Origin: Gammaproteobacteria bacterium
GTDB taxonomy: Bacteria > Pseudomonadota > Gammaproteobacteria > CAJXQU01
DNA length: 64,000 nt
Direction of reading: 5' to 3'
Assembly (NCBI GenBank): GCA_965238175.1
Contig: CBDEGZ010000003.1
Coordinates: 1,120,001-1,184,000 of the forward strand
Part shown: positions 1 to 64,000 of the stretch, one piece after another
How positions within the stretch are numbered: position 1 is the stretch's first letter
Layout: every line of letters starts with the position of its first letter
Notes under the pieces: model-generated
Told to the model about the DNA's origin: nothing
Database searches by the model: none
The model's input: only the letters and a program-made list of their open reading frames with translations
Program-made: the position numbers and the translations under genes

Positions 1-1
1 T

Positions 2-685
2 ACCCTTGCAGGCACTTTACTTTCAGAACTTAACCCCGATGAGATCGTCGCCGGCCAATTGGTTTCTACTAGTGTTGGTCCAGCAGGTATTTTAGGTTTG
101 GTTTGTAATGTGTTTGGCTTACCTTATAGCGAAAAAACGTCCAAACCAATGTTACTGAAAATGATCCAGAAATTTTTGCTCGCCTGTCATGATAGTAATC
201 GAAGAGTGTTGCTTATTGTCGATGAAGCTCAGAATTTACCGATAAAAACCATTGAAGAATTAAGAATGTTGTCAAATTTTATGGTCGATAATGCGCCATT
301 ATTACAGACATTCCTGCTTGGGCAAGCCGAATTTAGAGAGACTGTTTCTGGGCCAGGAATGGAACAATTGCGGCAACGTGTGATTGCTTCATACCATTTA
401 AAACCGCTTGCAGAGGGGGAAGTTTACGAATACGTTTATCATCGTTTGAAGCATGCTGGTTTTACTGGTTATGAAATTTTCACAAAAGATGCTTGCTTGG
501 AAATTTATAAACATACCAGTGGAATTCCAAGAAAGATCAATGTGTTATGCGATCGCGTGATGTTGTTAGGTAGTTTGGAAGAAAATCATATTCTTGATGT
601 CGGGATGGTTTTAGCCGTTGTTAATGAACTTGCCGAAGAACCAACAGCATTTCAGAATACAACTGTCATACACAGTAACCTCTAA
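2..685 (+). CDS. ExeA/GspA-like AAA ATPase (resembles XrtA/PEP-CTERM system-associated ATPase), 5'-truncated by the window edge
   Basis: Frame is open from base 2; Walker B LLIVDEAQ, LGQAEF, LRQRVIASYHL and GIPRKINVLCDR motifs. Confidence 0.75.
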   Translation, partial: TLAGTLLSELNPDEIVAGQLVSTSVGPAGILGLVCNVFGLPYSEKTSKPMLLKMIQKFLLACHDSNRRVLLIVDEAQNLPIKTIEELRMLSNFMVDNAPLLQTFLLGQAEFRETVSGPGMEQLRQRVIASYHLKPLAEGEVYEYVYHRLKHAGFTGYEIFTKDACLEIYKHTSGIPRKINVLCDRVMLLGSLEENHILDVGMVLAVVNELAEEPTAFQNTTVIHSNL

Positions 686-725
686 GCTTTCTGAATGAGT
701 ACATTTTAAGATCTGAATCTACTTT

Positions 726-2129
726 TTAATTCGTCGAACTAAACCAGTTTAACTTTCCACTCAGTTTCACGACGTTACCAATAATAATCAGTGTTGGTGG
801 TTGTATCGTTTTATTTTCAATGAGGTAAGGCATAGTTTCTAGTGTACCAATTAAGGTTTTTTGATCCGCTGTTGTACCTTGTTCGATCAATGCTATGGGC
901 ATTTTTTGATCCATTCCGTGTGAGATGAGTTCCTCACAAACCTTTCGTAAACCTATCAAGCCCATATAAATTACGATGGTTTGGTTCTGATGTGTAAGAG
1001 AATCCCAGTTCAGGTCAACACTTCCATCCTTAAGGTGTCCCGTGACGAAGATACAAGACTGTGCGTAATCTCGGTGTGTTAATGGAATGCCTGCGTAACT
1101 GGCACATCCTGACGCAGCAGTGATGCCAGGAACAACTTGGAAGGAAATGCCTTCATCAGAAAGCGTTTCAATTTCTTCACCGCCACGGCCAAAAATAAAG
1201 GGATCACCTCCCTTTAACCGAATGACGTGCTTGCCTTCTTTTGCAAGGCGAACAAGCAACTCATTAATGTTTTCTTGTGGTAATGTATGTAGGTCTCGTT
1301 TTTTCCCTACATAAATCCGTTCAGCATCTTTTCTAACTAGGTCCACAATTTGATCAGAAACAAGCCGATCAAAAAGTACGACATCAGCTTGTTGCATCAA
1401 CCGCAATGCTCTGAAAGTAAGCAGATCAGGATCTCCAGGACCGCAGCCGATTAAGGCAACATTGCCGGTTTCGACTAAAAACTGATCTGATTTTTCAATG
1501 AGATTTTCCAACTGATGTTGAGCTGCTTTTTCCTGACCAGAAAAGAGTAGTTCAGCAATTGAACTCTGTAAGATATGTTCCCAGAAATTTCGGCGTTGTT
1601 TAAGATCAGGGAATTTCTGTTTTACCTGATCACGATATTGGCCCATCAGAGACGCCAATTTTCCATAAGAAGAAGGGATCAACGTTTCCAGTTTTGCACG
1701 CAACAGACGTGCAAGTACTGGGGAATTACCACACGTGGAGATGGCGATTTGTACAGGCAATCGCTCAATAATGGAGGGCATGATAAACGTGCACAGATCT
1801 GGATCGTCGACGACATTAACCGGAATATTGCGTTTCTGAGCTAGAGTTGAAATGGATTTATTCAATTCTCTATCGTTGGTAGCTGCAATGACTAAGTGAC
1901 ATGTGTCAAGGTTTGACTCCGAAAATGCAGAGCCCTTATGCAGTACCTTGCCGACTTTTACCAGTGTCGATATTTCTTCACATACGTCTGGTGAAATCAC
2001 AATAATTGTCGTTTCAGTCTTTAACAAAGCACGTATTTTTCTTAGCGCTATCTCGCCACCACCTACGACTAAACAGGTTTGATCTTTTAGTTTCAGAAAA
2101 ACAGCTAAGTTTGGGGTAAACATCACCAT
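726..2129 (-). CDS. cysG: Siroheme synthase (precorrin-2 dehydrogenase/ferrochelatase plus uroporphyrinogen-III methyltransferase)
   Basis: N-terminal VVGGGEIALRK; C-terminal GCGPGDPDLLT and RLKGGDPFIFGRGGEE. Confidence 0.95.
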   Translation of the reverse strand: MVMFTPNLAVFLKLKDQTCLVVGGGEIALRKIRALLKTETTIIVISPDVCEEISTLVKVGKVLHKGSAFSESNLDTCHLVIAATNDRELNKSISTLAQKRNIPVNVVDDPDLCTFIMPSIIERLPVQIAISTCGNSPVLARLLRAKLETLIPSSYGKLASLMGQYRDQVKQKFPDLKQRRNFWEHILQSSIAELLFSGQEKAAQHQLENLIEKSDQFLVETGNVALIGCGPGDPDLLTFRALRLMQQADVVLFDRLVSDQIVDLVRKDAERIYVGKKRDLHTLPQENINELLVRLAKEGKHVIRLKGGDPFIFGRGGEEIETLSDEGISFQVVPGITAASGCASYAGIPLTHRDYAQSCIFVTGHLKDGSVDLNWDSLTHQNQTIVIYMGLIGLRKVCEELISHGMDQKMPIALIEQGTTADQKTLIGTLETMPYLIENKTIQPPTLIIIGNVVKLSGKLNWFSSTN

Positions 2130-2171
2130 ATTATAACCATTTTGATGCTTATAAATGTGTACCTATCTTTC

Positions 2172-2198
2172 TAAAGTTTCACTTAGACACACCGATAT
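2172..2198 (+). promoter_or_regulatory. sigma28 (FliA)-type promoter upstream of the stator genes
   Basis: TAAAGTTT-N11-ACCGATAT versus consensus TAAAGTTT-N11-GCCGATAA, about 50 bp before the motA/pomA start. Confidence 0.75.
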
Positions 2199-2248
2199 AT
2201 TGTGTAGTCAATTTCAAAATGTAGTGCTTAAATAAAGAGGAAGTTACA

Positions 2249-3007
2249 GTGGATTTAGCAACACTCGTCGGTTTTATTGTCGCAGTAGGTATCATTATGG
2301 CAGCCATGATAATGGGTGGCGGTATTGGTCCATTTATTGACATTCCTTCGCTATTGGTTGTGGTGGGAGGGACTGTTGGTGCAGTAATGATGAACTTTAC
2401 ACTGGGACAATTTCTGGGTGCGGTTAAAGTTGCTCTTAAGGCACTCATGTTCAAAATTGATTCCCCAGAAAATCTGATCGATATGGTTGTTGAAATGGCG
2501 AATGAGGCACGGACGGGTGGTTTGCTTGCATTGGAAGGCAAAGAAACCGAGAACGCTTTTTTATCAAAAGGTATCCAACTTATGGTCGATGGCCATGAGC
2601 CAGCTGTTGTTAAAGAGACATTAAAAGCAGAAATGAGCCAGGCTGAAGCAAGACATGAATCCGGCATACTCATCTTTACTACTATCGGGAATATGGCACC
2701 GGCGATGGGCATGATTGGAACACTTGTAGGGCTAGTGTTGATGTTAGGTAACATGAGTGATCCTGCTTCGATAGGACCTTCTATGGCGGTTGCATTGTTA
2801 ACAACACTTTATGGTGCTTTGATAGCGAATGTGTTTGCCATACCAACGGCGGGGAAACTATCGTTACGCAAAGCTGAGGAAGTAATGATCCAATCAATGA
2901 TTATCGATGCCGTGTCGGGAATTCAAGAAGGACGAAATCCACGTGTAATAGAAGAATTACTCAGAACCTACCAACATGGTTCAAAACGTCCGGCTGATGA
3001 AGGCTAA
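2249..3007 (+). CDS. pomA: Flagellar stator subunit PomA/MotA
   Basis: MDLATLVG start, APAMGMIGTLVGLV and IGPSMAVALLTTLYGA motifs. Confidence 0.9.
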   Translation: MDLATLVGFIVAVGIIMAAMIMGGGIGPFIDIPSLLVVVGGTVGAVMMNFTLGQFLGAVKVALKALMFKIDSPENLIDMVVEMANEARTGGLLALEGKETENAFLSKGIQLMVDGHEPAVVKETLKAEMSQAEARHESGILIFTTIGNMAPAMGMIGTLVGLVLMLGNMSDPASIGPSMAVALLTTLYGALIANVFAIPTAGKLSLRKAEEVMIQSMIIDAVSGIQEGRNPRVIEELLRTYQHGSKRPADEG

Positions 3008-3045
3008 TAAAAGTAATACCGACTAAGCAAATTAGGGATAAATAA

Positions 3046-3990
3046 GTGGAAGAAGAAGACGAGGTCAAATGTGACTGTCCCGCAGGAATACCTGCATGGG
3101 TAATGACATTTGCAGATTTAATGTCATTGCTAATGTGCTTTTTTGTGCTCTTATTGTCTTTTGCTGAAATGGATATTCAAAAATTCAAGCAAGTAAAGGG
3201 TTCCCTAAATGAAGCATTTGGAGTTCAAAGGCAAGTGTCGGCCAGTGAAATTCCTAAAGGAACCAGTTTGATCGCAGATGAGTTTAGTTCAGCGGCACCA
3301 CAGTCTACATTGATTAACGAAGTACGTCAGGTCACCACAGATGATACAAAACAAACATTAGAATTCACTGATGCTTTAGAGAAATCTTCAGGAGAAGGTG
3401 AAAAACAACAAAAAGAAGCTGAGGTTAGTGAAGAGACGGCAAAAGATAGTTTGAAGCTTCAAACAGCACTTTCTGAAGAGATCGATAAAGGTCTGGTTGA
3501 AATTGAGACACAGCCAGGTGCAATTATTATTCGGATCAGTGAAAAAGCATCGTTTCCTTCTGGTGCCGCCAAAATAAGGAATAGTTTTATTCCCGTTTTA
3601 GAGAAACTACGTCAGGCTCTCTCGGAGGTTAATGGCAAGGTAAAGGTTGCAGGCCATACGGATAATCGACCCATTAAAACTGCAAGGTTTAGATCAAACT
3701 GGGAGTTATCGGCCTCACGAGCAGTGTCAGTGGTACATGAATTGCTTGCAGAAAAGATAATTCCACGCGAACGTTTTATTGTTGAGGGTCATGGAGATGC
3801 TCACCCTATCGTTGACAATGATTCAAATGAAAGCCGGGCAAAAAATAGACGTGTTGAACTCACAATTGTTCAAAATAATGATGCAAATGTGCAACAACAG
3901 ATAAATGTGACAGGATCTGAGGATGAGACAGACCAAGAAGTAGAGCCGTTGTCAGAGCCTGACCCATTAGATGAGCTAACAACAAGTTAA
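3046..3990 (+). CDS. pomB: Flagellar stator subunit PomB/MotB
   Basis: WVMTFADLMSLLMCFFVLL TM segment with the conserved Asp; OmpA-like GHTDN...NWELSASRA...NRRVE. Confidence 0.9.
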   Translation: MEEEDEVKCDCPAGIPAWVMTFADLMSLLMCFFVLLLSFAEMDIQKFKQVKGSLNEAFGVQRQVSASEIPKGTSLIADEFSSAAPQSTLINEVRQVTTDDTKQTLEFTDALEKSSGEGEKQQKEAEVSEETAKDSLKLQTALSEEIDKGLVEIETQPGAIIIRISEKASFPSGAAKIRNSFIPVLEKLRQALSEVNGKVKVAGHTDNRPIKTARFRSNWELSASRAVSVVHELLAEKIIPRERFIVEGHGDAHPIVDNDSNESRAKNRRVELTIVQNNDANVQQQINVTGSEDETDQEVEPLSEPDPLDELTTS

Positions 3991-4004
3991 GGATTATATA
4001 CAAT

Positions 4005-4643
4005 ATGGAAGAAAGAAGAAGGTTTTATCGAATTGATGACAGCGTAGTTCTGAATTATCGTGCGTTTCCCGAGGATCAGATTGGCGAGGAAGTTTCACGG
4101 CTGAAATTATTGGGTTCACAACATCAATCGTTGCAGACATCGCTAGGGGGGCTTGAATTAAGATTAGATTTCTTACTTGAAGAAATCTCAGAGCCGCTGC
4201 CTGAAATTGCAGAAGCGCTTAAAATTATTAATCGTAAAATAAGCATACTTAGTCATTTAGACAATGCAAATGCTGAGACTGCGTTAGGTTTGCTTCCAGA
4301 TAAATCTTCTGTAGAACCTCAAGCAGTTAATCTAAGTGGTAGTGGTCTTGCGTTCTTTTCTCCTACAAATTTTTCTAATGGAGAAACAATGGAAATCCAA
4401 TTCATTTTACTCCCTGAATATTATGACATTAAGGCAATTGGCCGCGTTGTTAGTAGTCGTGAATCAGGCAGTGATGAACCAGAGAGAAAATTCGAAGTTG
4501 CTGTAGATTTCATATATTTAAATGAAAAAGATCAAGAATTTATCGTTTCTCACATACTACGTAAGCAAGGCGAAGAACTAAAGGAACAAAGAGAGCTTGA
4601 AAAAGTTGAAGTACCTAGTCAGGAAATGGAAATACACAGCTAG
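4005..4643 (+). CDS. PilZ-domain c-di-GMP-binding protein
   Basis: ERRRFYR (RxxxR) and NLSGSG motifs; follows the stator genes. Confidence 0.8.
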   Translation: MEERRRFYRIDDSVVLNYRAFPEDQIGEEVSRLKLLGSQHQSLQTSLGGLELRLDFLLEEISEPLPEIAEALKIINRKISILSHLDNANAETALGLLPDKSSVEPQAVNLSGSGLAFFSPTNFSNGETMEIQFILLPEYYDIKAIGRVVSSRESGSDEPERKFEVAVDFIYLNEKDQEFIVSHILRKQGEELKEQRELEKVEVPSQEMEIHS

Positions 4644-4671
4644 TTTTTGATACTACAGAAATAGTAAGAAA

Positions 4672-4708
4672 CTTTTTCAGGAGTGAACAAGCGTCCACTC
4701 CTGAAAAG
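4672..4708. terminator. Probable bidirectional intrinsic terminator
   Basis: TTTTCAGGAGTG...CACTCCTGAAAA inverted repeat between convergent genes. Confidence 0.65.
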
Positions 4709-4720
4709 TCTTGTGTGAGA

Positions 4721-5191
4721 TTAGCCTTCACCATCTGTTGTTGCAGCTTCTTTAACCTCATCGACCATTTTTCCAGCCCCATCCGCCATGTTAGAGGCAG
4801 CTTCTTTCGTCGCATCCATAGCGTCAGAAGCCATTCCCTTCGTCGCATCCATAGCGTCAGAAGCCATTCCCTTCGTCGCATCCATGGTGTCAGAAGCCAT
4901 TTCCTTTGTCGCATCCATGGTGTCAGAAGCCATTCCCTTCGTCGCATCCATGGTGTCAGAAGCCATTTCCTTTGTCGCATCCATGGTGTCAGAAGCCATT
5001 TCCTTTGTCGCATCCATGGTGTCAGAAGCCATTTCCTTTGTCGCATCCATGGTGTCAGAAGCCATTTCCTTTGTCGCATCCATGGTGTCAGAAGCCATTT
5101 CCTTTGTGCTGTTTGCTGCTTCTTTGGCCTTTTCACAACCTGTGATCATTAATGCTGAAGTGAATGTTAATAAAACTAATAATTTTTTCAT
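4721..5191 (-). CDS. Lipoprotein with 11-aa tandem repeats (LEA-like)
   Basis: Signal peptide and lipobox MKKLLVLLTFTSALMITGC; strong RBS (GGGAGA) upstream; repeats TK(E/G)MASD(T/A)MDA. Confidence 0.8.
   Translation of the reverse strand: MKKLLVLLTFTSALMITGCEKAKEAANSTKEMASDTMDATKEMASDTMDATKEMASDTMDATKEMASDTMDATKEMASDTMDATKGMASDTMDATKEMASDTMDATKGMASDAMDATKGMASDAMDATKEAASNMADGAGKMVDEVKEAATTDGEG
4811..5107 (-). repeat. 33-bp coding tandem repeat, 9 near-identical units followed by degenerate ones
   Basis: Unit on + strand approximately GTCGCATCCATGGTGTCAGAAGCCATTTCCTTT. Confidence 0.95.
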
Positions 5192-5253
5192 GATTCTCCC
5201 CCTATAAGAGATTATACTAAATTAAAGGCGGTAAATAATTTACCGACCTGAGA

Positions 5254-5820
5254 TTACAATTTCGGAACAGTTACACCTGTTTGTCCTTGATATTTTCCAT
5301 TTCTGTCCTTGTATGACGTTTCGCAAATTTCATCTGCTCCGAGAAACAAAACCTGCGCAACACCTTCATTAGCGTAGATTTTAGCTGGGAGAGGTGTCGT
5401 ATTGGAAAATTCCAGTGTCACATGTCCCTCCCACTCAGGTTCTAGCGGCGTAACATTGACGATGATACCACAACGAGCATAAGTTGATTTTCCAAGGCAA
5501 ATAGTCAAAACATCTCGTGGAATACGGAAATATTCAACGGTGCGGGCCAGGGCAAAAGAATTCGGTGGAATAATGCAAACGTCGGACTTGATATCGACAA
5601 AGCTATTGGGGTCGAACTCTTTTGGGTCGACGACGGCTGAATTGATATTGGTAAAAATTTTAAATTCATCAGAACAACGAATATCGTATCCATAGCTTGA
5701 TGTTCCATAAGAAATAGCACGACCGTTAGTGCCTTCACGGATCTGATCCGTTTCGAATGGCTCGATCATGTTTTGTTCTTTAACCATACGGCGGATCCAT
5801 GTGTCGGATTTAATACTCAT
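5254..5820 (-). CDS. dcd: dCTP deaminase
   Basis: [35 protein letters not shown] motifs. Confidence 0.95.
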
Positions 5821-5862
5821 TATTATTAACTCTTTGTAATTATTTGTTCTTAAAATTATTGA

Positions 5863-6954
5863 TCATGACTCAATGACAATTTTAGGCATTTTCGCGGTGA
5901 AATCCCGAGGTTTTTGCGAGATAGAAACGGCAACCTGTCTAGCGATTTCCGTGAATGTTGCCGTGACGGGAGATGCTGGATCAGAAGCAACCGTTGGTTT
6001 TGCGTTGTCGACACCTTCTCGAATTTCGATAGCAAGCGGAATTTGGCCTAATAATCGAATACCGTACCGATCCGCCATGGTTTCACCACCACCACTGCCG
6101 AAAATCGCTTCTTCATGACCGCAGTTTGAGCAAACATGTGTACTCATATTTTCGATCACACCAAGGACATTAACAGATACTTTTTCAAACATTTTCAATG
6201 CTTTATTCGCATCGATCAATGAAATATCCTGCGGTGTTGTAACAATAACTGCGCCAGTGACAGGAATATTCTGACAAAGCGTGAGTTGAATATCACCGGT
6301 GCCCGGCGGAAGATCAATAACCAAATAATCCAGATCATCCCAATTTGTTTCTTTTAGCAATTGTTGCAGCGCAGAGGTTGCCATTGGCCCACGCCAGATA
6401 ACCGGAGTATCATCACCATCTGTCATATTGCCCATAGAGACAGATTGAAGTCCAAGCGACTCCATAGGCTCCATGGTTTTGCCATCTTGGGAAGTGATTT
6501 TTCCATCAGCGCCAAGCATGGTCGGCAGACTAGGGCCATAAATATCCGCGTCCATCATACCAACGCGTGCGCCTTCTGCTTTGAGTGCAAGTGCAAGGTT
6601 CACGGCCATGGTCGATTTGCCGACACCGCCTTTTCCTGAGCCTACTGCGATAACATTTTTAACGCCTCTCAATGCTTCAACATTTTTCTGGACGGCGTGC
6701 GAGCGAATATTTGATTTGATGTTGACGAGAACATCGATTGCCGGAGCCTGATACTTAATTTTAGAATATATCTCTTCAGAAATGGCGTGTTTCATCCCTT
6801 CAATCGGAATGCCTAACTCCAGCTCAACCTTGATCAAACTTTCATTGATTGAAATATCTTTTACCATGCCAGCCGAAACAGGATCCGTTTCAAAATAGGG
6901 TAGGATATAGTCAGCCAGTACCGATCTAATCAGTTGTTCCGAAATTTTCGACAT
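5863..6954 (-). CDS. apbC: Fe-S cluster carrier ATPase ApbC/Mrp
   Basis: SGKGGVGKST, DADIYGPS, DLPPGTGD and CxxC motifs; divergent from metG. Confidence 0.93.
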   Translation of the reverse strand: MSKISEQLIRSVLADYILPYFETDPVSAGMVKDISINESLIKVELELGIPIEGMKHAISEEIYSKIKYQAPAIDVLVNIKSNIRSHAVQKNVEALRGVKNVIAVGSGKGGVGKSTMAVNLALALKAEGARVGMMDADIYGPSLPTMLGADGKITSQDGKTMEPMESLGLQSVSMGNMTDGDDTPVIWRGPMATSALQQLLKETNWDDLDYLVIDLPPGTGDIQLTLCQNIPVTGAVIVTTPQDISLIDANKALKMFEKVSVNVLGVIENMSTHVCSNCGHEEAIFGSGGGETMADRYGIRLLGQIPLAIEIREGVDNAKPTVASDPASPVTATFTEIARQVAVSISQKPRDFTAKMPKIVIES

Positions 6955-7061
6955 CTTTGTTAGTTTATCCTATAAATAAAGCATCGTATTCTACACCACA
7001 ACCTTCAAGGAAACGTCATGCCGTGGTACCTTAGGCACAAATTTATCGGCTATAAAAAATA

Positions 7062-9092
7062 ATGACAAAACAACAACGAAAAATTCTTGTAACCAGTGCT
7101 TTGCCCTATGCGAATGGACCAATCCATCTTGGCCACCTGGTGGAATATATTCAGACAGATATTTGGGCGAGATATCAGAAAATGTGTGGCCATGATTGTT
7201 ACTACGTTTGTGCCGATGATGCACATGGGACGCCGATCATGCTCCGCGCGCAGCAGGATGGAATTACGCCGGAACAATTGATCGAAAAAATAAGCGAACA
7301 ACATCAGCGTGATTTCGCTGATTTCTCGGTTGGTTTTGATAATTATTACACTACCCATTCAGCAGAAAACAAAGAACTTGCTGAAACGATCTATTTGAAA
7401 CTACGTGAAGCCGGACATATTGATCGGCGAGTTATCAGTCAGGCTTACGATTCTGTAAAGGAAATGTTCTTACCTGATCGATTTATCCGAGGTGAATGCC
7501 CAAAATGTAATGCGACAGATCAATATGGCGATAACTGTGAAGTCTGTGGTTCAACTTATGATCCGACAGAATTAAAAAATCCGCTGTCCGTCGTCAGTGG
7601 TACAACACCGATCGAAAAAGAATCCGAACATTTCTTTTTCAAGTTGACCGATTTTGAAGCCATGTTGAAAGGTTGGATGAAGGCCGGGCATCTACAAACT
7701 GAAGTCGCTAACAAGCTCGAAGAATGGTTTGAGATTGGTTTGAATGATTGGGATATCTCACGCGACAAACCTTATTTTGGTTTTGAGATCCCCGATGCTC
7801 CGGGTAAATATTTCTATGTTTGGCTAGATGCACCGATGGGTTATTTCTCCAGCTTCAAAAATCTCTGCGATAAATCAGACATCGATTTTGATGAATACCT
7901 TGGAAAAGACAGCGCTGCTGAGCTTTACCATTTTATTGGTAAAGACATCATACGTTTCCACGGGCTTTTCTGGCCGGCGGTTTTATCAGGAGCAGGATAC
8001 CGTACACCAACAGCGATTTTTGCACATGGATTTTTAACCGTTAACGGACAGAAAATGTCTAAATCTCGTGGCACGTTCATTATGGCACGAACCTATCTTG
8101 ATCATCTTAACCCAGAATATTTACGTTATTATTTCGCAGGAAAATTAGGTAGTGGTATTGATGATCTTGATCTGAACATGGAAGACTTTCAGCTTCGAGT
8201 AAATTCAGATCTGGTTGGTAAGGTCGTAAACATTGCCAGTCGATGTGCCGGATTTATTACGAAACGATTTGATGGAAAACTCGGATCAGAAATAGAAAAT
8301 TCCGAACTGATCAAAAAGATTACAGATGCGTCTGACAGTATAGGGCAAGCTTATGAAAGCCGTGAGTATTCGCGGGCGATGCGAGAGATAATGAGTTTGG
8401 CCGATCAAGTTAACCAATATATTGATGATCGAAAACCATGGGTAGTTGCGAAACAAGAAGGCGCCGATAAAGAACTACAGGCAATTTGTACCACAGGAAT
8501 AAACTGCTTTTGTTTATTAATAAATTATTTAAAACCGGTCTTACCCGAGATGGCTGAAAGAACAGAGGATTTCCTTAATATCGAGCCAATGATATGGGCG
8601 AGTATTGATCAAATTTTACTTGATCATGAGATCAATAAATTTAAACCTTTAATGACGCGTGTCGAAGAAAAAGCGGTGAGCGCAATGATCGAAGATAGTA
8701 AACAAACCATGGAAAGTTCTCAGCCGCAAAAGGCTAAGTCTGAAGCCTTAATGAAAGATCCAATTTCTAGTGAAATCAGTTTTGATGATTTTGCCAAAGT
8801 CGATTTGCGTATTGCAAAAATTGTCAAGGCTGATCATGTTGAAGGTGCCGATAAACTATTACAACTTACATTAGATATTGGTGAAGAACGTAACGTTTTT
8901 GCTGGCATAAAATCGGCCTATAATCCTGAAGAATTAGAAGGAAAACTCACAGTAATGGTCGCTAATTTAGCGCCACGAAAAATGCGCTTTGGCCTTTCTG
9001 AGGGCATGGTTTTGGCCGCAGGGGCGGGCGGAAAAGATCTATTTATTCTTAATCCTGACGAAGGCGCACAGCCAGGAATGCGAGTAAAATGA
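7062..9092 (+). CDS. metG: Methionine--tRNA ligase
   Basis: HLGH and KMSKS motifs, zinc knuckle, C-terminal tRNA-binding domain. Confidence 0.97.
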
Positions 9093-9679
9093 TTGTGGAA
9101 GTAGAGCAAAGCTCTGGGATCATTTTCCTCAGCGCTGTTCTTGCTAACAATTTAGTACTCGAGTCACAGCTAGCACTTTGTCCACTTTTTGCGGCTTCTC
9201 GTCGTATCGATGTGGCAACGGGAATGGCTGTTGTCAGCATTGTGGTGATGACGATAATGTCACTGATCAGTTTTGTTATTCACCAGTACGTTTTGCAACC
9301 GTTTGAACTGACATATCTGTCATTAATAATTAATGTCTTAATGCTCGTTGTTTTCTTACAAGCCATTCAAACATTAGTCCAAAATAAATATCCTGACATA
9401 GATAAAAAGTATGGTGTTTTGCTGCCGCTGCTACTTTTTAACTGCTCAGTGTTGGCGGTTACTTTATTAACGTTGAAATCAGCCGATACCATTGGTATGG
9501 CTTTCATTTTCAGTTTGGGTTGTTCGGTAGGTTTTGGGTTGGTGTTGATCATCTTTGCAGGGTTGAGAGAAAGAATAGAGCTGATCGAAACCGAACAATC
9601 ATTTCCAGGTGCGTTTAAAGGTGTGCCGATAATTTTGATCACTTTGGGTATTTTATCGATGGCTTTTTACGGTTTCTAA
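9089..9679 (+). CDS. rnfA: Rnf/Rsx electron transport subunit A
   Basis: NNLVL...[20 protein letters not shown] and [16 protein letters not shown] motifs. Confidence 0.85.
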
Positions 9680-10263
9680 TGTTGAATTTTATACTTGCTG
9701 GATCTGTAATTGCGGTTGTTGCAGGTTTCATTTTAAGGATCAATATTTCTCAAGCCGATGAGAGACAAGATAAACTTGCAGATCAAGTTCACTCAGATCG
9801 AAACGCATCAAGTTTAGTAAACAATATTGATCAAATATTGCCGCAAACCCAATGTGGCGAGTGCAGTTATGAAGGTTGCCGTCCCTATGCTGAAGCAATT
9901 GGTAGCGGCGAAGCCAACATCAATCTTTGCCCGCCTGGTGGTGATGCAACAATTGATCGATTAGCAAAAATGCTAGGTCGAGATGTCATTCCACTTAACC
10001 CTGAATACGGTCTTCATCGTCCTTACCGAGTTGCGGTTGTGATTGAAGATGAATGTATTGGCTGTACAAAGTGTATTCAAGCCTGCCCTGTTGATGCGAT
10101 ATTAGGTGCGGCAAAACAAATGCACACCGTCATTGCAGAACATTGTACTGGTTGTGAGTTATGTATCCCGCCATGTCCTGTTGATTGTATCGAAATGAAA
10201 TTACCTAAAACAAAGACTGTCTTAAGATCTGCTCATAAACTGGATCATGAACACGCTGCATAA
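9679..10263 (+). CDS. rnfB: Rnf/Rsx subunit B (ferredoxin-like)
   Basis: [14 protein letters not shown] and two CxxCxxCxxxCP motifs. Confidence 0.9.
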
Positions 10264-11731
10264 ATTTCCCGGCGGATTAGTTCTTGAGGGAAATAAAAAA
10301 CCAAGTTGTGATCTCGAAATTTTACCAGCGATCATTCCTGATCGCCTGGTTTTTCCTTTGATGCAACACGTGGGCACACCCGCAGAACCTGTTGTTCAGA
10401 TTGGAGCTCACGTCTTAAAAGGTCAGCTGATCGCTAAACCAACCTCCTACGTTAGTTGCCCCATCCATGTTTCAAGTTCAGGCACAGTTGTTGATATTGG
10501 CCCACGTTTTTCTGCGAATGAAATGGTTCAATCTATTACGATTAAAACCGATGGTGAAGACCGTTGGGGAGAAAAGATGCAGCCGATGGATTATTTGAAA
10601 TCAACGGCTGAGGACCTTGAACTGCGAATAACAGATGCGGGTATTATCGGTATGGGTGGGGCCGGGTTTCCATCGCATGTAAAAGTGATCGAAGGCAGTG
10701 ATGAAAGTGTCGAAACATTGATCATCAATGGCGTGGAATGTGAACCATATATTACTTGCGATGATCGGCTTATCCGGGAACGTACGCAGGAAATAATTTC
10801 TGGTACAAAAATCCTGCAAAAAATAACTGGTACGAAATCCTGTTTCATTGCGGTCGAAGAAGATATGCCAGAAGCTTATGAGGCATTGTTCGAAGTGGCA
10901 GAAGATGATCAAAATATCGTCAAGGTCCCTGCAATATATCCTGCAGGTGGTGAGAAACAATTGATCCAGACACTGACCGGTAAACGTGTCCCTTCACATG
11001 GTTTACCAATTCACGCAGGAGTCTTAGTTCAGAATGTTGCAACGGTCGCTGCGATTCATCGTGCGGTCATAAAAGGAGAACCACTTATTTCGAGAATTGT
11101 GACTGTGGCAGGTTCAGAAGTCAGATCACAAAATTGTGATGTACTGAGTGGAACCCCCGTCAATGAGTTATTAAAATCTTTTCAAGATGAAGTCCAGAAA
11201 GATAAAAATAAAGATCAAAAAATAATTTTCGGTGGATCAATGATGGGAAAATTGATTGTCTCGGATCAGGCACCTATTCTCAAAAAAACCAGCTGCGTGT
11301 TGGTGCAAACAAAACAAATAAAACAACAGGAAACTGCCTGCATACGCTGTGGCGATTGTATCGATGTTTGTCCAGAACAGTTACAGCCGCAAATGTTATT
11401 TTCATTAGCGAAGAACTCTGATCTTGATGCCTTAAAAGAGAATCGGCTTTTTGATTGTATTGAATGCGGATGTTGTGACAAGGTTTGTCCCAGTCATATT
11501 CCACTGGTAGAAATTTACCAAAAAGCGAAAGCGGCGATCAATAATAATGATGAAGAAAATAAACGATCAGAAAAAAGTAGAATAAGATATCTACAACGAA
11601 ATGAACGAATTAGTCGGGCAAATGAAACAAAGAATGAAAAGGAAAAGATATCTGCAAGTTTGAAAAAAGAAAAAATTCAAGATGAAATATTAGCTGCAAT
11701 TGAGCGATCAAAAGCAAAACGAAATAATTAA
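10247..11731 (+). CDS. rnfC: Rnf/Rsx subunit C
   Basis: [30 protein letters not shown] and two 4Fe-4S motifs. Confidence 0.9.
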
Positions 11732-11756
11732 ATTCCGTACCTTAAATTATTTTTAG

Positions 11757-12563
11757 TTAGAAATATTTTTCTGAAATATTTAAAACAGGCAAGCCACAAT
11801 ATTCAGAATAGTTTTGCTTTGCAAAATTAATGCTTACCATGTCAGGTGATAGATGAATATCTGTATCCAAAATTTCCAATTTTTTCAATATCTCTTTAAT
11901 ACGTTTTTCGGCAAGCCAGGGTAGTGCGATGATAATATCATCGACCTGATTTTTTTCAGCATAACTGATCAAGTCGTCTATAGTTCCCAGTACTCGATTG
12001 TTACCAATTTTTGTCGGAACGCGAGAAAGCCTGTCTTCGTAAATACCAAGGATATGCATCCATTTTCTTTTATGCTGACCAATTATTTCGATCAAATTCC
12101 TAGCGTGTTTTTCTGCTCCAATGATAACGATATTACGATAAAATTTTCCGTCTTTGCCCCATTTTTCAATCATAAAGACATAATAAAATCTGATCGCAAC
12201 CAGCAAGGAGGTTAGACTTGTAAACCATAACGCTACCCAGGTACGAGAGAGTTGGTTGCTTATATCAAGAATGAATACGAGGCTTAATAAGCTACTTAGT
12301 AAGATAAATTGAGTAGTAAATAATTTAGTTAAGTTTTTCTGCGGTTTTACTATCGATTGAAATTGATAGAGCCCAAGTTTGTAAAAGCTGATATTTGTCA
12401 GCACGGTACTACTAAGTACTAAAAGAAAATAATAAATGGAGAAACCTTGTAACAGAAATAATGTGGAAGTTAATAAACCAGAGCCGCTAATTATGAATGC
12501 ATCAATGAGGGCGATAGAAGCTGGTGAAGATAAGAATGTTTTTTTCGAATTGTTGTTATCCAT
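11757..12563 (-). CDS. N-terminal half of a WcaJ-like undecaprenyl-phosphate sugar phosphotransferase; catalytic domain missing
   Basis: Four TM segments, IVIIGA Rossmann-like region and DDIIIALPW; ends at GLPVLNISEK, where the sugar-transferase domain normally begins. Confidence 0.7.
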   Translation of the reverse strand: MDNNNSKKTFLSSPASIALIDAFIISGSGLLTSTLFLLQGFSIYYFLLVLSSTVLTNISFYKLGLYQFQSIVKPQKNLTKLFTTQFILLSSLLSLVFILDISNQLSRTWVALWFTSLTSLLVAIRFYYVFMIEKWGKDGKFYRNIVIIGAEKHARNLIEIIGQHKRKWMHILGIYEDRLSRVPTKIGNNRVLGTIDDLISYAEKNQVDDIIIALPWLAEKRIKEILKKLEILDTDIHLSPDMVSINFAKQNYSEYCGLPVLNISEKYF

Positions 12564-12706
12564 AACGATTCTGAATTCCTTTTAGAATGATCCTGTTCAG
12601 AAAATGGTTTGCGCAAAAAACTGGCAAGCACGACTTCGTTAGCCTTATACAATAATATCATGCAGATCTGTTATCTAACGAAACTTTGTGTTAACTATTT
12701 TTAATC

Positions 12707-13597
12707 TTATTCCTTTTTCTTTCGTGCGCGAGGATGAGCTTGATCATATACTTGTGCTAATCGTTGAAAATTAAGATGAGTGTATATTTGAGTGGTGCTG
12801 ATATCAGAATGACCAAGTAATTCCTGCACGGCACGTAAATCCCCTGAGGATTCAAGCATATGGCTAGCGAAAGAATGACGAAGCATATGCGGATTTAGAG
12901 TGCCTGGTAATGCTTGTTTTATGCCCCAATGACGCATTCGTTGCTGAATCGAGCGTACTGAAATTCTGTTGCCGTTACGGTTTAAAAAGACTGCAGACAT
13001 TTCTTCTTTCAAGAATTCTTTTCGATAAGATAACCAGTTTTTGATCGCATCAATGGCTTTTTCTCCAATCGGTAGAAGCCTTTGCTTATTGCCTTTACCC
13101 ATCACCTGAATTTGTGCGGAGTTTAGATCCATGTCTTCAATATCAAGATCAGCAAGTTCAGAAACACGCAATCCTGAAGAGTACATTAATTCCATCATGG
13201 CATGGTCGCGTAGTGAAAGTGGATCATCCGACTTTATTTCTAGTAAAGTTCTTGTATCATCTGTGTTTAAAACTTTAGGCAATTTCTTTGGTGCTTTTGG
13301 GGCTTTTATTACTTCAGCAGGGTTTGAGGTACGCAAGCCTTCATCGATCAAGAAATCAAAAAAACGGCGCATCGAAGATAATGATCGTTGAAGGCTTCGT
13401 CCACCAATCCCCTGACGATGACGAGATGAAATAAAATTTCTGATTTGTGTTACATCAACTTCATTCCAGGAATACACACCATGTTTTTTAAGGTGGGAGA
13501 TTAAAATTTTCAGATCACGCTCGTAGGCAAGACGCGTATTTTTTGAACGATCAGAAAGATGGAGCAGAAACGTTTTTAGATCTGAATTGAGATCCAC
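12707..13597 (-). CDS. xerC: Tyrosine recombinase XerC
   Basis: GLRVSEL, GKGNKQR, HMLRHSFASH, LLGHSDISTTQIY; dapF-DUF484-xerC synteny. Confidence 0.93.
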   Translation of the reverse strand: MDLNSDLKTFLLHLSDRSKNTRLAYERDLKILISHLKKHGVYSWNEVDVTQIRNFISSRHRQGIGGRSLQRSLSSMRRFFDFLIDEGLRTSNPAEVIKAPKAPKKLPKVLNTDDTRTLLEIKSDDPLSLRDHAMMELMYSSGLRVSELADLDIEDMDLNSAQIQVMGKGNKQRLLPIGEKAIDAIKNWLSYRKEFLKEEMSAVFLNRNGNRISVRSIQQRMRHWGIKQALPGTLNPHMLRHSFASHMLESSGDLRAVQELLGHSDISTTQIYTHLNFQRLAQVYDQAHPRARKKKE

Positions 13598-13606
13598 AGT
13601 GATTAT

Positions 13607-14308
13607 CTACTTACGGCATTCATTGGGTAAATAAGGCATCAGTGCAAGTGTCACAATGTCCGCCATTTGTGAAAGTATTTCAGTTCCCATTCCTTGCTGA
13701 TAACGCTCGGGGCTTTGGCTGCCAATAGCCAATAAGCCTGTCCAGTTTTTAGCCAGAAGTGGAACTAGAACGGATGAGCCATATTCTGGTAATTCATCGG
13801 CAAACATGGCTCGATGTTGATCTTCATTTAGACGACCACAGATTGGCTTTTTACTCTTAATTGTCTCTTCAAATAGTGGTTTTTTTGACCAATCTTTTTC
13901 GACGAATTCTGGCAGATCAATTTTTTCTTCACTCATAATCTTTAAAACGATTTTGTCTGCTTTAAAATCGGAGACAAGAGATTTTTTGATCGTAGAAATT
14001 AATGATTCCATGTCTGAAGTATGGACTAATTTTTCGGCCAATATATGTAACCGTTCGGCTAACTGTCCATTTTCTGTCGCAATTTCGATCAATTCTTTTA
14101 ACTGATTTTTGTGTTGCCGGATCTGTTCTCGCAATACAGAAACCTGACGTTCGACTAAAGAAGTTGCAACGCCGGTGTTATGTGGAATATTTATTTCAGA
14201 CAGAAGGGAAGGGTTTTCTAGCAACAAATCCGGATGCGCACGCAAATAGGCAAATACTATTTCTGCACCTTCAGGACTCTTTTTTATTTTTTCTATTTCA
14301 TCAGTCAT
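13607..14308 (-). CDS. DUF484 (YigA-like) family protein
   Basis: YLRAHPD and SLVERQVSVLRE motifs; lies between dapF and xerC. Confidence 0.85.
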   Translation of the reverse strand: MTDEIEKIKKSPEGAEIVFAYLRAHPDLLLENPSLLSEINIPHNTGVATSLVERQVSVLREQIRQHKNQLKELIEIATENGQLAERLHILAEKLVHTSDMESLISTIKKSLVSDFKADKIVLKIMSEEKIDLPEFVEKDWSKKPLFEETIKSKKPICGRLNEDQHRAMFADELPEYGSSVLVPLLAKNWTGLLAIGSQSPERYQQGMGTEILSQMADIVTLALMPYLPNECRK

Positions 14309-14346
14309 TATTTTTTATTCCATACTTTCTGATCAAGAATGCAAGC

Positions 14347-15183
14347 TCAAGGGTTTAAATCAATCGTACCTTCAAATACTTTGGTCGCCGGACCGGTCAT
14401 GATCACGGGTTGACCTTCTCCAGCCCATGAAATTTGTAGCTGTCCACCGGGTAAATCGACGACCACCGTTTCATTCAATATATTCTGCATTATACCTGCA
14501 ACCGCTGCTGCACAAGCCCCTGTTCCGCAAGCCAGGGTTTCACCGACGCCACGTTCAAAAACGCGTAAACGAATATGATCACGGTTTAGTCGTTGCATAA
14601 ATCCCACATTGACTCGTTCCGGAAAGAACACATGCAATTCGATTAAGCTCCCGAGTGATTCCACGGGGGCGGCTGCTACATTTTCAACCTTCAATACCGC
14701 GTGTGGATTACCTATAGAAAGTGCAGAAAATTCTAATGCTTTATTATTTATCATTAATTCATAACTGGGTAACCTCTCAGTTGCAGCAAGGGGAATTTGT
14801 TCAGGTTCAAAACGAGGTACGCCCATGTTGACGGTTACCTGACCATCAGGCTGACAATGTAATTTAATGATGCCATTAGAAGCTTCAGCAATGATCTCAT
14901 TTTTCTCGATGAGACCATTTTCTTTAAGGTAGAGTGCAGCGCAACGCGCACCATTTCCACATTGTTCGACTTCACCTCCGTCTGCATTAAAGATCCGATA
15001 ATTAACATCAGCCTGATCGGTGTTCGGTGGTTCAAGTAATAATAATTGATCGCAACCGATTCCAAAGTGTCGATCAGCAAGTGTACGGATTTTCTCTGAC
15101 GTTAAATTAACGGGATCAGACCTCGCATCAAAGACAACAAAGTCGTTTCCTAAGCCATGCATTTTGGTGAAACGTGTCAACAT
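14347..15183 (-). CDS. dapF: Diaminopimelate epimerase
   Basis: FTKMHGLGNDF, CGNGARC and ERGVGETLACGTG; start placed at MLTRF. Confidence 0.95.
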   Translation of the reverse strand: MLTRFTKMHGLGNDFVVFDARSDPVNLTSEKIRTLADRHFGIGCDQLLLLEPPNTDQADVNYRIFNADGGEVEQCGNGARCAALYLKENGLIEKNEIIAEASNGIIKLHCQPDGQVTVNMGVPRFEPEQIPLAATERLPSYELMINNKALEFSALSIGNPHAVLKVENVAAAPVESLGSLIELHVFFPERVNVGFMQRLNRDHIRLRVFERGVGETLACGTGACAAAVAGIMQNILNETVVVDLPGGQLQISWAGEGQPVIMTGPATKVFEGTIDLNP

Positions 15184-15253
15184 ACGGATATGATAGCGAA
15201 AACAGCGGTTTAATGCTTGTCGTAACATGCATCAACCCTGACAATGCTTACCC

Positions 15254-16142
15254 ATGACTTTACAAATTCTGGAGATCATCTTTCCAATCTTTGCCATTGT
15301 TTTTACTGGTCTGATTTATGGCAAGCGATATTTACCGGACATGACCTTACTGAACCGACTTAATATAGAAGCGTTTATTCCAGCTTTATTGTTTGCTGTA
15401 CTCACTCGACATGCAGCACAAGCGGGATTTTATTTAGATCTGGTTTTAGCGGCAGTATTGGTCGTTATAGGTTCAGGTTTAATTGCGTGGCCTATCGCAA
15501 AGTTACTTAAAATTGATCCGAAAACGCTCTGTCCGCCGATGATGTTTGCGAATGCCGGAAACATGGGTTTACCTTTGATGGTAATGGCATTCGGGGAACA
15601 AGCTTTGCCGGCAGCGGTCGTTGTTTTTTTGATCGGAAATTTTCTACACATTTCTTTAGGAAGTTACATACTAGATCTGTGCTCGCATATATTTAGATGT
15701 GATTATTTCGCCGATGATGATCGCTGTCATATTGGCGACTTTGGTCAGTGTGTTGGGAATACATTTCCCGATTACGGTGATGAAACCGATTGAATTATTG
15801 GGTCAGATTTGTATTCCACTGATGTTGTTTTCTTTAGGTGTTCGGTTGGCTGATGTTAATTTTTCTGACTGGCGACTGGGTATTGTTGCGACTATTTTAT
15901 GTCCACTAATAGGCATTATTATTGTTTTGATTATGTTGCCATTTTTTGAAATGACAAAAACACAACAAGGCGTTTTATTTATGTTTGGAGCATTGCCACT
16001 GGCAGTGTTGAATTTCATGTTGACGGAACATTATGATCAAGAACCTGAACGTGTCGCGGCGATTGTTTTGATCTCAAATGCTTGTGCTTTGGTCACAATT
16101 CCGCTGGCTTTGGTGTATGCTTTGTCCAAGTTTGGTCTATAA
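15254..16142 (+). pseudogene. AEC (auxin efflux carrier) family transporter split by a frameshift
   Basis: ORF 15254-15793 has ANAGNMGLP; overlapping ORF 15699-16142 has SPMMIA and IPLMLFSLG; frame change near 15680-15697. Could be a sequencing error. Confidence 0.7.
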
Positions 16143-16153
16143 AAAAAATAACT

Positions 16154-18043
16154 ATGAATAGAAAAGTTTGTACGGTTATTCTTCTTGTTTTAGTTGCTAC
16201 AATATCCGCATGCGGTTCACAACCAACAGAACGATCTCACATAGAAGATCGGGCGATTGATCAAAATGTGAGCATAAATAATCGAAATTCGAGTGCATTA
16301 TTAGCCAGGGATCAGTATTCTCGTGGACAGTATAAAAAAGCCGCAAATCTTTATCGTGAGTTGGCCAACAAAGCTACATCAGGCATTGAAGGCGATTTTC
16401 TCCAGCAGGATTACCGCTTACGAGCCGCTGATGCTTATGCCAGAGATGGGCAAAATGAAGCTACACGTAACGAACTGAAAAAAACCAACCTAGAATTATT
16501 TGATAAAGATCAACATCTTTTATATAGAATCGTTAAGGCGCAATTGGCCATTAATGAGGCTCGATCGCGTGATGCATTTGGTATTTTGCCACGGGATGCT
16601 TCAAAATTAAGTATCGACTCGCAAATACGATTAGGTACTGTGCGAGCGGATGCATGGTTGGGTTTGAGGAGATTTTCCGACGCGGTGCTTGAGCGAATTG
16701 ATATTGACCGGCTTATTACCATTCCCCAAGAGAGAACGTTGAACCATCAATGGATTTGGAATCAGCTCCAAAAAATGCCGAGTAAAAATGTCTTTTCTCC
16801 ACCTAAAGGGATGACAAAAGATGATGCGGGCTGGTGGTCCTTAGTTGCCATTGTAAAAAAAGGCGGCGCACAAAAGAATCTCGGCAATCAAGGTGAGCTT
16901 GAGATCTGGAAACAAACGTATCCAGGTCATCCTGCGACGGAGGATATTTTATTTTTTATAGAAGGAGATCTAACAACACCAAATAGTACGAGAATGGCTG
17001 AGTTACCTGGTGAGCCGTATCATGGAACAAGCCTGGAAGGTACGCCTGGAAATATTGCGCTGTTATTGCCCCTTTCAGGAAACTATGCCGGTGCGGGACA
17101 AGCCATTCTTAATGGATTTAGAAACGCCGCAAATAATTCATATGCAGGCAATGTCAATTATAAGGTTTATGATTCTGCTGATCCTTCTTATTCACTGGCA
17201 GCGGTTGCAAATCACGTGGTCCGTGAGGGTGCTGAGATGATCGTTGGTCCTTTACAAAAATCTGTATTGTTAGAACTTTTATCTATCGGTGATATTGGTG
17301 TCCCGATCCTGGCTTTAAATACATTGCCTGATAATGCTGCAGGTTATGAAGGACTTTTTCAATTTGGGTTGAGCCCAGAAAATGAGGCGGCAGAAGTCGC
17401 TAGTAGAGCCTTACAAGATGGAAAATATCGTGCAGTGGTTTTAGCTTCGCAAGACCTGCTTGGAGAACGGATTGCTAATGCATTTATGCGAGCTTATGAG
17501 CAAGATGGCGGACGTGTGGTTGCTTACGATACCTTCGTACCAAAGTCGAATACTATTAGTGACGTGATGAAAAGATTGCTTCGTGCGGAGAGTTCAAACC
17601 CACTGTGGGAAGATATTCGTAATGGTACAGAACGCGTCTCAGATGATCAGCAGCATATCGATATGATCTTTTTCACCGCGTCGCCGAGAGACTCACGGAT
17701 CGTCAGACCCATCGTCCAGTTACATCGCGCTTATGATCTACCTGTTTATACCAGTGCTCGTGTTTACAATCAGCCGGATTCAACCATGGATAAAGATCTG
17801 AATGGACTGGTTTTTTGTGACATGCCTAATCGTTTATCGGGGCAAGCGATCAATAAAAATCGATTATCTGCGTTAGGGGCAGATGCTTATTTGTTGGTTA
17901 ACCGCCTGCATGATCTTGCCCTTTCACCAGGCAGTGGAATGCTTGGTGAAACTGGCACACTCAGTGTTAGGCCAGACGGTAAAATCTGGCGTAATCTTGA
18001 ATGTGCTGTTTTTCAAAGTGGGCAACCCGAGTTATTACCCTGA
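16154..18043 (+). CDS. lpoA: Penicillin-binding protein activator lipoprotein LpoA/LppC
   Basis: Lipobox ISAC after MNRKV; IALLLPLSG, IVGPLQK, FGLSPENEA and ALGADAY motifs. Confidence 0.85.
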   Translation: MNRKVCTVILLVLVATISACGSQPTERSHIEDRAIDQNVSINNRNSSALLARDQYSRGQYKKAANLYRELANKATSGIEGDFLQQDYRLRAADAYARDGQNEATRNELKKTNLELFDKDQHLLYRIVKAQLAINEARSRDAFGILPRDASKLSIDSQIRLGTVRADAWLGLRRFSDAVLERIDIDRLITIPQERTLNHQWIWNQLQKMPSKNVFSPPKGMTKDDAGWWSLVAIVKKGGAQKNLGNQGELEIWKQTYPGHPATEDILFFIEGDLTTPNSTRMAELPGEPYHGTSLEGTPGNIALLLPLSGNYAGAGQAILNGFRNAANNSYAGNVNYKVYDSADPSYSLAAVANHVVREGAEMIVGPLQKSVLLELLSIGDIGVPILALNTLPDNAAGYEGLFQFGLSPENEAAEVASRALQDGKYRAVVLASQDLLGERIANAFMRAYEQDGGRVVAYDTFVPKSNTISDVMKRLLRAESSNPLWEDIRNGTERVSDDQQHIDMIFFTASPRDSRIVRPIVQLHRAYDLPVYTSARVYNQPDSTMDKDLNGLVFCDMPNRLSGQAINKNRLSALGADAYLLVNRLHDLALSPGSGMLGETGTLSVRPDGKIWRNLECAVFQSGQPELLP

Positions 18044-18120
18044 AGGTTGATCCTAATATCGAACTGAATATTGGTTAAAAAGTTTTATCAGTTTTAATAG
18101 TCTAGTTTTGATCTAACCTT

Positions 18121-18603
18121 CTAATGGTCATGACCACCCGATCCATGAACGTGTCCATGTTCAAGTTCTTCAGCAGACGCGTCACGAACTTCAATGACAG
18201 TCACATCGAAATGCAAAGTCATGCCGGCTAGCGGGTGGTTACCATCGACAACAATCGTGTCTCCATCAATATCGGTTACGCTGACAACAGACTGTTGTCC
18301 TTCAGGAGATTGCCCTTCAAATTGCATGCCCACTTGAATATCCGCTTCCGGGGGAAACATCTCACGTGGAATACGCTGGATCTGCGCTAGATCGCGCTCG
18401 CCATAGCCCTCTTCAGGACTAATAACTGCTGTCACCTTATCACCCACTTCTTTATCTAACAACGCTTTTTCAAGGCCTGCAATGATATTGTGACCATTGT
18501 GCAGATAGGCGAAATTTCCATCGCTAGATTGATCGATGATATTGCCGTCATCGTCTTTAAGCGTGTAATCAATAACTGCAATAGCATCTTTTGTGATTTT
18601 CAT
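18121..18603 (-). CDS. slyD: FKBP-type peptidyl-prolyl isomerase SlyD
   Basis: VDGNHPLAG motif and His-rich tail HGHVHGSGGHDH. Confidence 0.93.
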   Translation of the reverse strand: MKITKDAIAVIDYTLKDDDGNIIDQSSDGNFAYLHNGHNIIAGLEKALLDKEVGDKVTAVISPEEGYGERDLAQIQRIPREMFPPEADIQVGMQFEGQSPEGQQSVVSVTDIDGDTIVVDGNHPLAGMTLHFDVTVIEVRDASAEELEHGHVHGSGGHDH

Positions 18604-18956
18604 TTTTATTGTACTTTTTGATTGATTGAAATCACACGATACAGGCTTTTGTTTAACCGATCAAAAACAGGAGTATTTATGAATTTTTATATTATAGATA
18701 GCGCAATCAAATGGGAGTTAGGTATTTGATAACCCAGATTTATTCTTACATATTCTTTGGTCTACAAATCTCTATTTTCGATCTGGTGTGCAAACTCGAA
18801 AGACATACAATTTAATCTAAAAACTCACAAAACACCCCAAATTTAGGGGGTAGTTCACCTCCTTTCCGGCGCAACATGCCTTGCCAGCAAGAATGATAGA
18901 GCCACTGATATCTGCATTTCCAGCTGGCACGGATATAGTCGTTATTCAAGCTTGTA

Positions 18957-21533
18957 TTATCCAGAGAAAGTCAACTCATCATCCTTAATGTCAACTGTGA
19001 TGGTTTGACCCGGTTTAAAATTCCCTGCCAGTAAATCTTTCGACAATGGAGTCTCCAAATATTGTTGGATCGCACGTTTTAGAGGTCGTGCGCCGTAGAC
19101 TGGATCAAATCCGGCTTCACCGAGTTTATCCAGTGCCGCTTCACTCACTTCTAAATGTAGGTTTTGTGATTGTAAACGAGTACGTAAAAGATCAATTTGC
19201 ACTTCTGCAATTGATCGGATTTGCTCTTTTTGTAATGAGTGGAAGACCACCGTTTCATCAATTCGGTTAATGAATTCGGGGCGGAAATGTTGTGATACGG
19301 TTTCCATTACCGCTTCGACCATCGCCTCGTAGCTTTCTTCATTCGTCATCTCTTGAATTTTTTCTGATCCTAAATTTGAGGTCATGACGATGACGGTATT
19401 TTTGAAATCTACGGTGCGACCTTGGCCATCAGTTAGGCGACCATCATCCAATACCTGCAATAAAATATTGAACACATCCGGATGGGCTTTTTCCACCTCA
19501 TCCATCAAGATCACGGAGTAGGGTTTGCGCCGCACCGCTTCGGTTAGATAACCACCTTCTTCATAACCGACATAACCCGGAGGTGCGCCAACCAGTCTTG
19601 CAACCGCATGTTTTTCCATAAATTCAGACATGTCGATACGTACCATGGCATCTTCTGTATCGAACAAAAATTCGGCCAGCGATTTACACAGTTCAGTTTT
19701 ACCGACACCGGTTGGTCCAAGAAATAAGAAAGATCCATTTGGTCGATCTGGATCAGAAAGGCCAGCACGTGAGCGACGGATTGCATCGGCTACTGCAGTG
19801 ACAGCTTGATCTTGACCGACCACACGATTATGGAGCGCTTCTTCCATGCGTAATAATTTATCGCGTTCGCCTTCGATCATTTTTGAAACTGGAATGCCGG
19901 TCCATTTTGAAACCACTTCGGCAACTTCTTCTTCGCCGACTTTATTCCGCAGTAATTGCATGTCCTGCATTTCTGCTTGCGATGCCATATCCAGTTGTTT
20001 TTCCAATTCCGGGATTTTGCCGTATTGCAATTCTGACATGCGATTTAAATCGCTGGCGCGATTGGCATTTTCAAATTCCAGACGAGCACGTTCCAGCTCT
20101 TCTTTAATATGTTGAGAACCTTGCAAAGCGGCTTTTTCTGATTTCCAGACTTCATCCAGATCGGAATACTCACGTTCAAGATCGCTAATCTCTTTTTCTA
20201 ATGTAGAAAGTCGTTTTAGTGACGCTTCGTCTTCTTCTTTTTTAAGTGCTTCAGATTCGATTTTGAGCTGAATTAAGCGTCGTTCAAGTTTGTCCATCAT
20301 CTCAGGTTTGGAATCGATTTCCATGCGGATCCGACTGCCGGCTTCGTCGATCAAATCAATCGCTTTGTCGGGCAGTTGTCGATCAGTAATATAGCGATGA
20401 GATAAGGTTGCTGCGGCGACAATTGCAGGATCGGTTATATCCACACCGTGGTGGACTTCATAACGTTCCTTGAGTCCACGTAGAATCGCAATGGTGTCTT
20501 CGACAGAAGGTTCATCCACTTGCACTTTTTGGAAGCGGCGTTCGAGGGCGGCATCTTTCTCAATGTACTGACGATACTCATCCAGTGTGGTTGCGCCGAC
20601 ACAATGTAATTCACCACGCGCTAAGGCAGGCTTGAGCATATTTCCGGCATCCATTGCACCTTCGGCTTTTCCAGCACCGACCATAGTGTGAAGTTCGTCG
20701 ATAAATAAAATGATCTGTCCTTCTTGTTTGGCGAGATCATTCAGAACGGATTTTAAGCGTTCTTCAAATTCGCCACGGAATTTTGCACCCGCAATTAATG
20801 CCCCCATATCGAGTGATAACAGGCGCTTACTTTTCAGGCCTTCAGGTACTTCGCCATTAACAATTCGTTGGGCAAGACCTTCTACAATCGCGGTTTTGCC
20901 GACACCAGGTTCACCGATCAGAACAGGGTTATTTTTGGTACGTCGTTGTAAAACTTGAATGGTGCGACGTATTTCATCGTCACGGCCAATCACGGGATCG
21001 AGTTTTCCTTGTTCAGCACGTTCGGTGACATCGACAGTAAATTTTTCAAGTGATTGACGATTTTCTTCAGCATTCGGATCATTGACTGCTTCGCCACCGC
21101 GCAGTTTATCAATAGAATTTTCTATAGCGGCTTTATTTGCGCCTGCATCTATTAGAATTGGCGTAAGTGGATTTTTAGTATCTTCTAATGCGGCAATCAC
21201 AAAAAGTTCGCTGGAGATATATTGATCTTTTCGTTTCTGGGCGATTTTGTCGGTTAGATTCAAAAGGCGTTCTAGATCACGCGAGAGATGTACATCACCT
21301 CCAGTACCTTCGACACTTGCAATATGATCAAGCGCATCGCCCAAACGTGAGCGTAATGAATTTGCATTCATACCTGATTGCGAAAGTAAGTGACGCACTG
21401 TGCCGCCTTCCTGATCGAGCAAGGCTGTCATTAGATGAACAGGTTCTATATATTGGTGATCACGACCCAGCGCCATGCTCTGAGCATCGGCCAGTGCAAG
21501 TTGGAACTTTGTCGTCATTTTATCTGGTCGCAT
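18957..21533 (-). CDS. clpB: ATP-dependent chaperone ClpB
   Basis: Two AAA+ modules ([16 protein letters not shown]) with a middle coiled coil; 858 aa. Confidence 0.97.
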
Positions 21534-21571
21534 TGTAACTCTCCTTCAGAAGTTCTTAGGCTTTAATTCAA

Positions 21572-21599
21572 TAATGAGGCCAATTATTGAATTATCAAG
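21572..21599 (-). promoter_or_regulatory. Putative sigma32 promoter of clpB
   Basis: Minus strand CTTGAT-N14-CCTCATTA resembles consensus CTTGAA-N13/14-CCCCATNT. Confidence 0.5.
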
Positions 21600-21614
21600 A
21601 CAGAAGCGGATGAG

Positions 21615-22778
21615 ATGTTGAATCGGGCTACAATAGCGTGCATGAAAACACCCGCTTATATTTTTGATGAATTTAAATTTACTGAAAGATTGAAACAGTT
21701 TTCTGATCTGCGTCAGTCAAGGCGGTTTAAATTGTTATATTCGATTAAAGCCTTACCTTTACCTGTTGTTTTGGAAAAGATGCTGCCTTATGTAGATGGT
21801 TTTTCAGCCAGTTCATTATTTGAAGCAAAGTTGGCGAGAGAGGTGATAAAAGAGCAAGGCAGTATTCATATCACCACGCCGGGTTTGCGTTACGATGAAG
21901 TTGAAGAATTACTGGAAGTATGTGATTACTTAAGCGCCAATTCATTGAGTCAGTGGCGACGTTTTTCTGATCTTTTTCAAGAAAGTACATATGCAGGAAT
22001 TCGTATAAACCCTCAACTTTCCTTTCTTCAAGATAAGCGTTTTGATCCTTGTCGATCGTTTTCTAAACTTGGTGTAAGCATTGCTCAATTCCAGAATCAA
22101 GATGAAGATTTTGAGGGGTTATCAGGACTACACTTTCACACAATGTTTGGATCAGAAAGTGTCGATCCATTAGAAAAAACCATCAAAAAGATTGAAAATA
22201 AGTTAGGTGATATTTTACATAAGTTGGAGTGGATTAATCTTGGTGGGGGTTATGTTTTCAAGGATAAAAAATCATTTTATAAGTTTGAGAAAATCATTCG
22301 TAAACTGATCGAAAGTTATGATCTAACGGTCTTTTTTGAACCCGGCAAAGGTATTGTTGGAGATGCAGGAGAGTTGATCACAGAGGTTATCGATTTGTTC
22401 GAGAGTGATGGAAAAAGGATTGCGGTTTTAGATACTTCTGTTTGTCAACATCCCGAGATTTTCGAGTATCAAATAACCCCTGATATCAGAGAATCAATTT
22501 CTGATGCAGAACACGACTATCTTCTTGCGGGTGCCAGCTGTAAAAGTGGTGATTTATTTGGTGAGCACAGTTTTCCCAAACCTTTAGAAATTGGGTCAAG
22601 GCTGACAATGCAAGGTGTTGGTGCTTATACTTTGGTCAAAGCTAGTCGTTTTAATGGTATTAATTTGCCAGATGTCTATCTGCGCAATATTGAAGGTGAT
22701 CTTCAATTATTAAAACAATATCGTTTTGAAGATTATCAACGTTTCTGGGGGCACTCTAAATTAATGAATAACATTTAA
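21615..22778 (+). CDS. Carboxynorspermidine decarboxylase-like PLP enzyme (Orn/DAP/Arg decarboxylase fold)
   Basis: TPAYIFD, YSIKA, SSLFEAKLA, GLHFHT and WINLGGG motifs; true start may be 21642 (MKTPAY). Confidence 0.7.
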   Translation: MLNRATIACMKTPAYIFDEFKFTERLKQFSDLRQSRRFKLLYSIKALPLPVVLEKMLPYVDGFSASSLFEAKLAREVIKEQGSIHITTPGLRYDEVEELLEVCDYLSANSLSQWRRFSDLFQESTYAGIRINPQLSFLQDKRFDPCRSFSKLGVSIAQFQNQDEDFEGLSGLHFHTMFGSESVDPLEKTIKKIENKLGDILHKLEWINLGGGYVFKDKKSFYKFEKIIRKLIESYDLTVFFEPGKGIVGDAGELITEVIDLFESDGKRIAVLDTSVCQHPEIFEYQITPDIRESISDAEHDYLLAGASCKSGDLFGEHSFPKPLEIGSRLTMQGVGAYTLVKASRFNGINLPDVYLRNIEGDLQLLKQYRFEDYQRFWGHSKLMNNI

Positions 22779-23177
22779 TCAAGAAGCGCTTGATGATGCT
22801 TGCTATCAAGGACAAGAGATGGGATTTGATGGTAAGTCTTTAATCCATTCCAAAACAATAAGGACGGTCAATAAAGCCTTTAGATCCAGTACTGAAGATC
22901 CAGTACTGAAAAAGTATCAATATGGTGGAGAGAGTTATTGATGCTCATGCCAAAGTCACTGTAAGAGGTGAGGGTGTGGTAGTGCTAGACGACCATATGT
23001 TGAGGGAGCGTATCGAACATTATTGTTAGCGAATGTCATCGCAGAAATGGAGAGTAACTTTGTCAGTTAAAAGCATCAAGTAATAAGCACTCCTGCCGCC
23101 ATCCTTCTTGATATGAGAGCAAACACCAAGGAAATAAAATCTGAAAATGTCTACGTGGACATAAGGCGATTAGGAAG

Positions 23178-24521
23178 ATGATGGTCGAAGAGCAACTTAC
23201 AAACCCGCTAGTTTTACTTTTATGCATCGCGCTATTGGTGAGTATTGGTGTGTGCCTTTGGTTAATACGAATACTTTTCAATACTAAAAAAACAATTTCA
23301 AAATTGCTGCCGGTTGATCAAGAGGATAAAAAATCTCAGAAAGGCAGCCTTGCGGATTTATTAAACGCGTTGGTTAGTCATGTTAGAGGGAGGATTCAGG
23401 CATCTAAAGATCTTCGCCAGGATGCGGTTGCAGAAAATAAGGCGGTTGCTTATCAACATAGAAAGATGCAATCAACACTCGAGGTTTTTAATGAAGGTGT
23501 GGTTATTCTTGATCAGACTGGAAAAGCAACCTTTGCTAATCAGAAACTGAATACGTTGCTAGGTGTTACACGAGATGATGTAGTTGGGAATCAATCGGAT
23601 GTATGGTGTACCGATAAAAAAGTATTAAGCATGCTGGTGAGATATGAAGGCAATGTTACTCGTCTTAGACGTTCTGAGACTGTCGAATTTTCACCACAAG
23701 GACAGGAGAAAAAAACATTAGCTGCTACGGTCACACCGATATCAATGCATTCTAAACCAGAGTTGACGATTGGGATTCTAATAACCTTTAGAGATGTTTC
23801 AGCAGAAACGATGGCCAAGCGTTCACGTGACGATTTTGTTGCCCATGTTTCACATGAGCTTAAATCCCCATTGAACGTGATCAAATTACACAGTGAGTTA
23901 CTACTTGATGTGGGCGATGATCCACAGTCACGAATTAGTAGTATCAATGTGATTAATGATGAAGTTGATCGCGTTGCGAACATGATTACGGATCTTTTAA
24001 ACATTACTCGAATGGAAGTTGGAAACGTCAGTATTAATCGTAAGCGAATACGTTTTCATGATTTTGTAACGGATGTATTTGAAAAAATGCAGCGCAGTGG
24101 CGAAGAAAATAATATTCAGTTTAAATTAGATCTGCCGAGATCTTTAAGCCACTTGTCGATTGATAAGGATTTGTTTCGTATTGCTTTGAATAATATTTTG
24201 TCTAATGCGATCAAATATAACAAACCGGAAGGTCTTGTGACTTTGAGTGCAGAGGAAAATGATGAGTCTATTACTTTGCGAATAAGTGACACTGGTATTG
24301 GGATAATGCCGGATGATCAGAAAAAAATATTTGATAAATTTTATCGTTCGGACGATGACGAGGTGACAAGCAGAAATGGTCATGGATTGGGTTTGTCATT
24401 GGCGCATGAGATTATAGGTTTACACAATGGAACGTTAAGTCTTGAAAGTGAAAAAGGCAAAGGCACCACATTTATTCTGGAATTAGGAAAAACAACAACA
24501 TTGCTCAAGGAAGCTGTATAA
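23178..24521 (+). CDS. Membrane-anchored PAS sensor histidine kinase
   Basis: One N-terminal TM; H-box VSHELKSPL; N-box NILSNAIKY; G boxes DTGIG and GHGLGL. Confidence 0.92.
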   Translation: MMVEEQLTNPLVLLLCIALLVSIGVCLWLIRILFNTKKTISKLLPVDQEDKKSQKGSLADLLNALVSHVRGRIQASKDLRQDAVAENKAVAYQHRKMQSTLEVFNEGVVILDQTGKATFANQKLNTLLGVTRDDVVGNQSDVWCTDKKVLSMLVRYEGNVTRLRRSETVEFSPQGQEKKTLAATVTPISMHSKPELTIGILITFRDVSAETMAKRSRDDFVAHVSHELKSPLNVIKLHSELLLDVGDDPQSRISSINVINDEVDRVANMITDLLNITRMEVGNVSINRKRIRFHDFVTDVFEKMQRSGEENNIQFKLDLPRSLSHLSIDKDLFRIALNNILSNAIKYNKPEGLVTLSAEENDESITLRISDTGIGIMPDDQKKIFDKFYRSDDDEVTSRNGHGLGLSLAHEIIGLHNGTLSLESEKGKGTTFILELGKTTTLLKEAV

Positions 24522-24523
24522 GA

Positions 24524-24910
24524 ATGGAGAAGAAAAAAATATTGTTGATTGATGATGAGCCTCATGTGACTTCTGTAATAAGTCATTTCTTGATACGTTC
24601 TGGATATGATGTTGATTCTGCAAACAATGGTTTGATGGCACTGGAAAAGGTGAGTAAACGAATGCCTGATGTGATCGTTTCGGATATTCAAATGCCTAAA
24701 CTCACAGGGCTGGAATTTTGTGAAAGGTTTCGTGCAGATTATGCAGGAAACGAATCTTTGATCATTATTATGACTTCAAGAACCGAACGTGATTTTCGAG
24801 AGCAGGTAGGTAGCTTAGAAAATGTGGAATTTTTTGAAAAACCATTGTCTCCACGAAAATTAATTGCAAGACTGAAAGAATATTTCGAAGAAATGGAATG
24901 TGTTGTCTAG
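24524..24910 (+). CDS. Single-domain response regulator
   Basis: ILLIDDE, SDIQMP and KP motifs; 128 aa. Confidence 0.9.
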   Translation: MEKKKILLIDDEPHVTSVISHFLIRSGYDVDSANNGLMALEKVSKRMPDVIVSDIQMPKLTGLEFCERFRADYAGNESLIIIMTSRTERDFREQVGSLENVEFFEKPLSPRKLIARLKEYFEEMECVV

Positions 24911-27074
24911 TATGGATAGTTTGATTCAGCTTGATCTTGAACGGTATGAGTTGTTGTTCAAACATTTGACAGATGTTGAATGTAAACTCGAATTATTCGA
25001 TCAAAGGGGTAATTTTTTTGATGGAGAGTTAGTTCAGGACGTTGCAACTGATCAAAATATAGATTGGGATAGTTTGTGTTACAAAGCAAGGAAAGCACCT
25101 TCCGATGATGGTGGTGTTACTTGGTCTACAGCACTATTTCTCTCAGCTGAATACCATCCATATTGGTTAAAGTTAACTATTGAAAAACATGCACACGATC
25201 TAAGCGATAAGACTGAAAAAAGTTTGAAACATATTCTTGTCGATACCGCACATTTCCTGACTGATGATTATATGACTCAGGCAGCTATTGATGGATTTTC
25301 CAATGAGTTGGCGGCGCGGTATGAAGAAATAAATATGGTCTATGAACTTGATGGGGTTTGGAAAAATAGTCATAAGTATGATGAAAAAATATCTTATGAA
25401 AAATTAATAGAGATGAGTTTAAACTACTTATCTGTAGGTATGGTGGCACTACTTATACCGAACGAAAACATATCAATACATTACGAAAATGGAGATGATT
25501 TAGAAGAAGTAGAAGAAACGCTTAAAAAATTAAAGAATAACCATTCTATATTCTTTGACTCAGCCCAAAAGTCTTTAGTTATTAATCGAGATGAATTTTC
25601 TGATACCTATTACGAGCCGACAATTCCGTATAAATTAATCGTTTCTAGTGTTATCAATGTTGACCATACTATCTCAGGTATTGTTGTCTTTGCCAATGAA
25701 ATGGAAAGAGATCATTTCACCAATACTGACAGAAGGTTGTGTGAATTATTGGCAAGAGAAATTACGAAAATATTTCAATCAAAACGTGATCCTATTACTG
25801 GTCTTTTTAATAGAAAGAGTTTTGAGTATAAGCTTCAAAATTTAGTAGAGAGCCAAGAAGGTTCATATCATTCATTAGTTTATTTTGACATTGATCGTTT
25901 TCAAATTGTTAATGATACTTGGGGCCATTCAGAAGGTGATCGACTATTACAACAAATAGCGACGCTAATTCGATCAAAACTTGGTAAGAATATTATTATG
26001 TCGCGTCTTGGAGGCGATGAGTTTGGTATTTTGCTTGAGGACACGTCTGCAGATGTGGCTGAAGGTATTGCTGAAGGGCTGCGTCGCGCGATCGAAGAAC
26101 TTGCTTTTGTTTCAAACGGACAAGCATTTGATATCTCAAGTAGCTTTGGCATCGCTGAAATAAACCCAGATATGGGTGAAGTTTTTGATGTTTTAGGCGC
26201 GGCGGATGTTGCATGTGATCTGGTGAAACAGACAGGTAAGAATGGCGTTCGTGTATACCAACCGAGTAATTCGGAAATGGTTCATCATCATGACCAAATG
26301 TATTGGGCAAGCCGAATAAAAACGTCGCTGGAAGAAGATCTTTTTGAAATATTCGGACAGGCAATTGTTCCTCTGTCTGATCCATATGGTGAACCTAGTC
26401 ACTATGAAATTCTTGTCAGGTTAAGAGAAGAGAATGGTGAAATGGTTTCACCAGGAAGATTTATTCCGGCTGCCGAGCAATATAGTTTAATGCCGTTACT
26501 TGATCGTTGGGTATTGAAAGAAACAGTAAGTACGCTATTGGAAGCAGAACAAAAAGGCATTAATGACTCTGTTTCAGTTTCTATCAATGTTTCAGGGCAA
26601 TCACTTTGTGATAATGAGTTTCTTAAATATGCATATTCCTTAATCAATAAGAGTGAAATTAATCCAGAACGGATATGTCTTGAGATAACTGAAACTTCAG
26701 CTGTAGGTGATTTAAAAAGCGCATTGAAATTTATTGAGACAATGAGCGATATTGGTTGTTTATTTGCACTTGATGATTTTGGTAGTGGCATGAGTTCATT
26801 TGGATATTTAAAACATTTACCTGTGGATTATTTAAAACTGGATGGCATTTTCATAAAAAATATCGTGGAAGATTCGGTTGATAGAGTAATGGTTAAATCT
26901 ATTAATTATCTGGCTCAGGAGATGGGTTTAAAAACCATTGCTGAATATGTCGAAAATGAAGAAATAGTTGATGTTTTGCAACAGTTAGATATCAATTATG
27001 CTCAAGGGTACGGTATTGATAAACCGAGTCCATTTCTTGAAAAGCTGAGTGAAAAGAAGACACTAGCTGTGTGA
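24900..27074 (+). CDS. GGDEF-EAL protein with a probable GAF-like input region
   Basis: DPITGLFNR, intact GGDEF, EILVR, DDFGSG and QGY motifs. Confidence 0.92.
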   Translation: MLSSMDSLIQLDLERYELLFKHLTDVECKLELFDQRGNFFDGELVQDVATDQNIDWDSLCYKARKAPSDDGGVTWSTALFLSAEYHPYWLKLTIEKHAHDLSDKTEKSLKHILVDTAHFLTDDYMTQAAIDGFSNELAARYEEINMVYELDGVWKNSHKYDEKISYEKLIEMSLNYLSVGMVALLIPNENISIHYENGDDLEEVEETLKKLKNNHSIFFDSAQKSLVINRDEFSDTYYEPTIPYKLIVSSVINVDHTISGIVVFANEMERDHFTNTDRRLCELLAREITKIFQSKRDPITGLFNRKSFEYKLQNLVESQEGSYHSLVYFDIDRFQIVNDTWGHSEGDRLLQQIATLIRSKLGKNIIMSRLGGDEFGILLEDTSADVAEGIAEGLRRAIEELAFVSNGQAFDISSSFGIAEINPDMGEVFDVLGAADVACDLVKQTGKNGVRVYQPSNSEMVHHHDQMYWASRIKTSLEEDLFEIFGQAIVPLSDPYGEPSHYEILVRLREENGEMVSPGRFIPAAEQYSLMPLLDRWVLKETVSTLLEAEQKGINDSVSVSINVSGQSLCDNEFLKYAYSLINKSEINPERICLEITETSAVGDLKSALKFIETMSDIGCLFALDDFGSGMSSFGYLKHLPVDYLKLDGIFIKNIVEDSVDRVMVKSINYLAQEMGLKTIAEYVENEEIVDVLQQLDINYAQGYGIDKPSPFLEKLSEKKTLAV

Positions 27075-27088
27075 CAGGATAAAATATA

Positions 27089-29128
27089 ATGCAAAAAGTA
27101 CTCACGGATCGAGTCGGTGTCGCCACAAGGTTACTTCCAAGTGAAGGGATCACTGATCAAAATTCTTTAGAAACAGTAAAAGAAGCTGTTTCTGCCTGTT
27201 TGTCAGAACGCGAAAACCTGCTAATTGTTGATCTTGCAAATGTCCCAACACTCAATAGTCCTGTACTCGAATTATTACTTGATTCGCAAGATGAACTTGC
27301 ACGTCGTGGTGGTGGTTTAACCTTAACCAACGTTAATAGTATCAATCAGGATGTGTTACGAATTACAGGTGTCAATGACTATGTTGATGTTTTAAATGCA
27401 ACTCATCATGAGTCGATTCTTGCGCATGCGTCAGGAATCGATTTACAAAACTTAAGGCTCGGAGATTTACTTGTTGAAGCGGGACTTATTTCAGAAGATT
27501 TAATAGAAGAAGCGATCCGTTTGCAGTCAGAAACCGGCAAACGAATGGGTGAAATCATTGTTGAACGTGAGTGGATTTCTGAAACCGAAATGCTCAAGGT
27601 ACTCAGTCAACAATTGGAAGTGCCATATACTTATTTACGTGCAGGTGTTTATGATCTGAACACAACTAAGCTTATTGATCATAATCTGGCCACTCGCTTG
27701 AAAGTTCTACCCTTATTTAATATCAGGGGTGTGTTGACACTCGCCACACCTGATCCCCAAAGTATTCCGAGTTTTGACGAGGTTGAACGACACACAGGTC
27801 TAACCGTTCAGCCCGTTTTAGCAAGAAGTCAGGAAATAGAGCATTGTATCAACGAAGCTTATGAAGGTGCTGTTGAAATAGATGCTTATGTAGGTGATCT
27901 TGAAGAAGATTTTGAATTAATTGATCAAGAAATTGCTACTGATCATGCCAGTATTGATGAAATTGCAAACGGTAGTCCGGTTATAAATTTGATCAATGCG
28001 GTTATCCAACGCGCAATTCGAGATGGTGCCAGTGATATTCATATTGAACCATCGCGTAGTCAGACACGAGTCAGATTGCGGGTTGATGGTATTTTGTATG
28101 AAATTATGACTGCGACACTTGAAATGTATCCAGCATTGGTATCGCGGCTAAAAGTAATGGCTAATCTGGATATCTCTGAGCGTCGTTTACCACAAGACGG
28201 ACGAATTCAGGTCAGTACTCGCGGTAATGTGGTGGATTTACGTTTTAGTTCATTGCCTGGCGTCAATGGTGAGAAGATCGTGCTACGTGTGTTAGATAAA
28301 AGTCGTAGTGTTCTAGATATTGATCGACTGGGGATGAGTGATAGTAATAAAAATACCTTTATTGATCTATTAGGCCAATCACATGGCCTAATGTTGGTCA
28401 CAGGTCCAACTGGAAGTGGTAAAACATCAACGCTTTATTCTGCAATCGAATATTTGAATAGTACTGAAAAAAGTATCGTCACGATTGAAGATCCTGTCGA
28501 ATATCAGCTCGATATTATTAATCAGAATCAAGTAAAAGATAAAGTCGGATTATCCTTTGCGAAAATTTTAAAACATGTTCTGCGACAAGATCCTGACATC
28601 ATAATGGTGGGTGAAATACGTGATCATGAAACGGCTGAAATTGCCATTCAAGCGGCTTTAACAGGCCATCTGGTTTTATCAACTTTACACACAACCGATG
28701 CCATTGGAGCCGTCACGCGTTTGCTTGATATGGGCATCGAGCCTTATCTTTTATCGTCAGCACTGGTTGGATCGATGGCACAACGGCTGGTTAGAAAAGT
28801 TTGTCCAGATTGTAAAATGACGTTTGTTGCACCGCCAGAAATGATGGCAAGGTATGGCTGGGTTACTGACGATCATATTCATCTTTCTAAAGGACGTGGC
28901 TGCACCAGTTGTTACGATTCTGGCTACCGAGGACGAATGGCAGTACATGAAATTGTATCGGTAGATACAGAATTGCAGAGCCTGATGATGAAGAACTCAA
29001 GTCGAGATGAGTTGAATGAGTTTATACAACAGGCGGGTATTGCCACCTTATTTGATGATGGTATGGGAAGAGTGCGAGAAGGCTCAACAACCATTGAAGA
29101 AATCCAACGTATTATCTCAGAAGGTTAA
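27089..29128 (+). CDS. GspE/PilB/MshE-type assembly ATPase with N-terminal STAS-like and MshEN domains
   Basis: LIVDLANVPTLNS...VLRITG (STAS-like); tandem RLGDLLVEAGLI / RMGEIIVEREWI (MshEN); GPTGSGKT, LRQDPD, two CxxC. Confidence 0.9.
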   Translation: MQKVLTDRVGVATRLLPSEGITDQNSLETVKEAVSACLSERENLLIVDLANVPTLNSPVLELLLDSQDELARRGGGLTLTNVNSINQDVLRITGVNDYVDVLNATHHESILAHASGIDLQNLRLGDLLVEAGLISEDLIEEAIRLQSETGKRMGEIIVEREWISETEMLKVLSQQLEVPYTYLRAGVYDLNTTKLIDHNLATRLKVLPLFNIRGVLTLATPDPQSIPSFDEVERHTGLTVQPVLARSQEIEHCINEAYEGAVEIDAYVGDLEEDFELIDQEIATDHASIDEIANGSPVINLINAVIQRAIRDGASDIHIEPSRSQTRVRLRVDGILYEIMTATLEMYPALVSRLKVMANLDISERRLPQDGRIQVSTRGNVVDLRFSSLPGVNGEKIVLRVLDKSRSVLDIDRLGMSDSNKNTFIDLLGQSHGLMLVTGPTGSGKTSTLYSAIEYLNSTEKSIVTIEDPVEYQLDIINQNQVKDKVGLSFAKILKHVLRQDPDIIMVGEIRDHETAEIAIQAALTGHLVLSTLHTTDAIGAVTRLLDMGIEPYLLSSALVGSMAQRLVRKVCPDCKMTFVAPPEMMARYGWVTDDHIHLSKGRGCTSCYDSGYRGRMAVHEIVSVDTELQSLMMKNSSRDELNEFIQQAGIATLFDDGMGRVREGSTTIEEIQRIISEG

Positions 29129-29130
29129 AA

Positions 29131-30252
29131 ATGGCAATTGATTTTTCAGATTCAGCATCTACTTCAACAACCAAGAAATCGTCATCTTACTTGACGATTC
29201 AACTTGGCTCAGCGTCAAAGCTAACGGCGGTACATCGCAAGTTTTTTACTGAACAATTAACCTTGCTTTTGGAAACAGGAAATACTTTGCACGGCAGCCT
29301 GGAAATGTTGGGCAAACAGACAGATCATCCGTTGATGAAAAAGTTGATCGAAGATCTGCATGAAAAAGTGACCAAAGGTCAACCATTTTCCAAAGCACTT
29401 AAATCTCATCGAAAGTTATTTTCATCAACTTATATCACGTTGGTTGCAGCGGGTGAAGATGGTGGTTATTTACCCACGGTACTTAGCCATCTTTTGGAGA
29501 TGGAAGAGAAACGTGAAGAGTTACGATCAATGGTGATCTCGGCTTTTACTTATCCGGTAATATTGATTGTATTTTCGATCATTATAGTGGTTTTTGTTCT
29601 GACTTCGATTTTTCCGAAATTTACAGTGATGTTTGAATCATCTGGTGCTTCATTACCAGCAATCACACAAGTATTGATGACTGCAAGCGATTTTTTGATG
29701 GCGTATTGGTGGTTGTTGCTGTTTGGAATTGTAGGTACAGGACTCTATCTTAACATGATGATAAAACAGCCTCTAATACGCGCAAAACTTGATGAAAAAG
29801 TATTAATCATGCCAGTCCTCGGCAGTTTGATGACGAGGTTGTATCTGACCCATATGATGCGTTTGCTTAATCTATCATTAGGTAATGGTGTGACATTGAT
29901 CGATGCGCTGACTATTTGTAAAGATGCCAGTAGTAATACTGCCTTTCAACGTTTCGTGCAAAAATTAGTAGACAATGTCAGCGAAGGTAAAGGGCTTGGT
30001 GTAGGTTTTAGAGAGGCTGAATTTATTCCCCAATTGATCAAACAAATGATCCAGACGGGTGAAGAATCCGGCAAACTCGCACTCGTTACTGGGCGAGTTG
30101 CCGATTATTATCAACGAGAACTTGGTAAAAAGCTCAATATGCTTTCAAAGATTATCGAGCCGGTGATGTTGCTGGCAATGGGGATATTTGTTGCCTTTAT
30201 TGTCAGTGCTTTAATTCTGCCAATTTTTCAGCTATCGAGTACGATGCATTAA
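29131..30252 (+). CDS. GspF/PilC/MshG-type inner-membrane platform protein
   Basis: AGEDGGYL, TYP, TGEESGKL and IIEP motifs. Confidence 0.9.
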   Translation: MAIDFSDSASTSTTKKSSSYLTIQLGSASKLTAVHRKFFTEQLTLLLETGNTLHGSLEMLGKQTDHPLMKKLIEDLHEKVTKGQPFSKALKSHRKLFSSTYITLVAAGEDGGYLPTVLSHLLEMEEKREELRSMVISAFTYPVILIVFSIIIVVFVLTSIFPKFTVMFESSGASLPAITQVLMTASDFLMAYWWLLLFGIVGTGLYLNMMIKQPLIRAKLDEKVLIMPVLGSLMTRLYLTHMMRLLNLSLGNGVTLIDALTICKDASSNTAFQRFVQKLVDNVSEGKGLGVGFREAEFIPQLIKQMIQTGEESGKLALVTGRVADYYQRELGKKLNMLSKIIEPVMLLAMGIFVAFIVSALILPIFQLSSTMH

Positions 30253-30427
30253 ATTCATTCATTGGTTTTTGGAACAGCAGATTAGGCGGGCACTACTTTA
30301 TTTAGTTGTACTACGTATAATCAAAAAAAATAACTCACTATTTAATTTTCCAATTTAGATCAGATTCAGTATCAATATAACCGATTTCCGACGCCTTGTT
30401 TTCCCTCGGTATCAGGTGAAAGATATA

Positions 30428-31174
30428 TTAGACCTTTCTTTTGAAAGAAAATAATCCGATCAGACTACTACCAAGTAACCATACTGCTGCTGGTACAGGT
30501 ACTGCTTGAATATTTAGTTGAGGAGCAAAATCACCAGCTAATCCAGCAGGAGAAACAACGCCAGAACCGTCAGATGTTCTGGAGAGAAAATCAATTTGCT
30601 GACCAGTATTTTCCGGTTTGATTAAAATAAAGGTGAGTATTCCATCGATATCATTATTAATGAAGTTTACGAAAGTTGAATTTGAGATTTCAAGCCGCTC
30701 TCCCGCTCCCCAGGTAAAAGCAGGATTACCTGCTCCGTGTAATAGAGTTGTATCTGATGAAGGGCTTAAGGTAGCGTCATTATTTAGTCCAGGAAAATTT
30801 GTACCGTTAAAAAAGGTATCTCCTTTTGTTGATTCAGACCATGTTTGGGAAATGCCTTCATTTAAACCAAACACCTGAAAACGATTTGTTAAGATATTCG
30901 TTTGGTTTGAGGAGGTGAACAGGTTTAACGATACAGACGCTGCATCAATACCGGCATTTGTAAAAGAAGAAATATCGAATTTGATAAAACTATGCAGGTT
31001 GTAGTTAGAGGTACCAACCACTGCCAAATTATTGCTTGTGTTACCAGTACCAAAGGGTGAACCGTTGCTTCTGTTATGCACCATTTCGTCACTCACAGCA
31101 CTGAATAGCAAAGCGTGCGCATTATTGATTGATAGCATGCAGAATAAAATACTTACTAGTGTTCTTCGTTTCAT
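30428..31174 (-). CDS. VPxPA-CTERM (PEP-CTERM-type) surface protein, probably with a DNRLRE-like domain
   Basis: Signal peptide MKRRTLV...AHA; C-terminal VPVPAAVWLLGSSLIGL plus basic tail; internal SFIKFDIS and TWSE. Confidence 0.8.
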   Translation of the reverse strand: MKRRTLVSILFCMLSINNAHALLFSAVSDEMVHNRSNGSPFGTGNTSNNLAVVGTSNYNLHSFIKFDISSFTNAGIDAASVSLNLFTSSNQTNILTNRFQVFGLNEGISQTWSESTKGDTFFNGTNFPGLNNDATLSPSSDTTLLHGAGNPAFTWGAGERLEISNSTFVNFINNDIDGILTFILIKPENTGQQIDFLSRTSDGSGVVSPAGLAGDFAPQLNIQAVPVPAAVWLLGSSLIGLFSFKRKV

Positions 31175-31394
31175 ATTCAACCCCTTAGATTTCCTAGGGA
31201 TGTTTTTTATAGTAGTAGAATAACGTTCCATTTGAGACTTCCTCCTATTTATGTATTTCTTTTTTAAGAATATAGCTAAACCAAATATAACCGATTACTG
31301 GTTTTATGTTGATGAATAATGAAAACATTTGTCACTGTATAACATAATGCTCTTTGGTTTGAGTAACGGTTTGATCATTTGTAGCTCATAAATA

Positions 31395-31421
31395 TAAAGT
31401 TTCTAAATAATATGCCGAAAG
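31395..31421 (+). promoter_or_regulatory. sigma28-type promoter upstream of the major pilin
   Basis: TAAAGTTT-N11-GCCGAAAG, 57 bp before the ATG. Confidence 0.7.
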
Positions 31422-31478
31422 TATCTATGAAACGAATCATTAATCGTAACGGCCATTGAGAAAATAGAGAAGGTTTAC

Positions 31479-32033
31479 ATGGAAGAATTTAACTATAAAG
31501 CGAAGCAAAGCGGTTTCACACTTATCGAGTTATTGGTGGTTGTGGTTATCCTGGGTGTATTAGCGGCAGTGGTTGTCCCACAATTGAGTGGCACAACGGA
31601 CACTGCAAAAGAAGCTGCACTAGATGCCAATTTGGCAAGAATTCGATCCGCAATTGATCTGTATAGACAAGATCATGGTGATTACCCAAGTGTTACAGCA
31701 GCGACTGGCGGTGCCTGTCCGGCTGGTGGTGTCTCAGGTAGCGGTGCAGCTGATTCTGCAGCAGCGTTTGCATCGCAATTGACGATGTACAGTAATGTCA
31801 CCGGAGCAACATGTACGGCAACTAATGATACATATAAGTACGGACCATATTTACGTACAGCGATAACAGGTGTTGATGGTATGCCTGGCAATCCAATTAC
31901 TGATGAGAATGTCGTCGTTGTAGAGACTGCTGGGAGTCTTGACTTGACTTCAACGAGTACAACAGGTGGATGGAAGTATGACAATGTGGTTGGAAAAATC
32001 GTCGCTGACCATCAGGATTTTGATGATAGATAA
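31479..32033 (+). CDS. Major pilin/pseudopilin (type III signal peptide)
   Basis: QSG^FTLIELLVVVVILGVLAAVVVP; strong RBS. Confidence 0.9.
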   Translation: MEEFNYKAKQSGFTLIELLVVVVILGVLAAVVVPQLSGTTDTAKEAALDANLARIRSAIDLYRQDHGDYPSVTAATGGACPAGGVSGSGAADSAAAFASQLTMYSNVTGATCTATNDTYKYGPYLRTAITGVDGMPGNPITDENVVVVETAGSLDLTSTSTTGGWKYDNVVGKIVADHQDFDDR

Positions 32034-32101
32034 ATATCTAACTGTAATTATGAAATGAGTGCCTTTATGGTACTCAATTTGATCAGAATGAAGATAAACA
32101 A

Positions 32102-32674
32102 ATGAAATTATCTGATCAAAAGATAATTCGAAATGGCGGTTTTAGTCTGCTCGAAATATTAATCGTCATTATTATTATCAGCGTTGTGGCTGGTGCTGCT
32201 ATTCCTGCAAATTTCAGTGGTAAGGATCGGATTAAATTACAAACAGCGGCGAATGAAATTGCAACCCTGTTTCGTTATGCACGCGATCAAGCTATTCAAA
32301 CGGGGCAGCCGCACGGCGTACATATCGATCCTTACTCTAGCAGAGTATATGGTTTTAAATCAGGCGGTTATGCTAATCCGTTAGTAGGGCTTATAGTTTT
32401 ACACAACCCCATTTCAAAGTTAAGTACAGAAGTTGTAGTTACAAATCAACATCACACAGAAGGGGTGAGCATATCTAACACCGAATCTGTTTTTACCTAT
32501 GCTGATCGCTCCAATCAGGATTATGTGTTGTTTGATGAAACTGGATTGCCATATTGGAAAGGAGGTGACGGCGTGTTCCGTTTACTAGTAGACAGTGAAA
32601 TCACGCTCAGTTATAGCGGTGAGTTACAAAGCATCTCACTTATGGCGGGTTATGGACGTGTGATTTTACAATGA
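32102..32674 (+). CDS. Minor pilin, GspH/FimT-like
   Basis: GG^FSLLEILIV and LFRYARDQAI. Confidence 0.85.
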   Translation: MKLSDQKIIRNGGFSLLEILIVIIIISVVAGAAIPANFSGKDRIKLQTAANEIATLFRYARDQAIQTGQPHGVHIDPYSSRVYGFKSGGYANPLVGLIVLHNPISKLSTEVVVTNQHHTEGVSISNTESVFTYADRSNQDYVLFDETGLPYWKGGDGVFRLLVDSEITLSYSGELQSISLMAGYGRVILQ

Positions 32675-33090
32675 GCCTCTTGATTAAAACACAGCGACAA
32701 TCAGGTTTCACTTACGTTGAAATAATGATCACCGTTGCCGTTATCGCGATTGCGATATTACCAATAATGGATGCTTTGCAAACCAGTGCCCAGGCATCGG
32801 GGTATCAACGTCAACATGTTGCATTACATTATCATTTGATGGGAGGAATGGAATCCGTTTTAGCAGAGTCTTATACGGCGCTTGAAGCTGAGATTATTAA
32901 TTCTACAACGGCCTCCTCATTTTCGGATGCATCGGGAACAAGTGATCGGCGACTCGTCTACCTGTCAAAATACGACATAGACAATGTCGATTTAGATAAC
33001 GATGTCTTTACTGGTACGGATGATGTTATCTGGGTTAAAACCGAGCTGGAAGGGACGAACCATAGTTTTGAAACCCTAGTGATCCCATGA
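32671..33090 (+). CDS. Minor pilin, PilV/GspI-like
   Basis: SG^FTYVEIMI; ATGA overlap with the previous gene. Confidence 0.8.
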   Translation: MSLLIKTQRQSGFTYVEIMITVAVIAIAILPIMDALQTSAQASGYQRQHVALHYHLMGGMESVLAESYTALEAEIINSTTASSFSDASGTSDRRLVYLSKYDIDNVDLDNDVFTGTDDVIWVKTELEGTNHSFETLVIP

Positions 33091-33665
33091 TTATCAACTC
33101 AGTAGATCAATCAAATCAACAGGGTTTTAGCCTGGTCGAATTGGTTGTTGTCATCGGGATGGCCGGTGTGATCTTTGCCTCGTTAAGTACTATCGTTGGT
33201 GAAATGTTCCAAACTCAAGAACGTATAGAAAATAATAGTGATATTAATCAGGAAGCTGCTTTTGTGACCGAACGTCTTGTTAATTTGATTGGGCATAGTC
33301 GTACATCTACCATACAGAACGACCAAACAAATCATGTACATGTTGATTTGGAAACGGATCCACAACAGGATATGAATAAGGATGGAACTTTTGATCCGGT
33401 TGATGAAATTGAATTTCATTGGGATCCTTCGTTGCTCGAAATTAGAACGCAAAGATTATCTTTTGATGTAACCGGTGATGGTGGAATAGACAGTAATGAT
33501 AGGTTCAGGTATTTACTTACGAGAAACATCAGTGCATTTACGATCAGTCGTTCAAGACCTACCGGTGGGCGCTTTGATTTAATTCGTCTTGAAATGACGT
33601 TTACCGATACGAGTGGTCAGACGTTGGATATCGATACATCTGTGCGGGTTGGTGGGCAATTATGA
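33087..33665 (+). CDS. Minor pilin, PilW/GspJ-like
   Basis: QG^FSLVELVV prepilin motif. Confidence 0.8.
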   Translation: MIINSVDQSNQQGFSLVELVVVIGMAGVIFASLSTIVGEMFQTQERIENNSDINQEAAFVTERLVNLIGHSRTSTIQNDQTNHVHVDLETDPQQDMNKDGTFDPVDEIEFHWDPSLLEIRTQRLSFDVTGDGGIDSNDRFRYLLTRNISAFTISRSRPTGGRFDLIRLEMTFTDTSGQTLDIDTSVRVGGQL

Positions 33666-34669
33666 AGCCTCATAACAAGTCAATTCCAAAGTCCTTTCCT
33701 GCATCATTTCACCGGTCAATTTACGGAACAACTCCTGAACAGAATCAGCAAGGGTTTATTTTGATTACTGTCCTGCTTTTAATCAGCTTGATCGCCTCTG
33801 TTGCTTATTTATCAAGTACCCATAGTGTTTTTAATGCCTCTCAAGCAGAGTCGAAAATTGATTCTCAGAAGATGCGTTATGCGGCGGAAACGGGTTTAGT
33901 CTTTGCGACGGCTGAGCTAGCAAAAGATCTGGATTGTACTGGATATACGATCACGCCGAATGGAACCTTTAATGGTTACCGTTACAGGGCAAGTTTATCG
34001 GCGACTTCTGGTTCTCCTGTCACGGTTAATGTTTCAATGGATCTTGGATCGGGTAATTCGCGTTCTTTTAGTCGGGAGGTTACTGTAACAAAAAATAATG
34101 AGACAGAAGTGGACTTGGAAGAAGATAGTTATTCTAATCGATCGGATGACAATCGAAACTATGGGGAAGATCAGGAACTCCACGTGAGAGCTCGGTTAGA
34201 TCGAATAACGTTCTTAAAATTCGATATGGGAAAAATCAATATCGATCCAGCAGCGATTATCGGGGCTGAGCTTAAGCTTTATCAAAAGAGTTCACCAGAG
34301 GCGAGTACGTTCAATATCCGTGTTTACAGAATCACAAAAAGATGGAAGGAAAGGGAAGTTACATATGACGATCGTTATAACAATAGAGCTTGGACCAAAA
34401 ATATGCTTGGTGTGATTACCGATGTTGATCCAACAGCAATAGATTCGGTTGAGATTGATAAAAATGTTGTGGATTGGAAGATATGGGATGTGACGTCTCT
34501 GGTGATAGATTGGTTAGATGGAACGTCTACTGATCGTGGTATGGCATTATCAAATACTGGAATCCGCACTAATAGTATTGAGTTCCTTAGCCGAGAGTCT
34601 TCAGATATTGCCAAACGGCCTAAGTTAGTTATAACTCATCAATGCGAGTGTGGGACAGCCGGTTGCTAG
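33662..34669 (+). CDS. PilX/GspK-like minor pilin with a C-terminal DNRLRE-like domain
   Basis: QG^FILITVLLL without Glu5; YAAETG; C-terminal FLKFD...WDVTSLV...FLSRE...RPKLVI pattern. Confidence 0.75.
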   Translation: MKPHNKSIPKSFPASFHRSIYGTTPEQNQQGFILITVLLLISLIASVAYLSSTHSVFNASQAESKIDSQKMRYAAETGLVFATAELAKDLDCTGYTITPNGTFNGYRYRASLSATSGSPVTVNVSMDLGSGNSRSFSREVTVTKNNETEVDLEEDSYSNRSDDNRNYGEDQELHVRARLDRITFLKFDMGKINIDPAAIIGAELKLYQKSSPEASTFNIRVYRITKRWKEREVTYDDRYNNRAWTKNMLGVITDVDPTAIDSVEIDKNVVDWKIWDVTSLVIDWLDGTSTDRGMALSNTGIRTNSIEFLSRESSDIAKRPKLVITHQCECGTAGC

Positions 34670-34712
34670 TTCTGAAACTGATCTTTGGTTTACCCAGACT
34701 AAAATTTAACTA

Positions 34713-34809
34713 ACCTGATGTGATGGTCTCCTCCCCCTTACGGCATGTAAGTGTCATGATTGAACCGTCATCAACACAATCAAAAGAGGAGAAGACCATC
34801 AAATCAGGT
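34713..34809 (+). mobile_element. 97-bp miniature element related to the left end of the IS1111-type element, with 22-bp terminal inverted repeats
   Basis: 34716-34798 matches IS positions 50729-50811 at 75/83 nt; ends ACCTGATGTGATGGTCTCCTCC / GGAGAAGACCATCAAATCAGGT (20/22 complementary). Confidence 0.85.
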
Positions 34810-34813
34810 TAAA

Positions 34814-34840
34814 TAAAGAATTTGGTGTTTTTGCCGATAA
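34814..34840 (+). promoter_or_regulatory. sigma28-type promoter upstream of the pilM-like gene
   Basis: TAAAGAAT-N11-GCCGATAA with a perfect -10 element. Confidence 0.7.
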
Positions 34841-34871
34841 AGTTATCAGATAAAAATATTTGGGATAGGAC

Positions 34872-35980
34872 ATGCTAGGGATAACCCGTAAGGGTCCAAT
34901 TGGATTAGATTTTGGTTCTGATCATTTGAAAATGGTACAGGCAGATTTTGTAAAAGGAAGTCCGGTGATCCGTTCTGCTATTATTTTGCCTTACCCCACG
35001 AACAAAAAAGAGCTATTTGAATCTCCTACAGATTTAAAAAAAATGGTTCGTAAAGCGCGCAGTATAGGTGGGTTTCAAGGTGCTCGTACAGTGGTGACAA
35101 TGCCTCCTGAAAAACTTCAATTTGTTTCGCTCGAATATAAATGTATGCCGTCAAAAGATCCTGACGAAGCGGTGATTGAGGCGATAAGAGAACGATTTGG
35201 TGATCAGATAAAAAGTTCAGTGATCGATTTTTACATATTCGCCCTGAACATAAAGATCAAATTGATCGCAGTGCACTCGCTGCGGTCGCACAAAAAGAAT
35301 CTGTCATTTCTTTCCTGGAGTCTATACGCAAGAGTGGATTAGAAGTTGATCGACTTGAAATTGGTCCGGTTGCGATTAATAGATTGATGGGCGCAATTAA
35401 TCCTAATGAGCATGACAAAATTAATCTAGTGATCAATTTCGGTCTATATAAATCTTATGCGACCGTTTTATGGGGCAGGCGCTTGTTGCTAGATCGTGAA
35501 TTATCATTTGGCTGTGCAACAGGTGCTACCGTTCTGTCTGAGGCACTGGAAGTATCAAAGCAAGAAGCAACAGAATTATTGGCTCGACATGGTATTAAGG
35601 TGGCAAATAAAGTCATCGTAGGTTCAGATTACGAAGAAGTAAGTATCGCGGAAACGGTGGCTGATATTTTAAAACCTGTACTTCAAGATTTTGCTCATGA
35701 GATTAAACGGCTGATGTTATATGTGGCCTCGAGAACGCGTGGACGTACAGTTAATGAATCGTATATGTTTGGTAATGTTCTCGAATGGTCTGGTGTAGAT
35801 AGAATTCTTTCTGAAATGACAGGAATAACGTTTAAAACAACGCAACCTTTCTACGGGTTTGCTACTTCTAAGCAGGCCGCGAAAATAAAGGATGTGTCTG
35901 AGTTACGTGGGATTGCTGTCGCGACCGGGCTTGCTTTGTTAGGGCTGGAAAACAACCAGAGGGCAAGCGGTGATGCATGA
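34872..35980 (+). pseudogene. PilM-like protein split by a single-base frameshift in a T5 run (35228-35232)
   Basis: PIGLDFG N-terminus; adding one T restores DFLHIRPEH...GLEVDRLEIGPVAINRL in frame with 35384-35980, which ends in AVATGLAL. Confidence 0.75.
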
Positions 35981-36560
35981 GATGGATTTGATGCCAGCAG
36001 ATTACCGCCGTAATCAAACTGCACGAAAATTACTGATTGGTTTTGCAGCGTTCTATGTATTGATTATTTCAGGTCTATTGGCAGGTAAAATTATTCTGGA
36101 AATGAAAATGTCTTCATTAGAGGTGCAAGTCAAGACCTATAAGAAGCAAAGCCAGATTTTGGTTGAACAACAAAAATTAAATTCTGATCTAAAAAATAAA
36201 AAATCTGCTATAGAAAGTCAATATACATTCGTCAAAATGCTTCAGCAAGGTGGTGGTGCGGATCAAATTTTCCATGTTTTTGATCGTGTTCTAGCACGAG
36301 ATTTGAAAGTTACTGGCAAAAGAAATATATGGATGACTGCGTGGACTTATACTGCCGAAAATCTTGATTTAGGAAAAGAACAAAACATTAAACAAAATAT
36401 GAAGGTCACGATGAATGGTCAAGCGAGGGACCATGAAGCACTATCAGTTTTTGTGGAAAATTTAATGCGACAGCCAGAGGTTCATGATGTAAATGTCATC
36501 AATACAACACTGCTTGGTGCAGATGAGGCTATCGTTACATTTGAACTGGAGATGAGTTAG
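35970..36560 (+). CDS. PilN-like protein
   Basis: EMDLMP start, TM segment, coiled coil, GQARDHEALSVFVENL. Confidence 0.75.
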   Translation: MMHEMDLMPADYRRNQTARKLLIGFAAFYVLIISGLLAGKIILEMKMSSLEVQVKTYKKQSQILVEQQKLNSDLKNKKSAIESQYTFVKMLQQGGGADQIFHVFDRVLARDLKVTGKRNIWMTAWTYTAENLDLGKEQNIKQNMKVTMNGQARDHEALSVFVENLMRQPEVHDVNVINTTLLGADEAIVTFELEMS

Positions 36561-37118
36561 ATGTTGGATGAATTTACAAAAAATCTAACACCAAGACTGA
36601 TGTTTTTACTCTTACTGGCGGGTGTGGTGTTGCTATTGTCTACTGCGAATACATTATGGTTTAAAAAGCAGATCAAAGATTATCGACAATTGAAAGAAAA
36701 TTACAACGCTATACAGGCTGATTCTGTTGATTTGGCTTCTGCGGAGTTGGTTGCAAAAAACTTGCGTAAAGAAATTTCTAAACTAGATGATCAACTGACA
36801 TCGGTTGGCAGAGAAGTTTTAAAAGGAAAACCGTTGTCAGTGATAGCGGATCTTGGACGCTATGCTAAGCAATACCAGGTGCAAATGGTTAATATAAAAC
36901 CAGAATCTGAAATCAGGGGAGAGCTGTATACAGAAATCCCCTTTAATGTCAGTTTGTCCGGTAGTTATGCAGATCTATTCAAATGGGTTTATACGCTAGA
37001 GAATTCAAATAATCCGCTATTTATTAAAAATTTTTCCATGTCTTTAGGAACCGATCAAACAAACAGAACCATGCAATTAGCCATTGGTTTAATCCAACTA
37101 GTAGAGGAGGAGGGATAA
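36561..37118 (+). CDS. PilO/MshJ-like protein
   Basis: TM plus coiled coil; SLSGSYADLFKWVYTLE. Confidence 0.75.
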   Translation: MLDEFTKNLTPRLMFLLLLAGVVLLLSTANTLWFKKQIKDYRQLKENYNAIQADSVDLASAELVAKNLRKEISKLDDQLTSVGREVLKGKPLSVIADLGRYAKQYQVQMVNIKPESEIRGELYTEIPFNVSLSGSYADLFKWVYTLENSNNPLFIKNFSMSLGTDQTNRTMQLAIGLIQLVEEEG

Positions 37119-37121
37119 GCC

Positions 37122-37535
37122 GTGGGAATACAACAGCATCTATCAAGAATATTGTTGGTAACTTGTTTGGGCATAGCTACCATGCAGTTAGTATTTGCGG
37201 CTGAAAATGTGGCACCTGAATTGCATATTGATCCCTTTGTAAACACCCTGGTATTGGAGACACGGCTTGATCCGTCAGGTGGAGATGAACAAGATGTACC
37301 AGTGGTAAAAGCGCAGCCTAGAGAGACATTTTTGTGGCAGCCAGAATTGCGCGGCATTATTCGATCAGAAGATGTTGCAATTGCAAATATGGCTGGTGAA
37401 CTGATCGAACTGGGTATGGAATATGAAGGATATCGCCTGATTAAGGTAAGGGAACAATCGGTTGTTTTTGAAAAAAATGGAAGAAAATTTCCTGTGTCGA
37501 TTGATGGCACAGAAGAACAGGAAAGCACTTTATAG
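37122..37535 (+). CDS. PilP/MshK-like protein
   Basis: Signal peptide, DPF motif, ELRGII...LIKVREQSVV; position in the cluster. Confidence 0.6.
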   Translation: MGIQQHLSRILLVTCLGIATMQLVFAAENVAPELHIDPFVNTLVLETRLDPSGGDEQDVPVVKAQPRETFLWQPELRGIIRSEDVAIANMAGELIELGMEYEGYRLIKVREQSVVFEKNGRKFPVSIDGTEEQESTL

Positions 37536-39069
37536 CCAAGTACTATACAAAGCTTTAGCTATTGTATGTTTACTTATTCCTCAACAGCTAAATGCCGCTG
37601 AGGTAACGTCACAGAAAAATTCAACGCCTCAGCCTGTTTTTCAAGCGGGTGCTGAGAATCAAAATCTTGGACAAGATACTCAAGATCAAGGCAGTCAAGA
37701 TCAAGTTTTAAATGCTGATAGCATAGCCAATGCTAGCAATGAAAAGAAAGCAACTAATTTAAAACAAAAGTTAAGCATAGGGATCCCAACTTCTAAAGGA
37801 TCAAAAATAAATAGCACCGTGACTATTTCTGTTCGTCACGCTAATCTGGCAGAAGTGTTTGAAATGATGTCCAAGCATGGTCGGGTGAATATTCTGCTAG
37901 CCAATGGTGTGCAAGGTGAAGTGTCGATTAATCTATATGAAATCGATTTGCATGAGGCAATTAAAGCGGTTGCCATTGCTGCTGGGTTTGCGGTTGAGAA
38001 ATCGGGCAATACCTATTTTGTCGTCACCCGTGATGATGCTGGCAAAGAAATTGTTGATGGTTTGACCGAAGTTAAATCATTTAAGGTTCAGTACAGTGAT
38101 CCTAATTTGGTCGCCACTATTCTGAGTGATCATTTATCACGTTATGGAAAAATTACCGCGCTACCAGAACGTCGCTTGATCGTCGTAGAAGATCTGCCTG
38201 AATTTATGGATCGCGTGGGAAACTTGTTAGAAGAGTTAGATAGCCCACCGGTACAAATTTTGATCGAGGCGCAGATTCTGGAGGTGAGATTAGATCGGAC
38301 AGAGGCTTTTGGTGTTAACTGGGAAAATATATTCTCATCAAGTAATGGGACGGGCAGGGCAGGTATTACAGGCCTCTCGATTCCTGCAAGCGGTTTATTT
38401 TTTCAGATTATTAATTCAAAGATAGAAGCGGCACTTGGGGCTTTGAGCACTAAAGGACGTCTTAGAACCTTATCTACGCCAAAATTAATGGCGTTAGAAC
38501 ATCAGAATGCGGAAGTTATTATTGGAGATAGAGTTGGCTATACAGAAGTGACTCTAACTGAAGGTGGAAGTAGAGTAGAAAATGTTGAGTTTCTTGATTC
38601 AGGTGTGATCTTACGGGTGACACCTTTTGTTGATCGAAGTGGCAAAATTATGATGGAGATCCATCCAGAAGTAAGTAGTGCAAGTCTTAATGGTGGAGTG
38701 CCCTCATTACAGACAACCGAGGTTACCACACAGTTATTAGCCGCTGATGGAGAAACGATTTTTATCGGTGGTCTGATCAGAAATAATACGGTTAACGAAA
38801 GAGATGGTATTCCTATTTTAAGTGATATTCCTGTAATAGGTCATTTATTTAGAAGCCAAAATGACACGGTTTCAAATACAGAAACGGTGGTTATGATCAC
38901 CCCTCGGATTGTTAGACCAGATTCGGGTATTCAAGACCCTGTTGGGCTGGAAAATGAAACAAAAATCCGCGAGATTGATTCGACATTAAAAAATGAAGGG
39001 CGAGATGTTGATGACATTTTCAAAAACCATGTACCTCTCGGTCAAAAATTCAATTCATTCGGCCAATAG
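37462..39069 (+). CDS. Outer-membrane secretin (GspD/PilQ/MshL family); start uncertain
   Basis: QILIEAQILEV, GVILRVTP, IFIGGLI and GIPILSDIPVIGHLF motifs. Confidence 0.9.
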   Translation: MFLKKMEENFLCRLMAQKNRKALYSQVLYKALAIVCLLIPQQLNAAEVTSQKNSTPQPVFQAGAENQNLGQDTQDQGSQDQVLNADSIANASNEKKATNLKQKLSIGIPTSKGSKINSTVTISVRHANLAEVFEMMSKHGRVNILLANGVQGEVSINLYEIDLHEAIKAVAIAAGFAVEKSGNTYFVVTRDDAGKEIVDGLTEVKSFKVQYSDPNLVATILSDHLSRYGKITALPERRLIVVEDLPEFMDRVGNLLEELDSPPVQILIEAQILEVRLDRTEAFGVNWENIFSSSNGTGRAGITGLSIPASGLFFQIINSKIEAALGALSTKGRLRTLSTPKLMALEHQNAEVIIGDRVGYTEVTLTEGGSRVENVEFLDSGVILRVTPFVDRSGKIMMEIHPEVSSASLNGGVPSLQTTEVTTQLLAADGETIFIGGLIRNNTVNERDGIPILSDIPVIGHLFRSQNDTVSNTETVVMITPRIVRPDSGIQDPVGLENETKIREIDSTLKNEGRDVDDIFKNHVPLGQKFNSFGQ

Positions 39070-39206
39070 TTCTCTTGCGTACACGCTTTTCCAAACCACT
39101 CGTACTTTAATTTCCATTTTGAACTTATTTCAGGTCATTTTCAGGCACAAGTAATGCATTGTTTTTTTTGACTCAAAAAAAATTGAAATAGAAAGGAGGG
39201 GTCATT

Positions 39207-40151
39207 ATGTATCTCAAACACTTTTCTCTAAAAGAACAGCCCTTTGGCATCACGCCGGACACGTCATTTTTTATGAACCGTTCTGGTTATCGCGATGCAC
39301 TCAATGTGATGAAAATTGCATTGGATATGGGGGAAGGTTTTCTTAAGGTGACCGGTGAAGTTGGCACGGGGAAAACACTTTTGTGTCGCGCTTTGATTAG
39401 CAACCTTGGTAATGAATATGTGACTGCTTATGTGCCGAATCCTTACCTAACCCCTGAGGCATTATTTCTGACGATTGCGGATGAACTGGGTATTCGTTAT
39501 ATACCCAATATCAAGCAACACGCGTTGTTAAAACGTATTACCTGGACTTTATTGAGAATGCATAAAGAAGGTAAACGTGTTGTTCTGTGTCTTGATGAGG
39601 CCCAGGCAATGCCGATCCAAACACTGGAAACTCTTCGTCTTCTAACCAATCTTGAGACTGAGAAACGAAAATTGATTCAGGTGATCTTATTTGGACAGCC
39701 TGAATTAAATGATGTGTTAGCTGAAGCTTCGGTAAGACAACTCCGTCAGCGGATCACTTTCTCATATGATTTAGCGCCATTGAATCGAGAAGCCATGAAA
39801 CGCTATCTTGATCATCGTCTTAGCATTGCCGGATATCTGGATGGAGACTTATTCGATGAGGATGCACTGGAACTGCTTTTTATTGCTAGTCGTGGCATAC
39901 CAAGGTTGGTAAATATTCTGGCGCACAAAGCAATGATTGTTGCCTATGGAACGGGTGATATCATTGTGATGCGAAAGCATATGCGTGTTTCAATTGAAGA
40001 TACTGAAGATGCACGCCGATGGCAGCAAAAATTCACCAGGAAAAGAGAAAAGATCATGCGCTGGGCTTATGGAACATTTGGAAGTTTTGCTTTGGCCGGT
40101 TTATTGTTCCTTGGCGTTAATTCAGTGGACGTGATGGCTTTTATCAAGTGA
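39207..40151 (+). CDS. ExeA/MshM-like AAA ATPase
   Basis: MYLKHFSLKEQPFGITP, GEVGTGKT, LDEAQ and GQPEL motifs. Confidence 0.88.
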   Translation: MYLKHFSLKEQPFGITPDTSFFMNRSGYRDALNVMKIALDMGEGFLKVTGEVGTGKTLLCRALISNLGNEYVTAYVPNPYLTPEALFLTIADELGIRYIPNIKQHALLKRITWTLLRMHKEGKRVVLCLDEAQAMPIQTLETLRLLTNLETEKRKLIQVILFGQPELNDVLAEASVRQLRQRITFSYDLAPLNREAMKRYLDHRLSIAGYLDGDLFDEDALELLFIASRGIPRLVNILAHKAMIVAYGTGDIIVMRKHMRVSIEDTEDARRWQQKFTRKREKIMRWAYGTFGSFALAGLLFLGVNSVDVMAFIK

Positions 40152-40993
40152 GCTTCGTTAACGATGTAATGGCTGAAGCTGCGGATAGAAAGAGCTTCGA
40201 TCTTTATCAGAATCAATTTAATCCTGATGAACCTGGGCTTAATAATAGAAAAAAATCGACAAAGTTAGCGACGACAAAGAATGTATTTTTTTCATTACTT
40301 TTATTCTTGATAGCACTCTGGTTTTTCGAGCAACTAGTTTCTATTAATACTTCCGAAAATGCTTATACTTCTGCTGAGAGTTTCAAATTTGATCCGGTAA
40401 ACGATTCGAAAAATCAATCTAATAAGTCGATCGATTTTCAACTGGGCCAGGCTCAAAAACTGCATCAACAAGGTCAATTTATTGCTGCACAAGATATTCT
40501 TCAACAAATCCTGAGTTCGGATAAAGATCACCTCCAGGCACGTCTAATGTTAGCATCTTCTTTAATTGATCAAGATCAAAAACGTGATGCGATTAAGCTC
40601 TATACAGAAGGATTTAAAAACGCACCAAAAGAACCTCATATTGCACAACCTTTAGCAAAATTACTTGAGGAGGAAGGGAAAATTGACCTAGCAATAAAAG
40701 TGCTGTTATATGCCGTACCATCGAATATGTCTGATCCAGCATATTATGCTTCGATTGCAGCCTTACAACAGAAACTCGGTCGGCATAAAGACGTGATTAA
40801 GATCTATCAAACAATTCTGCAAAAACGCCCTGAAAATAGACAATGGTGGCTAGATTTAGGAATTTCTTTGTTGGCAGAAACCAGGAAAGTTGAAGCACGT
40901 GAGGCATTTGAAAAGGCTTTGTTGGATAAAACGCTTTCTCCTGCGTTAGCCTCATTTGCCCATCAACGAATTAAAGAATTGAAACGCAGCTGA
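40148..40993 (+). CDS. TPR protein, MshN-like
   Basis: TM segment plus TPR repeats; WWLDLGIS and FAHQRI tail. Confidence 0.7.
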   Translation: MSFVNDVMAEAADRKSFDLYQNQFNPDEPGLNNRKKSTKLATTKNVFFSLLLFLIALWFFEQLVSINTSENAYTSAESFKFDPVNDSKNQSNKSIDFQLGQAQKLHQQGQFIAAQDILQQILSSDKDHLQARLMLASSLIDQDQKRDAIKLYTEGFKNAPKEPHIAQPLAKLLEEEGKIDLAIKVLLYAVPSNMSDPAYYASIAALQQKLGRHKDVIKIYQTILQKRPENRQWWLDLGISLLAETRKVEAREAFEKALLDKTLSPALASFAHQRIKELKRS

Positions 40994-41005
40994 GTCAATC
41001 CGTTA

Positions 41006-41165
41006 TATACCTGTGCTACTTGGAACTGCATCTTTATAGTACGCCTGCTTTCATCCATGGCGGCGTTGTTCCTCTTTGCTGGGAATGCCATGCGCATCGT
41101 CACGCCTTGCCCTGAATAAAAACAGACGCACTCTAAAACACGCATTGCCAAGTATCATGGGTATA
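41006..41165. mobile_element. ERIC-like MITE (TATACC...GGTATA ends)
   Basis: TATACCTGTGCTACTTGG and CCAAGTATCATGGGTATA are complementary at 15/18; intergenic, 160 bp. Confidence 0.7.
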
Positions 41166-41197
41166 ATCTCTGTTTTAGCTTAATAGACAGGATCTTA

Positions 41198-42067
41198 ATG
41201 TCATCACTTCTTCCAGTGATAAAACTGAAATCGGGATTTGATCACTATTCGGTGATAGGAAATCCGATTTCCCACAGTCGCTCCCCACAAATTCATCAAC
41301 AGTTTGCTGAACAGGCTGATCAGAACCTGATCTATCAAGCAATTGAATCACCGTTGGATCAATTTACTAATGTGATCAAACGGTTTCGAGACGCAGGTGG
41401 TCTTGGTTTAAATGTGACAGTGCCTTTTAAGCAAGAAGCCTGGGAGCTATCAACTCACCGAAGTGAAATTGCGGAGCGAGCTGGAGCGGTCAATACACTC
41501 TTTTTTAAAACCAGTTCAGGTCAAATTGAAATCCATGGGCATAATACTGATGGCCTGGGTTTAGTGAGAGATATTGTTCATAATTATGGACAGGCAATTA
41601 CCGGTAAGCGTATTTTGATTCTTGGTGCTGGCGGCGCTGTTAGAGGTGTTCTGGAACCGTTATTAAAAGAAAAACCGAGCTCTTGTGTAATCGCAAATCG
41701 TACCCTTTCTAAAGCAGTTGAGCTAGCTGATCTTTTTTCAGATCTTATTGATCCAGATAATCTTCGAGCAAGTGATTATCCAGATCTTGGTGAATCAAAA
41801 TTTGATCTGATTATCAATGGAACATCGGCAAGTCTTGATGGGAAGTTACCGCCTTTAAAGAATAATATCCTGGCAAAAGGCGCTATGTGTTACGACATGA
41901 TGTACGCAAAAAAACCGACAGCCTTTGTCATATGGGGGGATGAACAAGGTGCGGTATTATCGGTGGATGGAACAGGAATGTTGATAGAACAAGCCGCAGA
42001 AGCGTTCTACCTGTGGCGTGGTATAAGACCTGAGACTAAATCAGTAATATCTTTATTCAAGGCTTGA
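41198..42067 (+). CDS. aroE: Shikimate dehydrogenase
   Basis: GNPISHSRSP, NVTVPFK, NTDG, GAGGA and GMLIEQAA motifs. Confidence 0.95.
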   Translation: MSSLLPVIKLKSGFDHYSVIGNPISHSRSPQIHQQFAEQADQNLIYQAIESPLDQFTNVIKRFRDAGGLGLNVTVPFKQEAWELSTHRSEIAERAGAVNTLFFKTSSGQIEIHGHNTDGLGLVRDIVHNYGQAITGKRILILGAGGAVRGVLEPLLKEKPSSCVIANRTLSKAVELADLFSDLIDPDNLRASDYPDLGESKFDLIINGTSASLDGKLPPLKNNILAKGAMCYDMMYAKKPTAFVIWGDEQGAVLSVDGTGMLIEQAAEAFYLWRGIRPETKSVISLFKA

Positions 42068-42068
42068 C

Positions 42069-42311
42069 TTATTCACATTGACTTTTAAAAAGTGAATTTT
42101 ATAAGGTCATTGTACTCATCTTCTGAAAAAATCAAAAAAAACAATGTAAGTTATTGATATTTAATAATTATAGCAATCGGTCAATAATTGACTGAATTAA
42201 TAAGGATGTGATAAACACTGTGGATGACAAGGTTTTTACGCAGTTTGATCACAATGTTATCCACAGTTTTTGTGGGTAAAGTAAATTCACTTTCAAACAC
42301 AATAGCTTAGC
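42069..42311. promoter_or_regulatory. DnaA-box/IHF module 1 (DARS-like)
   Basis: TTATTCACA 42069; IHF consensus TAAGTTATTGATA 42147; TGTGGATGA 42219; triad TTGATCACA-3bp-TTATCCACA-5bp-TGTGGGTAA 42245-42279. Confidence 0.65.
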
Positions 42312-42337
42312 TCTTTTATGTGATAAAGTGCGACTAG

Positions 42338-43657
42338 TTAGGGTTGTAGACTTTCCATATAATCAGGCAACCAGGAGATAAGTTTTGGAAAAAGTGCGAT
42401 CAATAAAATTGTGATTACCTGGATCAAAACAAAAGGAATAATCCCTCGATAAATTTGTTGTATTGTTATTTCTGTTGGGGCGACCGCTTTTAGGTAAAAC
42501 AAGGAGAATCCAAATGGAGGAGTTAAAAAAGAAGTTTGCAAATTGACCGCGATCAAAATAGCAAACCAGAGAAGATCTATTCCCATTAGCTGTGCAATGG
42601 GTGCGAGAATCGGAACCACTAAAAAGCAAATCTCCAGAAAATCTAAAAAGAAACCTAGCAAAAAGATCAATATCATACTGACAGCAACAAATCCCCAGAT
42701 CCCTCCAGGTAAATTCGTGAATAAATTTTCGACTAATTGATCGCCGCCCATTCCCCGGAAAACTAGACCAAACGCAGTTGCACCTACTAGGATCAAAAAG
42801 ACCATGCTGGTGAGTCGTGAAGTGTGTTGAGCGGCATGCAGTAAATTGTCTAGTGAAAGCCGTTTATGTAGTGCCGCCAGAAGGATCGCACCAAGTGAGC
42901 CATATGCCGCAGATTCGGTGGGTGAAGCAATTCCAAAGAAGATTGAACCCAAAACAGCAATGATTAGGGACAGTGGCGGTAACAGACTTTTTAATATTTT
43001 TCTGCCAAGGTTATCAATAGAGGGCGATTTGATACTTGGTGCCATCGTCGGATAACGAAATACAACATAACTGATGTAGAGAAGGAAAAGAGTGATCAGT
43101 AACAAGCCAGGTACGACCGCGCCGATAAATAATCGTCCTGGTGGAACACCGATAACATCACCGAGTAAGATCAAAACAATGCTAGGTGGAATTATTTGTC
43201 CTAATGTTCCCGAAGCAGCGATAGTTCCGGTAGCAAGTTGTGGAGAGTAATTATGCTTAAGCATTGCTGGTAGAGCGATGACACCCATTGTGACGACTGT
43301 TGCACCAACAACACCGGTTGTTGCAGCAAGCAGTGCGCCGACGATAACGACTGATAACGCTAAACCACCTCTAACTCTTCCAAACAGTAGCCCCATTGTT
43401 TCGAGAAGATCTTCGGCTAAGCCCGATTTTTCCAGAACAATACCCATGAAGATAAACAAGGGAACGGCTAACAAAGTGAAATTTTTCATTATCCCCCAGA
43501 TTCGTAATGGAAGTAGCTCGAAATAATCAAAGCCGAGAAAGATTGTCCCAAATAGTGTTGCAATGGCACCGAGAGTAAAAGCGACTGGATAACCGAGCAT
43601 CAACACCAACATAGCGATGGCGAACATGATGAGTGCCCAGACTTCCATTCCGATCAT
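42338..43657 (-). CDS. TRAP transporter large permease DctM
   Basis: LLAVPLFIFMG, GTLGQIIPPS and TSFLTPPFG motifs. Confidence 0.92.
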   Translation of the reverse strand: MIGMEVWALIMFAIAMLVLMLGYPVAFTLGAIATLFGTIFLGFDYFELLPLRIWGIMKNFTLLAVPLFIFMGIVLEKSGLAEDLLETMGLLFGRVRGGLALSVVIVGALLAATTGVVGATVVTMGVIALPAMLKHNYSPQLATGTIAASGTLGQIIPPSIVLILLGDVIGVPPGRLFIGAVVPGLLLITLFLLYISYVVFRYPTMAPSIKSPSIDNLGRKILKSLLPPLSLIIAVLGSIFFGIASPTESAAYGSLGAILLAALHKRLSLDNLLHAAQHTSRLTSMVFLILVGATAFGLVFRGMGGDQLVENLFTNLPGGIWGFVAVSMILIFLLGFFLDFLEICFLVVPILAPIAQLMGIDLLWFAILIAVNLQTSFLTPPFGFSLFYLKAVAPTEITIQQIYRGIIPFVLIQVITILLIALFPKLISWLPDYMESLQP

Positions 43658-44178
43658 GGGGATTTATTCCTTATCAGAAAGTTAATATTTCTTAATGTTT
43701 CGGCGATACCTTGGAGTAGTAATAAAACGAATCCGAGAATAATCATTGCTTTTAATAACCATCGGTAGGGTAAGCCGCCCGGATCAGGGGAGGTTTCGTT
43801 CAGCAAAAATGAATTCTCAATAAAAGACCAAGAATTTAAGATGATTAGTAAACAGAATGGGATGAGGAAAAATAACCCGCCGAAAATATTGATCCAGGCT
43901 CTGTGACGATCATTTAAACGTTTACTTTTGTAGATTAGATCAACTCGAACATGTTCGTCATGCTTGAGGGCATAGGCTGCACCTAGCAAAAAAACAACTG
44001 CAAACAAGTGCCATTCAAGTTCCTGAAGTGCCACTGATCCGCTATGAAATAAGTAACGCATGGTAACGTCGTAGCTGATCAAAAATACCATAAACAAAAT
44101 CAGCCATGCTGTGAACTTTCCAAAAGCCTCACTCAGCAAATCAATGTTTTTTACAATGAGTTTTAAAAAGTTTGTCAA
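43654..44178 (-). CDS. TRAP transporter small permease DctQ
   Basis: ALQELEWHLF, HVRVD and SPDPGGLP motifs. Confidence 0.9.
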   Translation of the reverse strand: MTNFLKLIVKNIDLLSEAFGKFTAWLILFMVFLISYDVTMRYLFHSGSVALQELEWHLFAVVFLLGAAYALKHDEHVRVDLIYKSKRLNDRHRAWINIFGGLFFLIPFCLLIILNSWSFIENSFLLNETSPDPGGLPYRWLLKAMIILGFVLLLLQGIAETLRNINFLIRNKSP

Positions 44179-44217
44179 GTGATTTATTTGCCTATTTTTA
44201 TAAAAATAATTATTGAC

Positions 44218-44462
44218 TTATTCACAAAGCACAATTGTAGGTCGTATGTAACATACTTGCCGAATATTTTGATTGTTATAAATGAAGAAAGTAATTTAAG
44301 TTATTGTAATATATATAATAATACAAGATGTCTGTTTTTTGTTCGATTTAATCAAAGTGCAACAATCATAAGGCTTCTTAGGCTTTAACCGCACTTTACT
44401 AACAGAGTTATCCACAGATTCTGTTAGTAAAATTTTTATCCGTTTCAAGTCAATGAGTTAGC
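44218..44462. promoter_or_regulatory. DnaA-box/IHF module 2 (DARS-like)
   Basis: TTATTCACA 44218; TAAGTTATTGTAA 44297; triad TTACTAACA-3bp-TTATCCACA-5bp-TGTTAGTAA 44396-44430. Confidence 0.6.
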
Positions 44463-44510
44463 TAAACAAGCTGTTTATCTTTACACATTTCGGTGTCTAA
44501 TAGAACCTGT

Positions 44511-45305
44511 TTACGGTTGTTTCTGGTGTAAATAATTTGACAGATCTACGAAATATTTTAGCGATATCGTCTCAGATCTGACACTGCCTGAAAGCCCTAA
44601 AAATTCGAAATCTTTGTCATCTGCAAAATCTTTTAGAACATTGCGTAAGGTTTTTCTCCGTTGGCTAAATGCTTGTTTGATGAGTTGCTCAAAGAACGCT
44701 TTATTTTCTAGCGGTAAAGGAGATTTTTTGGGTATCAATCGTATAATTGATGACATTACTTTGGGTGGTGGGTCAAACGCATCTGGTGGTACATCAAACA
44801 AATATTCGGTATCACAATGATATTGCAGCATGACAGAAAGTCGCCCATATTGACGTGAGCCTGCTTCTGCAGTCATTCTATCGGCGACTTCTTTTTGGAG
44901 CATGAACGTCATATCTGAGATGACATCAGCTTCTTCTAACACATGGAAGATCAGTGGCGTTGAGATATTGTAGGGAAGGTTCCCAACCAGGCGGATCTTC
45001 TTATCATTGTCGATTAATGACCGAAATGAAAAATTAAGTACGTCGATTTCGTGAACGCGTAGTTTATCTTGATCATAGTTGCGGCGAAGGTTTTCTGCGA
45101 GGTCACGATCCAGCTCCACCACATCAAGTTGATTAAGTTGGGAAAGCAGTGGCCGAGTTAATACACCTGTTCCGGGGCCTATCTCAACTATTTGCTCATC
45201 TTTTTGTGGAGCAATAGCTGAAATTATCTGGTCGATAATAAATTGATCAATCAGGAAATGCTGCCCAAATCTTTTGCGAGGACGGTGTTTTCTCTTCTCA
45301 CTCAT
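44511..45305 (-). CDS. rsmA: 16S rRNA dimethyladenosine transferase
   Basis: RKRFGQHFL, EIGPG, GNLPYNIS and QRRKTL motifs. Confidence 0.95.
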   Translation of the reverse strand: MSEKRKHRPRKRFGQHFLIDQFIIDQIISAIAPQKDEQIVEIGPGTGVLTRPLLSQLNQLDVVELDRDLAENLRRNYDQDKLRVHEIDVLNFSFRSLIDNDKKIRLVGNLPYNISTPLIFHVLEEADVISDMTFMLQKEVADRMTAEAGSRQYGRLSVMLQYHCDTEYLFDVPPDAFDPPPKVMSSIIRLIPKKSPLPLENKAFFEQLIKQAFSQRRKTLRNVLKDFADDKDFEFLGLSGSVRSETISLKYFVDLSNYLHQKQP

Positions 45306-45326
45306 AAAGATTTCTACGGCTTATCT

Positions 45327-46325
45327 TTATTTTACTACGGGAGAGGCCATTTCTATAGCCAGCTCGATGGCTGCACATAAGCTACCTTTATTTATACAGC
45401 CAGTCCCTGCAAGATCTAAGGCGGTGCCATGGTCAACTGAGGTGCGGATAATCGGAAGCCCTAGGGTAACGTTTACTGCATCTCCAAAGCCGTGATGTTT
45501 GAGCACAGGTAGGCCTTGATCATGATACATGGCTAATACGACATCAGCTTGTTCAAGTTGTTGAGGGGTAAAGGCCGTGTCTGCTGGTAGTGGGCCATGA
45601 ACGTTGATTCCTTCAGCGGTTAGTTTTTCAAGTGCGGGTATGATTGACTCTATTTCTTCCATGCCCAGATGACCACCTTCGCCAGCATGAGGGTTGAGAC
45701 CACAAACGGAAATTCTAGGGTTTTCAAGTTTAAATTTTGCTCTCAAATCGTGATCAATTATTCGTGTTACGTCTATGATCAGCTGCTCATTTATCATTGC
45801 AGGGATTGCTGACAATGGTGCATGTGTTGTCACCAAAGCAACGCGAAGCTGAGGCGTCGTTAGCATCATCACCGGATGATCGCCGCCGGATTTTTCTGCT
45901 AAATACTCAGTGTGTCCAGTGAAAGATAAACCTGAGTCGTTAATAACACCTTTATGTAGTGGTGCAGTGACCATTGCGTCAAATAATCCGTTCATACAGC
46001 CATGGCAGGCGCTATCGAGTGTACTCATCACATATTGCGAATTAGTTTTATCAAGCTGGCCAGAAATGACAGGATTGAAAACAGGTAATGGTAAAACTTT
46101 CAGGCTGCCTTTTTGATGAATATCATTGTGAGATGGATTAAATAGATCGATGGTTATAGCTTGTTTTATTTGTGCGGCTCGTTGTTGAAGGATGCTGGGA
46201 TCACCAATAACGATGAGTTCTGCATCAAATGATTTTTGGGCGATCAAAATGCATAGATCTGGGCCAATACCTGCAGGTTCACCGGAGGTGATCGCAATGC
46301 GGACTGGGTTAGAGGATGCATTCAA
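45327..46325 (-). CDS. pdxA: 4-hydroxythreonine-4-phosphate dehydrogenase
   Basis: GEPAGIGPD, NPHAGE, MYHDQGL and RTSVDHGTA motifs. Confidence 0.95.
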   Translation of the reverse strand: MNASSNPVRIAITSGEPAGIGPDLCILIAQKSFDAELIVIGDPSILQQRAAQIKQAITIDLFNPSHNDIHQKGSLKVLPLPVFNPVISGQLDKTNSQYVMSTLDSACHGCMNGLFDAMVTAPLHKGVINDSGLSFTGHTEYLAEKSGGDHPVMMLTTPQLRVALVTTHAPLSAIPAMINEQLIIDVTRIIDHDLRAKFKLENPRISVCGLNPHAGEGGHLGMEEIESIIPALEKLTAEGINVHGPLPADTAFTPQQLEQADVVLAMYHDQGLPVLKHHGFGDAVNVTLGLPIIRTSVDHGTALDLAGTGCINKGSLCAAIELAIEMASPVVK

Positions 46326-46345
46326 ATTAGATGTGACTTCTTAGA

Positions 46346-47641
46346 CTATAGACGGTATTCAACGTAGGCTTCGTCTCTTAGACGAATAAGCCAGGACTGA
46401 CGATCCTCCTCAATCTTACGCTTTTTAACCGCTGCTCTGGCTTTGGCAATTGTGAGTTCTTCAGTTCCATCGTATTGACGATGTTCCAGCACCTGAACTA
46501 TATGCCACCCAAACTGACTTTTAAACGGAGCACTGATCTCACCATCAGAGAGTGCATCCATCTCTTTCTCAAATACGGGTACCATTGTCCCGGGGCTTGT
46601 CCATCCGAGATCACCGCCTTCAACTGCGGAAGCATTGTCATCAGAGTTTGAGCGTGCCAACTCAGCAAAATCGGAACCACCTTCAATACGTTCTTTAAGT
46701 AGTTCAAGTCGTGCTTCAGCATCTTCATCAGAAGTAAGCTCATTAGTGCGGATAAGAATATGGCGAGCACGTGTTTGAGGAATAATTTGTACATCGGATG
46801 AACGTTTATCTACTAGCTTGAAAATATGAAAACCACTATTGTTTTTGATCAAGCTGCTGACTTCCCCCTTGTTCATAGTGGCCAGTTCAGAGCTAAATAA
46901 AGAGGGAACTTGATCCGCTTCCATCCAGCCTAAATTACCGCCTCCAGTAGCATTACCTGCATCTGAAATTTCAGTCGCTATCTTAGAAAAATCCGAATCA
47001 CTATTACATTGATCAAGCACGTCTTCTGCTTTAGCTTCTAATTCTTTTTTCTGCTCCTCATCTGCATCTTCTGGCACGGCGATTAAAATATGTTGTAGCT
47101 CATATTCTTCGGCATTGTTGCCCTGTTGAGTTTGTGTTGCAAGAAAATTTTTTACTTCTCGTTCAGAAACAAAGACACGATTATCAACTTGTTTTTGGCG
47201 TATGCGTGTTAACGTTATTTCCTCGCGAATATCCTCACGGAACTGGTTAAAGCTAAAGCCTTCGCTTTCGAGAGCTGCACGAAAATCATCAAGTGACATG
47301 TTGTTTTGGTTTGCCATGTTACTGATTGCGCGGTTGAGCATGCTGTCGTCTACTTTAATACCAGAGCGTTTTGCGGATTGCAGCTGTATGCTATTCATGA
47401 TCAATCTTTCTAGAACTTGTTTTTCCAGATCTGCCGAGGGAGGAAGTTGTGTTCCACGTTGAGCTGTTTCTCTTCGTACACGTGCCATTCGACGTTCTAA
47501 CTCACTGGCCATAATTACATCATTGTCGACGATAGCAATGATGGTATCTAGTGTTTCGGTGTTTGCAGGGCTAAGAGGTAATATTGTGCCAGTGATCACG
47601 AGTACAGAAAATATAGTTTTGATCTTTGAGTAAGTAGTCAT
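46346..47641 (-). CDS. surA: Periplasmic chaperone/PPIase SurA
   Basis: Two parvulin domains (HILI...GGNLGW and GGDLGW); lptD-surA-pdxA-rsmA synteny. Confidence 0.93.
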   Translation of the reverse strand: MTTYSKIKTIFSVLVITGTILPLSPANTETLDTIIAIVDNDVIMASELERRMARVRRETAQRGTQLPPSADLEKQVLERLIMNSIQLQSAKRSGIKVDDSMLNRAISNMANQNNMSLDDFRAALESEGFSFNQFREDIREEITLTRIRQKQVDNRVFVSEREVKNFLATQTQQGNNAEEYELQHILIAVPEDADEEQKKELEAKAEDVLDQCNSDSDFSKIATEISDAGNATGGGNLGWMEADQVPSLFSSELATMNKGEVSSLIKNNSGFHIFKLVDKRSSDVQIIPQTRARHILIRTNELTSDEDAEARLELLKERIEGGSDFAELARSNSDDNASAVEGGDLGWTSPGTMVPVFEKEMDALSDGEISAPFKSQFGWHIVQVLEHRQYDGTEELTIAKARAAVKKRKIEEDRQSWLIRLRDEAYVEYRL

Positions 47642-47649
47642 AAAAATTA

Positions 47650-49914
47650 TTAGAATTCGTAGTGATAACCTGGAATGTTACGTTGTAAAAAGTCTCTTGT
47701 TTTACGGCCAAATCCTGCGAGTCCTTTCATTTCAAATTGCAAGAAAATAGCATTATCGAATTCACCTTCTGTATTTCTTAGATAATGTCTCCCGACCAGT
47801 CTTGTTGCCCAGCAACAGCTATTGTATTCAACACCAAACAAGCTATCTATTGTTTGATTGTTTTGTAGCGAATAGTTCCAACGTCCAACAATACTCCAGT
47901 TTGCATTTATTGGTGTATGCATTGAGAAATCAACTTGTTCTATATCAACAATATCTCGACGCATTCTATAAGCTGCATTGTAAACGGTGTTTTTATCAGG
48001 ACGATAGCGTAAGTTTAGTGACGCTAGTTCGGTCCGATTTTCATGTGGGTCAAACTGTAAATCGTAACGAGTTGTCCAATGATCGCTTAACTGCAAAGAG
48101 GCTTGTGCCACAATATCTGAAGAGTCTTCAGTTTCGATCACACTACCAGGCAAAGTAACATCACGATCTCTAAAGTACTGTATCTGACCAAGACTAAAGC
48201 TCATTCGTTCCTTGCCAGAATTTTTATCAATCAGCCGCGTTGTGACTGCAAGTGTTAGCTGATTCGCATCACCGATACGATCAGCCGCATTAAATCGGTC
48301 ATCTCTGAACAGTTGTGCGTAGGATGTGTCATATTCGCCAGTATCAAATATGGGAATATCGTCCTGGCTTGATTTAGGAATATAAAGATAAAAGACCCGA
48401 GGTTCTATTGTGTGTAAAAATTGTGTTGAGCCCAAATTCAAATCACCTTCGAAAAATAAACCCGCATCCAAGCTAAAAATAGGCAGTGTTCGGTCAGGGG
48501 ATTCATCGTTGATCCCATCGTTACGATCAAGGAAGTATTGTGTGTGACGTAATTTTAATTTTGGAACGATAAATGAACTAACATTACGAATGGGATAGCT
48601 AATTTCAGGTGCGAAATCGACTCTGCCACCGGTTGTACTGTCATCTCGATCAAAATAAACGGCTTCGCCGAATATCTGATAATTCAGTTTTTTATTGCCT
48701 TGTGGAAAATGAGTCTGGAAATAAAATTGTGGTAATCGATCATAGGGTTGCTGCGATGAAAGCAAACTTCTATCGACCGATTGGTAACTTTGCACTCTAC
48801 TTAACAGGCTCCACCAACCACCGTTCCATTGAAAGTCAGCACGACGATCGAGTAATCGCTGACTGGTGATATCAATACTGGTGCTTAAATCCTCAAAATA
48901 TTCTCTATCTGACACCTGATTAAAATCGATTAATAAATGGCCACGATTGCCAGCAAACAATTGTTCAACCTGGGTATTAAATAGATAACGATCATCGTCT
49001 TGAAAAAGATTATCAGAGGGGAGGTACTCCAGATCAAATTGACCCTTGCCGGTTGGTTTCAGATAACGATATTGAGCTCCTAGCATAAATCCTCGATCAC
49101 CGAGTATTCTTGGGGTGATAGTGGCGTCACTATCGGGAGCAATATTCCAGTAGTAAGGCGTTCGAATATCGAAACCGGAATCCTTGGTTGAGCCTATCGT
49201 CATGGGCAGAAAACCCGACGTACGTTCTTCTGTGAGTGAAAAGCTTATATAGGGAATATAAAGGACAGGCACTTCTTTTATTTTCAAGATGGTATGTAGA
49301 GCACGACCTTTGTTTGCATCGTGATCAAGTTTGAGGTTTTTTGCTTTGAGTCGCCATGGAGCCTCATCATCCGGCCCACCGGGGCAGGTGGTGTATTCGA
49401 CATCTTCGAGACGCGTTACTTGCTGTGCTGATCTATCCGTTAATTTTTTTGCTTTGCCATGGCCGCGTTTATCAAGGAGTCGATAATCGCCTTTTTTAAA
49501 ACGAGACACATTTTGTTCACGATCAATGGTTGCTTCTTCACCATGCCAGTAAATTCCATCAGTCCAGAATTTAACATTACCTTGTGCATCTAATTTAGTT
49601 TTTGAATCATCAAAGATCGCACGTTGAGCATGGACAGTATTTTCGTTGTGTTTAATTTCGACGTTGCCAGAAAGGGTTGTAACGCCTTCTTCTACTTCCA
49701 TTGTATTGGCATCGATTGAAGTACTGTTTTTTTCGAAGAGTTCGTCAGAGCGTTCTAAAATCCATTCTGAGCCAGCGGGATCTTCGCTACAGAGTTTCCA
49801 TAGCTCACTATCAGGAACATCTTCAGCTGCATGAAGAGCATTCGAAAATAATGCAAAAAGAATGAGGTAGAATGTAATTAATATTTTCAAGACGTTGGTA
49901 GGCTGTGCCGTCAC
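47650..49914 (-). CDS. lptD: LPS assembly outer-membrane protein LptD
   Basis: YTTCP, PYYWNIAP, DRIGDANQ and EYNSCCW motifs. Confidence 0.93.
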   Translation of the reverse strand: MTAQPTNVLKILITFYLILFALFSNALHAAEDVPDSELWKLCSEDPAGSEWILERSDELFEKNSTSIDANTMEVEEGVTTLSGNVEIKHNENTVHAQRAIFDDSKTKLDAQGNVKFWTDGIYWHGEEATIDREQNVSRFKKGDYRLLDKRGHGKAKKLTDRSAQQVTRLEDVEYTTCPGGPDDEAPWRLKAKNLKLDHDANKGRALHTILKIKEVPVLYIPYISFSLTEERTSGFLPMTIGSTKDSGFDIRTPYYWNIAPDSDATITPRILGDRGFMLGAQYRYLKPTGKGQFDLEYLPSDNLFQDDDRYLFNTQVEQLFAGNRGHLLIDFNQVSDREYFEDLSTSIDITSQRLLDRRADFQWNGGWWSLLSRVQSYQSVDRSLLSSQQPYDRLPQFYFQTHFPQGNKKLNYQIFGEAVYFDRDDSTTGGRVDFAPEISYPIRNVSSFIVPKLKLRHTQYFLDRNDGINDESPDRTLPIFSLDAGLFFEGDLNLGSTQFLHTIEPRVFYLYIPKSSQDDIPIFDTGEYDTSYAQLFRDDRFNAADRIGDANQLTLAVTTRLIDKNSGKERMSFSLGQIQYFRDRDVTLPGSVIETEDSSDIVAQASLQLSDHWTTRYDLQFDPHENRTELASLNLRYRPDKNTVYNAAYRMRRDIVDIEQVDFSMHTPINANWSIVGRWNYSLQNNQTIDSLFGVEYNSCCWATRLVGRHYLRNTEGEFDNAIFLQFEMKGLAGFGRKTRDFLQRNIPGYHYEF

Positions 49915-50009
49915 TTATTAGTTGTTAATTTATATATTCTACCTTGTGAGCTGTCGACTATAAAGCGCACTCTGATAATAATTGGGATAATGACAGTGAA
50001 CCAATCATG

Positions 50010-50620
50010 TAAGACATTCTTAGCTTTTGTAATTCTTATTTCTTTGTTAGGAGGTACTTGGTGATTGAATAAAAATCAGCCCGAGAAATAGGTTGAATTA
50101 CAACAGATATTGTCGATTTTGGTTGAGGTGACTAAGGTCACTAAAGAGGATGTACAGCTTAGTAGCAAGGTAACGGGTGTTTAGTATTTGCACAACGTGC
50201 AAAATTACATTGTGAAATTTCTGAACAGGTGTTAAAGCGCAATGTAGAACTAGGTTAGTAAGGTAACATTAAACGATCAACCAATCCGTATTAATGTAGG
50301 TGAGTATGAAGATGTGCTTAGCGAAATGCAGATCAAAATATGATCAATAAAAAGTGGTAATTTGGAAGAGATCAAAAATTATTTGATATCGTCGAGTGAC
50401 AAATCACATTATTCCAACACGAAGTAAATTGGTAATGAAAGAGTTTAAGAAATAATCCTTAGTTTCGCAGTCAAAAATCGACGAAACTCATCGTCAATCA
50501 CGGTGCGATCAAAAATTACGTTTTATGGGATGAGTCGATCGTATTTGTATGATCTGGCTGATGAGACAAAGCGACAGCTAATGCAAATTCCGGGTGTTGT
50601 TGGTGGTAGAGAGGTTGGGA
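50010..50620 (+). pseudogene. Heavily eroded gene remnants, possibly an RND efflux adaptor plus transporter
   Basis: Stop-interrupted reading FLAFVILISLLGGTW*LNKNQP...ILVEVTKVTKEDVQLSSKVTG, and LYDLADETKRQLMQIPGV. Confidence 0.35.
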
Positions 50621-50813
50621 GTTATGGTTTGAAGTTGATCCACACCTGGTCTTTATCTGAGCCTTTAGACATACAAAACAGGCCATTTTTTATAAAAGCA
50701 AAAGTATTAGTCACAATTTAACTTAACCTGATGTGATGGTCTCCTCCCCCTAACGGCATCTAGGTGCCATGATTGAACTGACATACACACAATCAAAAGA
50801 GGAGAAGACCAAA

Positions 50814-51827
50814 ATGAAGACTACAACAATCGGGTTAGACATAGCAAAAAACGTATTTCATGCTGTCTGCTGTAATCAACAAGGGCGTATAATCAAAAAG
50901 AAAATGTTAAAGCGAGCGCAGGTACTCTCCTTTTTTCAATCTCAACCTCCTTGTTTAGTCGCAATAGAATCTTGTGCAACGTCACAGTATTGGGCCCGAG
51001 CGATACAACAACAGGGACATCAGGTGAAATTACTACCACCTCAGCATGTTAACGCATTTCTAATCGGCAATAAGAATGATTATAACGATGCCTTGGCCAT
51101 CGCCGTTGCTGCGAAACAACCTCATTTAAAAAGTGTGGGCATTAAATCAGTTGAGCAACAAGACAACCAGGCACAACATAAAGCAAGAGACTTAGCGGTC
51201 AGACAAAGAACCGCATTATGTAACCAAATGAGAGCGCTTGTTGCAGAATATGGCATTAGCCTTCGTCCCGGCCTAAATACCCTACGTCAATCTATCCCGT
51301 TGCTATTAAGTGATGAGAACGAACGGTTGTCCGTTACTTTCAAAAGGATACTGCGCCAGCTAAAGGAACAATGGCAATCACTTGATGCCTGTATTGCGAC
51401 ATTTGACCAATTGATCATTCAATCGGCAAAAAACAATGCGATTTGCCAACGCTTACAAACTATTCCAGGGTTTGGGCCGATGGTCTCGAGCGCGTATTTT
51501 AATGAAGTGGGAAACGGCGCTCATTATCACAAAGGGCGCGATGTGTCCGCCTCATTAGGACTTGTTCCACGACAGTACAGTAGTGGTGGTAAAGAGGTGC
51601 TACTGGGGATCAGTAAACGCGGCAATAAATACCTTCGTTGTTTGTTAATTCTAGGCGCGAAGGCCGTGGTATCAAGAGCCAAAACGAAAGGCGATAAACT
51701 GAGTCAATGGATTAATCGTTTAGTTGAGACGCGGGGGCATAATCGAGCGTGTGTGGCGTATGCCAACAAAATGGCAAGAATGGCCTGGGCTATAACGGTT
51801 TCTGGTGATGACTACTCACCGGCCTAA
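50814..51827 (+). CDS. IS1111-type DEDD recombinase/transposase
   Basis: IGLDIAK, AIESCA, KNDYND and YSSGG; GAGGAG RBS favours a start at 50814. Confidence 0.95.
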   Translation: MKTTTIGLDIAKNVFHAVCCNQQGRIIKKKMLKRAQVLSFFQSQPPCLVAIESCATSQYWARAIQQQGHQVKLLPPQHVNAFLIGNKNDYNDALAIAVAAKQPHLKSVGIKSVEQQDNQAQHKARDLAVRQRTALCNQMRALVAEYGISLRPGLNTLRQSIPLLLSDENERLSVTFKRILRQLKEQWQSLDACIATFDQLIIQSAKNNAICQRLQTIPGFGPMVSSAYFNEVGNGAHYHKGRDVSASLGLVPRQYSSGGKEVLLGISKRGNKYLRCLLILGAKAVVSRAKTKGDKLSQWINRLVETRGHNRACVAYANKMARMAWAITVSGDDYSPA

Positions 51828-52057
51828 ATAGAGAGAACAAATCATTTCAACGAATTGCGAAGGTAAAACTAAAGATGGCATAACAGGTCAAACCAGCCTA
51901 TTGAAAACCTGTCGAGCTCAGGGGTAACTAATACCGATAACCTGATAAGGAAAATAGGCGCGTAATACATCCAGGTCAGAAGTTGAAAACTTCATTGAAG
52001 GCCGTATATATGACAGCAATCCTGTCCCTGTTATCTGAATGTTTTATCTTGCAATAC
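51828..52057 (+). ncRNA. Predicted seekRNA/bridge RNA region of IS1111 copy 1; exact ends unknown
   Basis: Stem GCCTATT/AATAGGC encloses target-matching GAGCTCA and TAACCTGA; donor-matching ACATC and ATATATGA follow. Confidence 0.8.
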
Positions 52058-52083
52058 GGGAGGAGACCATATATGAGATCGGT

Positions 52084-52983
52084 TTAAGCCACGGTTGCTA
52101 ATGCCCGTTTTAAGTAATTAAATTCATCGCCAGACAAGTTCAAAGACGGCTTATTCTCTTTCAGACAATAAGCGATCAATCCACCGATAAGATTAAGCAT
52201 AAAACCATGTACAGAGCGGTGTCTGGAATGTTCTATCTGAGTAATGTTCTTCAACTGGTCATTAATGGTTTCAATAATAAAACGTCTGCTCAGCATGGCT
52301 CTGTCCCAGAGCGATGTAGCTTTTGCCTTCATGTTTTTTCGAACATTTGTCACCAACTCCACGCCTTTATCAAACAATTCGCTCGATAAGGCTTGGCTGA
52401 TATAGCCCTTATCCCCGTAAAGTTTGCCACTCATCGCCTTGCACAGCTCGGGAACAGGCTGACGGTCATCGATATTTCCCGGGGTGATTTTGGCTGCCAG
52501 GATATCCCCCTGATGATTGGTGATAAGGTGTAACTTGAAACCATAAAACCAACCCATTGTGCCTCGACCTCGCTGGGCGATGTCTTTGAAAACACGGTGG
52601 CGTGGAATACGGAGGTTGTGGCACACTTTTAAGGCGGTTGAATCAACAAACGCAACACCTGTGGGTTTCCCTTTAAGATAAGAAAAGTAGCTACATAAAG
52701 GAACGAGCACTGTCGGCATCACCTCCAGAAACCGCGTGTAGCTTAGCATCTGTGGAAAATCCTCGGCATAGAATTGAGCGATAAACCCTTTGTAGTAGTT
52801 CTTGAAATCGCGATGGTTGGAGTGATGAAACAGGATGATGATAGTCATGATTTCGCTGGCTTGCATTCGCCCAACTCGACGGCGTTTGCGTTGCCCATCG
52901 GTCAGTAATTGTTGTTCCCACAACGGTATGAAGTGCTGACAGAAGTCATCGACATCACAAAAGATTTCAACTAGTTTATCCAT
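52084..52983 (-). CDS. IS982-family DDE transposase
   Basis: IFCDVDDFC, FVDST, GWFYGFKLH, YGDKGY and RFIIETINDQLK motifs. Confidence 0.93.
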   Translation of the reverse strand: MDKLVEIFCDVDDFCQHFIPLWEQQLLTDGQRKRRRVGRMQASEIMTIIILFHHSNHRDFKNYYKGFIAQFYAEDFPQMLSYTRFLEVMPTVLVPLCSYFSYLKGKPTGVAFVDSTALKVCHNLRIPRHRVFKDIAQRGRGTMGWFYGFKLHLITNHQGDILAAKITPGNIDDRQPVPELCKAMSGKLYGDKGYISQALSSELFDKGVELVTNVRKNMKAKATSLWDRAMLSRRFIIETINDQLKNITQIEHSRHRSVHGFMLNLIGGLIAYCLKENKPSLNLSGDEFNYLKRALATVA

Positions 52984-53106
52984 TGGCTTGTTCTCCTTTT
53001 TTTTCAATTGTTTGGTCACAATTGATCTGATCGGGGGACAAGCCGTTAGTTCATTTCCTTAAGCCGAGTTGGGGTTAACTTAATAGAAATTGATAAAATC
53101 ACAGGC

Positions 53107-53141
53107 AAAAAAAAGCCTGGCAATAAATGCCAGGCTTTTTT
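53107..53141 (-). terminator. Intrinsic terminator of the cold-shock gene
   Basis: AAAAAAGCCTGGCA-loop-TGCCAGGCTTTTTT. Confidence 0.85.
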
Positions 53142-53159
53142 ATGTAATTGAAGGAAGTT

Positions 53160-53363
53160 TTATACTTTCGTCACATTACTAGCTTGTGGACCTTTGGGAC
53201 CATCTTCAACGTCGTAAGAAACTTCGTCGCCTTCACCAAGGCTTTTGAAACCGTCGCCTTGAATTGCAGAAAAATGTACGAATACATCTGTGCTGCCATC
53301 AGCTGGTGAAATAAAGCCGAAGCCTTTTGAATCGTTGAACCATTTAACACTGCCAGTAGCCAT
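53160..53363 (-). CDS. Cold-shock protein (CspA family)
   Basis: [13 protein letters not shown] and [12 protein letters not shown] motifs. Confidence 0.96.
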
Positions 53364-53685
53364 GTAGAATTACCTCTTAAATAAACAAAAAATAAATCAA
53401 TTGCGGTTTAGCGAGGTAATACACAGGAGATGCCTTCCTGGAAACTTCTGAAACCTATTAAAACGTGCAATCAAACTTGTATAGCAGTCAATATCACTAT
53501 TTATAATACAAAATATAAACCACTAACACATATATTGTAGACCTATCTGGCCCAAGATCAAACATTTAGTACGACTATTTACTTTTCTTATAGGTAAAGT
53601 TTGTGAACAATTCAACATAAATTGCCACCAATAATCATAAATTTACCTCATTGTAGGTATATGGCTTGGCTATTTGGAGTGTGTA

Positions 53686-53850
53686 TTATTTTTTATTGCA
53701 ATTAACTTCTTTTGATCCATCACATTGATCAGCATTTCCAGTGCCGCCGATCCCACCTTCTTCAATACGAGTATTTGAAGTTGCACAAGAAGCTAATAAC
53801 AGAATAATAGAAAGCGTAAGTATTTTTCGTATGACGTCAGTCTTCATCAT
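53686..53850 (-). CDS. Small lipoprotein with a GGIGGTG motif (resembles the N-terminus of DUF5666 proteins)
   Basis: Lipobox LLASC followed by EGGIGGTG; overlaps the end of the upstream gene. Confidence 0.55.
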   Translation of the reverse strand: MMKTDVIRKILTLSIILLLASCATSNTRIEEGGIGGTGNADQCDGSKEVNCNKK

Positions 53851-54655
53851 TTTTTTCCTCGAAGTAATAAATTCCAACACCAATACGTTGGGTGCCTTTT
53901 TTGATTATTTTAGGATTTGTATCACTATCGTAATTTGCAAGTAATTGATTTAAATCTTCTAAACAGCTTTGTGAGCGGTTATTGAGTTTTTTCCGTAAGA
54001 AAGGCAGCGCCTCTTTGCCGATGGCGTTATATGAGACTTTTCTTTGAAAGTAAGGCTCTTGAGGATCGATAAAAATATTGTGATCAATTGTGTTTATGAG
54101 ATCACGCACATCGGTTCCGAGTATACGGATCTTTTCATCCACGTTATTTGATGGAATGTAGGCTTTTTTGATCAACTTTATTTTGTTATCAGATAATTGC
54201 TGGATAGCGCCGACACGTAATAATTCATCAGCGATTGCACCGGATGGAACATCTCCGCTATAGATTTTTACGAGTGCTTTGAAACTAGAATCTCCTTTAT
54301 CAAGGAACAATTCTGTTGGTTCACCAGCTTTATTCTGAAATGACGGATCATTTATCCAGCCGGAAATAACCCGAGCAGCTCGATTGTATTGTTGGGTCAT
54401 GTCGGAAAGATCGATCTTATCTATGGATTTTGCGCGGGAAACCTCTTTTCTAGTTAGGCCTGTCAGTGTCGAAATTCTTGAAACAGATTGTTTTTTGCCA
54501 GAGATAGCAAACTCAGCCTCAGCGACTTCTATATAGAGCTTTTTCAGTAACTCACTTAGTGCATTGAATGCGATTCCGTTGCGTAATAACAAACGTACCA
54601 GCGGTTTTAATAACTGGTAAATCGCTTTGCTGAGGACAGTTGAAGAATGATCCAT
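53837..54655 (-). CDS. DUF6502-like protein with a predicted HTH
   Basis: LLKPLVRLLLRNGI, SRISTLTGLTRKEV and RIGVGIYYFEE; start placed at MDHSS. Confidence 0.7.
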   Translation of the reverse strand: MDHSSTVLSKAIYQLLKPLVRLLLRNGIAFNALSELLKKLYIEVAEAEFAISGKKQSVSRISTLTGLTRKEVSRAKSIDKIDLSDMTQQYNRAARVISGWINDPSFQNKAGEPTELFLDKGDSSFKALVKIYSGDVPSGAIADELLRVGAIQQLSDNKIKLIKKAYIPSNNVDEKIRILGTDVRDLINTIDHNIFIDPQEPYFQRKVSYNAIGKEALPFLRKKLNNRSQSCLEDLNQLLANYDSDTNPKIIKKGTQRIGVGIYYFEEKNDED

Positions 54656-54695
54656 ATCGATACTGTAGTTGATCAGACTTGAATTATCAAAAAAA

Positions 54696-54738
54696 TGGGT
54701 TATTATTCCCAAATAATTTATTGGGAAATTAATCCCAA
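54696..54738. promoter_or_regulatory. Pair of palindromic operator-like sites TGGG-N8-CCCA
   Basis: TGGGTTATTATTCCCA (54696) and TGGGAAATTAATCCCA (54722) in a divergent intergenic region. Confidence 0.6.
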
Positions 54739-54757
54739 TAAATTTCAATAAAGGAGA

Positions 54758-55612
54758 ATGAATATGAATAACTTTTTGATCACAGCAATACTCTCAGCTT
54801 CAGTTTTATTATCAGCTTGTAGTTCACATATCCAAACAACCTCAGGCAAAGCCTATTTGGATAAATATGATCCGACTTTGGATCGTTATGCTGAGAGTCC
54901 TAAAAATGAAAATAATAAAATAACCGAAACGCCACATCCGCAGAATATTAATCAGCTAATCAGGCAAGTTGCATCCGTTGAACCAACCCTTAGATTCCCT
55001 GCCAGAATAGGCGTCGCAAGAATTGATCGTGGTTATTTATCACCTATTCCGCCGACAGAAATTGAGGCATGGGCCAACAGTAGCAAACAGCTTGGTGATG
55101 AGTTTGGAGAATTTATTCCCGTTAATCCAATGATTATCGATATGGTCGTGTCTTCAGAAATGTATCAAACCAGTTCAGGTTATGACAAGCATGCGAGAGA
55201 TGTCGTCAGTAAGATTAGGTTAGGTGCGGCTCGTCAGCATTTGGATGCAGTTTTGATCTATGAAGTTTATAGTCGTGAGAATAGCGACAGCAATTTTCTG
55301 TCGGTGGCGAATCTAACCATTTTAGGCGCTTATATTCTGCCATCAAAAGCCATTACAGCCGAAGGTTTTGCTAACGCAATGTTAATCGATGTTTTACAAG
55401 GCTATCCGTATGGCACGGTGGACACGACAATTGATAAAAGTGAAATGACCACAACCAATGGAGAGTGGGATAAACGACAACAACTTTCCAATGAAATAAA
55501 AGCAGAAGTGACTATAAAACTGGTCGAGGAAGTGAAAGACATGTTTAAAGATTTGCAATTGCAGTTGTTACGTAAAAGGGCTGAAAAAGCGCAGGGGAGT
55601 ACAGCTACGTAA
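54758..55612 (+). CDS. Uncharacterised lipoprotein
   Basis: AAGGAG RBS, lipobox LSAC, LRFPARIGVARI. Confidence 0.75.
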   Translation: MNMNNFLITAILSASVLLSACSSHIQTTSGKAYLDKYDPTLDRYAESPKNENNKITETPHPQNINQLIRQVASVEPTLRFPARIGVARIDRGYLSPIPPTEIEAWANSSKQLGDEFGEFIPVNPMIIDMVVSSEMYQTSSGYDKHARDVVSKIRLGAARQHLDAVLIYEVYSRENSDSNFLSVANLTILGAYILPSKAITAEGFANAMLIDVLQGYPYGTVDTTIDKSEMTTTNGEWDKRQQLSNEIKAEVTIKLVEEVKDMFKDLQLQLLRKRAEKAQGSTAT

Positions 55613-55712
55613 GGTGTAATCTGACGATGTGGACGTTGGAGGTAGAGTAACGCAGGAGCAGTTGCAGCTACCGAGCCTTGCGTATTCCGATAGGCTTTGA
55701 TGTTGGGTTATG

Positions 55713-56938
55713 TGTAGAAGTTTAGACCCAATCTGACACATCACTAAATCAAGCGGAGCGTAGCGACGCTTGATTTAGTGAGAGTTACCCGCTTTGATGT
55801 AACTGCAACGTAAACATCAAAACACAAAGAGGTAACTCTCATGATTCATACTAATGACAAAGTTATAAAACATAAAGTTGGTCTACTCAATCTCGCTGAA
55901 GAACTCGGCAATGTCTCAAAAGCCTGCAAGATGATGGGTTTGTCCAGAGATACATTTTATCGCTACAAAGAAGCGGCTGATGAAGGCGGTGTAGAAGCCT
56001 TGTTTGATCGTAATCGGCGTACCCCAAATCTTAAAAACAGAATCGACCCGGCTATTGAAACCGTTGTGCTCGAGTATGCACTGGAAGAGCCCGCACATGG
56101 TCAAACGCGCACCAGTAACGAGCTGCGCAAACGGGGAACATTTGTCTCACCCAGTGGCGTTCGTTGTATCTGGCTTCGTCATGGTCTTGCTTGCTTTAAA
56201 GATCGCCTGAAGGCATTGTCTGATAAGGTAGCTGGTGAAGGCTTGATCCTCACTGAGTCTCAAGTCGCGGCGATGGAACGCAAGAAAGACGACGATGAGG
56301 CTTGTGGCGAGATAGAGACGGCACACCCTGGTTATCTTGGCTCGCAAGATACTTACTATGTCGGTACTTTCAAAGGCATTGGTCGGGTTTATCAACAAAC
56401 GTTTGTTGATACTTACAGCAAGGTCGCTCACGCGAAACTGTACCCGACTAAAACACCGATTACGGCAGCTGACATGCTCAATGACCGCGTCCTCCCATTC
56501 TACGAAGAACAACGTTTGCCTATGTTGCGCATTTTGACAGATAGAGGGACGGAGTATTGTGGGCGAGCTGACCAGCATGATTATCAGCTTTATATGGCGT
56601 TGAACAATATCGAACACACCAAAACCAAGGTCAAATCACCTCAGACGAATGGTATTTGTGAGCGATTCCATAAGACGATCCTCAATGAGTTTTATCAAGT
56701 CGCTTTGCGTAAGAAAATTTACCAATCGATTGATGAACTGCAACTCGACCTTGACGAATGGTTGCTCAAATACAATACTCAACGAACTCACCAAGGCAAA
56801 ATGTGCTGCGGGAGGACGCCGATGGAAACACTCATCGACGGACAAGCTATCTGGAAGGAAAAGTTTGTGAATTAAACTTAACCTGACAGTCGGTTACTGA
56901 TAATTGGGTAACTGTCAGATCAAATCTGAATTTCTACA
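55713..56938 (+). mobile_element. IS481-family element, copy 1 (1226 bp)
   Basis: TGTAGAA...TTCTACA ends; 7-bp duplication GGTTATG (55706-55712 and 56939-56945). Confidence 0.93.
55841..56875 (+). CDS. IS481-family transposase
   Basis: HTH N-terminus; QDT, TDRGTEY and NGICERFH integrase core. Confidence 0.95.
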   Translation: MIHTNDKVIKHKVGLLNLAEELGNVSKACKMMGLSRDTFYRYKEAADEGGVEALFDRNRRTPNLKNRIDPAIETVVLEYALEEPAHGQTRTSNELRKRGTFVSPSGVRCIWLRHGLACFKDRLKALSDKVAGEGLILTESQVAAMERKKDDDEACGEIETAHPGYLGSQDTYYVGTFKGIGRVYQQTFVDTYSKVAHAKLYPTKTPITAADMLNDRVLPFYEEQRLPMLRILTDRGTEYCGRADQHDYQLYMALNNIEHTKTKVKSPQTNGICERFHKTILNEFYQVALRKKIYQSIDELQLDLDEWLLKYNTQRTHQGKMCCGRTPMETLIDGQAIWKEKFVN

Positions 56939-57028
56939 GGTTATGGCATAAAAAAGCATGCTTCGATTTTTGTTCCAGGCGGAATTCTATCTCCTGTATC
57001 CATACAGTCGTAACCCAATTTACGAAAT

Positions 57029-58183
57029 TTAGGCGAGATAATGATCAGGAATAATAACTTCACCGCGCATCAAGGTTCTGGCTGTTCGCATAATTGATGC
57101 GCTGTGGGCTAGCCAGTTTGTATCGATATTTTCAGTGATGGCGCTGGCATCCATAACGCCGGCACTGTGTCCAATCCTTAAATTACCCAACTGTTTTTGT
57201 GATGCGACATCTGACACCAGAGTCTCTGGAATAGATGCCGCAACAGCAACTGCAATTGCACCTGTGCCGGTAAAGGCGTGGTGAAGTTTACCCATCGAGA
57301 ATATTCGTGCGCAAAGATCTATTTGATCGTTTTTGATCATATTTCCTTGGGTCGATTGATAATCCTGTGCTTTTGAAACAAAGGCCAGTTTGGGTGTCGC
57401 AGGTTGCAGGTGTGCTTGTTCGACAGTTTTAGTCAGGCCCATTTTAACCGCTGCAGCACAACGTATCTCTTCTACTTGATCGAGTAGTGTTTGATCGGCA
57501 TTAATTTGATCAGGTAATTCTGTTCCTTTAAGTCCTAGATCTTTTGTATTTACGAACACGGTTGCATTTCCAGCGATGACTAAGGAAACGGTTATTTGTT
57601 TATTTTGATCGTAGGTCAGTTTTTCAGAGGTGTTTCCTGTCGGTAGAATAATGCCGTTTTGTCCACCGGGCTTTATAAATTCAACTTTGATCGCGGAGCC
57701 TGTGTTGGGAATTCCGGCTATTTGATAATCACCATTATTGATCACATTTCCATCAGCTGAGGTTGGAACGTGAATGATCATTTTTTGTGACAGGTTGGTT
57801 TGCCAGACGCGGACGGAGGTCATACCAGTAGGATCTGCTTTGACCATTCCTTGTTCAATTGCAAAAACGCCGATCGCTGAAGACAGGTTTCCACAATTGC
57901 CGGAATAGTCGATAACAGGTTGATCGATTGCCACATGACCAAAGGTGTAATCGACATCAAAGCCTTCTTTATCAGAAGGTTTGATCAAGACTATTTTGCT
58001 GGTGCTTGAGGTCGCACCACCGAGTCCATCGATTTTTTTTCCATAGGGATCTGGGCTGCCGATGACGGCGAGTAAAAGTTGATTTCGGAATATCGGATCT
58101 TCGGGTAAATTTTGAGGATCAATAAATAAACCTTTGCTTGTGCCGCCACGCATCCAGACAGCGGGGAGAATTTTTGTTGTCAT
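57029..58183 (-). CDS. prpF: 2-methylaconitate isomerase PrpF family
   Basis: WMRGGTSKG, DGLGGATSSTSK, SGNCGNLS, SMGKLHHA and MRTARTLMRG motifs. Confidence 0.88.
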   Translation of the reverse strand: MTTKILPAVWMRGGTSKGLFIDPQNLPEDPIFRNQLLLAVIGSPDPYGKKIDGLGGATSSTSKIVLIKPSDKEGFDVDYTFGHVAIDQPVIDYSGNCGNLSSAIGVFAIEQGMVKADPTGMTSVRVWQTNLSQKMIIHVPTSADGNVINNGDYQIAGIPNTGSAIKVEFIKPGGQNGIILPTGNTSEKLTYDQNKQITVSLVIAGNATVFVNTKDLGLKGTELPDQINADQTLLDQVEEIRCAAAVKMGLTKTVEQAHLQPATPKLAFVSKAQDYQSTQGNMIKNDQIDLCARIFSMGKLHHAFTGTGAIAVAVAASIPETLVSDVASQKQLGNLRIGHSAGVMDASAITENIDTNWLAHSASIMRTARTLMRGEVIIPDHYLA

Positions 58184-58303
58184 AAGTTTTGAGTTTAGAG
58201 GAATCTCAAAGGGAGCTTTGCACGAAATGAATAAGAGTTCAAAAAAGTATGCTGTTAAAGTTTTGCAGATAACTTATCCTGAGTTCATATATGGTCTCCT
58301 CCC

Positions 58304-58533
58304 GTATTGCAAGATAAAACATTCAGATAACAGGGACAGGATTGCTGTCATATATACGGCCTTCAATGAAGTTTTCAACTTCTGACCTGGATGTATTACG
58401 CGCCTATTTTCCTTATCAGGTTATCGGTATTAGTTACCCCTGAGCTCGACAGGTTTTCAATAGGCTGGTTTGACCTGTTATGCCATCTTTAGTTTTACCT
58501 TCGCAATTCGTTGAAATGATTTGTTCTCTCTAT
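58304..58533 (-). ncRNA. Predicted seekRNA/bridge RNA region of copy 2
   Basis: Reverse complement of 51828-52057. Confidence 0.8.
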
Positions 58534-59547
58534 TTAGGCCGGTGAGTAGTCATCACCAGAAACCGTTATAGCCCAGGCCATTCTTGCCATTTTGTTGGCA
58601 TACGCCACACACGCTCGATTATGCCCCCGCGTCTCAACTAAACGATTAATCCATTGACTCAGTTTATCGCCTTTCGTTTTGGCTCTTGATACCACGGCCT
58701 TCGCGCCTAGAATTAACAAACAACGAAGGTATTTATTGCCGCGTTTACTGATCCCCAGTAGCACCTCTTTACCACCACTACTGTACTGTCGTGGAACAAG
58801 TCCTAATGAGGCGGACACATCGCGCCCTTTGTGATAATGAGCGCCGTTTCCCACTTCATTAAAATACGCGCTCGAGACCATCGGCCCAAACCCTGGAATA
58901 GTTTGTAAGCGTTGGCAAATCGCATTGTTTTTTGCCGATTGAATGATCAATTGGTCAAATGTCGCAATACAGGCATCAAGTGATTGCCATTGTTCCTTTA
59001 GCTGGCGCAGTATCCTTTTGAAAGTAACGGACAACCGTTCGTTCTCATCACTTAATAGCAACGGGATAGATTGACGTAGGGTATTTAGGCCGGGACGAAG
59101 GCTAATGCCATATTCTGCAACAAGCGCTCTCATTTGGTTACATAATGCGGTTCTTTGTCTGACCGCTAAGTCTCTTGCTTTATGTTGTGCCTGGTTGTCT
59201 TGTTGCTCAACTGATTTAATGCCCACACTTTTTAAATGAGGTTGTTTCGCAGCAACGGCGATGGCCAAGGCATCGTTATAATCATTCTTATTGCCGATTA
59301 GAAATGCGTTAACATGCTGAGGTGGTAGTAATTTCACCTGATGTCCCTGTTGTTGTATCGCTCGGGCCCAATACTGTGACGTTGCACAAGATTCTATTGC
59401 GACTAAACAAGGAGGTTGAGATTGAAAAAAGGAGAGTACCTGCGCTCGCTTTAACATTTTCTTTTTGATTATACGCCCTTGTTGATTACAGCAGACAGCA
59501 TGAAATACGTTTTTTGCTATGTCTAACCCGATTGTTGTAGTCTTCAT
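58534..59547 (-). CDS. IS1111-type DEDD recombinase/transposase
   Basis: Identical translation to copy 1. Confidence 0.95.
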   Translation of the reverse strand: MKTTTIGLDIAKNVFHAVCCNQQGRIIKKKMLKRAQVLSFFQSQPPCLVAIESCATSQYWARAIQQQGHQVKLLPPQHVNAFLIGNKNDYNDALAIAVAAKQPHLKSVGIKSVEQQDNQAQHKARDLAVRQRTALCNQMRALVAEYGISLRPGLNTLRQSIPLLLSDENERLSVTFKRILRQLKEQWQSLDACIATFDQLIIQSAKNNAICQRLQTIPGFGPMVSSAYFNEVGNGAHYHKGRDVSASLGLVPRQYSSGGKEVLLGISKRGNKYLRCLLILGAKAVVSRAKTKGDKLSQWINRLVETRGHNRACVAYANKMARMAWAITVSGDDYSPA

Positions 59548-59799
59548 TTTGGTCTTCTCCTCTTTTGATTGTGTGTATGTCAGTTCAATCATGGCACCTA
59601 GATGCCGTTAGGGGGAGGAGACCATCACATCAGGTTAACTTAAGCAATTCAGATCTGGAGAAACATCTGGCAGAAGCTACACGGTTCCGTTGTTTCGTGG
59701 ATTTAAGGTTAATCATCGAAATGGGTTTATGGCGTTTAATCACTGTCTTGTAAAGTGTTTATTAGTATTTTCATGTCAGAGTCTGTTCTTAAGTCCATT

Positions 59800-59836
59800 A
59801 TAAAAAAAGACTATCGAGGCTATAGCAATTAAGAAT
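59800..59836. promoter_or_regulatory. Putative OxyR binding site upstream of katG
   Basis: ATAA-N7-CTAT-N7-ATAG-N7-GAAT versus ATAG-N7-CTAT-N7-ATAG-N7-CTAT (13/16). Confidence 0.65.
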
Positions 59837-59918
59837 TAGACAGAAACTTTACATCCTCCTATCTTATCTTCGTCACACGACTCAATACATATAAAGCTAA
59901 AAATATAAGGAGGCAGAG

Positions 59919-62162
59919 ATGCTTAAAGAAACAATAAAATTAATGACGATTATAGTAATAGCTTTTTTAATGATTGTATTATCTACAATCGTTTCGATTG
60001 ACTTAGCAATAGCGCAGGATAAGGCTGTGACCAATGAATATTGGTGGCCAAACAGCCTCGATCTTAAATCGCTTCGTAATAATTCTTCAGAATCAAATCC
60101 TCTAGGTGTTGATTTTAATTATGCTGAAGAATTCGCAAGCTTAGATCTGGATGCCGTAAAAAGAGATCTGGAGGTACTAATGACCACATCTCAGGACTGG
60201 TGGCCAGCAGATTATGGTCACTACGGTCCTTTTTTCATTCGTCTTGCCTGGCACAGTGCAGGTACGTATCGAGTAAGCGACGGTCGCGGTGGCGCATATG
60301 GTGGCATGCAGCGTTTTGCACCTTTGAATAGTTGGCCTGACAATGCCAATTTGGATAAAGCACGGCGCTTACTTTGGCCGCTTAAACAAAAATACGGTAA
60401 TAAGATCTCATGGGGAGACTTAATGGTACTTGCTGGAACCGTTGCTATGGAATCAATGGGTTTTAGAACCCTGGGTTTTGCTGGTGGACGTGTAGACGGT
60501 TGGGAACCTGAAGTAATTAATTGGGGTGCTGAAGGAGAATGGCTCTCAGATAGCAAACGTTATCATGGAAAAAGGGAATTGAAAAAACCATTTGGAGCTG
60601 TCCAAATGGGTTTGATTTACGTAAATCCTGAAGGGCCTAATGGTAATCCTGATCCTCTTGCCGCAGCAGCTGATATCCGTCTGGCATTTGGTCGTATGGC
60701 GATGAATGATGAAGAAACTGTTGCGCTAATTGCTGGCGGACATACTTTTGGTAAAGCGCATGGTGCTGCTGATCCTCATCAGTACGTTGGCAAGGAACCA
60801 GAAGGTGAAAGTATCGAAGCTCAAGGTACGGGTTGGAACAGTAGTTATAAAAGCGGTAAAGCTGGAGACACCATTACCAGTGGTTTAGAGGGTGCCTGGA
60901 CAAGTAATCCTGCTGCCTGGACGCACAATTATCTACAAAACCTCTATGCTTTCAATTGGGTTAAAACCAAGAGCCCCGCAGGTGCAACCCAGTGGATTCC
61001 AGATACTGAGGACGCATCGAATCTTGTTCCAGATGCACATGACCGATCGAAGAGACATGCGCCGATTATGTTCACAACTGACCTTGCCCTTAGATTTGAC
61101 CCTGAATATGGCAAGATCACCAAACGTTGGTTAGACAACCCTAAAGAGTTTGAAACTGCTTTTGCGAAAGCGTGGTTCAAACTAACGCATCGAGATATGG
61201 GGCCGAGTTCGCGTTATCTTGGTTCTATGGTGCCTGAAGAAAAGATGATCTGGCAGGATAATATCCCTACTGTAAATCATAAGCTAATTAGTCATGATGA
61301 GGCGGAGAAACTTGAATCCATCATTCTAAAGTCAGGTTTAACTATTCCTGAACTGGTAAGAACAGCCTGGGCATCAGCATCTACTTTCCGTGCTACTGAT
61401 TTCCGTGGTGGTGGAAATGGTGCACGTATTCGACTGGCTCCTCAAAAGGATTGGGCGGTGAATCAACCTGAAGAATTGGCTAAAGTGCTAAAAAAATTGG
61501 AAGGCATTCAAAAAGACTTTAATGAATCGCTTTCCGATGGTAAGCAAGTATCACTTGCTGATGTGATTGTTATAGCTGGGAATACAGCGATTGAAGCAGC
61601 AGCCAGAAAAGCTGGGCATAATGTTGAAGTACCTTTTACCGTTGGTCGTGTTGATGCATCGCAAGCACAAACTGATGTCTATTCATTTGCTAATCTTGAA
61701 CCAAATGCTGATGGCTTCCGTAATTACTTTGTAAGCGGTAATTCAGAATCACCAGCGGAGTTGTTGGTTGATAAAGCTAGTACACTATCATTAACAATAC
61801 CTGAAATGACGGTTCTGATTGGTGGTATGCGTTCTTTGGGTGCCAATGTTGGAAGCTCTAAACACGGTGTGTTTACAGATAAAGCGGGCGTTTTGAGTAA
61901 CGACTTCTTTGTGAATTTGTTGGATTTGTCCACGAAATGGACGAAGTCCGCAAGTTCTGAAGGGGTTTACGAAGGCAGTGATCGTGCAACAGGCAAAGTT
62001 AAGTGGACGGCAACACCGGTTGATCTGGTTTTTGGGTCGAACAGTGAGTTACGTGCTGTTTCAGAAGTTTATGCACTGAACGATTCAGATAAAAAGTTTG
62101 TTAATGACTTTGTTAAAGCGTGGACTAAGGTAATGAATCTTGATCGTTTTGATGTGCTTTGA
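59919..62162 (+). CDS. katG: Catalase-peroxidase with an N-terminal signal peptide
   Basis: [31 protein letters not shown] and GGHTFGK motifs; hydrophobic leader ending in AIA. Confidence 0.95.
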
Positions 62163-62216
62163 TCTTAGTTGGAGAAAGTGTTTGAAAGTTACAGTACGCT
62201 ATTTTCTATGAAACAG

Positions 62217-62249
62217 AAAAGGGACTGATTGTGAAATCAGTCCCTTTTT
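62217..62249 (+). terminator. Intrinsic terminator after katG
   Basis: AAAAGGGACTGATT-GTGA-AATCAGTCCCTTTTT. Confidence 0.85.
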
Positions 62250-62258
62250 GTAATACAG

Positions 62259-63484
62259 TGTAGAAATTCAGATTTGATCTGACAGTTACCCAATTATCAG
62301 TAACCGACTGTCAGGTTAAGTTTAATTCACAAACTTTTCCTTCCAGATAGCTTGTCCGTCGATGAGTGTTTCCATCGGCGTCCTCCCGCAGCACATTTTG
62401 CCTTGGTGAGTTCGTTGAGTATTGTATTTGAGCAACCATTCGTCAAGGTCGAGTTGCAGTTCATCAATCGATTGGTAAATTTTCTTACGCAAAGCGACTT
62501 GATAAAACTCATTGAGGATCGTCTTATGGAATCGCTCACAAATACCATTCGTCTGAGGTGATTTGACCTTGGTTTTGGTGTGTTCGATATTGTTCAACGC
62601 CATATAAAGCTGATAATCATGCTGGTCAGCTCGCCCACAATACTCCGTCCCTCTATCTGTCAAAATGCGCAACATAGGCAAACGTTGTTGTTCGTAGAAT
62701 GGGAGGACGCGGTCATTGAGCATGTCAGCTGCCGTAATCGGTATTTTAGTCGGGTACAGTTTCGCGTGAGCGACCTTGCTGTAAGTATCAACAAACGTTT
62801 GTTGATAAACCCGACCAATGCCTTTGAAAGTACCGACATAGTAAGTATCTTGCGAGCCAAGATAACCAGGGTGTGCCGTCTCTATCTCGCCACAAGCCTC
62901 ATCGTCGTCTTTCTTGCGTTCCATCGCCGCGACTTGAGACTCAGTGAGGATCAAGCCTTCACCAGCTACCTTATCAGACAATGCCTTCAGGCGATCTTTA
63001 AAGCAAGCAAGACCATGACGAAGCCAGATACAACGAACGCCACTGGGTGAGACAAATGTTCCCCGTTTGCGCAGCTCGTTACTGGTGCGCGTTTGACCAT
63101 GTGCGGGCTCTTCCAGTGCATACTCGAGCACAACGGTTTCAATAGCCGGGTCGATTCTGTTTTTAAGATTTGGGGTACGCCGATTACGATCAAACAAGGC
63201 TTCTACACCGCCTTCATCAGCCGCTTCTTTGTAGCGATAAAATGTATCTCTGGACAAACCCATCATCTTGCAGGCTTTTGAGACATTGCCGAGTTCTTCA
63301 GCGAGATTGAGTAGACCAACTTTATGTTTTATAACTTTGTCATTAGTATGAATCATGAGAGTTACCTCTTTGTGTTTTGATGTTTACGTTGCAGTTACAT
63401 CAAAGCGGGTAACTCTCACTAAATCAAGCGTCGCTACGCTCCGCTTGATTTAGTGATGTGTCAGATTGGGTCTAAACTTCTACA
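62259..63484 (-). mobile_element. IS481-family element, copy 2 (1226 bp)
   Basis: Same ends as copy 1; 7-bp duplication AATACAG (62252-62258 and 63485-63491). Confidence 0.93.
62322..63356 (-). CDS. IS481-family transposase
   Basis: Differs from copy 1 at two residues (KTP/KIP and YEEQ/YEQQ). Confidence 0.95.
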   Translation of the reverse strand: MIHTNDKVIKHKVGLLNLAEELGNVSKACKMMGLSRDTFYRYKEAADEGGVEALFDRNRRTPNLKNRIDPAIETVVLEYALEEPAHGQTRTSNELRKRGTFVSPSGVRCIWLRHGLACFKDRLKALSDKVAGEGLILTESQVAAMERKKDDDEACGEIETAHPGYLGSQDTYYVGTFKGIGRVYQQTFVDTYSKVAHAKLYPTKIPITAADMLNDRVLPFYEQQRLPMLRILTDRGTEYCGRADQHDYQLYMALNNIEHTKTKVKSPQTNGICERFHKTILNEFYQVALRKKIYQSIDELQLDLDEWLLKYNTQRTHQGKMCCGRTPMETLIDGQAIWKEKFVN

Positions 63485-63527
63485 AATACAGATATGCTTG
63501 AAGAGTGTTTAATATATTTAAGAGTTT

Positions 63528-63956
63528 TTACTGAACAATAAAGGTAGTAAACAACACTTCTTCGACTTTGAGTTTCTTTTCCAAGGTATCGAGGTGTTTA
63601 TTCATATTTTCCATGGCTTGAGTCTGTAATTCTGCTCTTGCATCAGCCGATTGCAGTTCTTGTTTGGTTTTGCTGGAAAGTAGCATAACTAGTTCATGTC
63701 TGATCGGCGCTTTGTGAAATCGGAGTTTGTCAGCGACGTCTTCGCCCAAGGCAACAAGTTGTACTTCCGCTTTCAAGTAGCTTGATGGTGTAGTATTGCC
63801 TAAGTTCACAACAAAAGCGGGAGCAAAATCAACGTACATAGTTTCAGGTTCTTCTACTTCCTCACCTTCTTCGTCTTCTGCGTAGACTGCAGAAAAGTTG
63901 ATTGCCAAGAATGCCATAAGTAATAGTTGGAATAAGCGTATATTGAATTTATGCAA
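63528..63956 (-). CDS. fliL: Flagellar basal-body-associated FliL-like protein
   Basis: FVVNL, YLKAEVQL, PIRHELVMLLS and EEVLFTTFIVQ motifs. Confidence 0.8.
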   Translation of the reverse strand: MHKFNIRLFQLLLMAFLAINFSAVYAEDEEGEEVEEPETMYVDFAPAFVVNLGNTTPSSYLKAEVQLVALGEDVADKLRFHKAPIRHELVMLLSSKTKQELQSADARAELQTQAMENMNKHLDTLEKKLKVEEVLFTTFIVQ

Positions 63957-64000
63957 TTTGAGAACCTCTTGTCAGATTAATTCAGCACAATATTGAGAGC

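What the first reader, a model, noticed from the sequence alone, without database searches (positions are those of the whole stretch)
50719..53082. IS1111-type element inserted precisely into the terminal inverted repeat of an IS982
Seen: removing 50729-52073 rejoins ACC (50726-50728) with TGAGATCGGTTTAA (52074-52087). This rebuilds an IR matching the other IS982 end, ACCCCAACTCGGCTTAA. The nested structure is flanked by the 7-bp repeat TAACTTA (50719-50725 and 53076-53082). Known: IS1111-group members IS4321/IS5075 target the IRs of Tn21-like transposons. Inference: this element parasitises IS982 ends and probably immobilises the host IS until it excises. I do not recall IS982 IRs as a described target class, but I could not check.
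Basis: partly seen in the sequence, partly recalled or inferred. Interest (0 to 1): 0.85.

Follow-up and report, generated by a model that had tools for sequence, protein, structure and literature searches.

The report
RNA-guided IS targeting IS982-type transposon ends
A small jumping gene of the IS1111 kind, which appears to pick its landing site with its own guide RNA, has inserted into the first few bases of the end-repeat of another jumping gene (IS982) and of that gene's miniature relatives; the mechanism is known, but this kind of landing site did not turn up in the papers searched.

Summary
Window 50729-52073 is a 1345-bp IS1111-family element. It has 13-bp subterminal inverted repeats, 7-bp and 3-bp terminal extensions, a 337-aa DEDD transposase and a 246-bp 3' non-coding region. 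It sits between base 3 and base 4 of the terminal inverted repeat (IR) of a 1005-bp IS982-family element, and the 7-bp duplication TAACTTA flanks the nested pair.

The genome holds 25 near-identical copies. All left flanks end AACC, and all 24 readable right flanks begin TGA; the consensus is TAACC|TGAACTCGGGATAAG. By my classification, 17 of the 24 lie in IS982-type termini: 3 autonomous IS982-family copies, 10 copies of a ~207-bp MITE, and 4 other such ends. The other 7 lie elsewhere but share the core.

The non-coding region folds into a two-loop bridge/seek RNA. Its loop segments match both strands of the target and of the element's own ends. Across 44 distinct relatives these segments covary with their flanks (0 of 5000 permutations reach the observed score).

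Relatives in a Colwellia MAG and in Paraglaciecola sit at the same position in the same IR type.

Whether the insertion immobilises the host element was not tested.

Verdict: a new member of a known kind, with a target class not found in print.

The parts
50719..50725 (.). Left copy of the 7-bp target-site duplication (TAACTTA) made by the IS982 host. Its last two bases (TA) are part of the motif read by the insert's guide.
   Evidence: MITEs of the same IR type have 6-bp TAnnTA duplications.
50726..50728 (.). ACC, the first 3 bp of the IS982 transposase-distal terminal IR, cut off from the rest by the insert.
   Evidence: Uninterrupted relatives begin ACC.
50729..52073 (+). IS1111-family insertion sequence, 1345 bp. 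It is one of 25 near-identical copies in the genome.
50729..50735 (+). 7-bp left terminal extension TGATGTG. Its first TG(A) is also the first TG(A) of the right flank, so it is the shared core where crossover is inferred.
   Evidence: One search gives 7 bp left and 3 bp right as the family rule. In most relatives listed the first two bases of the left end equal the first two of the right flank (read by eye, not tallied).
50736..50748 (+). Left subterminal inverted repeat, ATGGTCTCCTCCC.
   Evidence: 13-bp perfect pair.
50814..51827 (+). DEDD transposase / bridge recombinase gene, 337 aa, with an AGGAG ribosome-binding site upstream. It contains the GLVPRQYSSG motif.
   Evidence: Relatives align from residue 1.
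51896..52017 (+). Core of the predicted bridge/seek RNA: two stem, internal-loop, hairpin modules.
   Evidence: 26 consensus pairs, 18 with changes on both sides that keep the pair, from 32 sequences.
51911..51922 (+). 5' side of loop 1, the target 'T' guide. CGAGCTCAGG (51913-51922) is complementary to the top strand CC-TGA-GCTCG. It fits the consensus target at 9 of 10 positions and this IS982 end at 9 of 10.
51936..51947 (+). 3' side of loop 1, the target 'B' guide. TAACCTGA (51938-51945) is identical to the top strand of the left flank plus core.
51962..51973 (+). 5' side of loop 2, a donor guide. TACATC (51966-51971) is complementary to GATGT in the left end.
   Evidence: (41 of 44 complementary at the variable position).
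52004..52015 (+). 3' side of loop 2, a donor guide. ATATATGA (52006-52013) is identical to the right-end tip plus core.
52049..52054 (+). TTGCAA, a -35-like hexamer. In a circle with abutted ends it would lie 17 nt upstream of TA|TGAT, forming a junction promoter.
   Evidence: Read. Junction promoters are reported for the family. Not tested here.
52058..52073 (+). Right subterminal inverted repeat GGGAGGAGACCAT (52058-52070) plus the 3-bp extension ATA.
52074..53075 (-). The rest of the IS982-family host element. With ACC it is 1005 bp. The remainder of the distal IR is at 52074-52090 and the proximal IR at 53059-53075.
52084..53019 (-). IS982-family DDE transposase ORF (311 aa from the GTG start). 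An ATG with a ribosome-binding site at 52983 would give 299 aa.
53076..53082 (.). Right copy of the TAACTTA target-site duplication.
58288..59632 (-). Second copy of the same IS1111-family element in the window (C3:1178288-1179632). Its flanks are TTAACC | TGAACTCAGGATAAGTT, an IS982-type IR-like end.

Best explanation
Window 50729-52073 is an IS1111-family insertion sequence, a member of the IS110 superfamily of RNA-guided DEDD recombinases.

Its 3' non-coding region encodes a two-loop bridge/seek RNA:
- In loop 1, CGAGCUCAGG pairs with the top strand of the target across the core and right flank. UAACCUGA pairs with the bottom strand of the left flank plus core.
- In loop 2, UACAUC and AUAUAUGA read the element's own left and right tips.

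The motif specified in this way is TAACC|TGA followed preferably by (A/G)(C/A/T)T. This is the tip of the terminal inverted repeat of IS982-family elements and their MITE derivatives, together with the TA that these hosts leave beside themselves in their TAnnTA target duplication.

The element therefore lands between base 3 and base 4 of such an IR. It always lands in one orientation, with its transposase-proximal end facing outwards.

Shown here: the anatomy, the target logo, the host classes, the RNA structure, and the covariation of guides with flanks.

Inferred from the family:
- the RNA is made and bound by the recombinase;
- the element moves through a circle whose junction forms the promoter TTGCAA-17 nt-TATGAT;
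- excision restores the host IR;
- while the insert is present, that host end cannot be used by the IS982 transposase.
For: Family features:
- 13-bp perfect subterminal IRs, 7-bp and 3-bp extensions, a downstream 246-bp non-coding region, a 337-aa transposase and the GLxPxxxxSG motif (judged against the description in PMC11187229 read).
- Matches to NF033542, PF01548 and PF02371.

Target:
- 25 of 25 left flanks end AACC and 24 of 25 end TAACC. All 24 readable right flanks begin TGA.
- Among AACCTGA sites, those with T at +6 are 22 occupied and 220 empty. The rest are 2 occupied and 604 empty.
- AACCTGACAG sites, mostly inside the IS481-family element, are 1 occupied and 72 empty.

Hosts:
- By my classification, 17 of 24 copies are in IS982-type ends.
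- Tips fitting a generic IS982-type pattern: 14 occupied and 8 empty when they begin ACCTGA, and 0 occupied of 25 when those bases differ.
- Host duplications flank the composites, so the IS1111-type element is the later arrival.

Guides:
- The exact 8-mers TAACCTGA and ATATATGA are in the non-coding region.
- The complement of the top strand lies 5' of the bottom-strand match, and the two overlap at the crossover. This is the arrangement reported for IS1111-type seekRNAs.
- At homologous windows in 44 distinct relatives, the mean cognate match is 7.25 nt (T) and 6.11 nt (B). Non-cognate pairs give 3.45 and 2.99. None of 5000 label permutations reaches the observed sum.
- Left-end position 6 is complementary to the donor guide in 41 of 44 elements.
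- The consensus fold has 26 pairs, 18 with compensatory changes.

Independent cases:
- L052 (Colwellia MAG, 77% identity) has flanks TTAACC|TGAGATCGGTTTAAGC, and its T guide CGATCTCAG is perfectly complementary to that end.
- L057 (Paraglaciecola, 68% identity) lies in the IR of a ~240-bp MITE with a TAAATA duplication.
Against: - 7 of 24 copies are not in IS982-type ends: 3 abut ACCTGAAC plus an IS481-family end, 1 is inside that IS, and 3 are in unique DNA.
- The T guide mismatches the commonest target at +4 (a guide C facing A in 19 of 24 sites). Perfect-match sites are 1 occupied and 5 empty, so pairing rules are looser than a simple complement.
- 8 ACCTGA-type tips are empty.
- L052 and L053 have no IS982 transposase within 2.5 kb, and no far IR was found there.
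- The relatives share ancestry, so the permutation and 41-of-44 figures overstate independence.
- The windows of 7 of the 51 anchored elements were misplaced by my anchor. They were kept in the test, which lowers the cognate score rather than raising it.
- No experiment or read-level evidence here shows the RNA, the circle, excision, or loss of host mobility.
- The two identical IS982::insert composites could come from movement or duplication of the composite rather than from two separate hits.
Confidence: 0.85

Rival explanations
1. The element has no special relation to IS982. It simply targets a short motif of about 10-12 nt that happens to occur in several repeats, and the IS982 hit in the window is one incidental case.
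For: - 7 of 24 copies lie outside IS982-type ends.
- Part of the motif (TA) lies outside the host element.
- Most relatives at 50-58% identity sit in unrelated sites that look REP-like (GTAGGT|CGGATTAGC). 'REP-like' is my reading of the motif and was not tested.
Against: - 17 of 24 copies, and 3 of the 5 roughly full-length IS982-family copies, are in such ends.
- The four closest relatives with the B guide TAACCTGA (this element, L052, L053, L057) come from different genera. Two of the other three sit in the same IR type.
- The L052 T guide is a perfect complement of this very IS982 IR.
Confidence: 0.12
2. The nesting is the other way round. IS982-type elements and MITEs insert next to the right end of the IS1111-type element, or the pair moves together as one composite.
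For: - Both 100% identical IS982 copies carry the insert, and no empty identical copy exists.
- Three loci share the same right-hand junctions.
Against: - The first 3 bp of the host IR (ACC) lie on the far side of the insert.
- Host duplications (TAACTTA, TAAGTA, TAACTA, TATTTA, TAAATA) flank the whole composite.
- Uninterrupted tips read ACCTGA without a break.
- The same insert is found in at least five different host contexts, each with its own left flank.
Confidence: 0.02
3. Target choice is made by the protein alone, and the matches in the non-coding region are chance or serve another role such as regulation.
For: - No expression data were obtained here.
- The single-sequence fold of the region is not unusually stable (z = -1.19).
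Against: - Guide and flank covary at fixed positions.
- The two-loop structure carries compensatory pairs.
- Published experiments on other IS1111 members show that the RNA is essential and programmable (abstract and section 9 of PMC11187229).
Confidence: 0.01

Closest known systems
[quoted passage not shown]
   Same: An IS1111-family element inserts at a fixed position and in a fixed orientation inside the terminal IR of another transposable element. It has subterminal IRs and a downstream non-coding region.
   Different: The host here is an IS982-family insertion sequence and its MITEs, not a Tn3/Tn21-family transposon. The cut is only 3 bp from the tip, and the recognised motif extends 2 bp into the host's flanking duplication. 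My knowledge of IS4321/IS5075 rests on the title of Partridge & Hall 2003, seen in a reference list, and on recall. The paper itself was not held.
IS1111 of Coxiella burnetii inserting into QMITE2
   Same: A family member uses a MITE family as its main landing pad. 20 of 21 IS1111 copies are associated with QMITE2 (passages of PMC5896051).
   Different: According to those passages, the target there is a GTAG REP palindrome inside the MITE. Here it is the tip of the terminal IR, which the MITE shares with an autonomous IS982-family element.
ISEc11, ISKpn4/ISPst6 and ISPa11 seekRNA systems, and the IS621 bridge RNA
   Same: A DEDD recombinase works with a structured RNA from the non-coding end. 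Short segments match both strands of the target and overlap at the crossover. The order is top-strand complement first, as stated for IS1111-type elements. The layout is two loops, one for the target and one for the donor.
   Different: The targets differ: a short linear site, attC sites and REP sequences. The RNA here was inferred from sequence and comparison only and was not observed.
L052 (Colwellia MAG), L053 (Shewanella frigidimarina) and L057 (Paraglaciecola algarum) elements
   Same: Their transposases are 68-77% identical to this one. They have the same ends and the same B guide, TAACCTGA. L052 and L057 sit at the same position in the same IR type.
   Different: Their T guides differ by one or two bases: CGATCTCAG, CGAGTTCAG and AGAGTTCAG, against CGAGCTCAG here. 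Each was found as a single copy in its record.

Membership tests
IS1111 family (within IS110) | DEDD (RuvC-like) N-terminal domain plus the PF02371 C-terminal domain | tested here: met
   PF01548 at 3.6e-16 and PF02371 at 6.4e-20. NF033542 at 302.9 bits against a cut-off of 140.
IS1111 family (within IS110) | Subterminal inverted repeats of about 11-13 bp, with terminal extensions of 7 bp (left) and 3 bp (right) | tested here: met
   ATGGTCTCCTCCC at 50736-48 pairs with GGGAGGAGACCAT at 52058-70. The extensions are TGATGTG and ATA. The criterion is as stated.
IS1111 family (within IS110) | The long non-coding region lies downstream of tnp, and the transposase is 330-350 aa | tested here: met
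   246 bp downstream and 337 aa.
IS1111 family (within IS110) | GL-P----S(T)G motif in the C-terminal domain | tested here: met
   GLVPRQYSSG is read in the translation.
IS1111 family (within IS110) | One specific target, one orientation, and no true target duplication | tested here: met
   All 24 readable copies share the same junctions and the same orientation relative to the motif. Only the shared core TG(A) repeats.
IS1111 family (within IS110) | Circular intermediate with abutted ends that forms a promoter | not testable with these tools
   The sequence would give TTGCAA-17 nt-TATGAT at the junction (read). No circle junction was seen in the contigs laid.
seekRNA / bridge RNA | Segments complementary to both strands of the target, overlapping at the crossover, with the top-strand complement lying 5' in IS1111-type elements | tested here: met
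   CGAGCTCAGG at 51913-22 lies 5' of TAACCTGA at 51938-45.
seekRNA / bridge RNA | Guides covary with the target and donor across relatives | tested here: met
   None of 5000 permutations reaches the observed cognate score. 41 of 44 are complementary at the donor position.
seekRNA / bridge RNA | A conserved structure with internal loops that carry the guides | tested here: met
   26 pairs, 18 with compensatory changes, and the guides lie on the unpaired loop sides. No Rfam family matched.
seekRNA / bridge RNA | The RNA is expressed, bound by the recombinase and needed for movement | not testable with these tools
   This needs RNA sequencing and a transposition assay.
IS982 family (the host element) | IS982-type DDE transposase | tested here: met
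   NF033520 at 279.4 bits against a cut-off of 130. PF13612 at 5.5e-78.
IS982 family (the host element) | Terminal inverted repeats and a short target duplication | tested here: met
   The rebuilt end matches the far end at 12 of 17 positions. The duplication is the 7-bp TAACTTA. The second copy has TAGTTA. The range typical of the family is recalled, not checked.
MITE derived from an IS982-type element | Short, with no transposase, terminal IRs like an autonomous element, and target duplications | tested here: met
   The reference MITE is 204 bp plus the split triplet. Its IR tip is identical over 18 nt to the proximal IR of the IS982 relative at C3:1090211. Its duplications are 6-bp TAnnTA. 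9 copies cover at least 80% of the reference. Mobilisation by the IS982 transposase is inferred.

The most novel reading that the evidence does not exclude
This clade of IS1111-family elements may be a specialised hyperparasite of IS982-type transposons across several marine gammaproteobacterial genera.

- Its guide RNA reads across the junction of the host's IR tip and the TA left by the host's own target duplication, so it recognises only integrated host copies.
- Insertion 3 bp from the tip would switch that host end off in a reversible way, acting as a brake on the spread of IS982 elements and their MITEs.
- In this genome the T guide (CGAGCUCAG) is a one-mismatch compromise between two host IR classes. 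These are ...TGAACTCG on the MITEs and one IS982 relative, and ...TGAGATCG on this IS982. Relatives carry the two perfectly matched versions (L053 and L052).
Probability: 0.25. Interest if true: 0.6.

Novelty: new member of a known kind. Interest (0 to 1): 0.42.

Why it matters
This is a natural, multi-copy example of RNA-guided recombination aimed at the working end of another transposon family.

It offers three things:
- A ready-made specificity table. Occupied and empty sites in one genome show which positions matter: AACC and TG are invariant, T at +6 is strongly preferred, and ACC to ATC or TG to CC goes with no occupancy.
- A short natural series of reprogrammed guides in close relatives.
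- A testable case of one mobile element possibly controlling another.

For genome annotation, it explains why IS982-type ends and MITEs in this genome look truncated by 3 bp.

It does not change what is known about the mechanism.

Tried and rejected
- **Rfam.** A scan of 50600-52200 at E <= 1 gave only a chance hit outside the element, so no curated family covers this RNA.
- **Single-sequence fold.** The fold of 51880-52073 was not unusually stable (z = -1.19). I relied on the comparative fold instead.
- **Whole-region exact matching.** An exact-match matrix over whole non-coding regions of 6 elements was too noisy, with chance 9-mers. I replaced it with windows at homologous positions.
- **Loose motif search.** A 13-mer search with 3 mismatches gave 750 mostly random hits and was replaced. 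The first 'occupied' pattern was mis-sliced and gave 0; one search corrects it.
- **Wrapped flank.** The right flank printed for the copy at the start of contig C3 is an artefact of wrapping a contig that is not closed. That row was dropped, which is why n = 24.
- **Plasmids.** A megablast of the element against the plasmid collection gave no match.
- **Sequencing runs.** No RNA holder is listed. All runs laid were contigs. The IS collapses into one repeat contig. No contig joins ACC to TGAGATCGG and none joins the right end to the left end, so nothing can be said about excision or circles. X4 laid nothing. X5 holds only a diverged relative with a different flank.
- **Relatives in the same genus and class.** Among 41 genomes, none holds this IS; the best match is 53% identical.
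- **Papers.**
  - PMC11187229: I read the outline and sections 4, 6, 9 and 13.
  - PMC5896051: I saw passages from a term search, 12 of 19 places.
  - PMC11208160: I saw passages from a term search, 5 places.
  - All other papers: search listings only.
  - Partridge & Hall 2003 was not held.
  - Supplements are closed. The target logos and tables of the seekRNA and bridge-RNA papers could list an IS-end target that I could not see.
  - ISfinder and TnPedia could not be consulted, so I do not know whether this element or its target already has an entry there.
- **Not used.** Structure prediction, complex prediction and the large protein searches were not used, because the families were clear.
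Full report
**1. The observation**

- TAACTTA lies at 50719-50725 and at 53076-53082.
- ACC lies at 50726-50728.
- The insert runs from 50729 to 52073.
- TGAGATCGGTTTAA starts at 52074.
- The far end (53059-53075) reads ACCCCAACTCGGCTTAA on the minus strand.

The rebuilt near end matches the far end at 12 of 17 positions.

The insert encodes a protein with PF01548 and PF02371. It scores 302.9 bits on NCBIfam's 'IS110 family RNA-guided transposase' model, against a cut-off of 140. The host encodes an IS982-family transposase: NF033520 at 279.4 bits against a cut-off of 130, and PF13612.

**2. The insert is a textbook IS1111-family element**

The introduction and first results section of PMC11187229 define the family by four features:
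- subterminal inverted repeats of 11-13 bp;
- terminal extensions of 7 bp on the left and 3 bp on the right;
- a long non-coding region downstream of the transposase gene;
- a transposase of 330-350 aa with a GL-P----S(T)G motif.

Here the repeats are ATGGTCTCCTCCC (50736-48) and GGGAGGAGACCAT (52058-70), a perfect 13-bp pair. The extensions are TGATGTG and ATA. The non-coding region is 246 bp. The protein from the ATG at 50814 is 337 aa and contains GLVPRQYSSG. Relatives align from residue 1 of that reading, so 50814 is the likely start, not the upstream ATG at 50769.

**3. All copies in the genome**

The window is C3:1120001-1184000 of a 3.35-Mb assembly. The element occurs 25 times at about 100% identity: 24 complete copies and one cut by the start of the contig.
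- All 25 left flanks end AACC, and 24 of 25 end TAACC.
- All 24 readable right flanks begin TGA.
- After TGA the next three bases are ACT in 14 copies, ATT in 4, GAT in 2, and ACC, GCT, CAG and TTT in 1 each.
- The consensus is TAACC|TGAACTCGGGATAAG.

The element itself also begins TGA, so the junction can be drawn up to 3 bp either way. In most relatives listed the first two bases of the left end equal the first two of the right flank; I read this by eye and did not tally it. It points to a two-base core where the strands are exchanged. No further duplication is made.

**4. What the target is**

I classified the 24 readable sites from BLAST against reference elements and by inspection.

| Site class | Copies |
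|---|---|
| IR of an autonomous IS982-family copy | 3 |
| The ~207-bp MITE family | 10 |
| Other ends or solo repeats with the same IR tip | 4 |
| Abutting ACCTGAAC next to an IS481-family end | 3 |
| Inside the IS481-family element | 1 |
| Unique DNA | 3 |

- The three autonomous hosts are the two identical IS982 copies, hit in the transposase-distal IR, and an 87% relative at C3:1090211, hit in the transposase-proximal IR.
- The MITE's IR tip is identical over 18 nt to the proximal IR of that relative. Three of the ten MITE copies are truncated by an IS481-family element.
- The IS481-family element has 59 copies covering at least 80% of its reference.

The first three rows give 17 of 24 in IS982-type termini.

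The MITEs carry 6-bp duplications of the form TAnnTA: TAAGTA, TACTTA-type, TAACTA, TATTTA and TAAATA. This matches the two IS982 copies, which have TAGTTA and TAACTTA. It explains why TA nearly always precedes ACC. These duplications flank the composite of host plus insert, so the IS1111-type element arrived second.

**5. A natural specificity experiment**

- Among uninterrupted tips fitting a generic IS982-type pattern, 8 begin ACCTGA and 25 begin otherwise (ACCCCA, ACCTCA, ACCTAA, ATCTGA and others).
- 14 occupied tips fit the same pattern, and all begin ACC|TGA. Occupancy is therefore 14 of 22 against 0 of 25.
- Within the autonomous copies, the three IRs with TG at positions 4-5 are all occupied. 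The IRs reading ACCCCA or ACCTCA are all empty.
- The 8-mer alone is not enough. AACCTGACAG sites, mostly inside the IS481-family element, are 1 occupied and 72 empty.
- Sites with T at +6 are 22 occupied and 220 empty, against 2 and 604 for the rest. These sites are not independent, because many are repeats.

**6. The guide RNA**

PMC11187229 (section 9) reports that IS1111-type seekRNAs carry a segment complementary to the top strand of the target. It lies 5' of a segment complementary to the bottom strand, and the two overlap in the target.

Here CGAGCTCAGG (51913-22) is complementary to CC-TGA-GCTCG. TAACCTGA (51938-45) equals the top strand of the left flank plus core. They are separated by a small hairpin.

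A second pair reads the element's own ends:
- TACATC (51966-71) is complementary to GATGT of the left end.
- ATATATGA (52006-13) equals the right tip plus core.

**7. Covariation**

I fetched 80 relatives at 49-78% protein identity from named public genomes and five more from unnamed handles. With the window's own element that makes 86.
- 66 gave both ends.
- 60 of those had canonical ends.
- 51 of those could be anchored.
- These gave 44 distinct guide pairs.

At the homologous windows, the longest cognate match averages 7.25 nt for the T guide and 6.11 nt for the B guide. Non-cognate pairs average 3.45 and 2.99. None of 5000 permutations of target labels reaches the observed sum. Seven mis-anchored elements were left in, which works against the result.

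Examples:
- L070 has the target GTAGGT|CGGATTAGG with guides GCTAATCCGAC and TAGGTCGA.
- L064 has the target TAGGGT|CGAATTCAT with guides AAATTCGAC and AGGGTCGA.

On the donor side, the variable sixth base of the left end is complementary to the guide base in 41 of 44 elements.

A consensus fold of 32 sequences gives two stem, internal-loop, hairpin modules with 26 pairs. 18 of these keep pairing through changes on both sides, and the four guide segments lie on the unpaired loop sides. This is the two-loop layout described for bridge RNAs. The location in the right end agrees with what PMC11208160 states for the IS1111 group (passages).

The relatives share ancestry, so these figures overstate independence.

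**8. The same habit in other genera**

- L052 (Colwellia MAG, 77% identity) has flanks TTAACC|TGAGATCGGTTTAAGC. This is the same IR tip as in the window, cut at the same place. Its T guide CGATCTCAG is a perfect complement. No IS982 transposase or far IR was found within 2.5 kb, so it may be a solo end.
- L057 (Paraglaciecola algarum, 68% identity) lies in the IR of a ~240-bp MITE. The near IR is ACC|TGAATACTGGATAAGCC, the far IR is ACCTGAGTTCTGGATAAGGA, and the duplication is TAAATA.
- L053 (Shewanella frigidimarina, 76% identity) has TAACC|TGAACTTGAG. Its T guide, CGAGTTCAG, would fit the MITE consensus of the present genome perfectly.

More distant relatives (50-58% identity) mostly sit in GTAGGT|CGGATTAGC-type sites, which look REP-like to me (not tested). 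The clade therefore seems to have been retargeted.

**9. How it most likely works**

Shown here: the anatomy, the motif, the hosts, the RNA structure and the covariation.

Inferred from published work on other members:
- the RNA is made and bound by the recombinase;
- the element excises as a circle with abutted ends;
- the circle inserts where loop 1 pairs with both strands around a TG core.

The abutted ends would read TTGCAA (52049-54), then 17 nt, then TA|TGAT, which is a near-consensus promoter. In the integrated state the last hexamer is TATGAG or TATGAA.

The insert separates ACC from the rest of the IR by 1345 bp, so that end should be unusable by the IS982 transposase until precise excision. 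I think this likely (about 0.6-0.7) but did not test it.

**10. Comparison and novelty**

The closest known cases are:
- IS4321/IS5075 in the IRs of Tn21-family transposons. I saw only the title in a reference list; the paper was not held.
- IS1111 itself in a REP palindrome inside QMITE2 of Coxiella burnetii (passages of PMC5896051).

Other described target classes are a short linear site, attC sites and REP sequences.

Five searches returned no paper whose listing describes an IS982-type or other IS terminus as a target of this family. Supplements, ISfinder and TnPedia could not be checked.

I file this as a new member of a known kind with a target class I did not find in print. It is interesting to specialists as a natural specificity data set and as a possible case of one transposon regulating another. 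It is not a surprise in mechanism.

**11. Open points**

- The T guide places a C opposite the A found at +4 in 19 of 24 targets. Perfectly matched sites are rare, and only 1 of 6 is occupied.
- Eight good tips are empty, several of them the second end of a MITE whose first end is occupied.
- Three loci share the junction ACCTGAAC|TGTAGAAG with the IS481-family element. I did not resolve how that junction arose.

Noticed in passing
C3:1051578-1052803 and 58 other places, including window sites near 56879 (+) and 62318 (-): An IS481-family element of about 1226 bp (NF033577 at 278.4 bits). 59 copies cover at least 80% of the reference. Each carries TAACCTGACAGTCGG just after its transposase gene. 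This motif contains the IS1111-type 8-mer core, yet only 1 such site is occupied against 72 empty.
   Followed up: partly
C3:945276, 1052809 and 2865990 (right flanks): Three IS1111-type copies at different loci share the junction ACC|TGAAC followed directly by the IS481-family end TGTAGAAGTTTAGACCC. Three others share 36 bp of MITE end followed by the other IS481-family end. At C3:1050196-1054153 both ends of one such MITE-plus-IS481 composite are occupied in inverted orientation, and a TAAGTA duplication flanks the whole. How these junctions arose was not resolved.
   Followed up: partly
window 34716-34798 (C3:1154716-1154798): An 83-bp remnant, 90% identical to the left end of the IS1111-type element (TGATTTGATGGTCTTCTCC...), again next to TAACC. 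More decayed pieces lie at C3:2357911-2358383 (79% identity), 2897431-2897503 and 1393274-1393339.
   Followed up: no
Relatives L051-L128: In the donor loop, the three bases after ATA(T/G)A equal the first three bases of the right flank in 24 of 44 elements, and the first three of the left end in 17 of 44. In 17 they match the flank but not the left end. This segment may therefore also read the target side of the right junction.
   Followed up: partly
C3:393937-393965: A 27-bp mini-palindrome made of two IS982-type IR tips back to back (ACCTGAGCTCGGGGTAAGAATTCAGGT). One tip is occupied. The other is a perfect match to the T guide and is empty.
   Followed up: no
window 53160-53363 (-): A 67-aa ORF beginning [18 protein letters not shown]. 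It looks like a cold-shock-domain protein (from recall, not searched). A hairpin followed by a T-run lies at about 53105-53140, immediately beside the IS982 end.
   Followed up: no
Run X5, contig record 16: A run with the same species label holds a 1393-nt contig of a diverged IS1111-type element whose right flank reads CGGAATGAC. This is the same flank as in relatives L065 and L067.
   Followed up: no

Follow-up and report, generated by a model that had tools for sequence, protein, structure and literature searches.

This locus raises the question of whether the non-coding DNA behind a transposase gene encodes an RNA that specifies where the element inserts. The window, i.e., the whole 64,000-nucleotide stretch analyzed here, represents C3:1120001-1184000 of a 3.35-Mb genome, and a sequence-only reading of it had proposed an element-encoded guide RNA with a target and a donor module. 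The proposal is supported, as structure covariation, guide-flank covariation and site occupancy agree. We put at about 0.9 the probability that this is an IS1111-type element of the IS110 family, whose 3' non-coding region encodes a two-loop bridge/seek RNA specifying both the target and the element's own ends. This reading draws on the observed anatomy of the element, the conserved RNA structure, the way all four guide segments covary with the DNA they would read, and the choice of sites in the genome.

The element carries a gene for a DEDD transposase/recombinase of 337 aa (50814-51827, plus strand, counted from the ATG at 50814), preceded by the ribosome-binding site GGAG (50801-50804, plus strand). 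As expected for the IS110 family, the protein contains the Pfam domains PF01548 (DEDD_Tnp_IS110, at 3.6e-16) and PF02371 (Transposase_20, at 6.4e-20). It scores 302.8 bits (cut-off 140) against NCBIfam NF033542, 'IS110 family RNA-guided transposase', so the NCBI family model already names it an RNA-guided transposase. The available description of IS1111-type transposases gives the motif GL-P----S(T)G and a length of 330-350 aa (PMC11187229); GLVPRQYSSG in the translation fits the former and the 337 aa fit the latter. In a PDB sequence search, the protein matched only the IS621 and ISCro4 transposases, weakly and in the C-terminal part, the similarity to IS621 being confined to the C-terminal domain (E 2e-4).

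Comparison with empty sites places the element at 50731-52075 of the plus strand (1345 bp, ATGTG...ATATG); with TGA taken as the core, it would equivalently span 50732-52076. The left target arm TAACC and the core TG (50724-50730, plus strand) lie directly left of the element, which begins with a 5-nt extension, ATGTG, and a 13-bp subterminal inverted repeat, ATGGTCTCCTCCC (50736-50748, plus strand), the same repeat being present in 61 homologues. The matching right repeat, GGGAGGAGACCAT (52058-52070, plus strand), is followed by the extension ATA and then by TG. Repeats of 13 bp with extensions of 5 nt and 3 nt inside the core agree with the 7-17 bp subterminal repeats and short extensions of IS1111 elements, as does a longer non-coding region downstream of the gene (249 nt, 51828-52076) than upstream (83 nt, 50731-50813).

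The genome contains 25 copies of the element at 99.9-100% identity, each with unique flanks and an intact 337-aa frame, and the element is probably active or recently active. Two full copies and one 78-nt left-end remnant are located in the window. The second full copy (58285-59629, minus strand) has its top-strand guide at 58439-58448, its bottom-strand guide at 58416-58423, and the flanks TAACCTGA / ACTCAGGATAAG. The remnant (34719-34798, plus strand, ~90% identical) stands behind TAACCTGA and is followed by inverted TCAGGTTA; it ends in GGAGAAGACCAT, which is similar to the right repeat, and may be a miniature derivative or the product of an internal deletion. A second, diverged relative was found at C3:2357905-2358383 (L026), with 79% identity over the first ~400 nt. 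A plasmid search revealed no close copy; the best matches, in enterobacterial plasmids, had 70.7% identity over the guide-RNA region.

At all three sites in the window (50724-50731, the minus-strand copy and the remnant), as the sequence-only reading had it, and likewise at 24 genomic copies, the left flank TAACCTGA precedes TGTGATGG. The flank counts cover 24 of the 25 copies, the 25th, at a contig start, being left out; all 24 insertions with readable flanks have (T/A)AACCTGA on the left. The site of the copy at C3:589243 has 47 uninterrupted copies in the genome, which read ...TAACCTGACAGTCGG; therefore, TAACCTGA is part of the target, and nothing past TGA is duplicated. Empty and occupied sites and the left arm shared by 24/24 insertions hence display the site-specific insertion, with duplication limited to a short core, that is typical for the IS110 family. 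The assignment of AACCTGA to the element itself was rejected, given the 47 uninterrupted paralogous sites and the unoccupied MITE ends that carry TAACCTGAACTCGGG.

On the other side, the right target arm AGATCGGTTTAAGCC... (52076-52097, plus strand) is the rest of an IS982-family terminal inverted repeat, and the adjoining transposase gene (52084-53019, minus strand) belongs to the IS982 family (NF033520, 279.4 bits). The near end of this neighbor reads TAACCTGA/GATCGGTTTAAGCC, where the slash marks the insertion point, and its far end, reverse-complemented, TAACCCCAACTCGGCTTAAGG; comparison of the two ends therefore places the insertion point eight bases into the IS982 terminal repeat. For the right flanks in the window, GATC and ACTC were read, exactly as had been claimed. 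Unoccupied TAACCTGAACTCGGGATAAGAA sites occur at the ends of a short repeat. Judging from the genomic sequence, the usual target lies at the outer end of terminal inverted repeats of the IS982 type, mostly those of short MITE-like derivatives; the earlier assignment of the target to an IS982 inverted repeat thus stands as to the type of terminal repeat, but not as to its being one IS982 copy. Among three close homologues checked, an IS982 gene lies beside the insertion in one (L057), and not in L032 and L037.

Several further observations concern the host genome, which is very rich in IS copies. The MITE-like repeat is ~200 bp long, has ends TAACCTGAACTCGGGATAAGAA similar to the IS982-type inverted repeat (C3:123573, 2865101, 2510100), and is the element's commonest prey; both of its ends can be occupied. 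Another insertion sequence, with ~47 copies, has an end TTAAACTTAACCTGACAGTCGGTTACTG (C3:5303, 11568, 129456) that contains the left target half, with 1/48 occupied. A cspA thermoregulator RNA (RF01766, 107.3 bits, gathering score 78) was found in the window at 53108-53493 of the minus strand, ahead of a cold-shock ORF (53160-53363).

For the analysis of the non-coding region, 80 homologous loci were collected, of which 61, with 49-78% protein identity, were kept and, together with the window, gave 62 rows. Left out were L039, without a usable frame; 14 loci without a detectable inverted repeat (L038, L049, L053, L076, L080, L084, L086, L087, L088, L091, L092, L093, L103, L104); and four with spurious repeats only (L041, L095, L101, L110). 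The non-coding regions of the 61 homologous elements, which come from other bacteria, align over their full length with that of the window. The RNAalifold consensus of 47 non-redundant sequences is a scaffold with two internal loops (51883-52025, plus strand), as in seekRNAs and bridge RNAs, with seven helices and 31 pairs, an outer stem ACAGG (51883-51887) / CCTGT (52021-52025), and a hairpin splitting each internal loop. Pairing is retained in 97.0% of 1448 cells, compared with 85.8% in shuffles, and compensatory changes occur in 22 of the 31 pairs; none of 500 shuffles reached the fold in any of five measures, and pairing fell to 32-39% when the partners were slid by 1-3 columns.

The first module, predicted to bind the target (51896-51959, plus strand), is closed by the stem GCCTATT (51896-51902) / AATAGGC (51953-51959) and contains an inner stem, CCT (51908-51910) / AGG (51948-51950), and a hairpin, GGTA (51923-51926) / TACC (51932-51935), all on the plus strand. 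Of its helices 2-4, helix 2 (8 pairs) and helix 4 (4 pairs) show changes on both sides at every pair. The second, predicted donor-binding module (51960-52017, plus strand; helices 5-7) has the closing pairs GC (51960-51961) / GC (52016-52017), a stem GGTC (51974-51977) / GGCC (52000-52003), and a hairpin at 51979-51993 formed by GAAGTT (51979-51984) and AACTTC (51988-51993), and all 5 pairs of helix 7 show compensatory changes. Folding of the single sequence yielded a minimum-free-energy z-score of -2.49, with part of the fold pairing the donor guides together; because this z-score is modest and the donor guides are self-paired, the alignment fold is preferred. A scan of 50000-53500 with Rfam 15 (E <= 10) returned, apart from chance hits, the cspA thermoregulator alone and gave nothing over the guide region 51828-52076, and Rfam 15 appears to have no model for this RNA. 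A plus-strand scan found no sigma-70-like promoter ahead of the RNA, and shuffled sequences gave at least as many promoter and terminator calls. A weak hairpin resembling a terminator was detected at 52012-52026.

The motifs listed in the sequence-only reading, e.g., GAGCTCA (51914-51920) and ACATC (51967-51971), are all read directly at their positions. GAGCTCA had been taken as one of the target guides; it is the right segment, but the guide is longer, comprising the 10 nt CGAGCTCAGG (51913-51922, plus strand), the reverse complement of CC-TG-AGCTCG / CCTGAGCTCG. The complement of this top-strand target guide comprises the core, the two left-arm bases directly before it, and six right-arm bases after it. 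The target guide for the bottom strand, TAACCTG(A) (51938-51945, plus strand), reads in the sense of the left flank plus core and is identified by covariation. Two target guide segments for opposite strands, a feature of seekRNAs and bridge RNAs, are hence present, and their order is as published: according to the description of IS1111 seekRNAs, the segment complementary to the top strand lies 5' of that complementary to the bottom strand (PMC11187229).

The covariation of guide segments with targets across homologues, which the sequence-only reading had named as a check, was assessed in 53 usable rows representing 46 non-redundant elements (seven loci, L055, L075, L083, L089, L090, L097 and L102, were left out for flanks that were too short, and L107 and L109 were mis-anchored). 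Scored against the 7 nt that follow the core on the right, the top-strand guide reaches 5.52/7 in cognate pairs and 3.12 in non-cognate ones, and the bottom-strand guide matches the left flank at 4.78 of 7 and 1.87, respectively; for each guide, 0 of 10000 permutations of the 46 elements reached the cognate value, although these p-values overstate independence, since the homologues are related. The guide changes are numerous and spread over several clades. In L031 (Halioglobus), for example, the flanks ...GATCTG and AGGTTA are accompanied by the guides TAACCTCAG and GATCTGA; in L032 (Colwellia), the right flank AGATCG, by the guide CGATCTCAG; and in L043, the flanks GCTAC-CG / GGGACTA, by a top-strand guide with the reverse complement CGGGGACTA and the bottom-strand guide GCTACCG. 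The bottom-strand guide of L034 is TAACTTGA. In L111 (43% aa identity) the bottom-strand guide match, GTAAGCG, is good, and no clear top-strand match was seen by eye. In mononucleotide shuffles of the 230-nt non-coding region, TAACCTGA (51938-51945) was found in 19 of 5000, a 10-mer with at most one mismatch from the target reverse complement in 21 of 5000 for the MITE-type target and 12 of 5000 for the IS982-type one, and both 8-mers (TAACCTGA and ATATATGA) together in 0 of 5000.

The second loop is complementary to the joined element ends, as revealed by covariation. The donor guide (U)ACAUC (51966-51971, plus strand) is complementary to the core G and to ATGT(G), with which the left end begins; its U would face the final G of ATGT(G) in a G:U wobble. 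The other donor guide, ATATATG(A) (52006-52013, plus strand), repeats in direct sense the bases that close the right end, together with the core. Right ends reading ATACG have ATACG in this guide in 34/34 elements and those reading ATATG have ATATG in 22/23; left ends agree with their guide in 12/12 elements with ATGT., 45/46 with ATGA. and 1/1 with ATGGA. ATATATGA (52006-52013) occurred in 56 of 5000 shuffles, and ACATC in 1215 of 5000, i.e., by itself at the level of chance. The claim that the donor segments match both halves of the junction is thus borne out by covariation, which, the 5-mer being so common in shuffles, is what supports ACATC. At the first core base, the donor top-strand guide has a mismatch (GGATGTA vs. 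TGATGTG). The base after the core in the donor bottom-strand guide (window position 52013) is the same as the one that opens the right flank in 31 of 54 elements (60 of 10000 permutations, with kinship uncontrolled), and this may reflect a handshake-like contact, placed differently from the handshake guides of IS621.

A core of three bases, TGA, had been suggested. This holds in the host genome: all 24 right flanks have A after TG, and a TGA core is indistinguishable there from a TG core; TGA looks like a 3-bp core because every target in this genome has A, as the guide requires. As a family feature, the TGA core is ruled out by the variable right junction of the homologues: the base after YG is A in 14 of 62 aligned elements and not A in 48. 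As the element's first base is A at all left junctions (54/54 in the non-redundant tally) and the next base at the right junction is variable, the core shared by the family is at most the dinucleotide YG, and in this element it is probably TG. In the published account of IS621, the core is nearly invariant at its second base and looser at its first (PMC11208158), and the short core described here is alike in this respect (CT in IS621, YG here).

Ten of 54 non-redundant elements (L056, L058, L059, L064, L081, L082, L094, L100, L108 and others) combine a TG left junction with a CG right junction, both guides specifying CG; the reverse was found in 0/54. This suggests that the first core base moves together with the left arms, or else that a G:T wobble with the top-strand guide allows a TG target to be used. 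It is conceivable, though we are doubtful, that in this clade the first core base lies outside the exchanged region, the left arm keeping the Y of the target and the right junction that of the donor. If true, the crossover would take place at about one base (G) with a donor/target mismatch at the first core position tolerated, and these elements would offer a natural read-out of the strand-exchange position, unlike the 2-nt CT core of IS621.

Site preference in the host genome was assessed on all genomic AACCTGA sites, the next five bases being scored against GCTCG, the sequence predicted by the guide. Occupied sites made up 1/287 with no matches, 1/346 with one, 5/162 with two, 7/60 with three, 10/17 with four, and 0/1 with five (Fisher test for at least three versus at most two matches: odds ratio 31, p 5.6e-14). 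The right flanks of the 24 insertions were ACTCG (8), ATTCG (3), ACTGT (3), GATCG (2), ACTCA (2), and six others, one each; the commonest targets are hence imperfect for the guide, with ACTCG in 8/24 and GATCG in 2/24 versus the predicted GCTCG. The only perfect genomic match to the guide, TAACCTGAGCTCGGGG (C3:393937-393960), is empty; it belongs to a very small palindromic unit and faces, ~10 bp away and in inverted orientation, an occupied site of poorer match, which may or may not matter. For the targets TAACCTGAGCTCG, TAACCTGAACTCG, TAACCTGAGATCG and TAACCTGACAGTC, the guide model predicts that a perfect match would be used at least as well as one mismatch, and both far better than CAGTC.

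Could these matches act as DNA, the internal copies of the target and of the ends serving the transposase as double-stranded accessory binding sites, with no RNA guide? If the protein required such copies, covariation of these letters with flanks and ends would be expected as well. A DNA binding site, however, would not need pairing, and the seven helices do keep theirs (22/31 pairs compensatory; 97% vs. 32-39% when slid). Moreover, one segment of each pair is a reverse complement and the other is in direct sense, as is appropriate for an RNA reading both strands and as in the published architecture, which makes the DNA-level explanation highly improbable. It is also very unlikely that the RNA fold is a relic whose guide no longer directs insertion in the host genome. 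The guide is one base off both common target classes and the perfect site is empty, as a relic might have it, but occupancy tracks the match to the guide, and the 25 nearly identical copies with intact frames and unique flanks indicate recent spread. As for the 3' structure being a terminator or an mRNA-stability element of the transposase gene, with guide-like matches arising incidentally, the terminator-like hairpin and the whole-region z-score of only -2.49 would agree with it; such a role leaves unexplained both the site preference in the genome and the loop letters that change with flanks and ends in 46 non-redundant elements, and its likelihood is negligible.

Under the preferred reading, an RNA guiding the element to its target and recognizing its own ends, transcription of the 3' non-coding region would yield a bridge/seek RNA that has two internal loops. 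The target loop would hold two guides: CGAGCUCAGG, pairing with the top strand at CC-TG-AGCTCG, and UAACCUG(A), pairing with the bottom strand at TAACC-TG. The site that they would jointly specify, TAACC-TG-AGCTCG, is found at the outer end of terminal inverted repeats of the IS982 type. The joined circle ends, ...CATATA-TG-ATGTG..., would be read likewise by the donor-loop segments (U)ACAUC and AUAUAUG(A). The DEDD/Tnp recombinase bound to the guide RNA would then exchange strands at the short core, and the element would be inserted with no duplication beyond it. By homology with known systems, we infer the production of the RNA, its binding by the protein, and the chemistry of strand exchange. 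The circle junction is predicted to read ...CATATATG/ATGTGATGG... (i.e., ...ATATATG/ATGTG...). A candidate -35 box, TTGCAA (52049-52054, plus strand), in which TTGC is invariant in 47/47 aligned homologues, lies near the right end, and the excised circle would join TTGCAA, a 17-nt spacer, and TATGA/T across the junction into a putative sigma-70-like promoter facing the gene.

Comparison with the IS1111 seekRNA elements ISEc11, ISKpn4, ISPa11 and ISPst6, as far as their published description goes (Siddiquee et al., 2024, PMC11187229), shows a DEDD transposase of ~330-350 aa with GL-P----SG, subterminal repeats, a downstream non-coding region, the order of guide segments, and matches overlapping at the crossover to be common to all; the element differs in its target, the outer end of IS982-type inverted repeats, and in that its guide RNA is a predicted one. 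The IS621 bridge RNA, as described (Durrant et al., 2024, PMC11208160; Hiraizumi et al., 2024, PMC11208158), likewise has two internal loops with paired guides to opposite strands for target and donor. Unlike in these accounts of IS621 (PMC11208160, PMC11208158), the RNA here is in the right rather than the left end, the top- and bottom-strand guides come in the opposite order, and the subterminal repeats are long. The position in the right end is that given for the bridge RNAs predicted in 93% of IS1111-group elements (PMC11208160). ISPpu9 of Pseudomonas putida, by its description a multicopy IS110-family element residing in short repeated palindromic sequences (REP) with a small RNA gene downstream, resembles the present one in being multicopy and in the position of an RNA, here a predicted one, behind the transposase, but its targets are REP rather than IS ends (PMC12288879).

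The principle is not new: RNA guidance of IS110/IS1111 elements was described in 2024, this element is an expected example, and it leaves the current understanding of the mechanism unchanged. What it provides is an orthologue, whose four guide segments, ends, and natural target are readable directly from the sequence, and 25 genomic insertions plus 46 non-redundant relatives that form a natural mutational scan of guide and target. RNA-guided IS110/IS1111 recombinases are under development as programmable DNA-insertion tools. Another IS1111-family element reportedly homes to the terminal inverted repeat of another mobile element; here, unlike in that case, the prey consists of IS982-family elements and their miniature derivatives. 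The element is an example of an insertion sequence that homes to terminal repeats belonging to a different family, and homing to IS982-type repeats limits the damage to the host and may disable the prey element.
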